The notes beneath the pieces are model-generated. The model saw nothing but the letters and a program-made list of their open reading frames with translations, was not told where the DNA came from and did not search any database. A stretch of DNA of 6,069 nt, taken from the IMG/VR virus record IMGVR_UViG_2713896896_000013, one strand, 5' to 3'. Positions within the stretch are counted from its first letter, which is position 1; the number at the start of each line of letters is the position of its first letter. Made by a program: the position numbers and the translations under genes. The DNA is from a virus. Its lineage: Duplodnaviria > Heunggongvirae > Uroviricota > Caudoviricetes. This document shows, in pieces, positions 1 through 6,069 of this stretch.

Positions 1-1428
1 GTGAAATTATTCAGATTCTCTAAAGTAAAAATTGCAGAGCTGCCAACGCCGGAGCATGGACAGGCCGAATATGGTGATACGGAGGTTAACGGGCTGCGTG
101 TCCGTGTGGGTTCGTCTGGTGTGAAAAGTTTCTGCATTTCCCGTAAGCGTAACGGAAAATTTATTCGTGCAACGCTGGGGCGTTTTCCTGATCTGAGCGT
201 GGATAATGCCAGGGCGAAAGCAATGGAACTTCTCGGAGAAGTCGCCACAACGGGGATAAATCCGAACATAGCGAAGCGCACGAACAACAAGGCCATGATA
301 ACGCTGAATGAGGCACTTGAAGCCTACATAAAAAATCGTGGCCACCGCCTGAAACCCGCCACAGAAAAACAGTACCGCAGCATATTACAGAATTATTCCG
401 GTGACTGGATGGTGCATACCCTCGCCAGTATTACCCGCGAACGTGTGGAACAGCGGCATAAGGCCGTTACCGACGGGGCTGTATGGTTCGGTGCTGATAA
501 AACCACGTTACGGGCTGGGGTTGGTACAGGAAGCAAGGCACAGGCCGATTTATGGGCGCGTGCGCTGCGTGCTGTGTGTCGGTTTGCGCATGATCATTAC
601 CGTGATGATGCGGGTAATACTCTTTTACCGGATCCGCCGACGCTTGTACTGAGCACAAAACGGCAGTGGCACGGAACGGTAAGAAAAACGGAACGTATCC
701 GCCTGCATGATTTTCCCCGCTGGTTTGCTGCTGTAGCTGCTGTACGCGACCAGGGCGAACAGGAAAGGGATGATATAGCGGTGACGGTATGTGATGCCGT
801 GGAAATGGCGCTTTTTACCGGACTGAGGAAATCAGAAATTTTTGGCCTTACGTGGGATCGCGTGAATATGGGCGGTCGTTTTTTCTGGATAGACACCACG
901 AAAAACGGGGATCCGCTCGAATTACCGATTACTGATACGTTGCGGGAAATGTTCCACCGTCGACTGAAAATAAAAAACGCTGATGATGTTCTGGTGTTTC
1001 CTGGTGTGAAGGGCGTTATCCAGGAGACACGGCACATCATAGACCGGATAAGCGCGGCTACTGTTCCTGAGTCGAACGATGAAATGCTCTCCCCTGTACC
1101 ATTCAAATGGCACGATGCGCGCCGGACGTTCGGGACGGTTGCCGAACTGGTGGGCGTGGGTAATTACATCCTCAAGCGCCTGATGAATCACCGTACTATG
1201 CGAAGTGCCGACGTAACGCAGGGATATTTACATTTTGGTGCTGATGAACTGCTGGAGCCAGCGTCACGGATAGAACGGGCAATTCTGGAACATGCCGGGC
1301 TGGTGGAGAGTAAAAAATCTATCGATGCGCAATTGCTTTCCGCACTGGAGAGTATGAGTGACAGTGAGAAACGCGCATTACTATTTAGTATCGTTAATTC
1401 AAATGGTGGTTTGAATGTCAGAAAATAA
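1..1428 (+). CDS. int: Tyrosine-type site-specific integrase (phage integrase family, P4-like)
   Basis: 475-aa ORF starting at GTG at window position 1, so the upstream RBS is not visible and the N-terminus may be slightly incomplete. The N-terminal region resembles an integrase arm-binding domain (GLRVRVGSSGVKSFCISRKRNGKF...). The C-terminal half carries the tyrosine recombinase catalytic signature in order: R in LFTGLRKSE, H-x-x-R in WHDARRTFGT, catalytic Y in VTQGYLHF. Stop TAA at 1426-1428. A hand count of one stretch (61-120) gives 35/60 G+C. Confidence 0.9.
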   Translation: MKLFRFSKVKIAELPTPEHGQAEYGDTEVNGLRVRVGSSGVKSFCISRKRNGKFIRATLGRFPDLSVDNARAKAMELLGEVATTGINPNIAKRTNNKAMITLNEALEAYIKNRGHRLKPATEKQYRSILQNYSGDWMVHTLASITRERVEQRHKAVTDGAVWFGADKTTLRAGVGTGSKAQADLWARALRAVCRFAHDHYRDDAGNTLLPDPPTLVLSTKRQWHGTVRKTERIRLHDFPRWFAAVAAVRDQGEQERDDIAVTVCDAVEMALFTGLRKSEIFGLTWDRVNMGGRFFWIDTTKNGDPLELPITDTLREMFHRRLKIKNADDVLVFPGVKGVIQETRHIIDRISAATVPESNDEMLSPVPFKWHDARRTFGTVAELVGVGNYILKRLMNHRTMRSADVTQGYLHFGADELLEPASRIERAILEHAGLVESKKSIDAQLLSALESMSDSEKRALLFSIVNSNGGLNVRK

Positions 1429-2101
1429 AATCATTGCTGCAATAGAATTTGACCATAATGATGCGAAGGATATGAATACTATTGCAGATTATATTAGAGA
1501 TGAACTGGCGTCTTCTTTTGTAAAAAAAACGATATGCGATATGGCAAATATCACACCATCTAAAATGTCTCTGGAGGAGAGATTATCATTATCGTCAGAG
1601 ATAGAAAATAAGGATTTAAAAGTTAATATTTCTGTATGTGCCGGGTATGAAGATGATTTTGATAAAAAATTTAATAGTGCATATTCAGAATTCAATGATA
1701 TTTTGAAAGCTGCCATTATATTTGAAGTTCTTGGTTTCAACAGACTTGCAGATCAGTTACGTGAAAGATATGCGATTTTAGTGTCGGAGAATTTATTAAA
1801 ATCAGTACGTGATATAGCTAATGTAAAGAAAATTATCAGTGAAGACCGTAGTAAAGCAAAGAAAGGAAAAACAAACAGGCATAAATCAACAGCGTTATCT
1901 ATAGCTTGTAACACTTGGAAAAAATACCCTAATGCCAGTTTACCCGGGCTATCCGCAGAGATATACGCGCACTTACGCAATAAATGGAATGATGTCCCTG
2001 TAGTTGGGACTATAGAGAGATGGCTTAAGGAGTCGGGGATGAATCCAAAATTCCCGCAAAAAAACAGGGATTTTAAGTTAGTTACTGGAGACAAAGAATA
2101 A
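1415..2101 (+). CDS. Hypothetical protein, 228 aa, AT-rich accessory gene of unknown function
   Basis: Uninterrupted ORF with ATG at 1415 that overlaps the integrase stop by 14 nt, with a weak GGTGG Shine-Dalgarno at 1405-1409. A hand count of 1441-1500 gives 17/60 G+C, well below the flanking genes. The protein is rich in K/E/D/N/I and I recognise no catalytic motif, transmembrane segment or signal peptide. Confidence 0.6.
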   Translation: MSENKIIAAIEFDHNDAKDMNTIADYIRDELASSFVKKTICDMANITPSKMSLEERLSLSSEIENKDLKVNISVCAGYEDDFDKKFNSAYSEFNDILKAAIIFEVLGFNRLADQLRERYAILVSENLLKSVRDIANVKKIISEDRSKAKKGKTNRHKSTALSIACNTWKKYPNASLPGLSAEIYAHLRNKWNDVPVVGTIERWLKESGMNPKFPQKNRDFKLVTGDKE

Positions 2102-2170
2102 ATCCAGTTTTATCCTCTGTAATCCAGATTTCAGCCATGTAAACCAGATATGCGATTTTGTATCTGGTTT
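2101..2170. promoter_or_regulatory. Phased CCAG(AT) repeat array ending in a perfect 10-bp inverted repeat; candidate protein-binding region or weak terminator
   Basis: CCAG occurs at 2104, 2124 and 2144, exactly 20 bp apart, in the contexts aatccag, aatccagat and aaaccagata. A fourth copy is inverted at 2161-2170 (tatctggttt), giving a perfect 10-bp inverted repeat AAACCAGATA (2141-2150) / TATCTGGTTT (2161-2170) with a 10-bp spacer. It sits between the AT-rich gene stop (2101) and the alpA-like start. Confidence 0.35.
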
Positions 2171-2242
2171 TCCTGTCTTCAAGACTTCCCCATCGCTAAA
2201 TAACGTATACCTGTTCTTAATCAGAAGTATACGGTGATACTC

Positions 2243-2431
2243 ATGCATTTAGAAAAAATGACCCGCAAAGAAGCCGCCGAGCATTTGGGGGTAAGTGTCC
2301 AGACTCTTGCTAACTGGGCGTGTACTGGCAAAGTAAAAATCCCTTTTCATAAGCTGGGGCGCAAAGTGCTGTATATGCGCACTGATCTCGATGCTTATAT
2401 TGCATCCACTCGCAGAACGCAGACGGTGTAA
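2243..2431 (+). CDS. alpA: AlpA/excisionase-family helix-turn-helix DNA-binding protein (putative excision or transcriptional regulator)
   Basis: Small ORF with stop TAA at 2429-2431. The translation MTRKEAAEHLGVSVQTLANWACTGKVKIPFHKLGRKVLYMRTDLDAYIAS matches the excisionase/AlpA-type HTH pattern (KEAAE-LGVS...T-..W......P..K-G.). The start is uncertain: in-frame candidates are GTG 2234, ATG 2243 and ATG 2258, none with a strong SD; 2258 gives the most family-typical N-terminus. Confidence 0.75.
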   Translation: MHLEKMTRKEAAEHLGVSVQTLANWACTGKVKIPFHKLGRKVLYMRTDLDAYIASTRRTQTV

Positions 2432-2448
2432 GGGGGGGAGTGATGGCA

Positions 2449-2482
2449 CATAAAACAAAGGCGACCCGGATCAGAGGTCGCC
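2449..2482 (-). terminator. Rho-independent terminator-like hairpin, functional on the minus strand
   Basis: Perfect 7-bp GC-rich stem GGCGACC (2460-2466) / GGTCGCC (2476-2482) with a 9-nt loop. Read on the minus strand it is followed by UUUGUUUUAU (complement of 2449-2459). On the + strand the hairpin is followed by agtggg, which is not U-rich. It lies about 90 nt downstream of the minus-strand gene at 2571-2750. Confidence 0.4.
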
Positions 2483-2570
2483 AGTGGGAATACACTAAAC
2501 ATAAGCCCGGCCATCATAGCGTTTTGCTGGCTGGTGGGCAATGTGATCAGTGTGGTGGCTTGCTGGTGGG

Positions 2571-2750
2571 CTATTCCTGTTCTTTGGCCTTGCGGCGCTG
2601 GCGGCGTTTGATCTCGCCTTTTGCGGCAGTAACTAAAAAACCGGCTGTACTTTCGCCAGGTTCTTTAAGTTGCTCAATATCATCCATTACTTCATGTGGG
2701 ATTCTGACAGTTGTCATTTGTGATTTTGCGTTCTTTGCACCAGTTGCCAT
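2571..2750 (-). CDS. Small ribbon-helix-helix-like DNA-binding protein (59 aa), putative transcriptional regulator
   Basis: Minus-strand ATG at 2748-2750 preceded by a strong SD AGGAGA (complement of 2758-2763) with a 7-nt spacer; stop TAG (complement of 2571-2573). Product: MATGAKNAKSQMTTVRIPHEVMDDIEQLKEPGESTAGFLVTAAKGEIKRRQRRKAKEQE. The pattern is a short beta-strand (TVRIP), helix, loop, helix and a basic tail, as in CopG/Arc-type RHH proteins. The 114-aa version in the ORF track adds a non-protein-like N-terminus with no RBS. Confidence 0.5.
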   Translation of the reverse strand: MATGAKNAKSQMTTVRIPHEVMDDIEQLKEPGESTAGFLVTAAKGEIKRRQRRKAKEQE

Positions 2751-2939
2751 TTCTGGATCTCCTAAAAATTGGTGTATGTCAGTATACGCAAAAAAAATGA
2801 TAAAAAAAGGCTTGAAGTGTATTTCACCAGTGAGTAAATTAAAAAGCAAAGGTGAAATACACCTGAAAGAGCAACGCCCCGCAGTGCTCGCAACACATGC
2901 AGGGCGTCTAACCACAAACCGTTAACAGGAGTAACGATT
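2751..2939. promoter_or_regulatory. Divergent promoter/operator region between the RHH-like gene (minus) and the icd-like operon (plus)
   Basis: Candidate + strand sigma70 promoter: -35 TTGAAG (2812-2817), 17-bp spacer, -10 TAAATT (2835-2840). Perfect 12-bp inverted repeat GTGTATTTCACC (2817-2828) / GGTGAAATACAC (2851-2862) with a 22-bp spacer, overlapping the -35/spacer and the predicted start region. Candidate minus-strand -10 TATACT (complement of 2781-2786). The promoter hexamers are weak-to-moderate matches only. Confidence 0.35.
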
Positions 2940-3137
2940 ATGGCTGTAAAACAGCATACCCCACGCCTAGCGCACACACAAACCGCCTTTGTATGGCGTT
3001 TTCTGGCACTGAGTGCCGGAGAATCCCAGATCATCCACGTCACCGCATGGACGGAACGCGAAGCGCGTAACCGTTGCCCGTCCGGCTGTATTGCCGTATT
3101 CGCTGCCCGTATCCGTCAGGGGGTGTGCCATGCCTGA
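2940..3137 (+). CDS. Small protein (65 aa), tentatively Icd-like (host cell division inhibitor Icd family)
   Basis: ATG at 2940 with SD AGGAG (2927-2931) and an 8-nt spacer; stop TGA at 3135-3137. The translation MAVKQHTPRLAHTQTAFVWRFLALSAGESQIIHVTAWTEREARNRCPSGCIAVFAARIRQGVCHA recalls the signature I remember for Icd-like small proteins of P4-like islands (F-W-R-F-x-A ... E-x-E-A-R ... F-A-A-R). The family assignment is from memory, not a search. Confidence 0.55.
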   Translation: MAVKQHTPRLAHTQTAFVWRFLALSAGESQIIHVTAWTEREARNRCPSGCIAVFAARIRQGVCHA

Positions 3138-3450
3138 TATATCAAAATACCAGTACCTGATTAATCCGCATTTTAACTGTGAGCATGATATTGCTAAAAA
3201 GGTTTATTCCGCTGCGGATATGGCTACTGACAATATATCAATGGGTATTGCATCAATTGGTAACCTGATGTGGCATGCGGCAGAAAATGAGGACTATGAC
3301 GAACAGACCATGCGCATTGACATGGGGAATATTGGCTTGTTACTGGCAATGCTTGGGCAGTTTGATATTTCGTTACGGTGCACCATTGAAAATGCCACAG
3401 ATGCATTAAATGCCATAAAGAAAGCGAATACTGATTCAAATCGGGGATAA
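3130..3450 (+). CDS. Hypothetical protein (106 aa)
   Basis: ATG at 3130 overlaps the upstream stop by 8 nt (ATGCCTGA), implying translational coupling; stop TAA at 3448-3450. Product MPDISKYQYLINPHFNCEHDIAKKVYSAADMATDNISMGIASIGNLMWHAAENEDYDEQTMRIDMGNIGLLLAMLGQFDISLRCTIENATDALNAIKKANTDSNRG is acidic with no motif I recognise. The longer track ORF from 3013 would overlap the icd-like gene out of frame and is not favoured. Confidence 0.6.
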   Translation: MPDISKYQYLINPHFNCEHDIAKKVYSAADMATDNISMGIASIGNLMWHAAENEDYDEQTMRIDMGNIGLLLAMLGQFDISLRCTIENATDALNAIKKANTDSNRG

Positions 3451-3456
3451 ATAATC

Positions 3457-3756
3457 ATGAGAACATATTTATCTGGCTTGACTGCCAGCGGTTATGCACA
3501 CCCCAAAATTATCCCCGGCGCTATTTATCTGGATAAGAACGGTAACAGAGTAACGGTAAAAGAACTGATGTTTGATCGTGTTTATTTTATCCGTGATGGA
3601 TATTCATTTCTTAGTTCGCTGAACGTGGAGATCTTTATTTGCAGATTCCGGCGGGAAATCCCGACTTCCAGAAATAACCATGTGTCACGTGTGGATGTGG
3701 ATAAAAAACTACAGGAACTGAAAAACATGATTGCCGCGTGGAGAGAGCAGAAATGA
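3457..3756 (+). CDS. Hypothetical protein (99 aa)
   Basis: ATG at 3457 with an SD-like GGGGA about 10 nt upstream. Its stop TGA (3754-3756) overlaps the ATG of the replication gene (3753-3755) in an ATGA arrangement. No recognisable motif. Confidence 0.6.
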   Translation: MRTYLSGLTASGYAHPKIIPGAIYLDKNGNRVTVKELMFDRVYFIRDGYSFLSSLNVEIFICRFRREIPTSRNNHVSRVDVDKKLQELKNMIAAWREQK

Positions 3757-5570
3757 AAAAAGCGCCAAATTTAAAACACCAGCCGCGTGACAAAATGACG
3801 GAAGTCATCATTTTTGCGGGTAGTGATGCGTGGGCACATGCGAAACAGTGGCAGGAACAGGACGGGCGACTGGCTGGCGATAACGTCCCTCCTGTCTGGC
3901 TTGGAGAGCAACAACTTGCCGAACTGGACAACCTGCAAATCGTACCGGACGGACGCTATCGCGTGCGTCTCTATCAGGCGGGGTTATTGCGTCCGGGGCT
4001 TGTTAATACCATCGGGCAGAAACTGGCAGCGGCAGGTGTCAGGGATGCTGATTATTATCCTGAAGGAATGCACAGCCAGAAACGGGAGAACTGGCGCGAA
4101 TATCTGGAACGTGAGCGGGGAGAGCTGGCGGAAAAGAAAAAGGTAGTTGAACTGCCTGTAAAGAAAAAAGAGCGGGTAAAAGACGATAACGCTTCATCAC
4201 TGGCACTTAACCAGATGGGAGCAAGTCAACGCGGCGAAGTTCTCCTGGCACATTATGGCGGTGAACTGGCGATTCATGCTGACTCTGACACTGTTCACCA
4301 TTACAACGGCGTTGTATGGGAGCCAGTACAGGATAAAGAATTACAGCGAGCTATGGCACAGATTTTCATTGATGCGGAGATCAGCTATTCGCAGAACGCC
4401 ATTAAATCGGCGGTCGATACCATGAAGTTAAGTTTGCCTGTTATGGGGAATACAGCCCGTAACCTGATTGGATTCAGTAACGGGGTATTTGATACCAGAA
4501 CAGGTAATTTTCGGGAGCATAACAAAAACGACTGGTTGTTAATTGCCAGTGAATTACCTTTCAGCCCACCAGCAGAGGGGGAAACGCTGGCAACACATGC
4601 GCCGAATTTCTGGAAGTGGTTACGCCGTTCGGTGGCTGAGAATGACCGCAAGGCGGATCGCGTACTGGCTGCATTATTCATGGTGCTGGCGAACCGGTAC
4701 GACTGGCAGTTATTCATTGAGGTAACAGGTCCAGGGGGAAGTGGTAAAAGCGTGATGGCGGAGATTTGCACCATGCTGGCGGGTAAGGCCAACACAGTAT
4801 CGGCAAGCATGAAGGCGCTGGAAGATGCAAGGGAACGCGCGTTAGTGGTTGGCTTTTCGCTGATTATCATGCCGGATATGACCCGCTACGCTGGTGATGG
4901 GGCAGGAATTAAGGCCATTACAGGCGGTGACAAGGTGGCAATTGACCCAAAACACAAAGCCCCCTACTCAACGCGTATTCCGGCAGTAGTGCTGGCGGTT
5001 AACAATAACGCCATGTCATTCAGTGACCGCAGCGGGGGGATCTCACGTCGTCGGGTGATATTCAATTTTTCGGAAGTTGTACCGGAGAACGAACGCGATC
5101 CAATGCTGGCGGAAAAAATAGAAGGTGAGCTGGCGGTAGTGATTCGCCATCTGCTTACACGGTTTGCTGACCAGGACGAAGCCAGACGCCTGTTATATGA
5201 GCAGCAGAAATCTGAAGAAGCACTGGCGATAAAGCGAGAGGGGGATTCGCTGGTGGACTTCTGCGGCTATCTCATGGCGTCGGTAATGTGTGATGGCCTG
5301 TTAGTGGGTAATGCTGAAATTGTGCCATTCAGCCCACGCAGGTATCTCTATCATGCCTATCTGGCTTATATGAGGGCACATGGGTTTGGTAAACCTGTAA
5401 CACTGACGCGCTTCGGTAAAGATATGCCGGGGGCAATGGCGGAATATGGCAGGGAGTATATGAAACGGAAAACGAAGCACGGTTTGCGTTCAAACGTGAC
5501 ACTGACGGAGGAATCAGAAGACTGGATGCCATCATGTGTATCGGTCACTAATGACGATAGCAAAAATTAA
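3753..5570 (+). CDS. Replication initiator with D5_N-like region and SF3-type P-loop helicase domain (P4 alpha-like / PICI Pri-Rep-like primase-helicase family)
   Basis: 605-aa ORF from ATG 3753 (the track gives a GTG 5 codons upstream at 3738). Walker A motif GPGGSGKS in FIEVTGPGGSGKSVM; candidate Walker B hydrophobic run plus Asp in LVVGFSLIIMPDM. The segment IGFSNGVFDTRTGNFREHNKNDW resembles the D5_N motif that precedes SF3 helicase domains in P4-family primase C-terminal-domain proteins. It is immediately followed by an iteron array. Stop TAA at 5568-5570. Confidence 0.88.
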   Translation: MKKAPNLKHQPRDKMTEVIIFAGSDAWAHAKQWQEQDGRLAGDNVPPVWLGEQQLAELDNLQIVPDGRYRVRLYQAGLLRPGLVNTIGQKLAAAGVRDADYYPEGMHSQKRENWREYLERERGELAEKKKVVELPVKKKERVKDDNASSLALNQMGASQRGEVLLAHYGGELAIHADSDTVHHYNGVVWEPVQDKELQRAMAQIFIDAEISYSQNAIKSAVDTMKLSLPVMGNTARNLIGFSNGVFDTRTGNFREHNKNDWLLIASELPFSPPAEGETLATHAPNFWKWLRRSVAENDRKADRVLAALFMVLANRYDWQLFIEVTGPGGSGKSVMAEICTMLAGKANTVSASMKALEDARERALVVGFSLIIMPDMTRYAGDGAGIKAITGGDKVAIDPKHKAPYSTRIPAVVLAVNNNAMSFSDRSGGISRRRVIFNFSEVVPENERDPMLAEKIEGELAVVIRHLLTRFADQDEARRLLYEQQKSEEALAIKREGDSLVDFCGYLMASVMCDGLLVGNAEIVPFSPRRYLYHAYLAYMRAHGFGKPVTLTRFGKDMPGAMAEYGREYMKRKTKHGLRSNVTLTEESEDWMPSCVSVTNDDSKN

Positions 5571-5581
5571 ACTTATGGAAT

Positions 5582-5815
5582 AACTGTTCACCACTGTTCA
5601 CCCTGTCATAAATATCTTTTATATCAGTATATTATAGGGTGAACAGTTGTTTATGAACTGTTCACCAAACTATTCACTGTTCACCTTTTTGATTGTTTAT
5701 TGAGCTTCAAGGGTGAACAGTGGTGAACAGTTGGTGAATAGTTTTTGTGAAACTGTTCACCCCTTAACATTATGAATTAAAAGAGAAAATATCAAAAGGT
5801 GAACAGGTGAAGGGT
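5582..5815. repeat. Iteron array, candidate replication origin (9-mer GGTGAACAG / CTGTTCACC, both orientations)
   Basis: CTGTTCACC at 5584-5592, 5594-5602, 5658-5666, 5677-5685 and 5753-5761. GGTGAACAG at 5638-5646, 5712-5720, 5722-5730 and 5798-5806, plus a degenerate GGTGAATAG at 5733-5741 and partial copies (ctgtca 5603-5608, ctattcac 5670-5677, ggtgaaggg 5806-5814). Tandem copies are phased at 10-11 bp. AT-rich stretches at 5606-5637 and 5762-5797 could act as unwinding elements. The core octamer TGTTCACC is, as I recall, the alpha-protein binding iteron of the P4 ori and crr. Confidence 0.75.
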
Positions 5816-5892
5816 TAAAACGCAAAAATTTTAATTTACTGCTGTGAGATAAAGCCTATGACAGCGAAGCACACCAAAACAACAGGAGGGGA

Positions 5893-6069
5893 ATGATGAT
5901 CCGTACGGGGATAACATACCGTTTTAAGCAACGAGTGACAGAAGCCGGAGCAATCCGGCTTTTTATGGGTCCTCCCGGTGTAGTGACCTGCCACGGGGCG
6001 GGAGCGGCGCGGAAAAAGGCTGGTTTTTGCATTTTCATGGCGGCGGCAGCATGTGTGATAATTTATTGA
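5893..6069 (+). CDS. Small hypothetical protein (58 aa), tentative
   Basis: Strong SD AGGAGG (5884-5889) followed by tandem ATGs at 5893 and 5896; in-frame stop TGA at 6067-6069, exactly the last three bases of the window. Product MMIRTGITYRFKQRVTEAGAIRLFMGPPGVVTCHGAGAARKKAGFCIFMAAAACVIIY. It is below the 60-aa cutoff of the ORF track. A terminator-like hairpin lies inside it, which lowers confidence. Confidence 0.35.
   Translation: MMIRTGITYRFKQRVTEAGAIRLFMGPPGVVTCHGAGAARKKAGFCIFMAAAACVIIY
5941..5966 (+). terminator. Terminator-like hairpin with GNRA loop and U-tract on the + strand
   Basis: Stem AGCCGGA (5943-5949) / TCCGGCT (5954-5960), extendable by an A-T pair (5942/5961), with loop GCAA, followed by TTTTAT (5961-5966). 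It lies inside the tentative small ORF, so it may be an attenuator, the 3' end of a short transcript, or coincidental. Confidence 0.3.

Follow-up and report, generated by a model that had tools for sequence, protein, structure and literature searches.

Comparative analysis of the AT-rich integrase end in a satellite-type island points to a native, conserved tail at the left edge of a probably exchangeable module

Gram-negative PICIs and P4-like satellites, such as EcCICFT073 and EcCIMP1, start with a leftmost, inward-directed P4-type integrase gene, followed by a gene for an AlpA-family HTH_17 regulator and by a D5_N/Pox_D5 primase-helicase gene with iterons behind it, and have an accessory slot between the integrase and regulator genes (PMC6092414, PMC10085698, PMC11773190). 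PICIs are recognised to carry accessory genes in this interval between integrase and regulator (PMC10085698), and the helper-phage switch-on of alpA in the Gram-negative PICI-type islands, with any repressor that might take part in it, was left open by Fillol-Salom et al. (2018; PMC6092414). The stretch of DNA analysed here (the window; 6,069 bases) shares this organisation and represents the left-hand portion of an integrative island of the satellite type. Relatives with 93–98% DNA identity to the window were found in 87 out of 5,426 complete genomes of Escherichia coli, all of them chromosomal. The main features of the window are listed below, with the gene between int and alpA designated gene X.

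1–1428, + strand: int, P4-type tyrosine integrase of 475 aa, with an Arm-DNA-bind_3 N-terminal domain (residues 8–94) and a Phage_integrase catalytic domain
1415–2101, + strand: gene X, 228 aa, GC 0.34, from an uncharacterised conserved family
2243–2431, + strand: alpA, AlpA-family HTH_17 regulator (Pfam HTH_17, E 1.5e-12)
between alpA and the primase-helicase gene: a small antisense ORF, an Icd-like ORF and a DUF4222 gene
3753–5570, + strand: primase-helicase, D5_N/DUF5906/Pox_D5
5582–5806, 3′ of the primase-helicase gene: about ten GGTGAACAG iterons

The window, which ends ca. 270 nt beyond the iterons, contains an integrase gene, the gene of an AlpA-type regulator, a primase/replicase gene and an adjacent origin, all co-directional. 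This layout fits that of the int-alpA-primase Gram-negative PICIs and P4-like satellites, and the island is best designated as satellite-type from its gene content, the 6-kb window having no packaging or capsid-redirection genes. It differs from the described PICIs in that the int-alpA slot is filled by one conserved, int-coupled family and not by arbitrary cargo. EcCIMP1_002, which occupies the int-alpA position of a published PICI, was considered as a relative of gene X and rejected, being a much smaller, apparently unrelated ORF. An Rfam scan of the window gave no match, and no complete tRNA was detected by ARAGORN in the sequences preceding int in the related loci L001, L002 and L029. Related IMG/VR contigs span 8–50 kb.

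Both Pfam matches of the integrase are above the curated cutoffs (PF13356, E 2.5e-13; PF00589, E 1.3e-13), and the catalytic R-K-H-R-H-Y set is complete, with R276, K301, H371, R374, H397 and Y409 invariant in an alignment of 36 homologues. An initial annotation of the window had estimated that the protein continues for about 65 residues past the catalytic tyrosine, and we counted 66 (Y409 to residue 475). The elements of this region are as follows:

1225–1227, + strand: int codon of the catalytic Tyr409 (GYLHF)
1228–1425, + strand: extension of 66 residues past the catalytic tyrosine, with three helices in the AF2 model (residues 414–431, 438–450 and 454–467)
1336–1365, + strand: switch zone, codons 446–455, where both DNA and protein identity to alternative island alleles drops from ~95–98% to ~65%
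1354–1392, + strand: conserved tail motif M-S-D-S-E-K-R-A-L-L-F-S-I, with K457 at 1369–1371, R458 at 1372–1374 and F462 at 1384–1386
1396–1428, + strand: variable, AT-rich final 10 int codons plus stop, apparently serving in addition for translation initiation of gene X

The AF2 model of the integrase has a global pLDDT of 55, with local values of 75–84 at residues 441–460, and was used for local secondary structure only; its predicted last helix (454–467) spans the tail motif, and residues 468–475 are predicted, with low confidence, to be disordered. Homology to the integrases of PHROG_1 stops at residue 437, and a profile search with int against PDB sequences did not yield any match. In tyrosine recombinases, helix N of Cre and the C-terminal strand of lambda Int are the C-terminal segments that follow the catalytic tyrosine. 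The extension described here is likewise a conserved element past the tyrosine that could mediate protomer contacts, although its 66 residues make it much longer than the corresponding segments of Cre and lambda Int, and it has no sequence-detectable relative of solved structure.

We fetched seven loci from E. coli and 18 from 12 other genera (integrases 59–80% identical). Nearly all of their integrases have 471–477 aa, with 62–67 residues past the tyrosine, and every one of them contains the tail motif near its end, with the consensus [ST][DE][DE]xKRxL[LI]F or, in a fuller form, [LM][ST][DE][DE]xKRx[LIM][LI]F. Conservation in an alignment of 121 sequences was 1.00 for K457, 0.98 for R458 and 1.00 for F462, comparable to that of the catalytic residues, and only 0.07–0.57 for residues 466–475, true variability beginning past residue ~465. 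Among the E. coli alleles (integrases of 473–475 aa), tail lengths vary by about two residues, and the motif codons differ synonymously, with R458 encoded by CGC, CGT or CGG, which marks an old divergence shaped by purifying selection. The initial annotation had named a tail shared with cargo-free islands as evidence against its own reading, and in substance this is what was observed: the motif is kept in integrases without an adjacent gene X, such as those from Xenorhabdus (L013 and L063–65, with alpA as the next gene), from Aeromonas (L018) and from locus L109. The AT-rich 3′ end of int is best described from these alignments as a native, conserved part of the integrase, and the gene itself as intact.

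The composition of this tail differs sharply from that of the remainder of the gene, and here the sequence bears out both the earlier remark that the last int codons are AT-rich like the downstream gene and the placing of the compositional break inside int. The GC content is 0.333 at 1351–1428 versus 0.517 at 1–1350, and all 78-nt windows within 1–1350 stay at 0.41 or above, with a mean of 0.522 and an sd of 0.046 (z = −4.1 and binomial P = 8e-4 for the tail). A two-segment likelihood analysis situates the change point at 1376 (2-lnL range 1306–1385). At third codon positions the tail is close to gene X, with a GC3 of 0.28 and 0.29, respectively, as against 0.51 in the int body. This is a general trait, because the GC3 of the tail was lower than that of the body in 17 out of 17 and in 65 out of 65 related loci bearing gene X. 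Averaged over 52 non-redundant loci, GC3 goes down to 0.23–0.26 across the last ~20 int codons, similar to the start of gene X; this family-wide fall puts the break at around nt 1366–1383 of the window, in agreement with the change point. A preliminary idea from three controls (L013, L018 and L010), that the AT bias of the tail depends on an adjoining AT-rich gene, was contradicted by a scan of 77 loci, where a low-GC3 tail was present in 11 of the 12 loci without gene X, two of them lacking any adjacent gene. The AT-richness of the tail could be due to inheritance from ancestors that carried gene X, to a looser constraint on the protein while selection favours an open initiation region, or to a regional bias.

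The DNA identity of the window to loci L001, L002 and L003 is 95–100% up to ~1340–1350 and then ~65%, with the first clusters of mismatches at 1341–1353. An alignment of homologues to find where identity drops had been suggested from the start, and it places the collapse at nt 1336–1365 (codons 446–455). At least eight tail types occur on int bodies that are 91–98% identical over their first 450 residues; all of them diverge at codons 446–455 and share only the motif (28–48% tail identity). For instance, over its first 440 residues the integrase of P0089 differs at six positions, and its last 30 residues contain 21 differences. Likewise, P0099 has a body 79% identical and a tail 80% identical to those of the window, and a gene X of the window type (54% identity, E 7e-88), with int and gene X again overlapping by 14 nt. 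The window-type tail was also found, with a 14-nt overlap, on other distant integrases (L026 and L040, 79% identical; L086, 61%), and the closest tail sequence belongs to L089 (integrase 61% identical), with an overlap of 11 nt. This combination of window-type tail and overlap with integrases 61–79% identical indicates that the overlap is old. Overall, the type of tail tracks the type of gene X and not the int body.

On the right-hand side, the divergence ends at different places depending on the locus: at ~1830, the boundary between the N- and C-domains of gene X, in L001, at ~2250 in L002 and at ~2310, inside alpA, in L003; identity resumes at ~2250 in the comparison with L002 and at ~2310 in that with L003. 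We conclude from these comparisons that int is best understood as a mosaic whose tail forms the left-hand limit of an exchangeable module of old origin, that is, a probable recombination boundary and not the scar of a cargo insertion; the conserved flank on the right-hand side of this variable module is alpA. Homologous recombination between islands, with the conserved flanks serving as arms, would swap a unit made up of the int tail and gene X, either alone or together with the repeats that follow, the left junction falling in codons 446–455 (1336–1365) and the right one at ~1830, at ~2250 (start of alpA) or at ~2310 (inside alpA). Since, among E. coli-type islands, the int body and the sequences from alpA onward are 91–98% identical, and the module exists in at least eight deeply diverged alleles, homologous recombination would indeed be expected to swap the module. 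With a junction inside int, site-specificity, carried by the int body, and the module of tail and gene X would reassort independently. Overlapping coupled genes and mosaic boundaries are ordinary features of mobile elements; less ordinary are the situation of the boundary inside an integrase gene, the presence in the slot of one conserved, domain-shuffling family, and the type-specific repeats that accompany it.

The same break was previously explained by the insertion of an AT-rich foreign cargo gene into the end of int, with deletion of the native 3′ end and generation of a chimeric tail and of an accidental overlap of 14 nt. The position of the break inside int, the codon usage that the tail shares with gene X and the divergence of alternative alleles from nt ~1350 agree with this proposal. 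Nevertheless, we consider it extremely improbable, because all relatives have a homologous tail with K457, R458 and F462 conserved, those without gene X included; because the supposed cargo belongs to a conserved syntenic family present in more than 12 genera; and because the same tail type appears, with overlaps of 14 or 11 nt, next to integrases only 61–79% identical, meaning that the overlap is old. What remains of the chimeric tail is the mosaicism of int, with a junction at 1336–1365, which probably results from module exchange and not from a novel insertion. It could alternatively be argued that there is no true module boundary and that the low GC of the tail merely reflects a sequence rich in Lys, Asn, Ile and Phe. 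Amino acid content does explain ~40% of the drop (the GC expected for the amino acids of the tail is 0.447 with the codon usage of the int body, which itself has 0.517), but codon choice explains the other ~60%: GC3 falls from 0.51 to 0.28 and the GC observed in this comparison, 0.347, is that expected with the codon usage of gene X (0.347). Additionally, the drop in GC coincides with the collapse of DNA identity to the other alleles, and we give this alternative practically no credit. For annotation and typing, an AT-rich gene that overlaps the end of an integrase gene should not be automatically taken as cargo that truncated int.

The ATG of gene X is at 1415–1417 and the stop codon of int ends at 1428, which confirms the 14-nt overlap recognised initially, and RefSeq annotates both CDSs in an E. 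coli locus 97.9% identical. The start codon is preceded by a Shine-Dalgarno (SD)-like sequence, GGTGG, at 1405–1409, inside int, and in the 16 loci examined SD-like purine blocks precede the ATG of gene X by 5–9 nt, those from other loci being GAGGTG, AAGGTG, AAGGA or GAGG. In 63 of the 65 loci that contain gene X, its start overlaps the stop codon of int or lies directly next to it; the length of the overlap differs by allele (1, 4, 8, 11 or 14 nt), the mode being 4 nt (ATGA, 27 loci), and the 14 nt of the window's allele group were recorded in nine loci. A scan for sigma-70-like promoters in the 3′ end of int (1200–1450) gave no candidates, and there was no terminator-like site between int and gene X. 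The RNA of the junction is not significantly structured (z = −0.75), so sequestration of the SD sequence is not indicated. The simplest reading of these data is that int and gene X form a co-transcribed operon with translational coupling, as we infer from the arrangement of the signals. The last ~10 residues of the integrase appear to be a dispensable end given over to the initiation region of gene X; in the Xenorhabdus loci that have an unrelated downstream gene, the int stop codon lies four residues beyond the phenylalanine of the motif. As in ATGA-type coupled pairs, both genes are on the same strand, with a start codon within or abutting the upstream stop codon and an embedded SD, and the arrangement is kept across genera. 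The pair differs from them in that the overlap length is allele-dependent and in that the end of int is apparently ceded to the initiation region.

Gene X has 86 word-indexed homologues across the Enterobacterales, and an exhaustive profile search raised the family to at least 150 clusters at 50% identity. Nearly all of the products have 180–280 aa, and it is their extreme C-terminal end that is conserved. Starting from int, a gene of this family was the next one in 14 of 16 intact genome loci, and gene X was present between int and alpA in 65 of 77 intact loci from IMG/VR. Starting from gene X, all three divergent members analysed were situated between the gene for an integrase of 468–481 aa and an HTH_17 gene, and the syntenic family spans more than 12 genera. 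None of its members has been named, and the literature consulted did not describe the family. Four gene X types did not receive any assignment from Pfam, PADLOC or PHROGs, nor did ten remote relatives from Pfam; the match to HTH_32 was weak (E 0.0013, below the Pfam cutoff), a Foldseek comparison of the gene X model with the PDB gave nothing significant (best E 2.5), and no enzymatic or effector domain is visible in the product. We consider that gene X is, in terms of distribution and synteny, a conserved, fast-evolving and unannotated putative core gene of these islands, and not idiosyncratic cargo. The architecture of its product and the sequences that follow the gene are these:

1415–1831, + strand: variable, helical N-domain of gene X, approximately residues 1–139
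1832–2098, + strand: conserved C-domain of gene X, approximately residues 140–228, with a winged-helix-like unit of three helices (H157–170, H176–190 and H197–206)
2101–2170, no strand assigned, directly 3′ of the gene X stop codon: operator-like array, AAWCCAG at 2101, 2121 and 2141 (20-nt phasing) and inverted at 2164–2170
2141–2150 and 2161–2170, within this array: palindrome AAACCAGATA / TATCTGGTTT

The sequence AAWCCAG occurs six times in the window, with 1.6 occurrences expected, and four of the six are within 70 nt. The half-sites are invariant in loci from Escherichia, Pectobacterium, Rouxiella and Salmonella, all with the same type of gene X C-domain, and the spacer varies both in sequence and in length. 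Loci with other C-domain types have different repeats in this place, consisting of three GCGCGTTnTGATC direct repeats, of CTGGCTAT/CCGGTTAT-like words, or of GGGGAGGGG/CCCCTCCCC palindromes, and repeat type follows the C-terminal type of gene X, with L014 as an exception. Locus L002 has the alpA allele of the window and different repeats, which indicates that repeat type goes with gene X rather than with AlpA. Also, the end of gene X in the hybrid locus L012 is of the C′ type (last ~35 residues), as are its repeats. Similarity over the last 40 aa of gene X correlated with the sharing of downstream 8-mers (Mantel rho 0.32, p ~5e-4), a value to be read with the repeat classes having been defined post hoc and with the physical linkage of protein end and sites, which could alone yield a correlation; for the N-domain, the correlation with downstream 8-mers was not significant (Mantel rho 0.09).

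The winged-helix-like C-domain and the repeats suggest that gene X codes for a putative DNA-binding protein. That the repeats are its cognate operators, situated upstream of alpA, is a tentative proposal to which we assign somewhat less than even chances; in it, the C-domain would recognise the type-specific phased repeats located 3′ of its own stop codon. In a more speculative extension, the module would act as a specificity cassette made up of a regulator and its operators, much like the immunity region of a phage. The immunity regions of lambdoid phages are mosaic, repressor and operators being exchanged together between conserved flanks; in the gene X module there are likewise a DNA-binding protein, here putative, and adjacent type-specific repeated or palindromic sites that vary together between near-identical flanks, and the breakpoints of the gene X module are, as in lambdoid phages, at gene or domain borders. 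In contrast to CI and Cro, to which it has no detectable relation, gene X has its winged-helix-like domain at the C-terminus, and the left boundary of the module is inside the integrase gene. A further resemblance is to the Stl master repressors of SaPIs, which are divergent sensors of proteins from helper phages: gene X, too, codes for a highly diverse protein beside int in which a variable part is combined with a conserved, putatively DNA-binding one (PMC6092414). However, stl is transcribed divergently from the regulated operon and its product has an N-terminal HTH, whereas gene X is read in the same direction as alpA and encodes a C-terminal HTH-like unit; neither did gene X show a sequence or fold match to the SaPI Stl. 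A specific model would be that int tail, gene X and repeats form an exchangeable cassette controlling alpA, the master activator gene of these Gram-negative islands, in which gene X, unrelated to Stl and coupled to int, would act as a repressor or sensor with an Stl-like function, its C-domain binding the type-specific operators and its N-domain sensing a protein from the helper phage; we view this detailed version as doubtful. In any case, a conserved, allelically diverse and putatively DNA-binding protein, encoded with its accompanying repeats directly upstream of alpA, constitutes a concrete candidate for satellite regulation.

Two other explanations address why the tail and gene X travel together. 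They could be co-adapted, with the tail helix contacting the gene X protein (e.g., as an integrase accessory or directionality factor) and both being exchanged as a unit. Tail type does follow gene X type rather than the int body, and coupled translation would produce Int and the gene X protein together. However, two Pectobacterium loci (L011 and L022) have near-identical tails and different gene X N-domains, inspection by eye across types did not reveal in the tail any residue pattern sorting by type of gene X C-domain, and the residues that differ among alleles are mostly in the last 10 positions, predicted to be disordered. Adjacency alone explains the linkage of tail and gene X, and we think co-adaptation very unlikely. 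Adjacency is also invoked if gene X is an accessory gene for anti-phage defence or host interaction, whose alleles are driven by an arms race while the int tail hitchhikes. This possibility, to which we give a low but appreciable probability, draws on the location of the gene in a recognised accessory position of PICIs (PMC10085698) and on its AT-richness, swappable N-domains and many alleles, together with the unrelated AT-rich gene found in this place in Xenorhabdus, although none of the four gene X types matched PADLOC, Pfam or PHROG entries and the product is devoid of visible enzymatic or effector domains. It is not exclusive of the explanation that we favour, and hold with good confidence as a whole, of a native integrase tail and a coupled gene X included in an exchangeable module, its regulatory part being speculative. 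Typical defence hotspots hold unrelated systems, but here the slot is occupied in 65 of 77 loci by members of a single family, which share a conserved C-domain; an unrelated gene was found there only in the Xenorhabdus loci.

The window carries several repeats and other features, and a tRNA-like sequence lies outside it in two E. coli loci, L001 and L002:

2101-2170, phased array of AAWCCAG with 20-nt spacing, directly 3′ of the stop codon of gene X (the ORF between int and alpA)
2204-2241, inverted repeat CGTATAC/GTATACG, just upstream of the alpA start
2460-2482, minus strand, terminator-like hairpin following the antisense ORF and directed toward alpA
2571-2750, minus strand, antisense ORF of 59 aa
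5582-5806, GGTGAACAG repeated about ten times, in direct and inverted orientation, in an AT-rich stretch immediately 3′ of the primase-helicase gene
L001 and L002, locus positions 1275-1500, upstream of int, tRNA-like sequence (3′ half)

The AAWCCAG array terminates in the palindrome AAACCAGATA/TATCTGGTTT; its half-sites are unchanged across four genera, and different repeats were found with other types of the gene X C-terminal domain. The inverted repeat preceding alpA occupies the same position in nine related loci (L003, L009, L011, L012, L015, L019, L022, L023 and L026), and in many relatives takes the form TATCACCGTTGTTAAC...ACACGGTGATA. Its CGGTGATA half resembles lambda-type operator half-sites, and the repeat could be the helper-responsive site or a site for autoregulation by AlpA. 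To the right of alpA, relatives of the antisense ORF bear the annotation YlcI/YnfO family or HicB-like, and the GC content dips to 0.30 at 2750-2850, probably marking a divergent promoter region. The GGTGAACAG stretch is probably the replication origin.

The integrases of L001 and L002 are 96 % identical and lie at two chromosomal sites, adjoining nfeF/yqjH and adjoining ypjC. From locus position 1275 the two have in common a stretch (complement of ...GGTTCAAGTCCAGCAGGGGCCACCA) that looks like a tRNA gene's 3′ half. ARAGORN found no complete tRNA upstream of int in either locus, in keeping with a partial duplicate at attL.

Variant organizations were also observed. In L006 (5415-6509, E. coli PEC41), a decayed or recombined variant, the C-terminal end of gene X is replaced by an IS1 fragment; the remainder of this island is also different, with a RepA-type helicase in place of the D5-type primase. 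Only in Xenorhabdus (L010, 4941-5642; L067; L072) is the gene X position clearly taken by a different gene: there int terminates right after the conserved motif and, following a 39-nt gap, the slot is held by an unrelated, very AT-rich gene (GC 0.29) of 233-235 aa. In the Salmonella relatives L030-L032, alpA is followed by a Phage_ASH (P4 epsilon-like) gene, which ties this island family to P4-like satellites as much as to PICIs.

Follow-up and report, generated by a model that had tools for sequence, protein, structure and literature searches.

A polymorphic integrase-coupled gene and its phased boxes in the left arm of an E. coli phage satellite at tRNA-Ile2

The window, by which we mean the whole stretch of 6,069 nucleotides analysed here, is very probably the left half of an E. 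coli PICI inserted at tRNA-Ile2 (ileX), comprising its integration, regulation and replication arm. It offers nothing unusual as a satellite: published work already covers E. coli PICIs, their tRNA-Ile2 subgroup and accessory regions next to int. What is new is found between int and the alpA-like gene. This position is occupied by an AT-rich gene, here called X, which is a resident, polymorphic and uncharacterised partner of one integrase clade and not a chance piece of foreign cargo, and X is followed by a set of short phased boxes which, in the sequences compared, co-vary with the C-terminal subtype of X and not with AlpA. The composite explanation that fits best, a PICI arm in which X would be a resident gatekeeper with cognate boxes, is on balance probable.

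The island and its gene order

The original prediction was a helper-dependent satellite in which int, an AT-rich gene, an AlpA-like HTH gene, a divergent regulator, small coupled genes, a replication initiator and an iteron origin follow each other. All of these elements are present and co-linear (Table 1), and the satellite character is borne out by an island of ~11 kb with a direct repeat, few head or tail genes and a lambdoid cos, helper dependence being read from sequence alone. The "divergent regulator" exists as a divergent gene of the YlcI/YnfO family, its regulatory role being an inference only.

Table 1. Features of the window, numbered from its first nucleotide.
Feature	Position	Strand	Evidence and remarks
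Tyrosine integrase int, 475 aa, tRNA-Ile2-specific clade	1..1428	+	Pfam Arm-DNA-bind_3 and Phage_integrase, E ~1e-13; phrog_1
Gene X, 228 aa, int-coupled, AT-rich	1415..2101	+	overlaps int stop by 14 nt
Four X-type boxes AAWCCAGWT	2101..2170	+ (2101, 2121, 2141); - (2162)	spacing 20/20/21 bp
AlpA-like small HTH, excisionase family, 62 aa	2243..2431	+	HTH_17 E 1.5e-12; TIGR01764 'excise' above cutoff; phrog_66
Terminator-like hairpin downstream of YlcI/YnfO gene	2460..2482	-	terminator scan
YlcI/YnfO-family small protein	2571..2750	-	NF041551 E 1e-17; phrog_949
Icd-like (host cell division inhibitor-like), first gene of rightward operon	2940..3137	+	NF033153 E 2e-17; overlaps next ORF by 8 nt
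Conserved hypothetical, 106 aa	3130..3450	+	phrog_15327 E 3e-66
DUF4222 protein	3457..3756	+	Pfam DUF4222 E 6e-17; phrog_285; overlaps primase start by 4 nt
Primase-helicase (Pri-Rep)	3753..5570	+	D5_N, DUF5906, Pox_D5; phrog_864 E 2e-192
Iteron origin, two GGTGAACAG sets around AT-rich core at ~5686-5711	5584..5806	both	10 exact copies of GGTGAACAG and 1 with one mismatch
Lambdoid cos site	5966..6069	+	cosN-like end from 5996 (GGGCGGGAGCGG)

The size of the satellite and its late-gene content were read from the closest E. coli genomes, which match the window at 97-98% identity, and not from the window. The islands in these genomes are 10.8-11.9 kb long; the one in L001 measures 11,045 bp and has a partial tRNA-Ile(CAU) on one side and an intact one on the other. 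The att repeat and tRNA that were to be looked for beyond the window are present in relatives L001-L006, where a direct repeat of 46-49 nt, corresponding to the 3' half of tRNA-Ile(CAU), is found 180-226 bp upstream of int and the intact tRNA 10.8-11.9 kb downstream. A tRNA scan of the window found none; the att sites lie outside it, the left one upstream of position 1. A candidate arm-type 21-mer occurs near both ends of the island, and an Rfam scan returned sub-threshold matches only.

Since the 46-nt ileX repeat flanks the island and there is no tail or lysis module, the island is a Gram-negative PICI. The view that it is a conventional or decaying prophage, or a P4-type satellite, is hardly credible. 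It could point to a prohead protease/major capsid fusion and tail-gene fragments in the closest islands, and to an integrase and a primase of broad P4-like type; the late genes in L001 are a protease-MCP fusion, a Lambda_tail_I-like gene, a tail-gene fragment and DUF1441, and other E. coli alleles of the island carry MCP, a decoration protein and terS. Yet no portal, connector or TerL gene and no tail or lysis module are annotated in the islands of the E. coli relatives, and a conventional prophage, which would have spoken against the original prediction, is rejected in view of the size of the island and the genes that it carries. A P4-like satellite is rejected for want of sid, psu, delta and ash genes: psu, delta, sid and ash/epsilon were not found in the window by Pfam and PHROGs and are not annotated in islands L001-L006. 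The primase reaches 95 bits against TIGR01613 'P4 family', below the cutoff of 108.7, and the layout is that of the four-zone Gram-negative PICI (PMC10111431) with the origin design of E. coli PICIs (PMC6092414).

The replication module is widespread: 513 E. coli genomes, most of which have other integrases, encode a Pri-Rep of 95% identity or more. When one mismatch is allowed, GGTGAACAG has 13 matches in the whole window against 1.2 expected, a number reached by none of 200 shuffles, and the layout of the origin, with two iteron sets around an AT-rich core just 3' of pri-rep, agrees with the published origins of E. coli PICIs (PMC6092414, Fig. 2). At the right end base 1 of the Tritos and cdtI genome records aligns to window position 5996 (identity 93% and 89%). 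The cos sequence is found 196 bp upstream of terS in Tritos and between the lysis genes and the record end in mEp460, and the island has a second copy at L001 23283-23355. We propose that the island may be packaged by a helper phage through this lambdoid cos.

Gene X and the slot downstream of int

A Shine-Dalgarno sequence, GGTGG, is located 6 nt upstream of the start of X. The 5' two thirds of the gene have a GC content of 25-36%, compared to 49-56% in int. All X alleles lie 5-18 GC points below their own int whatever the host. Low GC is therefore a trait of the family and not the sign of a recent insertion. Of the foreign insert marking a variable cargo slot that had been postulated, the variable position stands; its occupant is a resident family and foreignness is unsupported.

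The C-terminal ~85 aa of X form a conserved three-helix domain with a basic arm (KAKKGKTNRH) in front of it. The predicted structure of this domain has a pLDDT of 85-93 with weak winged-helix matches, the allele of E. coli L004 gives a sub-threshold match to HTH_32, and we take the domain to be HTH-like and putatively DNA-binding. The N-terminal part is hypervariable (17-32% identity between alleles). X was not found by tblastn in 50,697 phage records; sequence profiles against solved structures gave E 0.1 or worse, Foldseek against PDB and BFVD nothing at E < 0.4, and a profile search with the C-terminal part in a word-indexed protein database 5 fragments only. PADLOC gave no match for the window allele and 7 other alleles, and no known defence family and no enzymatic or effector domain was recognised with Pfam, PHROGs and NCBIfam.

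It had been proposed that the int-alpA junction is a variable slot to be surveyed in the neighbourhoods of int homologues, and the survey shows that the junction does vary. Identity of the integrase is 95-97% when E. coli islands at ileX are compared and 53-79% in 32 species, and the species hits yielded 30 informative loci at the species level. A single gene of the X family overlapping the int stop codon fills the slot in 24 of the 30; of the others, two loci contain DUF6387, two an unrelated Xenorhabdus protein and two nothing. The alpA-like gene comes after X in all loci. The slot yielded no recognised defence system, and the different gene in Xenorhabdus has a weak PADLOC match to PDC-S31. 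The E. coli slot has at least 5 alleles, and DNA similarity between the window and the other E. coli alleles ends at 1335-1403, inside int, which means that the variable cassette takes in the last ~10-45 codons of int. The variation probably arises by swapping of a cassette which reaches from the C-terminal tail of int into the opening codons of the alpA-like gene.

Members of the X family are found in three satellite backbones, namely a primase PICI, an AAA_25 PICI and a capsid-forming PICI, and in each of them X overlaps the int stop. The int-X-HTH_17 module is also present on a Klebsiella cfPICI (L007-L009). X is absent from PICIs with a Pri-Rep module of 88-99.7% identity but with a different integrase. 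X is therefore not a general master regulator of PICIs, since islands with nearly identical regulatory and replication backbones work without it. Accessory genes between int and the regulator of PICIs have been described before (PMC10085698; PMC11364771).

The boxes downstream of X

The first box starts at the stop codon of X (2099-2101). The box pattern has 4 matches in the window, all between X and the alpA-like gene, and none of 200 shuffles reaches 4. Type 1 loci from five genera have conserved boxes but divergent spacers. Each C-terminal subtype of X has its own box sequence, present as 3-5 phased boxes after the X stop, and in three islands checked the arrays are confined to the X-alpA interval, barring one stray single match in L001.

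The boxes follow X and not AlpA. Where the AlpA proteins are 89-98% identical and the X C-termini 27-36% identical the boxes differ (window/L004, L028/L029, L036/L029 and L019/L022), and where AlpA is 67-75% and the X C-terminus 46-69% identical the boxes are the same (window/L007/L013/L010 and L028/L020/L044). This double dissociation rules out that the boxes are sites for autoregulation by AlpA. A plain terminator was also considered. Boxes 3 and 4 of type 1 make a terminator-like hairpin followed by TTTT, and for this reason part of the box signal could be an int-X terminator; the explanation holds for type 1 only, types 2-4 having no hairpin with a T-run behind it. It should be noted that linkage alone will make any neighbour of X co-vary with it, so that only the repetition, the phasing and the conservation across genera within a type argue for binding.

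Models for the function of X

The model we prefer postulates that X is translated from the int transcript, along with Int, while the island is integrated. The C-terminal HTH-like domain would most likely bind the 3-5 phased boxes, and box-bound X would control whether transcription enters, or starts at, the alpA-like excisionase/activator gene; the direction of this regulation is inferred. The hypervariable N-terminal part would give each allele a specific recognition of a helper-phage product, and this product would shift the state of X and allow excision, replication by Pri-Rep from the iterons and packaging through cos. In function X might then be an analogue of the SaPI Stl repressor. The parts of the model are not equally strong. 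That X is a regulator which binds the boxes is a reasonable working idea which the sequences put a little short of an even chance. Sensing of a phage, of which the hypervariable domain is the only basis, is doubtful. The same tentative footing applies to the full proposal, namely that X and its boxes form an unrecognised, exchangeable sensor-operator module, tuned to the helper in each allele and switching the excisionase/activator gene in tRNA-Ile2-clade PICIs and cfPICIs of Enterobacterales, perhaps with phage interference in addition. The divergent YlcI/YnfO gene could be the repressor.

X could instead be a payload, a single-gene anti-phage defence or interference protein whose N-terminal part recognises phage proteins, the boxes being unrelated to it or serving autoregulation or termination. 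The slot lies where an accessory and immune region next to int has been reported for PICIs (PMC11364771 section 6; PMC10085698); defence genes are carried there by known PICIs, and a defence role agrees with this equally well. X is moreover AT-rich and, within a single species and att site, extremely polymorphic. X is co-transcribed with int and hence expressed without induction, the different gene of Xenorhabdus in the same slot has its weak PDC-S31 match, and a repressor can also act in immunity, as is reported for SaPI2 Stl2 (PMC11846896). We nevertheless regard a defence function as unlikely: neither the PADLOC nor the domain searches support it, members of the family go with a single integrase clade instead of being scattered over defence islands, phages and plasmids, and the type-specific phased boxes are left unexplained.

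X might also be an accessory of the integration module that works with this particular integrase, either by shaping the complex or the direction of recombination or by regulating nothing but the downstream excisionase gene; it would then need no phage sensing. Such a role would account for the strict linkage and translational coupling of X to one integrase clade, for its absence where the integrase differs, for the excisionase family gene next downstream and for the inclusion of the int C-terminal tail in the exchanged cassette. It is quite improbable, however, in view of boxes ~2.3 kb from the att core and outside attL and attR, of a clade in which the slot is empty in two loci and holds unrelated genes in four, and of an N-terminal hypervariability hard to square with a housekeeping recombination factor.

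With its putative DNA-binding domain and the boxes upstream of the excisionase/activator gene, the X family is a concrete and testable candidate for at least one integrase clade, and its hypervariable domain differs between islands whose integrases are 95-97% identical. If the module of X and boxes is real it would be for Gram-negative satellites what Stl is for SaPIs; should X act in defence, it would represent a new single-gene family missed by current predictors.

Comparison with known systems

The window resembles E. coli PICIs of the EcCICFT073 type (Fillol-Salom et al., 2018, PMC6092414; PMC10111431) in having int leftmost and a small HTH regulator, coupled rightward genes ending in pri-rep with a two-set iteron origin just 3' of it (PMC6092414), two cos-type signals, a length of ~11 kb, a tRNA att and captured head genes in the late zone (PMC6092414; PMC10111431). 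It differs in that the regulator belongs to the HTH_17/excisionase family and has no match to Pfam Phage_AlpA, that the integrase is of a distinctive 475-aa clade, that the int-coupled X and its putative cognate boxes are added between int and the regulator, and that the leftward YlcI/YnfO gene breaks the 'unidirectional' rule. PICIs at tRNA-Ile2 with a CLP_protease gene were described by Mageeney et al. (2023, PMC10111431); these are said to 'lack an alpA gene', and HTH_17 is placed in the integration zone (PMC10111431). The supplements of PMC6092414 make no mention of ileX, yqjH or mug. Capsid-forming PICIs differ from the E. coli relatives of the window, which are without portal, connectors and TerL.

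P4, like the island, integrates at a tRNA and has a P4-type integrase with Arm-DNA-bind_3, a Vis/AlpA-like HTH, an Icd-like gene and a primase-helicase whose helicase is of the D5 type. Unlike P4 the island has no sid, psu, delta or epsilon genes, its cos and captured head genes are lambdoid and not P2-like, and its origin is of the iteron type directly after pri-rep. The accessory and immune regions of PICIs and the P4 defence hotspot (Fillol-Salom, 2022, as cited in PMC11364771; PMC10085698; Rousset, 2022, PMC9122126, as cited in PMC11364771) also have a variable slot next to int with AT-rich uncharacterised genes; the slot described here differs in that its content is a single gene drawn from essentially one family and exchanged allele for allele, without diverse multi-gene defence systems and with occupants that match no known defence family.

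The comparison with SaPI Stl (PMC6695447, PMC9638917) is one of arrangement. X has no relationship to Stl in sequence or fold, its domain order is reversed with the HTH at the C-terminus, it is known from sequence alone, and it lies downstream of int and co-directional with its putative target genes and not divergent from them. Like Stl, X is situated between int and the switch to excision and replication, and its expression in the integrated state is presumed; like Stl it combines a conserved, putatively DNA-binding part with a highly divergent part, and its alleles differ between otherwise similar islands.

Anatomy of the satellite island

The gene order that had been predicted was borne out by a six-frame ORF listing and family searches, and the features are collected in the table. 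X denotes the protein encoded directly after int, and box refers to the short repeats which start at its stop codon. The iteron origin contains 10 exact copies of GGTGAACAG; the observed number of repeats was matched in 0 of 200 shuffles.

Features of the window
Feature	Position	Remarks
Tyrosine integrase (int)	1-1428	Arm-DNA-bind_3 and Phage_integrase (family search)
X, 228 aa	1415-2101	no family match (family searches)
Box 1, AATCCAGTT	2101	at X stop codon
Box 2, AATCCAGAT	2121	
Box 3, AAACCAGAT	2141	
Box 4, AAACCAGAT, inverted	2162-2170	
Excisionase-family HTH gene (alpA-like), 62 aa	2243-2431	HTH_17 and TIGR01764 matches; not Pfam Phage_AlpA
YlcI/YnfO gene	2571-2750	leftward (-)
Icd-like gene	2940-3137	rightward (+); first of tightly coupled set
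phrog_15327 gene	3130-3450	rightward (+); coupled set
DUF4222 gene	3457-3756	rightward (+); coupled set
Primase-helicase	3753-5570	rightward (+); coupled set; D5_N/DUF5906/Pox_D5
Iteron origin	5584-5806	GGTGAACAG repeats in both orientations, AT-rich core between
Lambdoid cos site	5966-6069	directly after iteron origin; match to lambdoid phages; cosN-like start 5996

The window is 97-98% identical to E. coli chromosomes, and in the matching genomes it makes up the left arm of an island of 11,045 bp, flanked by the genes nfeF and mug. A copy of a tRNA 3' half (46-49 nt) is located 180-226 bp upstream of int and the intact tRNA at the opposite end of the island; the anticodon CAU and the annotation as tRNA-Ile identify it as tRNA-Ile2 (ileX). 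The att direct repeats and the tRNA that the original prediction had proposed to look for are thus found around the island in the closest E. coli genomes. A 21-nt sequence, ACGGTATCCTATAGGTATCCT, is present twice in L001, one of the related E. coli loci L001-L006, at 13927-13947 (74 bp upstream of int) and at 24752-24772 (68 bp from the tRNA 3' end), and these copies near both island ends could be arm-type sites for the integrase, on either side of the attP core. The tRNA-Ile2 half-copies of L001 (13775-13820 vs 24820-24865) show compensatory T-stem differences (CTGCTGGACTTGAACCAGC vs CTGTTGGGTTTGAACCAAC), and therefore in some strains the 3' half of the intact tRNA derives from the island; the two half-copies of L006 are identical.

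Among the remaining island genes a ClpP protease is fused to a major capsid protein; the others are a Lambda_tail_I-like gene, a fragment of a tail gene, DUF1441 and one small ORF. In other island alleles their place is taken by genes for a major capsid protein and a decoration protein, together with terS. No portal, TerL, tail module or lysis module was found in the gene content of L001-L006. A second integrase gene directly after one island of the same type (L014 19694-20603, GCA_031503945.1) suggests tandem or adjacent islands.

The records of the phages Tritos (93% identity) and cdtI (89%) start exactly at the base aligned to 5996 (GGGCGGGAGCGG), which in Tritos precedes the small terminase gene by 196 bp, and in mEp460 the cos sequence of the window is flanked by the lysis genes and the end of the record. 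The island has a second cos copy (L001 23283-23355) with a different right-hand (cosB-side) flank; one of the two flanks is Tritos-like, the other mEp460-like. Taken together, the cos site, the structure of the att region, the island size and the iteron origin support the satellite interpretation, and at the sequence level it is secure that the window is an arm of a phage satellite.

The slot between int and the alpA-like gene

The window integrase is present in 87 of 5,426 complete E. coli genomes. At least 80% of the window allele of X is present in 54 of the 87, four have only its 3' 40% in common, and the remainder carry other sequences of similar length. Each of the loci L003-L006 has one gene of 206-266 aa which overlaps the int stop and is followed by the HTH gene. 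DNA similarity to the window ends within the int C-terminal tail (1335-1403) and returns at 1829 (L003) or at 2251-2300 (the other three); the exchanged unit therefore extends from the int tail to the first HTH codons. A second variable position is located right after the alpA-like gene (L004 12432-13280, L009 11196-12348, L010 11724-12602), where the occupant, if there is one, is an AntA/AntB antirepressor, an HNH/AP2 protein or a Phage_ASH protein; on published PICI maps this position is the "Bro/dynamic zone".

In the cross-species survey an integrase alignment was used to scan one genome per species, and 32 loci were obtained. An X-family ORF follows int directly in 24 of these, a DUF6387 protein in two (Oceanisphaera), an unrelated 233-235-aa protein in two (Xenorhabdus) and nothing in another two; the last two are uninformative, their contigs ending early. 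These DUF6387 and Xenorhabdus occupants of the slot were seen at L035 11427-12275, L043 5187-6092 and L021 11441-12142. The 233-aa Xenorhabdus protein has a weak PADLOC PDC-S31 match, and AATGGTT motifs are repeated after the stop codon of the slot gene in Xenorhabdus.

Relatives of X recovered by protein search belong to a Salmonella PICI with an AAA_25 replicase, to primase PICIs and to a Klebsiella capsid-forming PICI, and all of them have an integrase of 474-487 aa on one side and an HTH_17 gene on the other. Where E. coli PICIs have a primase 88-99.7% identical to that of the window and a different integrase (inserted at cspD/clpS, tRNA-Pro or tRNA-Arg), the int-regulator gap is empty or holds a 61-aa ORF. 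At an identity of at least 95% the window primase is present in 513 E. coli genomes; the window integrase is present in 87. Behind int-X-HTH_17 the replication modules are swapped, with a D5-type primase, a DUF927 protein or an AAA_25 helicase (L003 14099-16222; AAA_25 gene in L007-L012).

X is the coding stretch with the lowest GC in the window, and had been called the only clearly foreign insert. For all alleles, in every host, the GC of X is 5-18 points below that of its integrase, so the AT-richness is a property of the X family and no evidence of a recent insertion. Tabulating what lies between int and alpA confirmed that the junction varies among loci, as claimed. The idea of foreign cargo in an open slot was only partly upheld, however: the 24 X loci and the linkage data indicate that the slot is largely monopolised by one family, X, bound to this integrase clade.

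Protein X and the boxes

The X reading frame overlaps the end of int by 14 nt and is preceded by a GGTGG Shine-Dalgarno sequence. The family is small and of narrow range: among 1.84 billion representatives its members make up 148 clusters at the 50% identity level, and those with a name are all "hypothetical" proteins from Enterobacterales. All 13 invariant alignment columns fall within the final 90 residues. N-terminal parts cannot be aligned for many member pairs, and among E. coli alleles with 95-97% identical integrases their identity is 19-30%. The AlphaFold model (pLDDT 79) is mainly helical except for two short strands and ends in a confidently predicted unit of three helices (pLDDT 85-93), which follows a basic stretch. 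For one allele a match to HTH_32 was obtained below threshold. A DNA-binding role of the C-terminal domain is plausible from this model, the fold by itself being a weak argument.

The motif AAWCCAGWT has four copies in the window, all from the X stop codon onward, and four copies occurred in none of the shuffles. Boxes of this type (type 1) at 19-21-bp spacing are also found in Klebsiella, Salmonella and Pectobacterium loci with the same X C-terminal subtype and different spacers. Other subtypes have other boxes in unchanged place and phase: TAGCTGGCTA-like (type 2), (A/T)ACGCGC(T/G)T (type 3), CCCTGG..CAGCT and AAGTACTTAAC. Boxes differ between loci with HTH proteins 89-98% identical and X C-termini 27-36% identical, and they are alike where the HTH proteins are 67-75% and the X C-termini 46-69% identical; the box type therefore tracks X and not the downstream HTH protein. 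In the three islands checked the arrays are confined to the X-HTH interval, apart from one stray single match in L001. The type-specific protein parts near the boxes are the X C-terminal domain, the sole domain among them, and the short int C-terminal tail. Co-variation of DNA next to X would be expected from linkage alone; the repetition, the helical phasing and the conservation within types across genera point to the boxes as putative binding sites.

A hairpin, CGTATAC..GTATACG (2204-2233), adjoins the Shine-Dalgarno sequence of the alpA-like gene; the equivalent stem in other genera is TATCACC..GGTGATA, with the Shine-Dalgarno sequence inside the 3' arm. The stem could serve translational control of the regulator or be a conserved protein site. 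Another structured element, on both strands at 2870-2947, is found just upstream of the Icd-like start. Its Rfam scores are below threshold (symR 29.6 bits, cutoff 61; R1162-like antisense RNA 28.9 bits, cutoff 55). Some PICIs have C4/isrK-like immunity RNAs in the corresponding zone (PMC10111431), and no match to these families was obtained at 2870-2947 with Rfam.

A model for the role of X

The satellite anatomy and the association of X with the boxes are demonstrated. The model hypothesizes that X is produced along with Int while the island is integrated, and that, bound to the boxes, it would gate expression of the excisionase/activator gene downstream of them; the hypervariable domain of X would link the gating to a helper-phage product. 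X is missing from sister PICIs that have the same backbone, which argues against a general role as PICI switch, and the divergent YlcI/YnfO gene with the structured region at 2870-2947 may be a separate switch for the replication operon. The main rival is that X is a defence or interference protein, in agreement with the accessory regions reported next to int in PICIs (PMC11364771; PMC10085698). Neither role precludes the other, and X could be both gatekeeper and defence protein.

The element is a satellite of an established kind. It agrees with the four-zone layout of Gram-negative PICIs, among which tRNA-Ile2 PICIs with a CLP_protease gene have already been described (PMC10111431), and its two cos copies have a parallel in the two cosN sequences reported for EcCICFT073 (PMC6092414). 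The module of X plus boxes is apparently unreported in the literature searches made and is worth bench testing; the analogue of the role proposed for X is Stl of the SaPIs.

Follow-up and report, generated by a model that had tools for sequence, protein, structure and literature searches.

P2 Cox activates the P4 promoter P_LL, whose first gene, vis, is an alpA homologue, through repeated boxes. These Cox boxes are 9-bp direct repeats that lie about one turn apart and are bound by the helper protein. Phased repeats are also known from the Rep/iteron and lambda O/ori systems, which are exchangeable modules of a binder plus its sites, and Xis/HTH_17 proteins typically bind several phased sites. 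AlpA serves as master activator in Gram-negative PICIs, where it also turns on its own promoter, and these islands have been described without an Stl-like repressor (PMC6092414). Published work reports no master repressor for Gram-negative or capsid-forming PICIs and names no phage inducer of alpA (PMC6092414; PMC11773190).

Here, we analyzed a window of 6,069 nucleotides from a Caudoviricetes record (IMG/VR IMGVR_UViG_2713896896_000013), in which four short sites lie between an alpA-like gene and the open reading frame that follows int (ORF X, or X). Judged from sequence comparisons, we read the four sites, with moderate confidence, as an array of operators that X would bind cooperatively to control alpA.

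Organization of the island and of the alpA control region

The window corresponds to the left end of a capsid-forming PICI/P4-like satellite of ∼11 kb located at tRNA-Ile. Its genes are arranged in the order int, ORF X, alpA, primase, and iterons, and the island combines a P4-type int and a D5/alpha-type primase with TGTTCACC-type iterons (Table 1). The overlap between int and X indicates that the two genes probably form an operon. The accession NZ_OW967966 carries two islands, which are two identical copies. A search of Rfam gave no match at 2101–2240, and the only sub-threshold matches were at 2870–2947.

The distal array, which is island-specific, can be told apart from a second control element upstream of alpA, an inverted repeat that lies closer to the gene and is family-wide. 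This proximal repeat is a separate element outside the array. It is a degenerate copy of the TATCACCG-N16-CGGTGATA element that is found throughout the family just before the alpA ATG, and in the related locus L004 it folds at −14.8 kcal/mol (z −4.6). In a consensus scan of the window, no sigma-70 promoter was called upstream of alpA, and there were only weak, inconsistent candidates. A −10-like hexamer ending ∼36–37 nt before the alpA ATG occurs in about a dozen of the scanned relatives and was not called in the window. Relative to a promoter whose −35 is poor, the sites of the array appear to span about −48 to −108, so an activator role fits equally well as a repressor role.

Table 1. Positions of the features discussed in the text, in window coordinates.
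Feature	Position	Strand	Remarks
Tyrosine integrase (int), first island gene	1–1428	+	Arm-DNA-bind_3 + Phage_integrase; attL just upstream of the window
ORF X, 228 aa, candidate binder	1415–2101	+	Overlaps the end of int by 14 nt
Site 1, TAAATCCAGTTTTA	2099–2112	+	Core AATCCAGTTT at 2101–2110, AATCCAG(TTT); starts inside the TAA stop codon of ORF X (2099–2101)
Site 2, AATCCAGATT	2121–2130	+	Near-perfect 10-bp palindrome AATC-CA-GATT
Site 3, AAACCAGATA	2141–2150	+	Left arm of the perfect inverted repeat
Site 4, TATCTGGTTT, inverted AAACCAGATA	2161–2170	−	Right arm; center 20 bp from site 3
Candidate −10 of P_alpA, TAACGT	2201–2206	+	Weak, putative
Proximal inverted repeat, CGTATAC-N16-GTATACG	2204–2240	+	Runs into SD-like GGTGAT at 2233–2238
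alpA-like gene, 62 aa, presumed regulated target	2243–2431	+	Pfam HTH_17 1.3e-12; TIGR01764 1e-9; HTH_17/excisionase family
Primase-helicase gene	3753–5570		
GGTGAACAG iteron field of the island	5590–5810		

Geometry, chance expectation, and conservation of the array

An earlier note on this DNA had described CCAG at 2104, 2124, and 2144 and an inverted copy at 2161–2170 in a 20-bp phase. This can be read directly from the letters; the register is exactly 20 bp, with CTGG at 2164 as the fourth core. The reported perfect 10-bp inverted repeat with a 10-bp spacer was also confirmed, 2161–2170 being the exact reverse complement of 2141–2150 with the 10-nt spacer TGCGATTTTG between the arms. A repeat search returned a direct pair spaced by 20 and an inverted pair with 10 nt separating its arms. 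The 3′ end of the array is 73 nt before the alpA ATG.

To calculate the chance expectation, the whole window was shuffled 300 times with dinucleotides preserved. Inverted repeats with perfect 10-bp arms and a spacer of 3–20 nt were expected 0.14 times per window (∼10% of the shuffles have one), and a phased triple, defined as two exact copies of a 7-mer plus a third with ≤ 1 mismatch at an equal lag of 15–25 bp, was expected 0.013 times. The sole real triple in the window, 2101/2121/2141, adjoins the inverted repeat, and the motif AAWCCAGAT (≤ 1 mismatch) gave 8 matches against 3.1 expected, 4 of them within 2101–2170. The remaining perfect inverted repeats of the window are part of the GGTGAACAG ori iterons.

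A phylogenetic footprint showed that the sites are conserved relative to the spacers, as in an operator array, with mean pairwise identities of 0.81 and 0.43, respectively. The identity was 0.83 for site 1, whose AAATC..GTTT block does not vary among 13 group-A islands, and 0.64 for site 2, which is kept as AATC-NN-G(A/T)T in diverged relatives. For sites 3 and 4, it was 0.86 and 0.89, respectively. Within site 3, AACCAGATA is kept in the window and in L050, L054, L064, L073, and L076; where site 3 varies, in L011 (AACTAGTTA) and L049 (AACCAGTTA), the partner arm changes along with it. The 10-nt spacer between the arms is kept in length, not in sequence. Furthermore, among 7 close Escherichia coli copies, all of the SNPs in 2099–2178 (5/5) fall outside the sites.

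The X–array–alpA module in related islands

ORF X had been taken for cargo. This ORF is not random cargo: of the 112 sequences (the window and related loci), 101 have an X-like ORF immediately before this alpA subtype, and the distant homologues P0051 and P0068 also have the int–X–array–alpA layout. Conservation of the array in related islands was checked in the non-redundant X–alpA spacers, and short repeated sites were visible in print in 46/46. Most of these spacers contain 2–4 (pseudo)palindromic sites in a 20–22-bp phase, as judged by eye on the printed sequence and not scored per locus, and the sites usually start at the X stop codon. A lag analysis gave a peak at 20–21 bp in 17–20 of the 46 loci, against ∼0.7 expected from shuffles, and a second peak at 40–42 bp. 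Several short (pseudo)palindromic sites in a helical phasing compatible with cooperativity are features of an operator array. In L077/86/88/89, which are relatives without X, AlpA and the proximal repeat are retained, and no phased array was seen by eye.

Across the islands, the arrays belong to at least 7 unrelated sequence types. Listed by the type of the X C-terminal domain (CTD), they include AAATCnnGTTT with AACCAGATA-N10-inverted, TAGCnnGCTA ×4, CATAGCnnGCTATG, TAACGCGTTA, and TTAAGTACTTAA. The L004-type array is TAGCTGGCTA, and L005 shares it. Cores of CCAG/CTGG were found in three E. coli array types.

The identity of the X-CTD is uncorrelated with that of AlpA (rho 0.007). Sharing of array 8-mers was correlated with the X-CTD (rho 0.37, p 4e-35; rho 0.12 for AlpA), but the array and the CTD are physically adjacent, and because the array adjoins the X stop codon, physical linkage alone would yield such co-variation. 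In 271 pairs with AlpA ≥ 80% but CTD < 45% identical, 0.9% of the 8-mers were common, whereas the value was 20% in pairs with both AlpA and CTD similar. The array co-varies with the X-CTD, and not with AlpA, Int/attL, or the RHH protein. The window type and the L004, L003, and L011 types would be natural specificity swaps.

ORF X as a candidate binder

The relatives of X were obtained by an exhaustive HMMER search and by scans of IMG/VR. X is a member of an orphan family, for which the exhaustive search of 1.84e9 proteins gave 82 representatives; a word-indexed homologue search and a GTDB scan with a short CTD alignment gave 4 proteins and 1 locus. No match to X was found in Pfam, PHROG, NCBIfam, PADLOC, or PDB or in a fold search, and its C-terminal domain had no significant match to known DNA-binding families. 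The last helix of X aligned weakly with the AlpA/HTH_17 recognition helix (hhalign P 0.007, probability 5%).

In layout, residues 1–∼80 are variable and acidic and are followed by a helical hairpin (81–149). The C-terminus (∼144–228, ∼85 residues) is basic, and contains a three-helix bundle (157–207) and a tail with the conserved pattern P..P.K..F.LV; on average, the net charge of the last 85 aa is +7.7 and their pI is 9.8. AF2 with a 72-sequence alignment gave a pLDDT of 86.9 with a confidently modeled C-terminal three-helix bundle, whereas the pLDDT of the single-sequence model was only 37. By these predicted features and the comparisons above, X appears to be the best candidate for the array binder. 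An anonymous “accessory” gene beside int thus becomes a concrete candidate regulator with defined, mutable putative binding sites, and genes in the PICI 5′ “defence hotspot” may be regulators instead of cargo.

Other binders and other roles for the sites

The general idea of a cooperative phased-site array controlling alpA, proposed in the earlier note, finds good support in the comparative data, but there is none for the binders named there (an RDF, the integrase, and the RHH protein). The RHH protein (YlcI/YnfO) is dispensable for the presence of the array: L002, in which X has the CTD of the window type and a different N-terminal domain, lacks YlcI/YnfO yet has the same array, and L005 has no annotated YlcI/YnfO gene, with a pseudogene in that position. 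That the sites are integrase arm-type sites is barely credible. Int does have an Arm-DNA-bind_3 domain, but the arms of attL and attR carry GGTATCCTATAGGTATCCT, in the form of GGTATCCT repeats, and not the CCAG motif. Arm-type sites would also co-vary with Int, and Int and attL stay near-identical where the arrays differ; in the E. coli ileX islands L001–L005, Int and the attL arms are the same and the array is completely different. The array also lies at a distance from the att sites, ∼2.1 kb away from the core of attL and several kb away from attR, whereas RDF sites would be expected in an att arm near the core. It is very unlikely that AlpA binds the CCAG sites, either for positive autoregulation or as an excisionase, although the habit of Xis/HTH_17 proteins of binding several phased sites and the recurrence of the CCAG/CTGG cores would suit it, as would the known autoactivation of the AlpA promoter in EcCICFT073 (PMC6092414). 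QTLANWA, the recognition helix of AlpA, does not vary, but the arrays are unrelated and do not follow the specificity of an RDF; for example, L003 has an AlpA core 95% identical to that of the window and an unrelated array with no 8-mer in common. We set aside AlpA/RDF sites on this co-variation and on the X-less islands of the same AlpA type, which have no array. What is conserved throughout alongside AlpA is the proximal repeat. Another reading, which we consider highly improbable, is that the hairpin at 2141–2170 is a weak intrinsic terminator for the int–X transcript and that the other CCAG copies are incidental. The hairpin itself is real: as RNA, it folds at −12.8 kcal/mol (z −3.8), is more stable than shuffles, is flanked by AAA and UUUU, and is identical to a terminator-like hairpin in unrelated phages. 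However, the terminator scan did not call it, and its AT-rich stem (3 G–C pairs among 10–11) and loop of 8–10 nt differ from the G+C-rich stem and short loop of a canonical terminator. The U-run is not conserved, being missing in L011, L049, and L073. Most other island types have phased sites but no hairpin, as in array types B, D, and E, and sites 1 and 2 are conserved no less strongly than the arms.

Two further explanations accept the sites as protein-binding sites. In one, which is unlikely, a helper-phage or host protein binds them and switches alpA on, and the link to the X-CTD is mere linkage. The position of the sites upstream of a promoter with a poor −35 is typical of an activator, and the P2 Cox boxes upstream of P4 P_LL are a precedent. 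Helper phages are also known to induce alpA transcription via an unidentified factor (PMC6092414; PMC11773190). On the other hand, when we searched 2.9 million viral contigs for exact copies of the inverted repeat of the window, 13 of the 20 matches were beside X genes and the other 7 were isolated terminator-like hairpins, and neither helper-phage copies of the array nor a Cox-like array in phage contigs was found in that set. The islands without X likewise depend on a helper, yet they lack the array and keep the proximal element, and each of the at least 7 specificity types is always paired with its own X-CTD, for which a binder encoded in cis is simpler. In the other explanation, which is decidedly unlikely though not as remote as binding by AlpA, X binds the array without regulating alpA, and the array is an iteron- or centromere-like nucleoprotein structure for replication, partition, or anchoring, or a roadblock that ends int–X transcription. 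The 20–22-bp repeats, the mix of direct and inverted copies, and the exchangeable modules recall Rep/iteron and lambda O/ori, and no + strand terminator was called between X and alpA. Nevertheless, the island already has a primase-helicase gene followed by its own GGTGAACAG iterons, and the array, which is not beside that gene, is always wedged against the alpA control region; additionally, a roadblock at site 1 would truncate the mRNA of X itself.

Proposed role of X and comparison with known systems

We infer that X binds the array and that alpA is its target. The basic C-terminal three-helix domain of X would read 9–10-bp (pseudo)palindromic sites, its helical hairpin would oligomerize protomers placed two helical turns apart on one DNA face, and its hypervariable N-terminus may act as a sensor. 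The array occupies the stretch from the putative int–X operon to a weak, apparently activator-dependent alpA promoter, so occupancy by X would gate the AlpA autoactivation switch that starts satellite excision and replication. We lean slightly toward X as a repressor, expressed with int and acting as an Stl-like lock or in immunity. A more far-reaching version is possible but doubtful: X may be the helper-sensing master regulator of a lineage of Gram-negative PICIs/capsid-forming PICIs, functionally analogous to Stl of the SaPIs, in which the N-terminus captures a helper-phage protein and a CTD with a new, perhaps very distantly HTH_17-like fold holds the array, locking or unlocking alpA, and the at least 7 interchangeable “immunity” types would set the helper range and the cross-talk between satellites in the same cell. 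X is not needed in all PICIs, since EcCICFT073 and others that lack it are induced through alpA (PMC6092414).

Positive autoregulation by AlpA in EcCICFT073/EcCIMP1 acts on a promoter region and a switch of the same kind. These islands have no X gene (PMC6092414), so the published reporter data do not bear on X. In the present island, the array does not co-vary with AlpA, and the AlpA-linked element is the proximal inverted repeat. The P4 P_LL–vis region, which is controlled by Vis and through the helper P2 Cox boxes, is similar in its alpA/vis-type first gene and in the short repeated boxes upstream of a weak promoter; here, however, the sites are 20–22 bp apart and track a satellite-encoded protein. 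The iteron/Rep systems (plasmid RepA and lambda O) share the 20–22-bp period, the direct repeats with an inverted pair, and the joint swapping of binder domain and sites, but this island has a separate ori with GGTGAACAG iterons beside its primase gene. In lambda-type CI/Cro with OR/OL, similar (pseudo)palindromic operators lie about two helical turns apart and are bound cooperatively, and in mosaic relatives, the DNA-binding domain co-varies with the operators and recombines together with them. In contrast, the X sites are downstream of the regulator gene and upstream of a target that is read in the same direction, a divergent promoter pair is absent, and the protein family is unrelated. Stl, the master repressor of the SaPIs/Gram-positive PICIs, has no similarity to X in sequence or fold; it is transcribed divergently and carries its HTH, of the Cro/CI type, at the N-terminus, whereas X is co-oriented, has its candidate DNA-binding part at the C-terminus, and has sites that begin at its own stop codon. 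The likeness lies in an island-encoded, highly diverse regulator beside int that controls the switch of the satellite cycle, a role proposed here for X. The variable part of X could sense helper-phage proteins, and the regulator and its sites would form an exchangeable specificity module.

Repeat Array Between X and alpA

The window covers the left-hand 6 kb of an island of ~11 kb inserted at tRNA-Ile in E. coli, with nfeF and mug on either side (locus L001). To the right of the window, the island carries tail-related genes and a fused prohead protease-capsid gene, and it was therefore interpreted as a capsid-forming PICI/P4-like satellite. Direct reading of the interval between alpA and the ORF upstream of it, designated X, gave four sites, the first of which overlaps the TAA stop codon of X (2099-2101). 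The CCAG/CTGG cores start at 2104, 2124, 2144, and 2164, and a repeat search of the window recovered the inverted pair as well as a direct pair spaced by 20. Shuffling the window 300 times with dinucleotides preserved gave an expectation of 0.14 perfect 10-bp inverted repeats with a short spacer and 0.013 phased 7-mer triples. The array contains the sole phased 7-mer triple in the window, adjoining the inverted repeat, and the other perfect 10-bp inverted repeats are accounted for by the iteron field. The CCAG sites phased at 20 bp with an inverted last copy, as described in the earlier note, were thus confirmed and are not attributable to chance.

Features of the window and of related loci (window coordinates unless a locus is named)
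Feature	Sequence	Position	Remarks
Integrase gene (int)		1-1428	
ORF X		1415-2101	14-nt overlap with int
Site 1	AATCCAGTTT	2101	
Site 2	AATCCAGATT	2121	
Site 3	AAACCAGATA	2141	
Site 4	TATCTGGTTT	2161	after 10-nt spacer; exact reverse complement of 2141-2150
Proximal repeat, window version	CGTATAC-N16-GTATACG	2204-2233	degenerate; within 2196-2242
Proximal repeat, L004 version		L004 2885-2925	folds at -14.8 kcal/mol, z -4.6
HTH_17/AlpA-like gene (alpA)		2243-2431	
Terminator-like hairpin		2460-2482 (minus)	G+C-rich, then T-run; 3' of YlcI/YnfO gene, facing alpA
YlcI/YnfO RHH-like gene			minus strand
Sub-threshold Rfam matches		within 2850-2947	both strands: symR, 29.6 bits (minus); R1162 antisense RNA, 28.9 bits (plus)
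Terminator-like hairpin		2864-2850 (minus)	
Icd-like and DUF4222 genes			in window
D5/P4-alpha-type primase gene		3753-5570	
Iteron field	GGTGAACAG / CTGTTCACC	5590-5810	dense direct and inverted repeats 3' of primase gene; the P4-type ori iteron motif (TGTTCACC)
attL		L001 11776-12000	marked by partial tRNA-Ile copy
attR		L001 22700-22860	
Likely Int arm site	GGTATCCTATAGGTATCCT	L001	in both att arms
ATACTT/ATACCT boxes		L001	~10-11 bp apart, between core and arm
Perfect 11-bp inverted repeat	GGTATCCTGGA-N16-TCCAGGATACC	L001	directly 5' of int start
Two palindromic elements	ACCCAGATTTTGGGGGT; TACCCATATTTTGGGTA	L001 22385-22440	near right end of island
Extra small HTH regulator gene		L002 3383-3586; L141 1443-1646	directly after alpA in some islands with window-type arrays

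The hairpin facing alpA places a terminator between alpA and the RHH gene, which are convergent. The region of Rfam matches just upstream of the Icd-like gene may specify a small antisense RNA controlling icd, for which c4 in P1 and cI in P4 are parallels. The island is present twice in one E. coli genome (NZ_OW967966.1), at 777-783 kb (L140) and at 1333-1340 kb (L143), and both copies have the same protein accessions.

Conservation of the X-Array-alpA Module

We collected 105 loci from IMG/VR scans with an X C-terminal alignment and AlpA; together with the window and the E. coli loci, these comprised 112 sequences. An X-like ORF lay directly upstream of this alpA subtype in 101 of them, and the int-X-array-alpA layout was likewise present in two distant homologues (P0051 and P0068). 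By eye, short repeated sites were seen downstream of X in 46 of 46 non-redundant spacers, most of which had 2-4 (pseudo)palindromic sites of 9-13 bp in a 20-22-bp register that usually begins at the X stop codon. The lag spectrum of these loci peaked at 20-21 bp in 17-20 of the 46, as against about 0.7 in shuffles, with a second peak at 40-42 bp. No phased array was seen by eye in four loci that have the same AlpA type and no X (L077, L086, L088, and L089).

At least seven types of site sequence were distinguished, and every type pairs with one X C-terminal group. Window-like X proteins are accompanied by two AAATCnnGTTT sites plus AACCAGATA-N10-TATCTGGTT, L004-like proteins by four TAGCnnGCTA sites, and three more groups by CATAGCnnGCTATG, by TAACGCGTTA, and by TTAAGTACTTAA plus an inverted pair. 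The earlier note had proposed a check for conservation in related islands. Among arrays of the window type, the four sites proved conserved, with a mean pairwise identity of 0.81, against 0.43 in the unconserved spacers. The inverted arms are separated by a gap that is constant in length (10 nt) and variable in sequence, and arm changes come in pairs, both arms being altered together (AACTAGTTA in L011 and AACCAGTTA in L049). All five SNPs within 2099-2178 among seven close E. coli copies fall outside the sites.

Candidate Binding Protein

Four further E. coli islands (L002-L005) occupy the same attachment site. Their attL arms are all but identical, and their AlpA proteins share 77-97% identity, the recognition region being invariant. 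Their X-alpA spacers nevertheless differ: that of L002 is the window array, those of L004 and L005 hold four TAGCTGGCTA-like sites at 21-bp spacing, and that of L003 holds AGCCAGGG/CCCTGGCT sites about 20 bp apart. The X C-terminal groups follow the same division (the window with L002, L004 with L005, and L003 alone). The ORF upstream of alpA, earlier assigned to cargo, is the best candidate for the binder.

The same comparisons bear on the proteins previously proposed to bind the array. The integrase was excluded as the specificity partner because its arm motif, present at both att ends, is unlike the array and is invariant across array types. The RHH protein is not required, since L002 lacks it yet has the window array; no YlcI/YnfO gene is annotated in L005, which shares the L004 array. 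AlpA, the putative recombination directionality factor, is disfavored because its recognition helix (QTLANWA) is the same across all array types and the arrays track the X C-terminal domain (CTD) instead. Across islands, CTD identity and AlpA identity are uncorrelated (rho 0.007), which shows free reassortment of the two modules. The arrays resemble one another in step with the CTD (rho 0.37, p 4e-35) far more than with AlpA (rho 0.12). Where AlpA was ≥ 80% but the CTD < 45% identical (271 pairs), 0.9% of array 8-mers were in common, compared with 20% when the CTDs were also similar. These results suggest that X binds the array, with the main caveat that the array abuts the X stop codon, so that physical linkage alone could yield the co-variation.

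A helper-phage or host protein may instead bind the array, an alternative that gained no support from an exact search of 2.9 million viral contigs: the window's inverted repeat gave 20 matches, 13 adjoining an X gene and seven being isolated terminator-like hairpins in unrelated contigs, with no phage-borne array among the matches. The hairpin at 2141-2170 is more stable than its shuffles, and in islands of the window type it may also serve, to a minor degree, as a secondary terminator. As an explanation of the array, the weak AT-rich terminator previously offered is disfavored, because the stem is AT-rich, the terminator scan did not call it, the U-run varies among relatives, and a hairpin is missing from the majority of array types. 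The separate iteron field beside the primase gene makes a role as origin or centromere unlikely.

Features of Protein X

An exhaustive HMMER search of 1.84 billion proteins yielded 82 representatives of the X family, and no family match was found in Pfam, PHROG, NCBIfam, PADLOC, or PDB. In the confident AlphaFold model (pLDDT 86.9; 72-sequence alignment), an N-terminal domain, small and variable, precedes a long helical hairpin (81-149); a basic linker then leads to a three-helix bundle (157-207, pLDDT about 97), and the protein ends in a conserved tail. Fold searches gave no match. Among 46 relatives, the last 85 residues form a basic stretch (mean net charge +7.7, pI 9.8), and the remainder is acidic. 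A weak hhalign alignment (P 0.007, probability 5%) pairs the final helix and the tail with the recognition helix and wing of AlpA/HTH_17, a resemblance to be taken as a hint and not as a classification.

In the five E. coli islands, the C-terminal ~80 residues are conserved and the N-termini are unrelated. The N-terminal half is swapped between islands with the same CTD, array, int, and alpA (window 1415-1880 vs. L002 2242-2800; L004 vs. L005), and an E. coli recombination break lies inside the X gene (matches begin at L004 2549). Such hypervariability of the N-terminus is characteristic of sensor domains and of domains engaged in an arms race. In L020 / L044 (IMGVR_UViG_2529293142_000032), X is frameshifted into two ORFs and the array is intact.

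Possible Control of alpA

A family-wide inverted repeat, TATCACCG-N16-CGGTGATA, terminates in GGTGAT, an SD-like sequence located 4-6 nt from the ATG of alpA. It is kept irrespective of X and array type, including in the X-less loci, where no phased array was seen; the alpA upstream region is therefore bipartite, with a distal, island-specific part linked to X and a proximal, family-wide part linked to AlpA or RNA structure. The proximal repeat could be an AlpA autoregulatory operator or a 5'-UTR hairpin masking the ribosome-binding site.

In the model best supported by these data, X, co-produced with Int from an int-X operon, would bind the phased sites through its basic CTD. The two-turn spacing would place all protomers on one DNA face, the helical hairpin is a plausible oligomerization element, and the resulting complex would gate alpA transcription. 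In ~12 of the relatives scanned, a weak -10-like hexamer with a poor -35 ends about 37 nt before the ATG; the promoter scan made no call in the window itself, in which TAACGT (2201-2206) would correspond to this hexamer. If this is the promoter, the site centers lie at roughly -48, -68, -88, and -108. This geometry would suit an activator, and also a repressor blocking UP-element or -35 access or int-X read-through. Because X has diversified into exchangeable specificity types, would be expressed together with int, and has a hypervariable N-terminus, we lean slightly toward an Stl-like lock that a helper protein would release.

AlpA is the master activator of Gram-negative PICIs; it stimulates transcription from its own promoter, the helper phage turns it on via a factor not identified, and no repressor is known (PMC6092414; PMC11773190). 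In the PICI literature searched, whose coverage of 5' immune regions was partial, we found no mention of an alpA-proximal upstream operator or of a regulator encoded in the int-alpA interval, and no description of the X family, of sites running from the X stop codon to the alpA control region, or of modular shuffling of X in Gram-negative satellites. A more speculative reading, judged less likely than not, would make X the helper-sensing master regulator that has been missing in these islands. Phased operator arrays and regulator-operator modules as such are already known.

Follow-up and report, generated by a model that had tools for sequence, protein, structure and literature searches.

The 6,069 nucleotides that we have analysed (referred to as the window) make up the left half of a PICI-type Enterobacterial phage satellite, and their features are listed in Table 1. 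The genes of the plus strand form two groups: the integrase gene and alpA are located on the left, and on the right the icd-like gene, the phrog_15327 gene, the DUF4222 gene and the primase gene follow each other as open reading frames that overlap or adjoin, i.e. as a tightly packed operon that extends to position 5570. Between the two groups, a gene for a protein of 59 amino acids occupies the minus strand; int and alpA converge on this gene, which itself points away from the icd-like-to-primase operon, in the divergent placement that had been described from the sequence. A near-identical island of ~11 kb is present in E. coli F1140, where it adjoins a tRNA-Ile gene and has a prohead protease/capsid fusion gene at its end, and DNA related to positions 2200-3200 of the window occurs in 1253 of the 5426 complete E. 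coli genomes.

Table 1. Genes, predicted regulatory sites and candidate RNA of the window. Offsets are counted from the start codon of the RHH gene.
Feature	Position	Strand	Remarks
Tyrosine integrase gene	1-1428	+	
Gene for a 228-aa protein of unknown kind	between integrase and alpA	+	
AlpA-type HTH_17 gene	2234-2431	+	Pfam HTH_17, E 1.5e-12; TIGR01764
Intrinsic terminator of the RHH transcript	2452-2482	-	stem 2482-2460, T-tract 2459-2452
Gene for the 59-aa RHH protein, YlcI/YnfO family	2571-2750	-	ATG 2750-2748; MATGAKNAKSQMTTVRIPHEVMDDIEQLKEPGESTAGFLVTAAKGEIKRRQRRKAKEQE
Shine-Dalgarno sequence AGGAG	2759-2763	-	8 nt 5' of ATG; most related loci have a GGAG-type motif here
Candidate operator O1	2771-2781	-	TGACATACACC; fused to leftward -10; proposed autoregulation site; offset -31, ~60 loci
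Inferred -10 of the RHH gene, TATACT	2781-2786	-	GTATAC(T) there in ~50 of 66 loci
Inferred rightward early promoter	-35 TTGAAG 2812-2817; -10 TAAATT 2835-2840	+	17-nt spacer
Candidate operator O2	2817-2828	-	GGTGAAATACAC; abuts or overlaps rightward -35; fixed offset -76
Candidate operator O3	2851-2863	+	GGTGAAATACACC; just 3' of or overlapping rightward -10; offset -98 to -112
Candidate cis-antisense RNA, ~80 nt	2866-2946	-	between O3 and the icd start
3' GC-rich hairpin of the candidate RNA	2908-2873	-	followed by U-rich tail
Possible -10 of the candidate RNA, TATGCT	2958-2953	-	
Icd-like gene	2940-3137	+	first of the proposed repressed operon; NCBIfam NF033153, E 1.8e-17
phrog_15327 gene, then DUF4222 gene	between icd-like gene and primase	+	
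D5/P4-type primase-helicase gene	3738-5570	+	610 aa; Pfam D5_N, DUF5906, Pox_D5

The minus-strand open reading frame of the original prediction is backed by several lines of evidence: the same 180-nt coding sequence is annotated as “YlcI/YnfO family protein” in RefSeq entries of related E. coli genomes, the protein belongs to NCBIfam NF041551 (YlcI/YnfO), with a score of 64 bits where the cut-off is 30 (E 9e-18; alignment over positions 1-42 of the 42 in the profile), it matches phrog_949 over its full length (E 2e-20), and it has 179 close homologues in Enterobacterales. The ribosome-binding site and the minus-strand terminator, both of which had also been claimed, are found at the positions given in Table 1; the terminator consists of the hairpin GGCGACC..GGTCGCC followed by TTTGTTTT, 88 nt past the stop codon, and 39 of 65 related loci have a terminator-like hairpin no more than 220 nt from the stop codon. 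Since the plus-strand sequence past the hairpin lacks a T-tract, this terminator is unidirectional and should not halt transcription that arrives from alpA. A longer open reading frame for 114 amino acids that starts with GTG (2571-2915), called mechanically, has been rejected: its extension spans the promoters and the operators described below and shows no conservation at the protein level. In 55 of 64 loci the gene is monocistronic; cargo genes are co-transcribed with it in the remaining nine, which is thus not a general arrangement, and in locus L072 a TumE/HVO_A0114 pair comes after it.

The YlcI/YnfO-type family to which the protein belongs is narrow, since an exhaustive profile search of 1.84 billion cluster representatives returned only 90 at E up to 0.001. 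No match to the protein occurs among 50,697 phage records, and a few “plasmid” records of 10-17 kb, which resemble excised islands, carry it. The family members after which the family is named, E. coli K-12 YlcI (prophage DLP12) and YnfO (prophage Qin), share with the protein of the window the NF041551 profile, an RHH-like pattern at the N-terminus and divergent transcription, but their identity to it is ~14%, they are located beside the lambdoid cos site, divergent from the terminase small-subunit gene, and their loci have neither the triplet of operators nor, according to a covariance model, the RNA element that we describe below. The domain DUF3950 (PF13132) has no match to the protein of the window at E up to 1, and is matched by only three of 54 family members, K-12 YlcI and YnfO included.

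The ribbon-helix-helix (RHH) pattern that had been noticed in the protein sequence is borne out by structure prediction and fold search. The AlphaFold2 monomer model, built on 44 homologues (mean pLDDT 88), consists of an extended N-terminal segment, a first helix (residues 19-28), a loop that contains G32-E33-S34 and a second helix (residues 35-58), i.e. a strand-helix-helix fold of ~45 residues in which the second helix is opened by the expected G-x-S/T/N turn; among the 44 homologues, E33 and S34 are invariant and G32 is at least 90% conserved. The C-terminus is a short, strongly conserved basic helix, GEIKRRQR. The best structural matches of the model are the RHH antitoxins TacA, MazE and ParD, with CopG-family proteins also among the top fold matches, and computation thus shows that the protein, as modelled, has the RHH fold.

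Sequence profiles are less informative about the fold: curated RHH profiles do not recognise the protein, a Pfam scan gave no family above threshold, with sub-threshold noise only, and a profile search of all PDB sequences returned nothing relevant; a few distant family members weakly match Arc, RHH_1, RHH_5, CopG_antitoxin and TacA1 in Pfam (E 3e-4 to 5e-3). The alignment of the family with Arc and Mnt by hhalign is not significant (probability 1-8%), but it is in register at both the GES loop motif and the R-x-P-x-E-V motif, and it places Arg16 on Arc Arg13 and Met12 and Thr14 on Arc Gln9 and Asn11, which are base-contacting positions.

Our search for sites at which such a protein could act has been focused on the intergenic region between the divergent genes (2751-2939, 189 bp), and has been extended to 64 loci from data with one genome per species, plus E. 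coli examples. In the window, one motif is present exactly three times in this region, within 93 bp, and no copy occurs elsewhere; the general form of the motif is (G)TG-N5-CAC, with a length of 11-13 bp, and the three sites recur at the offsets of Table 1 in ~60 loci from more than 20 genera of Enterobacterales. The pattern TTGAnn-(16-18)-TAnnnT, which corresponds to the rightward promoter, is shared by 61 of 66 loci, in every case at a distance of 61-62 nt from the start codon of the RHH gene and with O2 abutting TTGAnn; the copy in the window has 8 of 12 matches and lies under the threshold of the promoter scan. The leftward promoter has no recognisable -35, and the tract upstream is T-rich. 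Since the candidate operators overlap both promoters, a protein bound at O1-O3 must repress both of them. The claim that the gene acts on the region 2751-2939, and through it on the operon that leads to replication, is therefore strongly indicated by the comparison of loci, with three predicted operators placed over the two promoters. In the window, O2 and O3 are arranged as an inverted repeat of 17 nt; a reading of this repeat as an RNA hairpin or terminator has been rejected, as most operator classes have O2 and O3 in direct orientation.

The central N5 of the operators varies among loci, and all three copies of a locus change in concert; the three sites must therefore be read by a trans-acting factor whose specificity differs among modules. 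We have compared the operators with the segments of the RHH protein in 55 non-redundant modules, which fall into 16 operator classes, and the class follows the β-strand: SQMTTVRI goes with GTGAAATACAC, SKKLEARV with GTGTCAGCCAC, SQQLNARF with GTGAATCGCAC, SQKMSARV with CTGGCACCCAC, SLQVSVRL with GTGAACACCAC, SQQIVSRV with GTGAATGCCAC, SKRFDVRV with GTGTCGGACAC, S(A/S)LK(A/S)RV with GTGTGGCCCAC and K(L/V/I)QARA with TGGAnTCCAC. Of the protein segments, the strand has the highest adjusted mutual information with operator class (0.79, against values of up to 0.52 for helix 1 and up to 0.49 for helix 2), with the qualification that the operators are only 60-160 bp away from the N-terminal codons, so that part of this covariation could be co-inheritance. 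There are 33 pairs of modules that have helix 2 in common and unlike operators, and only six pairs that have the strand in common and unlike operators, in which case the operators differ by 2-3 nt. A global rank correlation of the Mantel type with operator distance does not discriminate between the segments (strand 0.29, helix 1 0.33, helix 2 0.32), because the distances saturate and everything is linked, and a shift-tolerant clustering merged the operator classes too far.

A mosaic protein from Salmonella (P0101) separates the segments: from residue 25 onwards its sequence is that of a window-type protein (P0002), while its residues 5-24 are of the SLQVSVRL type; the prediction that its operators would be GGTGAACACCAC was confirmed by three copies at its locus. 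The variable positions of the strand are 12 and 14, with Arg16 invariant, and these are the positions that match Q9, N11 and R13 of Arc. The covariation of the operator core with strand residues is indirect support for a dimer whose paired strands would contact the bases in the major groove, as is typical of RHH proteins.

The same comparison has been made for the other proteins of the island. AlpA proteins that are 95% identical go with unlike operators (L029 versus L013 and L014), while the operator set of the window goes with AlpA proteins of 57-72% identity or with unrelated integration genes (L002, L005), with Icd proteins of 46-48% identity (L001, L005) and with different replication proteins; on these sequence comparisons, AlpA, Icd, the integration proteins and the replication proteins are excluded as the source of operator specificity. 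Operators also vary within one host species. That the repeats are instead read by AlpA, the primase or some protein of the host, or fold into an RNA hairpin, with the RHH protein unrelated to them, is consistent with the foldable 17-nt repeat in the window and with the terminator-like flag on O3, but it is a far-fetched reading given the direct repeats of most classes, the third copy on the RHH promoter, the variation within a host species and the finding that the operators follow the RHH strand and not AlpA, Icd, int or the replication genes.

So large a number of specificity classes is suggestive of immunity between satellites. In our sample, modules that share a genome never share an operator class, although the figure (none of 16 pairs against a background of 13.6%, P ~0.1) is not significant. 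Four modules are present in one genome of Xenorhabdus innexi.

The gene had been described as the only credible minus-strand gene of the window, which holds for protein genes; the minus strand also has a probable structured RNA at ~2866-2946. RNAalifold gives this element 25 consensus pairs, 15 of which have compensatory double changes, and the strand is indicated by three comparisons: canonical-pair cells amount to 96.4% (125 G-U cells) when the element is read as minus strand versus 80.9% as plus strand, the consensus alifold energy is -56.7 versus -42.6 kcal/mol, and the mean single-sequence energy is -35.9 versus -22.6. As minus-strand RNA, the element has a 5' hairpin that is complementary to the Shine-Dalgarno sequence and the start codon of icd, and its 3' GC-rich hairpin with the U-rich tail has the form of a terminator; a TAnnnT hexamer, often after TGn, is located 7-8 nt upstream. 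With the covariance model, the element is recovered from the RHH strand of ~66 loci, half of which are outside the set used to build it. Rfam has no family for the element, and gave no match to C4 or isrK; matches to symR, which was the best, and to the R1162 antisense RNA are far under the gathering scores, and no membership is claimed. Judged from its sequence and computed structure, the RNA is probably a cis-antisense RNA against the translation start of icd.

The same module is located between alpA and the primase gene in EcCICFT073, the prototype Gram-negative PICI, where it consists of a YlcI/YnfO gene, operators (two copies of GGTGTGGCCCAC and one of CTGTCCCCCACC), the RNA element and an Icd-like gene; its locus tags in RefSeq, C_RS30120 and C_RS30125, were added late. 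In EcCICFT073, the helper phage switches on the activator AlpA, and overexpression of AlpA alone leads to excision and replication (PMC6092414). The paper that defined the Gram-negative PICIs left open whether any repressor exists; a later paper names the protein only as “prophage-associated” (PMC13612085), and Bro-network genes and immunity RNAs have been described for the zone (PMC10111431). Our literature search found no functional study on YlcI, YnfO, DUF3950 or an RHH repressor of PICIs, and no paper on the copy of the module in EcCICFT073.

Taken with the model of the fold and with the covariation, the placement of the sites makes it very likely that the 59-aa RHH protein is an autoregulated repressor of the early operon, and we consider a small RHH repressor that governs the early region of the island to be the best explanation of the locus, with a probability of about 0.75. 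The protein would bind the three operators, probably as one dimer on each: occupation of O1 would block the -10 and the start of its own promoter, i.e. would result in negative autoregulation, while occupation of O2, on the rightward -35 and spacer, and of O3, on the start region, would block the transcription from the icd-like gene to the primase gene. Specificity would be seated in the N-terminal arm, the β-strand and the first turns of helix 1 (residues 5-24), and repressor and operators would have diversified together, into at least 16 types of specificity, akin to the immunity types of phages. The candidate antisense RNA, which looks constitutive, would probably block the translation of icd on those transcripts that escape repression.

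Induction is the least supported step of this mechanism, and would most likely occur without inactivation of the repressor protein. A terminator scan of positions 2200-3200 found no plus-strand terminator between alpA and the icd operon, and therefore AlpA-driven transcription could cross the repressor gene into the operon; helper-induced transcription of this kind would enter from the left and run antisense through the RHH gene, so that the read-through would bypass the repressed promoter and disturb the synthesis of the repressor. That the repressor is bypassed and not inactivated is suggested by the sufficiency of AlpA for induction, and, because AlpA overexpression alone induces EcCICFT073 (PMC6092414), the repressor is not the sole gate. 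The fuller proposal, in which the RHH protein is the immunity repressor of Gram-negative PICIs, EcCICFT073 included, with at least 16 co-evolved specificities that would render satellites of one genome orthogonal or immune to each other, the backing of an antisense RNA and an override by AlpA read-through in place of an anti-repressor, we put forward tentatively, as a possibility that is more doubtful than the repressor function itself.

Among the closest parallels to such an arrangement is the immI region of phage P22, with the RHH repressors Mnt and Arc, Pant and the sar antisense RNA. There, as is proposed for the module, a small RHH repressor is divergent from the operon that it represses, is autoregulated and has its operator over back-to-back promoters, and the ribosome-binding site of the downstream gene is masked by a short antisense RNA; the strand motif R-x-P-x-E-V is in register, although the sequence similarity, as noted above, is not significant. 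P22 differs in having one operator of 17-21 bp instead of three separate sites of 11-13 bp, in the C-terminal tetramerisation domain of Mnt, which the 59-aa form lacks, and in the operon, which encodes an antirepressor of a phage instead of an Icd-like protein and a primase of a satellite. The resemblance would be one of manner of working, with homology indicated at the level of the superfamily. The immI region of P1 (c4 RNA, icd, ant) and the CI RNA region of P4 also have an icd-type first gene under the control of an RNA at its translation start, within the “immunity” zone of a mobile element; however, C4 and CI are trans-acting and processed from the sense transcript, whereas the candidate RNA of the module is cis-antisense, and neither P1 nor P4 is known to have an RHH partner at that position.

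Plasmid pMV158 combines the RHH repressor CopG with the antisense RNAII for the control of its copy number, and it resembles the proposed module in that a replication-initiator operon is governed by an RHH repressor together with an antisense RNA. The two components of the module could likewise limit the primase operon during replication and have no part in quiescence, a reading that we regard as unlikely. It agrees with the position of the RNA at the translation start of the replication-protein operon, with the proposed autoregulation through O1, by which dosage would follow copy number, and with the circular form of the “plasmid” records that carry the gene. CopG, however, is the first gene of its own repressed operon and is co-transcribed with rep, whereas the RHH gene is divergent, monocistronic and equipped with its own terminator; pMV158 has no known counterpart to the diversity of specificities or to the integrated, helper-dependent lifestyle, and many specificities would be expected of immunity between co-resident elements sooner than of copy control.

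The original prediction had cast the gene as a candidate master repressor that silences the satellite until the helper phage relieves it, i.e. in the manner of Stl. Stl and Rpr, of the Gram-positive PICIs (PMC6092414), share with the RHH gene the transcriptional divergence beside the replication module, at the junction of the integration and replication zones, as well as the presumed silencing function, which the predicted operators over the early promoter would serve; the conserved basic C-terminal helix could also be a docking surface. They are nevertheless unrelated in fold and size, and stl is co-oriented with int, a combination with divergence that is typical of PICI master repressors and absent here, where the gene is approached convergently by int and alpA. 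The island EcCICFT073, with its copy of the module, is addressed by its helper via alpA, with AlpA alone being sufficient (PMC6092414), and, with about 16 DNA specificities on a protein that is otherwise near-invariant, a helper anti-repressor is conceivable but nothing points to one. We therefore find it quite improbable that the gene is a master repressor of the Stl kind.

We have also considered that the protein is an antitoxin of the RHH type, directed against the Icd-like division inhibitor or against a neighbouring toxin and without a role in the life cycle of the island. The top structural matches (TacA, MazE and ParD), the annotation of the first regulated gene as a cell-division inhibitor and the pair in L072 agree with such a role, which is nonetheless very unlikely: the adjacent toxin and C-terminal extension that define RHH antitoxins of type II toxin-antitoxin systems are not found, as no toxin is co-transcribed with a gene that is mostly monocistronic and here has its own terminator, the protein ends in a basic tail instead of a toxin-binding extension, and the regulated operon continues into the primase gene.

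A repressor of the early region is thus a regulator of a familiar kind, located at an acknowledged gap of the field. Gram-negative PICIs spread virulence genes and anti-phage defence genes, and AlpA is, to our knowledge, their only known regulator. If the proposed function is true, the candidate fills the repressor gap for the islands of E. coli and its relatives, the model island EcCICFT073 included, and it comes with predicted operators and promoters, with a probable antisense RNA partner and with a predicted recognition code, in which positions 12, 14 and 16 of the strand are read against the N5 core of the operator. If the operator classes act as immunity types, the coexistence of several related satellites in a single genome would be explained, and engineers would gain a collection of small repressor-operator pairs that are orthogonal to each other.

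At the start of the icd-like gene, we have found two conserved structured elements, the positions of which are listed in the table together with those of the other features. The larger element is a candidate antisense RNA: its pairing on the minus strand is far superior to that on the plus strand, and its 3' hairpin resembles a terminator, with a U-rich tail behind it; no Rfam family covers the element. The smaller one is a hairpin that can form on either strand, and in other loci its stem carries compensatory changes (CGTTA/TAACG to TGTTA/TAACA).

Positions of the features in the window and in related loci (L numbers)
Feature	Location	Strand	Remark
Candidate antisense RNA, conserved and structured	window 2866-2946	minus	covers icd-like ribosome-binding site and start codon
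Possible -10 of antisense RNA	window 2953-2958		within icd codons 4-6
Small conserved hairpin, CGTTA-ACAGGAG-TAACG	window 2920-2936	both	icd Shine-Dalgarno sequence in loop
228-aa ORF between int and alpA	window 1415-2101		overlaps integrase stop
RHH gene of EcCICFT073	L071 18474-18653	minus	
57-aa basic ORF of EcCICFT073	L071 18243-18416	RHH strand	downstream of RHH gene
Second RHH/icd module	L040 9526-10047		
Second RHH/icd module	L045 9217-9738		
Second RHH/icd module	L029 about 9992		
ylcI (E. coli K-12 DLP12)	L003 6252-6446		family namesake
ynfO (E. coli K-12 Qin)	L004 4757-4990		family namesake

The same RHH gene occurs in EcCICFT073, the model Gram-negative PICI (E. coli CFT073, L071 15931-26655), which also holds its own operator triplet, the RNA element and an Icd-like gene; the locus tags of the RHH gene and of the 57-aa basic ORF were both added late. 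The K-12 namesakes of the family differ from this arrangement: they adjoin the lambdoid cos site, are transcribed divergently from nohD and nohA, which encode the small subunit of terminase, lack the antisense RNA element, and have a repeat pattern unlike that of the window, namely CATCTAC twice and the palindrome ATGATAATAATTATCAT.

Immediately 3' of the primase gene, at window positions 5580-5810, the iteron ACTGTTCACC/GGTGAACAGT is present about ten times, in either orientation, on both sides of an AT-rich stretch; this region is most likely the replication origin of the island. The weak Rfam match to MIR1508 (5655-5744) stems from the repeats and is spurious.

Co-oriented cargo is found beside the RHH gene in only 9 of the 64 loci. 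In one Salmonella island (L072 543-1188), the RHH gene is succeeded by one TumE-family and one HVO_A0114-family gene in its own orientation and by an AntA gene on the opposite strand; this may be accessory or defence cargo that is expressed together with the repressor. The 228-aa ORF of the window has no Pfam, NCBIfam or PHROG match, and weakly similar ORFs occupy the same int-alpA slot in several related islands.

Some relatives are longer, at 100-130 aa (P0123, P0126, P0128-P0130, P0133, P0159, P0165 and P0168); their basic tail is replaced by a C-terminal helical extension, which recalls the tetramerisation domain of Mnt.

Several modules can also share one genome: in L040, L045 and L029, two modules of differing specificity are located about 4.5 kb apart, a spacing that suggests tandem satellites; the four modules of Xenorhabdus innexi (L018, L032, L036 and L068) include no two of one operator class. 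Lastly, the RHH gene is carried by records of 10.5-17 kb that were deposited as non-mobilisable plasmids (H16, H17 and H23), and these may be excised circular satellites that were caught in assemblies.

Follow-up and report, generated by a model that had tools for sequence, protein, structure and literature searches.

A predicted ribbon-helix-helix protein and three operator-like sites form a candidate switch in a PICI-type phage satellite

The window, by which we mean the whole 6,069-nt stretch of DNA that was analysed, is the left end of a PICI-type satellite (phage-inducible chromosomal island). A tyrosine integrase gene (positions 1-1428) is followed by a 228-aa ORF (1415-2101), an excisionase/AlpA-like HTH gene (2243-2431) and, on the minus strand, a 59-aa gene of the YlcI/YnfO family (MATGAKNAKSQMTTVRIPHEV...; 2571-2750), the product of which is a predicted ribbon-helix-helix (RHH) repressor. 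Beyond an intergenic region of 189 bp (2751-2939), an icd-like gene (2940-3137, plus strand; NF033153, 63 bits) opens a rightward operon that continues with an ORF at 3130-3450, a DUF4222 gene and a P4-type primase gene (3753-5570). A field of dense iterons in both orientations (GGTGAACAG / CTGTTCACC, approximately 5580-5810) lies 3′ of the primase gene, and we take the iteron unit of the window to include the P4 alpha-protein repeat TGTTCACC. The order of integrase, alpA-type regulator, primase/replication gene and iteron origin is the module order of Gram-negative PICIs and capsid-forming PICIs (cf-PICIs). The 228-aa ORF had no match in Pfam, NCBIfam or PHROGs, its slot is filled by different genes in relatives, and it is probably accessory cargo. 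Two tandem 20-nt repeats beginning AATCCAG (2101-2140) and an 18-nt inverted repeat (AGCCATGTAAACCAGATA at 2133-2150 and TATCTGGTTTTCCTGTCT at 2161-2178) precede the alpA-like gene, and they may be where AlpA autoactivation or a helper-phage signal acts.

Related loci were collected from one-genome-per-species contigs (77 loci) and from viral contigs (80 loci), and about 130 related loci were compared. The regulatory module was present in Enterobacterales, Orbaceae and Pasteurellaceae. Of 5,426 complete E. coli genomes, 969 gave a match to homologous sequence, and the match covered at least 80% of the 701-bp query in only 39. Two island relatives, L001 and L002, carry capsid genes together with the same regulatory module.

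A first-pass annotation of the window had proposed a back-to-back promoter region, and the conservation of the hexamers bears this out. The rightward promoter, which would serve the icd-like-to-primase operon, consists of a −35 element, TTGAAG (2812-2817), and a −10 element, TAAATT (2835-2840), located 17 bp apart as the annotation had placed them. A TTGA(C/A/G)G hexamer occurred at the same, fixed position in 49 of 53 unique related loci, and a TAnnnT hexamer followed 17 to 18 bp after the −35 element in 52 of the 53, with many different hexamers represented. The TTGAAG/TAAATT pair scores 8 out of 12, under the threshold of 9 used in the promoter scan, and was unlisted by it. Transcription is predicted to start near position 2847. 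In the leftward direction, the −10 element of the 59-aa gene is TATACT (2781-2786, minus strand), which, exactly or with one base changed, almost every one of the 53 unique loci has at this place; a weak −35 element and a T-rich tract lie upstream, and the predicted start is near 2774. A Shine-Dalgarno sequence, AGGAGA (2758-2763, minus strand), precedes the ATG (2750 to 2748) by 7 to 8 nt, and a terminator-like hairpin and T run are present on the minus strand only (2460-2482), 3′ of the gene. On the plus strand, the interval from the stop codon of the alpA-like gene (2431) to the start of the icd-like gene (2940) contained no terminator-like site. The Shine-Dalgarno sequence of the icd-like gene, AGGAG (2927-2931, plus strand), lies in the loop of a small hairpin.

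The annotation had also reported a perfect 12-bp inverted repeat positioned as an operator, and GTGTATTTCACC (2817-2828) and GGTGAAATACAC (2851-2862) are indeed exact reverse complements. With its flanks, the repeat reaches 17 nt at 88% complementarity (2812-2828 and 2851-2867), and 22 nt separate the arms. A perfect 12-bp inverted repeat with a spacer of 3 to 60 nt arose in 40 of 2,000 dinucleotide-preserving shuffles of the whole window (2%) and in 1 of 5,000 shuffles of the 189-bp intergenic region; two further such repeats are present in the whole window, both within the iteron field. A third copy of the motif, which the annotation had missed, was found at 2771-2782. The site unit is an 11- to 13-bp pseudo-palindrome, GGTG-N5-CACC, present in three copies, in which a frame, GGTG...CA(C/G)C, surrounds a 5-bp core that reads TAT(G/T)T in the window. 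We define the copies as O1, O2 and O3. O1 (GGTGTATGTCAG, core TATGT, 2771-2782) extends from approximately −8 to +3 of the leftward promoter, overlaps the TATACT element by two bases and, in the scored loci, always adjoins CAGTATAC. O2 (GTGTATTTCACC, core TATTT, 2817-2828) lies between the two hexamers of the rightward promoter, at approximately −30 to −20, and its first base is the last base of the −35 element. O3 (GGTGAAATACACC, 2851-2863) is the O2 site inverted and occupies approximately +5 to +15 of the rightward promoter.

All three sites were found in the window and in all readable related loci, with the lone exception of a locus that lacked O3 (L045). Loci carrying TTGCGG, TTGTGG or TTAATG were missed by the pattern used to anchor the −35 element, and the same three sites were seen there on reading by eye. 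O1 begins 21 nt from the ATG of the small gene, O1 and O2 are 44 to 46 bp apart, and O2 and O3 are either 22 to 26 or 34 to 36 bp apart; in the short-spacing classes, O3 overlaps the rightward −10 element by 2 bp. The positions of the sites are fixed and their sequences change in concert. In L002, a 78%-identical relative, the arms GTGTATTTCAC / GTGAAATACAC are replaced by GTGCGATTCAC / GTGCGATGCAC with the flanks unchanged, the second copy is a direct repeat, and the leftmost third copy is altered in the same way. The three cores of any one locus differ little from each other (mean 0.4 mismatches per 5 positions), and when the O1 and O3 cores were shuffled among 15 strand types (see below), the observed agreement was reached in 0 of 20,000 shuffles. 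The fixed site positions and conserved hexamers support the earlier proposal that both arms are positioned as operators on the icd-like-to-primase promoter. The annotation had further envisaged a repressor dimer or tetramer bound at the repeat, and of this the operator role stands, but a single dimer or tetramer bridging both arms is not implied, since O3 is in direct orientation in many classes and its distance from O2 varies. A reading in which one tetramer occupies both arms as a single site was rejected on the same grounds. We conclude from the comparison of loci that the inverted symmetry is class specific and is not the functional unit.

Two side observations concern the operators of individual loci. 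In L045 (Xenorhabdus anantnagensis), O2 is fused to sequence normally found 3′ of O3, and the segment between the direct-repeat operators, including the −10 element, is deleted. The deletion apparently arose by recombination between the operator repeats and should have left the rightward promoter dead, and the event suggests that the direct orientation of operators carries a cost. Separately, a palindrome, CCTTGA-N4-6-TCAAGG, is found right after O3 in short-spacing loci (L081 20753-20775, which is EcCICFT073, as well as L016, L022, L043, L050 and others) and is absent from the long-spacing window. Once transcribed, the palindrome would place an 8-bp hairpin at the very start of the rightward RNA, where it could stabilise the mRNA; alternatively, it could be a further protein site.

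The small gene and its homologues are named YlcI/YnfO family protein in RefSeq, and the 59-aa product scored 64 bits against NCBIfam NF041551 (YlcI/YnfO; cut-off 30, E 9.2e-18), a family that carries no function. No Pfam family was found for either the 59-aa protein or the icd-like protein, a PDB sequence profile search with the 59-aa protein returned only noise (best E 0.57, brinker), and the best Foldseek match to its structure model had an E value of 2.5. The model consists of an N-terminal strand followed by two helices, the arrangement of an RHH protein, and a G-x-S/T/N turn is present at the start of helix B (G32-E33-S34). Among 47 unique homologues, E33 was invariant and G32 and S34 were nearly so (0.49 and 0.63 bits); the MATG start was kept in all homologues. 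Within the strand (residues 10-18, SQMTTVRIP), positions 12 and 14 were the most variable (2.18 and 2.70 bits) and lie between invariant K9, S10, R16 and P18, and positions 13, 15 and 17 were hydrophobic, a pattern expected if residues 12, 14 and 16 face DNA. We conclude that the 59-aa protein is predicted to adopt the RHH fold.

The family is compact, falling into 91 clusters when grouped at 50% identity, but it is common in Enterobacterales and extends to Orbaceae and Pasteurellaceae. A segment beyond the canonical RHH core, E-I-K-R-R-Q-R (codons 46-52, 2595-2615), was invariant or nearly so even in homologues that are only about 50% identical elsewhere, and it could contact the DNA backbone, join dimers to each other or serve as an inducer's target. 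A distant subfamily (L068-L079; Serratia, Pectobacterium, Gilliamella, Bisgaard taxon 46 and Xenorhabdus) begins MATGxKNNKSxxKxIRFPHE... and has a different C-terminal half. Its loci keep the layout described above, with three to four class-specific sites, and also have the leader with its antisense module. No functional study of YlcI/YnfO proteins was found in the literature.

The operator core co-varies with the N-terminal strand of the 59-aa protein. Strand SQMTTVRIP, that of the window, occurs with core TAT(G/T)T, and a sample of the other classes pairs SKKLEARVP with GCTGA, SQQLNARFP with CGATT, SLQVSVRLP with GTGTT, SQQIVSRVP with GCAT(T/G), both SQALKARVP and SQSLKSRVP with GGCCA, SKRFDVRVP with TCCGA, SQK(L/V/I)QARAP with GA(G/A)TC, and SQSVTARI(P/A) with TAAGA. 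At the level of whole operators, SQMTTVRIP pairs with GTGTATTTCAC in the recognition model and SKKLEARVP with the GCTGA-type GTGGCTGACAC. In pairs of loci with the same residues 12 and 14, the core was 93% identical versus 70% for the spacer, whereas in pairs that differ at residues 12 or 14 the core fell to 27%, the random level, while the frame was 97% and the spacer 57% identical. When residues 12 and 14 were used to predict the O2 core of held-out loci from viral contigs, the prediction held in 37 of 38 unique loci, most of which belong to the Met/Thr class of the window itself. Moreover, the prototype island EcCICFT073, which has strand SQALKARVP, carries GGCCA in O2 and O3, matching the prediction. 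The annotation had named the RHH protein as a binder to assay, a choice that gains support from the co-variation of its putative DNA-reading strand with the sites.

One way in which the co-variation could mislead is if the sites are bound by another protein, such as the AlpA-like protein, the Icd-like protein, another island protein or a host factor, and the RHH-like gene is merely linked to them. Some co-variation is expected from linkage alone, the AlpA-like protein is a DNA-binding HTH protein, and an AlpA-like regulator activates island genes in EcCICFT073 (PMC6092414). An identical AlpA-like protein, however, accompanies three operator classes, and a single class accompanies many, very different, upstream genes. 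Icd-like proteins are likewise candidates, in that PHROGs phrog_1743 and phrog_6196 label them "transcriptional repressor" (NCBIfam calls the icd-like protein a cell-division inhibitor), but in 13 pairs, Icd-like proteins with at least 90% identity come from different classes, and 113 pairs with the strand in common have at most 40% identity. Against a host factor, the cores differ between islands of related hosts and once within one genome (Pectobacterium brasiliense CFBP8736; L008 and L035). Finally, it is the RHH protein in which variation peaks at outward-facing strand positions. We therefore consider binding by another protein to be unlikely.

The repeat might instead act as a nucleic-acid hairpin, be it a terminator, an attenuator or a cruciform. 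Its arms could pair over 12 to 17 bp, the right arm by itself, with a T run after it, was listed as a weak terminator-like site on the minus strand, and a minus-strand read-through transcript would contain both arms. No such hairpin can form in the many classes in which O3 is a direct copy of O2, and the O2-O3 spacing varies from 22 to 36 bp. Furthermore, rightward transcription is predicted to begin between the two arms, and a hairpin leaves the third copy, 45 bp away, unexplained, such that this explanation is very improbable.

The first-pass annotation had considered cross-talk with the replication protein conceivable, and the arms might in that case be weak sites for the initiator, the P4-type primase, that couple replication to expression of the operon. 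The P4 alpha protein binds TGTTCACC repeats, and O3 has GGTGAA in common with the GGTGAACAG iteron. The shared sequence amounts to 6 of 9 bases, however, and neither TGTTCACC nor GGTGAACAG is present in the arms. Across classes only the GGTG frame is conserved, the AA that follows belongs to the variable core and is missing in other classes (e.g., GGTGGCTGACACC), and cores change independently of the replication module. Moreover, the repressor and operators of L001 are identical to those of the window despite a RepA-type helicase with AAAGTGAG iterons in place of the primase module; L001 contains no exact GGTGAACAG, and one-mismatch matches were not above chance. The cross-talk proposal is abandoned, and the arms are most unlikely to be initiator sites. 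Short repeats abound in AT-rich promoters, but a chance origin of the repeat in an AT-rich intergenic region can be practically dismissed given the shuffle frequencies above (1 in 5,000 and 2%) and sites that are conserved and change in concert in about 130 loci. We conclude that, across the sequences compared, the core tracks residues 12 and 14 of the small protein and not the AlpA-like, Icd-like or replication proteins.

A second layer of control is suggested by the leader between O3 and the icd-like start, which was kept in all loci. RNAalifold returned a consensus of 24 pairs, 15 of them with compensatory changes. G-U pairs outnumbered A-C pairs by 130 to 4. In the window, the minimum free energy was −37.5 kcal/mol for the antisense strand (z −5.25) versus −21.4 kcal/mol for the sense strand (z −1.27). 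The G-U/A-C asymmetry indicates that the minus strand is the folded strand, and, together with the folding energies, it led us to reject a structure that acts in the sense mRNA. The predicted transcript is SymR-like. Its 5′ hairpin (2945 to 2910) is complementary to the icd-like Shine-Dalgarno sequence and AUG, and a GC-rich terminator hairpin (2908 to 2873) is followed by a U-rich tail on the minus strand only. The 5′ end, AGCCAU, is predicted to lie opposite AUGGCU. A candidate −10 element, TATGCT (2953-2958, minus strand), is located 7 nt upstream of that end and inside icd-like codons 5 to 7, with a weak −35 element, TTGTGT, at 2981 to 2976 on the minus strand. Of 47 loci, 46 have a TAnnnT sequence with precisely this spacing. 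It occurs as six different hexamers, whose codons specify different amino acids, and in every one of the 46 the wobble position of codon 6 is T, though C would be synonymous. We propose that the minus strand yields a cis-antisense RNA about 80 nt long, from 2945 to approximately 2864, which would cover the Shine-Dalgarno sequence and AUG of the icd-like gene.

Neither the window nor 11 loci contained an Rfam family that reached its gathering score. The symR model (RF01809) nevertheless matched the antisense strand over its full length in seven loci, with 29.6 bits in the window and 27.6 to 41 bits in six relatives, all under the gathering score of 61, so the RNA is not assigned to the SymR family. 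Its predicted build is nevertheless alike: the geometry, the conserved −10 element, the strand-specific structure and the U-rich tail would suit a SymR-type antisense RNA. A match to the R1162-like plasmid antisense RNA (RF00043) was on the sense strand, in the window only, and at 28.9 bits versus a gathering score of 55 it does not place the leader in that family. Matches to MIR1508 in the iteron field and to cspA in the L002 flank (the host cspD gene) were set aside as irrelevant. The stop codon of the icd-like gene overlaps the start of the next ORF (3130), which suggests translational coupling.

We consider it likely that a three-operator switch under the divergent 59-aa RHH protein represses the icd-like-to-primase promoter, with autoregulation and with the antisense RNA as a second lock. 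The computations themselves show the sites, the fixed distances between these and the conserved promoter hexamers, the RHH fold, the strand-specific antisense structure and the way in which sites and repressor strand vary in concert; from position and co-variation we infer binding, repression, autoregulation, start sites and the lifting of repression. One RHH dimer would probably bind each site and insert a two-stranded sheet into the major groove, where the invariant frame may be read by the likewise invariant K9, S10 and R16, and the core by residues 12 and 14 (Met and Thr in the window), which vary and face outward. Occupancy of O2 and O3 would shut the icd-like-to-primase promoter, as O2 lies between the −35 and −10 elements and O3 just after the start site. 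Through O1, on the −10/+1 region of its own promoter, the repressor would regulate itself negatively. The second, post-transcriptional lock may be a cis-antisense RNA, made constitutively, that covers the icd-like ribosome-binding site. Relief might come from an AlpA-activated upstream promoter, by read-through across the convergent repressor gene, which is plausible given the lack of a plus-strand terminator-like site between the alpA-like and icd-like genes, or it might come from a helper-phage anti-repressor. Thus, on the evidence of sequence comparison, the neighbouring repressor probably keeps the replication genes of the island off.

The proposed switch resembles several known systems and differs from each of them. 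The immI region of phage P22 combines the RHH repressors Mnt and Arc, divergent Pant and Pmnt promoters and the sar antisense RNA, but no sequence relationship was detected (no Pfam match and no Rfam sar match). P22 immI has two repressors and one tetramer operator, whereas here there are one predicted repressor and three separate single sites, and, unlike P22 immI, the module has many natural specificity classes and resides in a phage satellite rather than a phage. The heptads bound by the Omega repressor of inc18 plasmids (pSM19035) are contiguous and cooperatively bound, whereas the sites here are 22 to 45 bp apart, each with a conserved palindromic frame, and sequence identity to Omega and to CopG/AmrZ-type RHH proteins is only 11 to 17%. 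The RNA predicted here resembles SymR of E. coli symE (RF01809), in that a structured transcript of about 77 nt would start across from the third base that follows the start codon and would cover the Shine-Dalgarno sequence and AUG of a small toxic-type gene; the target of SymR is symE, and the target here would be the icd-like gene. The c4-icd-ant genes of P1 immI also have an RNA regulator before an icd-type gene with a stop codon that overlaps the next start, but P1 c4 is a processed, trans-acting sense-strand RNA, whereas an antisense RNA is predicted here and no C4-family match was found. In SaPIs and Gram-positive PICIs, the repressor Stl/Rpr is divergent from the excision-replication operon, with operators between them (PMC6092414). 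By analogy, the 59-aa RHH gene would share the position and logic of Stl/Rpr, but Stl proteins are unrelated to the 59-aa protein, and derepression by helper-phage proteins has been demonstrated for Stl.

The same module is found in the prototype EcCICFT073 in the CFT073 genome (L081 20474-21053, which corresponds to NC_004431.1 1380473-1381052). Its repressor and icd-like genes bear the late-added RefSeq tags C_RS30120 and C_RS30125, so both genes were presumably absent from the original EcCICFT073 annotation, which would explain their earlier neglect. A further 57-aa ORF (C_RS30800) follows the repressor gene of EcCICFT073 and is absent from the window. The cf-PICI paper mentions neither a repressor nor a promoter, and no functional study of an RHH protein in satellites, of cf-PICI repressors or of an Icd-like antisense RNA was found in the literature.

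The kind of switch is known; this protein family and its role in satellites are uncharacterised. The analysis names a specific 59-aa protein and three specific sites. Both are also found in EcCICFT073, a laboratory model island that had lacked an identified repressor. The strand variants paired with their cores are a natural data set on the reading of DNA by RHH proteins, and, if binding is confirmed, they could yield small orthogonal repressor-operator pairs. More tentatively, and at somewhat less than even likelihood, the YlcI/YnfO protein may be the missing master repressor, or immunity determinant, of Gram-negative PICIs and cf-PICIs, the model islands among them, with classes as immunity groups, induction by override and the antisense RNA as a second lock. 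If so, approximately 15 or more specificity classes would define immunity groups that do not cross-repress, like lambdoid immunity regions. Induction would override the switch by AlpA-driven read-through into the icd-like operon or by a helper-encoded anti-repressor, and the SymR-like antisense RNA would be a second lock on the toxic Icd-like product.

Follow-up and report, generated by a model that had tools for sequence, protein, structure and literature searches.

A predicted antisense RNA and a candidate ribbon-helix-helix repressor may gate the replication operon of an Escherichia coli PICI-type satellite at its Icd-like leader gene

The window analyzed here, a stretch of 6,069 nucleotides (nt), is part of an ∼11-kb satellite of the E. 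coli PICI/cf-PICI type, and its bases 2940 to 3756 are best read as the 5′ half of the early/replication operon, in which three small genes (the Icd-like gene, orf106, and orf99) lead into the gene for a replication helicase. We propose that an antisense RNA and a repressor gate this operon at the Icd-like leader and that coupling and polarity, as in P4 and P1, carry the effect to the genes farther along; we give this explanation as a whole a probability of roughly 60%. How the module works would be defined by this RNA and by the repressor together with its operators, neither of which appears in the initial annotation of this DNA.

In the proposed mechanism, the operon would share the architecture of the left operon of P4 and the immI operon of P1, with a 65-amino-acid first cistron of the Icd/Kil family as the gate. 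A cis-antisense RNA of ∼80 nt from the minus strand would target the Icd-like gene at its ribosome-binding site and start codon, and two operators flanking the Icd-like promoter would bind a divergently encoded ribbon-helix-helix (RHH) protein. With the Icd-like open reading frame (ORF) untranslated, orf106, the DUF4222 protein encoded by orf99, and the replication helicase would stay unexpressed, on the one hand through lost translational coupling and on the other through probably Rho-dependent polarity over the C-rich leader and Icd-like region. Helper infection would lift the repressor, sense transcription would outrun the antisense RNA, and the whole train would be made, with DUF4222 as the fixed partner of rep and orf106 as exchangeable cargo. 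By analogy with P4 and P1, we infer translational coupling, Rho polarity, and toxicity of the Icd-like protein for this operon.

Between nfeF and tRNA-Ile, the satellite contains int, an AlpA-type helix-turn-helix gene, rep, iterons, and genes for capsid and tail; the full island at this site in locus L001 also encodes a ClpP-protease/major-capsid fusion, a tail assembly gene, and DUF1441. It thus has the int gene, alpA-type regulator, pri/rep gene with ori, capsid genes of its own, and fixed attachment site of PICIs and cf-PICIs, islands of about 10 to 16 kb. The H2/L001 copy has a truncated tail-protein pseudogene, so that this island may be partly degraded. Relatives of the leader region were found in 1,188 of 5,426 complete E. 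coli genomes (about a fifth). The loci used for comparison were taken from IMG/VR and come nearly all from E. coli or Shigella; they are phylogenetically non-independent, and covariation counts therefore overstate the number of independent events. A profile search of genome contigs with the Icd alignment returned one locus and gave no cross-genus sampling, and neither blastn with positions 2750 to 3760 nor tblastn with orf99 found a match in the phage collection. PADLOC, run on all proteins of the window, yielded no defense-system match.

Table 1. Genes and predicted control elements at the entry of the replication operon (window coordinates)
Feature	Position	Strand	Details
Terminator-like site of RHH gene	2482-2460	-	
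RHH gene (YlcI/YnfO family)	2571-2750	-	59 aa; candidate operon repressor, divergent
Predicted sigma-70 promoter P(icd)	2812-2840	+	-35 TTGAAG 2812-2817, 17-nt spacer, -10 TAAATT 2835-2840
Predicted operator pair	2817-2828 and 2851-2862	.	GTGTATTTCACC and inverted copy GGTGAAATACAC; flank the -10
Second hairpin and U-run	2864-2840	-	Could lengthen the RNA to about 105 nt
Predicted cis-antisense RNA	2864-2945	-	∼80 nt; fold and covariation
Hairpin B	2908-2873	-	GC-rich, then U-rich tract; intrinsic-terminator-like
Hairpin A	2945-2910	-	ATG in stem, anti-Shine-Dalgarno CUCCU in loop
Candidate antisense promoter	2953-2981	-	-35 TTGTGT 2981-2976, 17-nt spacer, -10 TATGCT 2958-2953
Shine-Dalgarno of Icd-like gene	2927-2931	+	AGGAG
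Icd-like gene	2940-3137	+	65 aa
Shine-Dalgarno of orf106	3119-3123	+	GGGGG
orf106	3130-3450	+	
Shine-Dalgarno of orf99	3443-3447	+	GGGGA
orf99	3457-3756	+	
Shine-Dalgarno of rep	3740-3745	+	GGAGAG
Replication gene (rep)	3753-5570	+	

The three small genes and their junctions, as reported in the initial annotation, are real by direct reading of the sequence, by the mechanical ORF list, in which all four ORFs are present, by RefSeq/PGAP, which calls all four identically in a 98%-identical genome, and by their conservation in related loci. The orf106 ATG (3130) lies within the Icd-like gene, whose TGA follows at 3135 to 3137, giving an 8-nt overlap (ATGCCTGA at 3130 to 3137); the orf106 TAA (3448 to 3450) is separated by 6 nt (ataatc) from the orf99 ATG at 3457, and the orf99 stop overlaps the rep start in the ATGA at 3753 to 3756. 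The small genes do, as claimed, lead into the replication gene, with junctions of −8, +6, and −4 nt. The 4-nt DUF4222/rep overlap occurs in 151 of 151 related loci (ATGA in 150, GTGA in 1) and is kept though the DUF4222 proteins drop to about 30% identity, and 106 of the 151 have an ATG 8 nt ahead of the Icd-like stop, irrespective of which gene comes next. This conservation of the junctions exceeds chance. Such a chain may be translationally coupled and stoichiometrically expressed; the annotation had deduced the stoichiometry from the junctions, a step that overlaps alone do not establish, and every cistron has a Shine-Dalgarno sequence of its own, so that independent initiation is possible.

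The first gene was correctly called Icd-like. Its product scores 63.1 bits against NCBIfam NF033153 (phage_ICD_like; cutoff, 25), a model that gives 52.6 bits for P1 Icd and 73.9 bits for an Icd-like domain in the C-terminal 65 amino acids of P4 “cI ORF137,” which we take to be Kil, and hhalign of the Icd-like alignment with P1 Icd returned a probability of 96.3% (E = 1.6e-9; 46 columns). The homology to P1 and P4 is visible by HMM or profile methods only: plain tblastn and BLASTP did not detect P1 Icd, and tblastn of this protein and of the second Icd subtype against 50,697 phage records recovered neither P1 nor P4, the sole match being the satellite-like record vB_KppS-Ant. The protein is basic (pI 10.6), and its gene has 59% GC with more C than G; the C>G bubble extends across 2847 to 3084 and is likewise seen in P4 kil and P1 icd. 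It is the first translated cistron of the operon, is overlapped by 8 nt by orf106, and has the predicted antisense RNA spanning its Shine-Dalgarno sequence and ATG. By homology with P1 Icd and P4 Kil, it is probably also a growth or division inhibitor: the P1 record note gives cell-division inhibition or killing for Icd, and P4 Kil kills its host or blocks host division when expressed (PMC10111431). A six-gene prophage locus of ECOR61 with an Icd-like gene and a primase causes growth arrest, which is abolished by removal of the Icd-like gene (bioRxiv 10.1101/2023.04.06.535777). A preprint on the Pas sRNA was rejected as a lead, as “icd” there is the MLST gene.

The other two small proteins had been said to match no recognized family. 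This does not apply to orf99, of which residues 16 to 67 match Pfam DUF4222 (PF13973) at 61.4 bits (gathering score, 27) and which also matches phrog_285, and it applies only in part to orf106, which is phrog_15327 (1e-66) and has no match in Pfam, NCBIfam, or PADLOC. The profile and structure searches that had been recommended produced the Icd-like, DUF4222, and phrog_15327 matches and, for orf106 and DUF4222, no informative fold. DUF4222 has an invariant position in all 151 loci, so it behaves as a core and not an accessory gene, and it is the fixed core partner of the replication gene. The latter contains Pfam D5_N, DUF5906, and Pox_D5 (P4 alpha-type helicase), matches phrog_864 (4e-192), scores below the cutoff with TIGR01613, and encodes a protein 48% identical to P4 alpha (tblastn, helicase part). 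Since DUF4222 is universal in these loci, a helper-derepressor or host-interference role is unlikely for it.

A different role was considered, in which the three proteins are replication accessory factors: DUF4222, possibly together with orf106, would be a loader, a specificity factor, or a copy-number brake similar to Cnr, with Rep or the origin as its target, and coupling would set the ratio of these proteins to Rep. The universal overlap of its stop with the rep start would fit this, as would its basic product (pI 9.9), which AF2 models (pLDDT 66.6) as a small SH3-like beta-barrel (strands within 23 to 56) with a C-terminal helix (78 to 98), a fold frequently engaged in binding nucleic acids or proteins; moreover, the P4 gene directly upstream of alpha, ORF106, is cnr, a regulator of alpha. 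However, DUF4222 type does not track Rep type (in locus L006, for example, DUF4222 is 48% identical and Rep is 91% identical), and this independent variation, with DUF4222 and Rep variants recombining separately, argues against a tight, specific protein pair. There is also no similarity to Cnr (DUF5375; orf99, E = 7.8; hhalign probability, 0.06%); the structure model is of low confidence, having been built on a shallow alignment, and its best PDB matches, to SH3, KOW, and Tudor-type barrels, are all nonsignificant; and orf106 is missing in two thirds of the relatives. We regard this role as rather unlikely. Searches of the literature on Icd-like proteins, DUF4222, YlcI/YnfO, and PICI antisense RNA turned up no DUF4222 function.

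In contrast to this core gene, orf106 occupies a variable slot. It occurs in 49 of the 151 loci, and only 19 relatives were found among 1.84 billion representatives; the slot is mosaic, with about 16 small ORF families that replace one another, and contains one to six small ORFs in relatives. The product is acidic (pI 4.6), and its AF2 model (pLDDT 82.8) has helices at residues 19 to 51 and 58 to 105, so that it is predicted to be an acidic two-helix hairpin orphan; compared with PDB and BFVD, the model had no significant match, only generic helical hairpins. According to the initial annotation, these genes form a candidate helper-interaction or host-interference module, in which orf106 and/or orf99 would be epsilon-like anti-repressors or host blockers and the overlaps would merely coexpress them with Rep. 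Its positional analogy with P4 stands for orf106, which lies exactly where epsilon does, first after the Icd/Kil ORF and with the same junction (P4 epsilon starts 8 nt before the ORF137 stop). The mosaic slot suggests fast-evolving accessory functions, the orf106 protein is small, acidic, and helical like many phage inhibitor proteins, and the Icd-like/primase locus mentioned above gave phage-triggered growth arrest. Nevertheless, the analogy does not extend to sequence, as neither orf106 nor orf99 resembles epsilon, P4 ORF106/Cnr, or ORF137 by sequence or profile: hhalign of orf106 with epsilon gave a probability of 0.2%, orf106 and P4 ORF106 (Cnr) did not align, and orf99 and epsilon reached a BLASTP E of 0.23 across 10 residues (hhalign of DUF4222, 0.03%). 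The lack of PADLOC, Pfam, and NCBIfam hits and of an informative fold match for orf106, together with the core-like position of DUF4222, also weighs against such a module, which we hold to be somewhat less probable than an accessory role in replication. A helper-derepressor or host-interference role is plausible for orf106 only, as variable cargo. Such a role is compatible with the gating model, since it concerns how the cargo acts once expressed.

The candidate repressor of the gating model is the divergent RHH protein, which matches NF041551 at 64 bits (cutoff, 30) as well as phrog_949 and for which PGAP annotates an equivalent CDS in L001. P(icd), with a predicted transcript start near 2847, was not flagged by a consensus promoter scan; its layout recurs in 44 distinct upstream regions, with TTGACA or TTGAAG, a −10 element, and both the spacer and the start site bearing operators. 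The operators form a 12-nt inverted repeat at −123 and −89 relative to the ATG, and in relatives each RHH variant comes with its own operator sequence. From this covariation, the RHH protein may repress the operon at the predicted operators. The block from 2568 to 3095 has been swapped as one unit between islands that are otherwise 97 to 99% identical, and the RHH gene, operators, and predicted antisense RNA make up an exchangeable cassette of ∼530 bp, with which the translated Icd-like leader seems to travel.

The predicted antisense RNA is borne by a structure that fits the minus strand. The fold energy is −43.3 kcal/mol (z = −5.1) for the minus strand versus −27.9 kcal/mol (z = −1.7) for the plus strand, RNAalifold gives −28.8 versus −5.0, and 98.3% of the alignment cells are paired (94 G·U) versus 82% (2 G·U). 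Compensatory changes were seen in seven pairs of the minus-strand structure, and U-tracts lie 3′ of the hairpins on the minus strand only. In 70 loci with the second Icd subtype, model R1 of the structure matched once in each and never on the plus strand, with 99.4% of the cells paired; of the five helix-2 pairs in this subtype, three are wobbles on the minus strand and hence C·A mismatches on the plus strand. These strand differences bear directly on another reading of the conserved structure at 2864 to 2945, namely, that it acts in cis on the plus-strand mRNA as a start-codon-sequestering 5′-untranslated-region hairpin (an attenuator or thermosensor) with no antisense transcript. The start codon and Shine-Dalgarno sequence are within the helix/loop region on either strand, the plus strand still makes part of hairpin B, the R1162 model has a subthreshold plus-strand match (28.9 bits), and the antisense promoter is weak; given the poorer pairing, fewer G·U pairs, C·A mismatches, and missing U-tracts on the plus strand, we consider a purely cis-acting hairpin improbable. 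It is likewise less likely that the minus-strand RNA is a mere 5′ leader of the RHH mRNA, as hairpin B resembles a terminator and the RHH gene has, by eye, promoter-like sequences of its own downstream of that hairpin. That the small ORFs are not genes and occur by chance in an extended 5′ leader of rep, as their shortness and the missing characterized function of two of them might suggest, is the least credible reading of all in view of curated HMM matches for two of them and a strong PHROG match for the third, frames and junctions conserved among divergent relatives, PGAP calls for all three, and purifying selection on each (pN/pS of 0.37 for the Icd-like gene [0.22 for the domain], 0.37 for orf106, and 0.60, with saturated pS, for orf99).

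The antisense RNA would be transcribed from the candidate promoter inside Icd-like codons 5 to 14 and start near A2945. The TTGTGT −35 element is invariant in the first locus set and unrecognizable in the divergent L001 subtype, and all 44 distinct sequences keep the −10 element, as TATGCT or TATGAT, despite changes in the encoded amino acids (Q/N, T/I). The promoter, which the promoter scan did not flag, matches only 7 or 8 of the 12 consensus positions, and as a prediction from sequence it is the weakest link of the gating model. A terminator scan marks 2864 to 2850 on the minus strand; this hairpin was discarded as the antisense terminator because it doubles as operator O2, and the conserved terminator-like element is hairpin B. 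The U-tract after hairpin B is interrupted in the window (UUGCUCUUUC), which makes the true 3′ end uncertain.

A C4/CI RNA had been expected from the Icd-like gene and was ruled out by an Rfam scan of the window, in which no family reached its threshold and C4/CI RNA (RF01695, with c4-a1b1 and isrK) had no match even at E ≤ 1; as positive controls, the C4 model scored 74.9 bits in P4 and 71 to 74 bits in five relatives. SymR (RF01809; 29.6 versus 61 bits) and R1162-like RNA (RF00043; 28.9 versus 55 bits) fell below threshold at 2870 to 2947, a resemblance of size and two-hairpin shape only. In some relatives, a bona fide Rfam C4 RNA and a second Icd-like domain just downstream of it are present, making Icd-like ORFs a recurrent partner of antisense control. 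No description of the minus-strand RNA was found in the literature covered above, and the ∼80-nt RNA is a candidate for an RNA family absent from Rfam and RefSeq annotation.

The window resembles the E. coli PICIs and cf-PICIs (EcCICFT073 and EcCIEDL933) in gene order (int, alpA, small genes, pri/rep, ori, and packaging/capsid genes) and in island size and tRNA-adjacent site (10.1101/2022.09.08.507074). It differs from them in that the published account of induction in Gram-negative PICIs has AlpA as the phage-activated inducer and mentions no repressor, operators, or antisense RNA (10.1101/2022.09.08.507074), for all of which the window has candidates. An antisense/repressor gating layer thus appears not to have been described for E. 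coli islands, and our data suggest a second, P4/P1-like control layer at the entry of the replication operon, beside AlpA. It may be, although we would put this at somewhat short of even odds, that a large group of E. coli/Shigella PICI/cf-PICI satellites has its replication operon under an undescribed, exchangeable ∼530-bp immunity cassette, consisting of an RHH repressor with operators of its own and of cis-antisense RNAs (∼80 nt) that form a new family and, in place of the C4/CI RNA of P1 and P4, occlude the ribosome-binding site of an Icd/Kil leader. The leader would then also be an effector of growth arrest, and the slot that follows would be a hotspot for small genes directed against phage or host, orf106 being one example. 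Such a cassette would offer a handle on what keeps the islands silent, on how they tell one helper from another, and on why phages can trigger growth arrest through Icd-like/primase loci, and the variable slot would be a place to seek phage-interference or counter-defense proteins.

Among known systems, the P4 left operon (PLE, CI RNA, kil/eta, epsilon, orf151, cnr, alpha) shares with the island a P4-type integrase, the alpha-type helicase (48% identical), a 65-amino-acid Icd/Kil-domain ORF translated first ahead of the replication gene, the 8-nt overlap of the next gene with its stop, and a small RNA, predicted in the window, that acts on the operon at the Icd/Kil ORF. In the P4 record, C4 RNA (8420 to 8507) lies inside ORF137 (8168 to 8584), with epsilon at 7888 to 8175. 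Both operons have a C-rich ORF region, and in P4 it contains the Rho-dependent terminator timm (X51522, 8365 to 8209; PMC3177188), which falls inside the Icd-like coding stretch (8365 to 8168); translation of kil/eta prevents termination at timm, as Forti 1999 is cited in PMC10111431. Unlike P4, the window has no C4/CI RNA, isrK, or a1b1. The P4 RNA is a processed, trans-acting piece of the same transcript, whereas the window RNA is predicted to be cis-antisense to the ribosome-binding site; the window has a divergent RHH gene and operators where P4 has no protein repressor, its small genes are unrelated to epsilon, orf151, and cnr, and the island capsid genes are of the cf-PICI type and not sid/delta/psu.

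The immI operon of P1/P7 (c4 antisense RNA, icd, ant1/ant2) has a homologous Icd (hhalign, 96%) that is also a leader cistron overlapped by the next gene, and an antisense RNA whose targets lie at the icd ribosome-binding site; according to the P1 record, the c4 targets a2/b2 are followed by icd and then by ant1 with a 4-nt overlap, and icd is “apparently required for expression of ant.” It differs in that the P1 payload is an antirepressor and not a replication gene, the P1 regulator is the trans-acting C4 RNA, and the window protein is without the C-terminal tail of P1 Icd.

In the immI region of P22 (mnt/arc, Pant, sar, ant), the promoter is overlaid by operators at which a small, divergently encoded RHH repressor acts, and sar is a short cis-antisense RNA that is complementary to the first gene under control at its ribosome-binding site and has a promoter facing the sense promoter. 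The divergent RHH gene with candidate operators and the predicted cis-antisense RNA on the ribosome-binding site would give the window the same layout; the Rfam scan of the window gave no sar hit, and payload and leader ORF differ. Finally, the countertranscript replicons of plasmids (R1 CopA-tap-repA, IncIα/IncB RNAI-repY-repZ, and R1162) likewise direct a stem-loop antisense RNA against the initiation region of a small leader ORF and couple leader translation to expression of the replication gene, as the window operon may do. Unlike these plasmids, the window element is an integrated satellite, has two more cistrons between leader and rep, and uses as its leader a conserved Icd/Kil domain instead of a dispensable peptide.

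The Icd-like gene, orf106, orf99, and the replication gene (rep) form a chain as described in the initial annotation: its features were found at the coordinates claimed, both in the sequence itself and in the ORF list, with a Shine-Dalgarno sequence at normal spacing before each of the four starts, and RefSeq annotates the same four coding sequences in a 98%-identical genome. The pN/pS values (Icd-like gene, 0.37; orf106, 0.37; orf99, 0.60) show that all three small ORFs behave as coding sequences, which excludes the possibility that they are spurious. As a gene arrangement, the chain is unremarkable: it is an Icd/Kil-led operon of the P4/P1 type and has been annotated before.

Features of the window and its surroundings, with the C>G-biased regions of P4 and P1
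Feature	Position	Strand	Remarks
P4-type integrase	1-1428		
228-aa gene	1415-2101		Overlaps integrase stop by 14 nt
AlpA/excisionase-type HTH gene	2243-2431		
YlcI/YnfO ribbon-helix-helix (RHH) gene	2750-2571	minus	Divergent
Inferred sense promoter	2812-2817, 2835-2840	plus	TTGAAG, TAAATT; upstream of antisense RNA
Inverted 12-nt repeat	2817-2828, 2851-2862		Brackets inferred sense promoter
Predicted hairpin B	2908-2873	minus	GC-rich; then U-rich tract, on minus strand only
Predicted hairpin A	2945-2910	minus	Start codon in stem; anti-Shine-Dalgarno CUCCU in loop
Candidate antisense promoter	Icd-like codons 5-14		TTGTGT, 17 nt, TATGCT or TATGAT
Icd-like ORF/orf106 junction	3130, 3135-3137	plus	ATGCCTGA; orf106 ATG (3130) overlaps end of Icd-like ORF (2940-3137; TGA 3135-3137)
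orf106/orf99 junction	3448-3450, 3457	plus	Stop, 6 nt, then orf99 ATG
orf99/rep junction	3753-3756	plus	ATGA; orf99 stop overlaps rep start
Replication protein, P4 alpha-type			D5_N/DUF5906/Pox_D5; after three small genes
Presumed iteron origin	5582-5806	both	At least 10 copies of GGTGAACAG/CTGTTCACC
ClpP-protease/major-capsid fusion, tail assembly, DUF1441 genes	Beyond window		
C>G region, window	2847-3084		
C>G region, P4	X51522 8168-8365		
C>G region, P1	NC_005856 48470-48691		

The assignment of the first gene as Icd-like was borne out, with a score of 63.1 bits against NCBIfam NF033153 (cutoff, 25) and alignment of P1 Icd with the profile of the window relatives at 96% probability. P1 Icd itself scored 52.6 bits on NF033153, and the C-terminal part of P4 "cI ORF137" (an old name) scored 73.9 bits; the last 65 codons of ORF137 begin with Met, and their product aligns end to end with the 65-amino-acid window protein. 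We take this C-terminal 65-codon stretch to be the kil gene of Forti et al. 1999. Like P1 Icd and P4 Kil, the window protein probably inhibits growth as well. In the six-gene primase locus of ECOR61, phage-triggered growth arrest needs the Icd-like gene of that locus (bioRxiv 10.1101/2023.04.06.535777). The other two proteins had been said to match no family; this does not apply to orf99, a DUF4222 protein (PF13973, 61.4 bits; phrog_285), and holds only in part for orf106, whose sole family match is phrog_15327. A set of 1.84 billion representative proteins contains 19 relatives of orf106, which is acidic (pI 4.6) and is predicted to form a two-helix hairpin (pLDDT 82.8), for which structure searches returned no significant neighbor. 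The low-confidence AF2 model of orf99 (pLDDT 66.6) is a small SH3-like beta-barrel with a C-terminal helix, and all of its PDB matches were nonsignificant. PADLOC returned no match for any of the three.

The comparison drew on 160 loci from IMG/VR, in which the Icd-like gene is of two subtypes, and the 151 containing Icd-like, DUF4222, and rep genes were used for junction counts; these loci are closely related, non-independent, and nearly all from E. coli or Shigella. All 151 have a 4-nt overlap between the DUF4222 stop and the rep start (ATGA in 150, GTGA in 1), and 106 have an ATG positioned 8 nt ahead of the Icd-like stop. Between the Icd-like stop and the rep start are 509 to 1,642 nt, and this interval holds one to six small ORFs with junctions of −11, −8, −4, −1, +1, or +5 nt. 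These ORFs belong to about 16 families, all labeled "unknown function" by PHROGs and none in Pfam; the orf106 family is present in 49 of the 151 loci. Given the invariant DUF4222 junction, the variable interval, and the patchy occurrence of orf106, the Icd-like and DUF4222 genes are the operon core and orf106 is exchangeable cargo. The proposed analogy to P4 epsilon, the helper derepressor, did not extend to sequence, as neither orf106 nor orf99 is similar to epsilon, ORF106/Cnr, or ORF137. A helper-derepressor or host-interference role is conceivable for orf106, being in keeping with its epsilon-like position, its status as variable cargo, and its acidic and helical character. The invariant fusion of DUF4222 to rep suggests a replication-accessory role for this protein, a reading weakened by its recombination independently of Rep (a given DUF4222 variant does not always accompany the same Rep variant) and by its dissimilarity to Cnr.

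A cis-antisense RNA of ∼80 nt is very likely encoded over the Icd-like start, judging from conserved structure. Folded as a single sequence, positions 2838-2948 gave −43.3 kcal/mol (z = −5.1) on the minus strand and −27.9 kcal/mol (z = −1.7) on the plus strand, and RNAalifold with 25 distinct relatives predicted two minus-strand hairpins (−28.8 kcal/mol; plus strand, −5.0 kcal/mol). On the minus strand 98.3% of pair cells are canonical, with changes on both sides in 7 pairs; 0/500 shuffles reached the observed values, and slid controls fell to 37 to 49%. The minus strand has 94 G.U cells, which read as C.A mismatches on the opposite strand, against 2 G.U cells in the reverse direction; plus-strand pairing is therefore limited to 82% of cells, and this wobble asymmetry disfavors a plus-strand leader structure as the conserved element. 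A covariance model built from the alignment matched once, and only once, in each of 70 loci carrying the second Icd subtype; the match was invariably antisense to the Icd-like gene and in 69 loci ended 4 to 5 nt inside it. Pairing in this set was 99.4%, again wobble-rich. The model had no match in P4 or P1. Searching the window against Rfam yielded no C4, isrK, or a1b1 element, all of which the same search found in P4, and the only two matches, at 2870-2947, SymR (minus) and R1162 antisense RNA (plus), were sub-threshold. RefSeq annotates no RNA feature under the antisense region in 40 sampled genomes. A promoter within Icd-like codons 5 to 14 is plausible but weak; its candidate hexamers are conserved despite changes in the amino acids that they encode.

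The divergent position is occupied in relatives (L003-L083) by a YlcI/YnfO-type RHH gene or by a second RHH-like family ending in ...RGIEPKG, these two small families being unrelated to each other. Each variant has its own 10- to 14-bp repeat pair at the same two places around the sense-promoter −10, as would be expected if each repressor variant recognized operators of its own. The window and L001, a RefSeq-annotated relative genome, are 97 to 99% identical on both sides of a block (window, 2568-3095; L001, 13568-15062) that blastn could not align. In the window, this ∼530-bp block contains the RHH gene, operators, promoter, antisense RNA, and first ∼52 Icd-like codons; these elements therefore move as one module, and the block resembles an immunity cassette that was exchanged as a unit.

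In L020-type relatives, inspection by eye revealed a good minus-strand promoter for the RHH gene (TTGATT, 16 nt, TACAAT) at approximately −130 to −80 relative to the Icd-like ATG, overlapped by the U-tract after hairpin B, and a sense-promoter −35 overlapped by the RHH start codon. This layout suggests autoregulation with tightly interleaved, face-to-face promoters.

In the best-supported reading, by analogy with P1 and P4, the whole gene train would be controlled, through coupling, by whether the Icd-like ORF is translated. In P1, the ribosome-binding site of icd carries the sites bound by c4 RNA, ant1 and icd overlap by 4 nt, and according to the record ant expression apparently requires icd; in P4, the CI RNA lies inside ORF137, whose stop is overlapped 8 nt by epsilon. 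Here, the gate would be closed by the cis-antisense RNA and the RHH repressor in place of C4/CI RNA. Rho polarity probably also carries this control to the downstream genes. The Rho-dependent terminator timm of P4 (X51522 8365-8209; PMC3177188) falls within the Kil/Icd-like coding stretch, and translation of kil/eta prevents termination there, according to the summary of Forti 1999 in PMC10111431. A C>G bias (C/G 1.2 to 1.5) is common to the window leader and Icd-like region, P4 kil, and P1 icd, whereas the downstream genes do not have it, a pattern compatible with a conserved Rho-utilization region. Three features appear to be new when set against Rfam, RefSeq annotation, and the PICI papers examined: the cis-antisense RNA, its association with exchangeable RHH/operator sets, and the slot for small ORFs.

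The island (∼11 kb, with the window as its left part) is a PICI/cf-PICI-type phage satellite, located between nfeF and tRNA-Ile/mug in E. coli DETEC-P169; parts of the window have matches in 1,755 of 5,426 complete E. coli genomes. The 228-amino-acid gene (GC content, 34% versus 47% in the window) has no Pfam, NCBIfam, PHROGs, or PADLOC match and could be accessory or defense cargo. Directly 3' of rep, the GGTGAACAG and CTGTTCACC repeats surround AT-rich spacers. The rep product is annotated as a "DNA primase family protein," with D5_N/DUF5906/Pox_D5 as its helicase part; residues 1 to 160 (3753-4230) match only phrog_2850 and no Pfam primase or Toprim domain, and the TIGR01613 score of Rep is below the cutoff.

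Five related loci (L015, L034, L058, L067, and L072) contain a genuine C4 antisense RNA by the Rfam model (71 to 74 bits), located about 100 to 300 nt 3' of the first Icd-like gene and in L015 accompanied by its a1b1 target element. These elements lie inside a 154-amino-acid "Ash-like" ORF whose C terminus is a second Icd-like domain, so that two antisense/Icd gates stand in tandem before rep. Another locus, L166 (2715-5826 of phage record LR881103.1, vB_KppS-Ant), belongs to a 16.5-kb record labeled "induced prophage" whose sequence is in fact such a satellite; a 324-amino-acid Eta-like ORF with a C-terminal Icd-like domain is followed there by two small ORFs (8-nt and 4-nt overlaps), the primase, and then the capsid gene.

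Follow-up and report, generated by a model that had tools for sequence, protein, structure and literature searches.

A two-unit iteron array directly 3' of the rep gene as the probable replication origin of an Escherichia coli phage-inducible chromosomal island of the EcCICFT073/EcCI224 family

Replication of the satellite phage P4 is bidirectional, and involves binding of the alpha protein to type I iterons as well as looping of the DNA (P4 GenBank annotation; PMC2777425). In the P4 GenBank record, TGTTCACC is annotated as 'ori type 1 repeat' both in ori (9310-9413) and in the cis replication region, crr (4291-4590). The crr lies directly 3' of alpha, and 4.7 kb separate ori, on the upstream side, from the alpha stop codon; the two sites, about 4.5 kb from each other, are both needed in cis. 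At the origins used by SV40 large T antigen and papillomavirus E1, palindromic initiator sites lie by easily melted DNA and two hexamers are placed head to head, and classical iteron plasmid origins (RepA/pi/TrfA) contain 17-22-bp direct iterons and DnaA boxes, and are served by a WH1-WH2 Rep without a helicase. Fillol-Salom et al. (PMC6092414) place the origins of Gram-negative phage-inducible chromosomal islands (PICIs) immediately 3' of the initiator gene, and describe a rep-ori segment of EcCICFT073 that maintains a thermosensitive plasmid at the restrictive temperature, which rep or ori mutants do not. The Rep proteins of the staphylococcal islands (SaPIs) are self-loading SF3 helicases whose C-terminal winged-helix domain binds iterons directly downstream of rep, and SaPI origins have an AT-rich centre between oppositely oriented iterons and need no separate loader (PMC9371898). 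In this study, we focus on a dense iteron array in a 6,069-bp stretch of DNA (hereafter the window, meaning the whole stretch that was analysed), and compare it with these systems.

The window belongs to an E. coli PICI of the EcCICFT073/EcCI224 family. Its positions 3096-6069 are 98.2% identical to EcCI224 (CP018948.1, 1961620-1972242), which is catalogued as a PICI in the corresponding entry of Table S1 of Fillol-Salom et al. 2018, ISME J (PMC6092414). The segment is carried by E. coli chromosomes; in strain DETEC-P169, the island measures about 10.9 kb and is located between nfeF and a tRNA-Ile gene. Its first genes encode an integrase, a 228-aa protein, an AlpA-like HTH protein, YlcI/YnfO, an Icd-like protein, a hypothetical protein and a DUF4222 protein, and the gene of a 'DNA primase family protein' comes next; about 720 bp without annotation separate it from genes for a protease-capsid fusion, a tail assembly protein and a DUF1441 protein. 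This gene order is that of EcCICFT073, the prototype E. coli PICI, and int, the alpA-like HTH gene, YlcI, the Icd-like gene, DUF4222, pri-rep, ori and packaging genes are common to EcCICFT073, EcCI224 and the present island. According to the annotation of three islands (L001, L002 and L085), the features that characterize a PICI are present, namely a 10-12 kb island with int, an alpA-type regulator, unidirectional early genes, a helper-type cos and packaging-interference genes.

The two ends of the window have different relatives. The integrase half (1-2567) matches only the DETEC-P169-type island, at 97%, and its int/att module differs from that of EcCI224; the replicon half (3096-6069) is 98% identical both to EcCI224 and to a plasmid-form island; and the intervening 2568-3095 has no match in EcCI224, plasmid-form or DETEC-P169-type islands. 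Since the integrase end is unlike that of EcCI224, the island is a mosaic with the EcCI224 replicon. The plasmid form is NZ_CP148328.1 (L002, pZ1323HEC0475-3), a circular plasmid record of 10,790 bp that comprises the whole island and has an identical origin. When the integrase end of the record was searched, the chromosome of the strain from which it comes was not recovered at 100% identity, and several stand-alone contigs of about 10.8 kb in read-archive assemblies carry the rep gene. The record is a natural hint of autonomous replication; alternatively, it could have been assembled from excised circles and need not stand for an episome that replicates stably. Other strains carry this island in their chromosome, adjacent to yljB. 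Of 5,426 complete genomes, 972 have some level of match to the 3' end of rep together with the array.

Near the end of the window lies a lambdoid cos site, which aligns to the lambda end junction, is 92% identical to phage mEp460 and contains the cohesive-end core GGGCGGGAGCGG. A second direct copy of cos is found about 3.3 kb further on in the 10.8-kb island, and about 2.5 kb further on in EcCI224 (Table 1).

The array itself comprises copies of the iteron GGTGAACAG/CTGTTCACC at 5584-5814, nine of them exact, one with a single mismatch and two degenerate. When both strands of the whole window were scanned with at most one mismatch, 13 matches to GGTGAACAG were obtained, 10 of which lie within 5584-5806, against 1.22 +/- 1.06 (maximum 5) expected by chance for the window in 200 dinucleotide-preserving shuffles. 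The start-to-start spacings are 10, 44, 20, 11, 8, 35, 10, 11, 20, 45 and 8 bp; tandem copies are therefore phased at 10-11 bp, and the non-tandem spacings fall mostly near multiples of one helical turn. A preliminary description of this DNA had reported about ten copies in both orientations, partly in tandem with 10-11 bp phasing, directly 3' of a replication gene starting at 3753. The count (about 1.2 expected) and the measured spacings bear this out, the first iteron starts 14 bp beyond the end of the rep stop codon, and RefSeq places the same ATG start. The AT-rich flanks that it mentioned were found in part, as an A/T tract does follow the array, but the main AT-rich DNA consists of the two spacers inside it.

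Table 1. Positions of the replication gene, the iteron array and neighbouring features (window coordinates unless an amino acid range or another record is named)
Feature	Position	Strand	Description
Rep	3753..5570	+	605 aa; annotated 'DNA primase family protein', i.e. the Pri-Rep of PICIs
Rep, TOPRIM-like N-terminal region	aa 1-130		
Rep, D5_N	aa 167-296		
Rep, SF3 P-loop helicase	aa 330-454		
Rep, origin-binding winged-helix domain	aa 502-598		
GGTGAACAG copies, minus strand	starts 5584, 5594, 5658, 5677, 5753	-	
GGTGAACAG copies, plus strand	starts 5638, 5712, 5722, 5733, 5798	+	5733 is GGTGAATAG, 1 mismatch
Degenerate iteron copies	5669-5677 and 5806-5814		
Origin unit A (putative)	5584..5685	-	P4-ori-like when read on the minus strand; iterons 5584, 5594; spacer; inverted iteron 5638; iterons 5658, 5669 (degenerate), 5677
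Spacer of unit A	5603-5637		35 bp, 20% GC, inverted iterons on either side
Central spacer between units	5686..5711		26 bp; contains the symmetry axis
Origin unit B (putative)	5712..5814	+	iterons 5712, 5722, 5733; inverted iteron 5753; spacer; iterons 5798, 5806 (degenerate)
Spacer of unit B	5762-5797		36 bp, 19% GC, inverted iterons on either side
A/T tract after last iteron pair	5814..5840		GTTAAAACGCAAAAATTTTAATTTACT; 18.5% GC
Lambdoid cos site (cosQ-cosN junction)	5962..6012	+	about 150 bp downstream of the origin; bounds the origin and lies outside it
Second cos copy	L001 15917-15989; L002 9258-9330; L085 10139-10217		

The sites form two units that are mirror images of each other about an axis at approximately 5699.5, paired sites being symmetric to within 1 bp. 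A repeat finder returned the matching long inverted repeats I1 and I2 (54 nt at 74% and 36 nt at 83%). Folding of the units as single-stranded DNA gave hairpins with z values of -4.8 and -2.7, which arise from the inverted iterons and hence provide no independent evidence. No DnaA box (up to 2 mismatches) occurs inside 5571-5830 and no IHF consensus in the array, and both absences fit a self-loading initiator but point to no host factor. Rfam and tRNA scans of the window gave no matches. The A/T tract after the last iteron pair takes the form of an A-run followed by a T-run (AAAACGCAAAAATTTTAATTT in the window); it recurs in nearly all relatives, including L010, L013 and L016, as well as in both crr repeats of P4 (L003 4291-4310, 4471-4490), and might act as a bend in the DNA, as a place where primers start or as part of a promoter. 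Inside rep, a pair of inverted iteron-like 9-mers (4260-4268, plus strand, 1 mismatch; 4291-4299, minus strand, exact) was considered as a second site and rejected, because it is unconserved in 75-79% identical relatives and falls within the chance count; the pair is probably non-functional.

The protein encoded upstream of the array has the composition of a helicase-initiator. Domain searches of Rep identified D5_N, an SF3 P-loop helicase and a Pox_D5 C-terminal domain, and its residues 502-598 match the origin-binding domain of P4 alpha (PDB 1KA8) with an E value of 1.8e-24. Overall identity is 44% to P4 alpha and 49% to the Pri-Rep of EcCICFT073, and the C-terminal domain of Rep is of the P4 kind. 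The DnaG-type primase features of P4 alpha (zinc ribbon, TOPRIM catalytic Glu, DxD) are absent from Rep, which in this respect differs from alpha. An AF2 model of the C-terminal domain had a pLDDT of 40, too low to locate a wing in it. The preliminary description had also envisaged assays of helper-independent replication; such replication is plausible, but Rep lacks the primase catalytic motifs of alpha. The start of rep is overlapped by the DUF4222 gene (3457-3756). Its product was compared with Cnr (ORF106) of P4, the copy-number regulator of that phage, because both sit upstream of rep or alpha; it is not a homologue of Cnr, as no similarity was detected (BLASTP E 7.8).

With P4, the array shares the identical octamer TGTTCACC in both orientations and a homologous DNA-binding domain in the initiator. 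The likeness extends beyond the octamer. By blastn, 5711-5779 aligns to P4 ori 9309-9378 (79% identity, E 1e-11), 5583-5666 aligns to P4 ori 9415-9331 on the opposite strand (73% over 86 bp, E 7e-8), and 5756-5828 aligns to both crr repeats (73-76%, E 6e-7); the ori and crr alignments reach into the spacers, beyond the iterons. Each unit of the window is laid out like P4 ori, with 2-3 direct iterons and 1 inverted iteron on one side of an AT spacer and 2 direct iterons on the other. Along the direction of rep, unit A is oriented as P4 ori and unit B as the crr repeats, and the window therefore joins, head to head, what P4 keeps 4.7 kb apart. P4 has one ori unit and two direct crr units, whereas the window has one unit of each orientation, adjacent to each other. 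A control scan returned three clusters in P4 and, in the window element, a single composite array rather than a separate ori and crr. Unlike in P4, type II repeats are missing beside the array; their matches form no cluster and are no commoner than in shuffles. The island also lacks sid, psu, delta and epsilon of P4, and carries instead the protease-capsid fusion, the tail assembly protein and DUF1441. A full-text literature search with TGTTCACC returned unrelated primer sequences only.

The description of the motif as P4-type was correct insofar as the octamer is the annotated ori repeat of P4, but the P4 array 3' of alpha is crr, so that by position the equivalent of the window array is crr and not ori. 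It might accordingly be argued that the array acts solely as an enhancer in cis, of the crr kind, or in copy control (handcuffing), and that initiation occurs at a separate origin elsewhere in the island. Besides the position, with P4 ori 4.7 kb upstream, this reading can draw on the alignment of unit B to the crr repeats, and on some Pantoea/Serratia P4-like loci in which an iteron cluster lies 4.3-4.4 kb upstream of the alpha stop codon. Against it, the complete 10.8-kb element has no second cluster, the only one in the 10,790-bp circle being found at +14 to +227 from the rep stop codon; with respect to rep, unit A, which aligns to P4 ori, is oriented like ori; and, in the experiments on EcCICFT073 described in PMC6092414, rep with its 3' region alone replicates a plasmid. 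Given the single cluster and the sufficiency of the homologous EcCICFT073 segment, an exclusively crr-like function appears unlikely. A dual role of the array, in initiation as well as copy control, is possible.

We consider that the array is most probably the vegetative replication origin of this EcCICFT073/EcCI224-family PICI, and put the probability of this reading at roughly 0.88. The region 3' of EcCICFT073 pri-rep has the same layout as the window, site by site, with GGTAGACA/GGTAGATA iterons; in both, the array lies directly 3' of pri-rep and sets of iterons surround AT-rich DNA, and the iteron is GGTGAACAG in the window versus GGTAGAC/TA in EcCICFT073. With SaPI origins, the likeness is in the way of working; SaPI iterons are 5-6 nt long and unrelated in sequence, the host phylum (Staphylococcus) differs, and there is one central AT-rich region in place of the two in the window array. 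For SV40 and papillomavirus, whose DNA-binding domains and sites are unrelated to those of the window, only an analogy can be drawn. The array differs from RepA/pi/TrfA origins in its 8-9-bp iterons in both orientations, in having no DnaA box and in being paired with a Rep that is an SF3 helicase.

Under the origin reading, the C-terminal winged-helix domain of Rep would recognise the 8-9-bp iterons (GGTGAACAG), and iteron-bound Rep would assemble SF3 helicase hexamers, most simply one per unit. The mirror symmetry of the two units suggests this number, as at other palindromic origins of SF3 initiators. The hexamers may then melt the AT-rich spacers, and outward unwinding would lead to bidirectional theta replication of the excised circle.

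How far this organisation is conserved was assessed by a scan of one genome per species, which yielded 80 loci encoding relatives of Rep. Where Rep is about 600 aa long, nearly every locus has one cluster of 7-13 iterons that starts +14 to +37 from the stop codon. Most of these clusters reach about +215 to +260, a small number fall short of this or are split, and L065 is the one locus that gave no cluster; no other iteron cluster was found within 8 kb at the loci with a Rep of this size. In these relatives, the array measures roughly 230 bp and consists of two mirror-image units with a conserved order of sites. The first unit begins with two iterons, which a spacer of about 35 bp, AT-rich in most lineages, separates from a single inverted iteron and a further two or three iterons; after another spacer, the order repeats as a mirror image. 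The order of sites is kept in Klebsiella, Pluralibacter, Pectobacterium, Enterobacter, Yersinia, Edaphovirga, Serratia, Raoultella and Erwinia. In Xenorhabdus and Photorhabdus, the full-length alpha gene is followed on its 3' side by the complete bipartite array, and no cluster lies upstream. In three Pantoea/Serratia loci with an alpha of about 790 aa (L078, L080 and L082), one unit of the ori type lies 4.3-4.4 kb upstream of the alpha stop codon, as in P4, but the DNA directly 3' of alpha shows no recognisable crr-type array.

The sequence of the iteron, in contrast to its arrangement, varies by lineage, being GGTGAACA, GGTAGACA, GGTGGAGA, GGCGGACA/GGTGGACA or GGTAGATA, and each lineage has one type at all sites of its array. 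The preliminary description had suggested scanning related genomes for the same 9-mer clustered downstream of homologous genes; clusters do recur there, with an iteron sequence that differs by lineage. The variation is matched in the protein. A segment in the C-terminal domain of Rep, EYMKRKTKHGLRSNVTL, has counterparts in the proteins of Escherichia ruysiae (L007) and Yersinia (L016), and each iteron type pairs with its own version of the segment, including insertions of 1 and 5 residues. The iteron GGTGAACA is accompanied by KRKTKHG-LRSNVTL in the Rep of the window and by KRHTKQG-IQTNLTL in P4 alpha, GGTAGACA by KRAKCTKGPDKGRVITNVLL, GGTGGAGA by IRKKSTKGNMRSNIRL, GGCGGACA by KKAESKKKATRGRIQSNITL and GGTAGATA by LTRTIKGRRQTNVGI. 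Among types A-D, the remainder of the C-terminal domain is highly conserved. Some ten DNA sites and one protein segment thus change together in a fixed layout, as a cognate pair of initiator and origin predicts. From winged-helix topology, the co-varying segment should be the beta-hairpin wing. The proposal that the array is an origin bound by the element's own initiator has in this way gained support from the neighbouring SF3 helicase-initiator gene, the alignment to P4 ori and crr, the EcCICFT073-like layout and the co-variation of iteron and protein.

Two other functions were weighed against that of an origin. The repeats could mainly be operators, through which Rep or another island protein would regulate rep or the downstream packaging genes; the array does sit between the early operon and the capsid/packaging module, and iterons of plasmids often double as operators. 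Yet a promoter and terminator scan of 5450-6069 found nothing above shuffles, with one weak promoter-like match, the layout of two units with AT spacers is that of the origins of P4, EcCICFT073 and SaPIs, and an origin is the more economical explanation next to a helicase-initiator, so that we regard a mainly regulatory array as very improbable. An accessory role of the array in DNA packaging (cos/pac accessory sites), suggested by the lambdoid cos site close by, is the least credible of the alternatives and can be set aside, because cos homology and iterons are separate: the homology at 5962-6012 leaves out the iterons, the second cos copy in the element has none adjoining it, and P4 and its relatives have the same iterons without an adjacent cos.

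Taking the origin reading further, we tentatively propose, at somewhat less than even odds, a joint interpretation of the family as a whole. According to this interpretation, a bipartite, mirror-symmetric array 3' of rep would be the default origin design of the entire alpha/Pri-Rep family, spanning the short PICI Reps as well as the full-length alpha proteins of Xenorhabdus and Photorhabdus. P4 might then represent a split version of this design, in which ori corresponds to one unit of A orientation and crr to units of B orientation, and this would explain the need of P4 for a distant crr. Looping by alpha would rebuild the head-to-head pair, on which two SF3 hexamers could load in opposite directions. 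In the same interpretation, the short winged-helix segment would set the specificity for the iteron, with at least five natural iteron/protein pairs, and the PICI Reps, having lost the chemistry of a primase, would retain only a dead TOPRIM domain.

The finding of an origin at this place is known in kind, because the organisation, the island family, a near-identical catalogued island and the P4 iteron have all been published. Measured against the parts of the PICI and P4 literature drawn on here, the two-unit palindromic layout across the alpha/Pri-Rep family, including the alpha of Xenorhabdus, may be new, as may the set of natural iteron/protein specificity pairs and the view of P4 ori and crr as separated halves of a two-unit layout. 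The array would mark where replication starts in a phage satellite that is very common in E. coli, and could be used in annotation, as a motif handle for related islands, and in the form of Rep/ori pairs serving as small orthogonal replicons.
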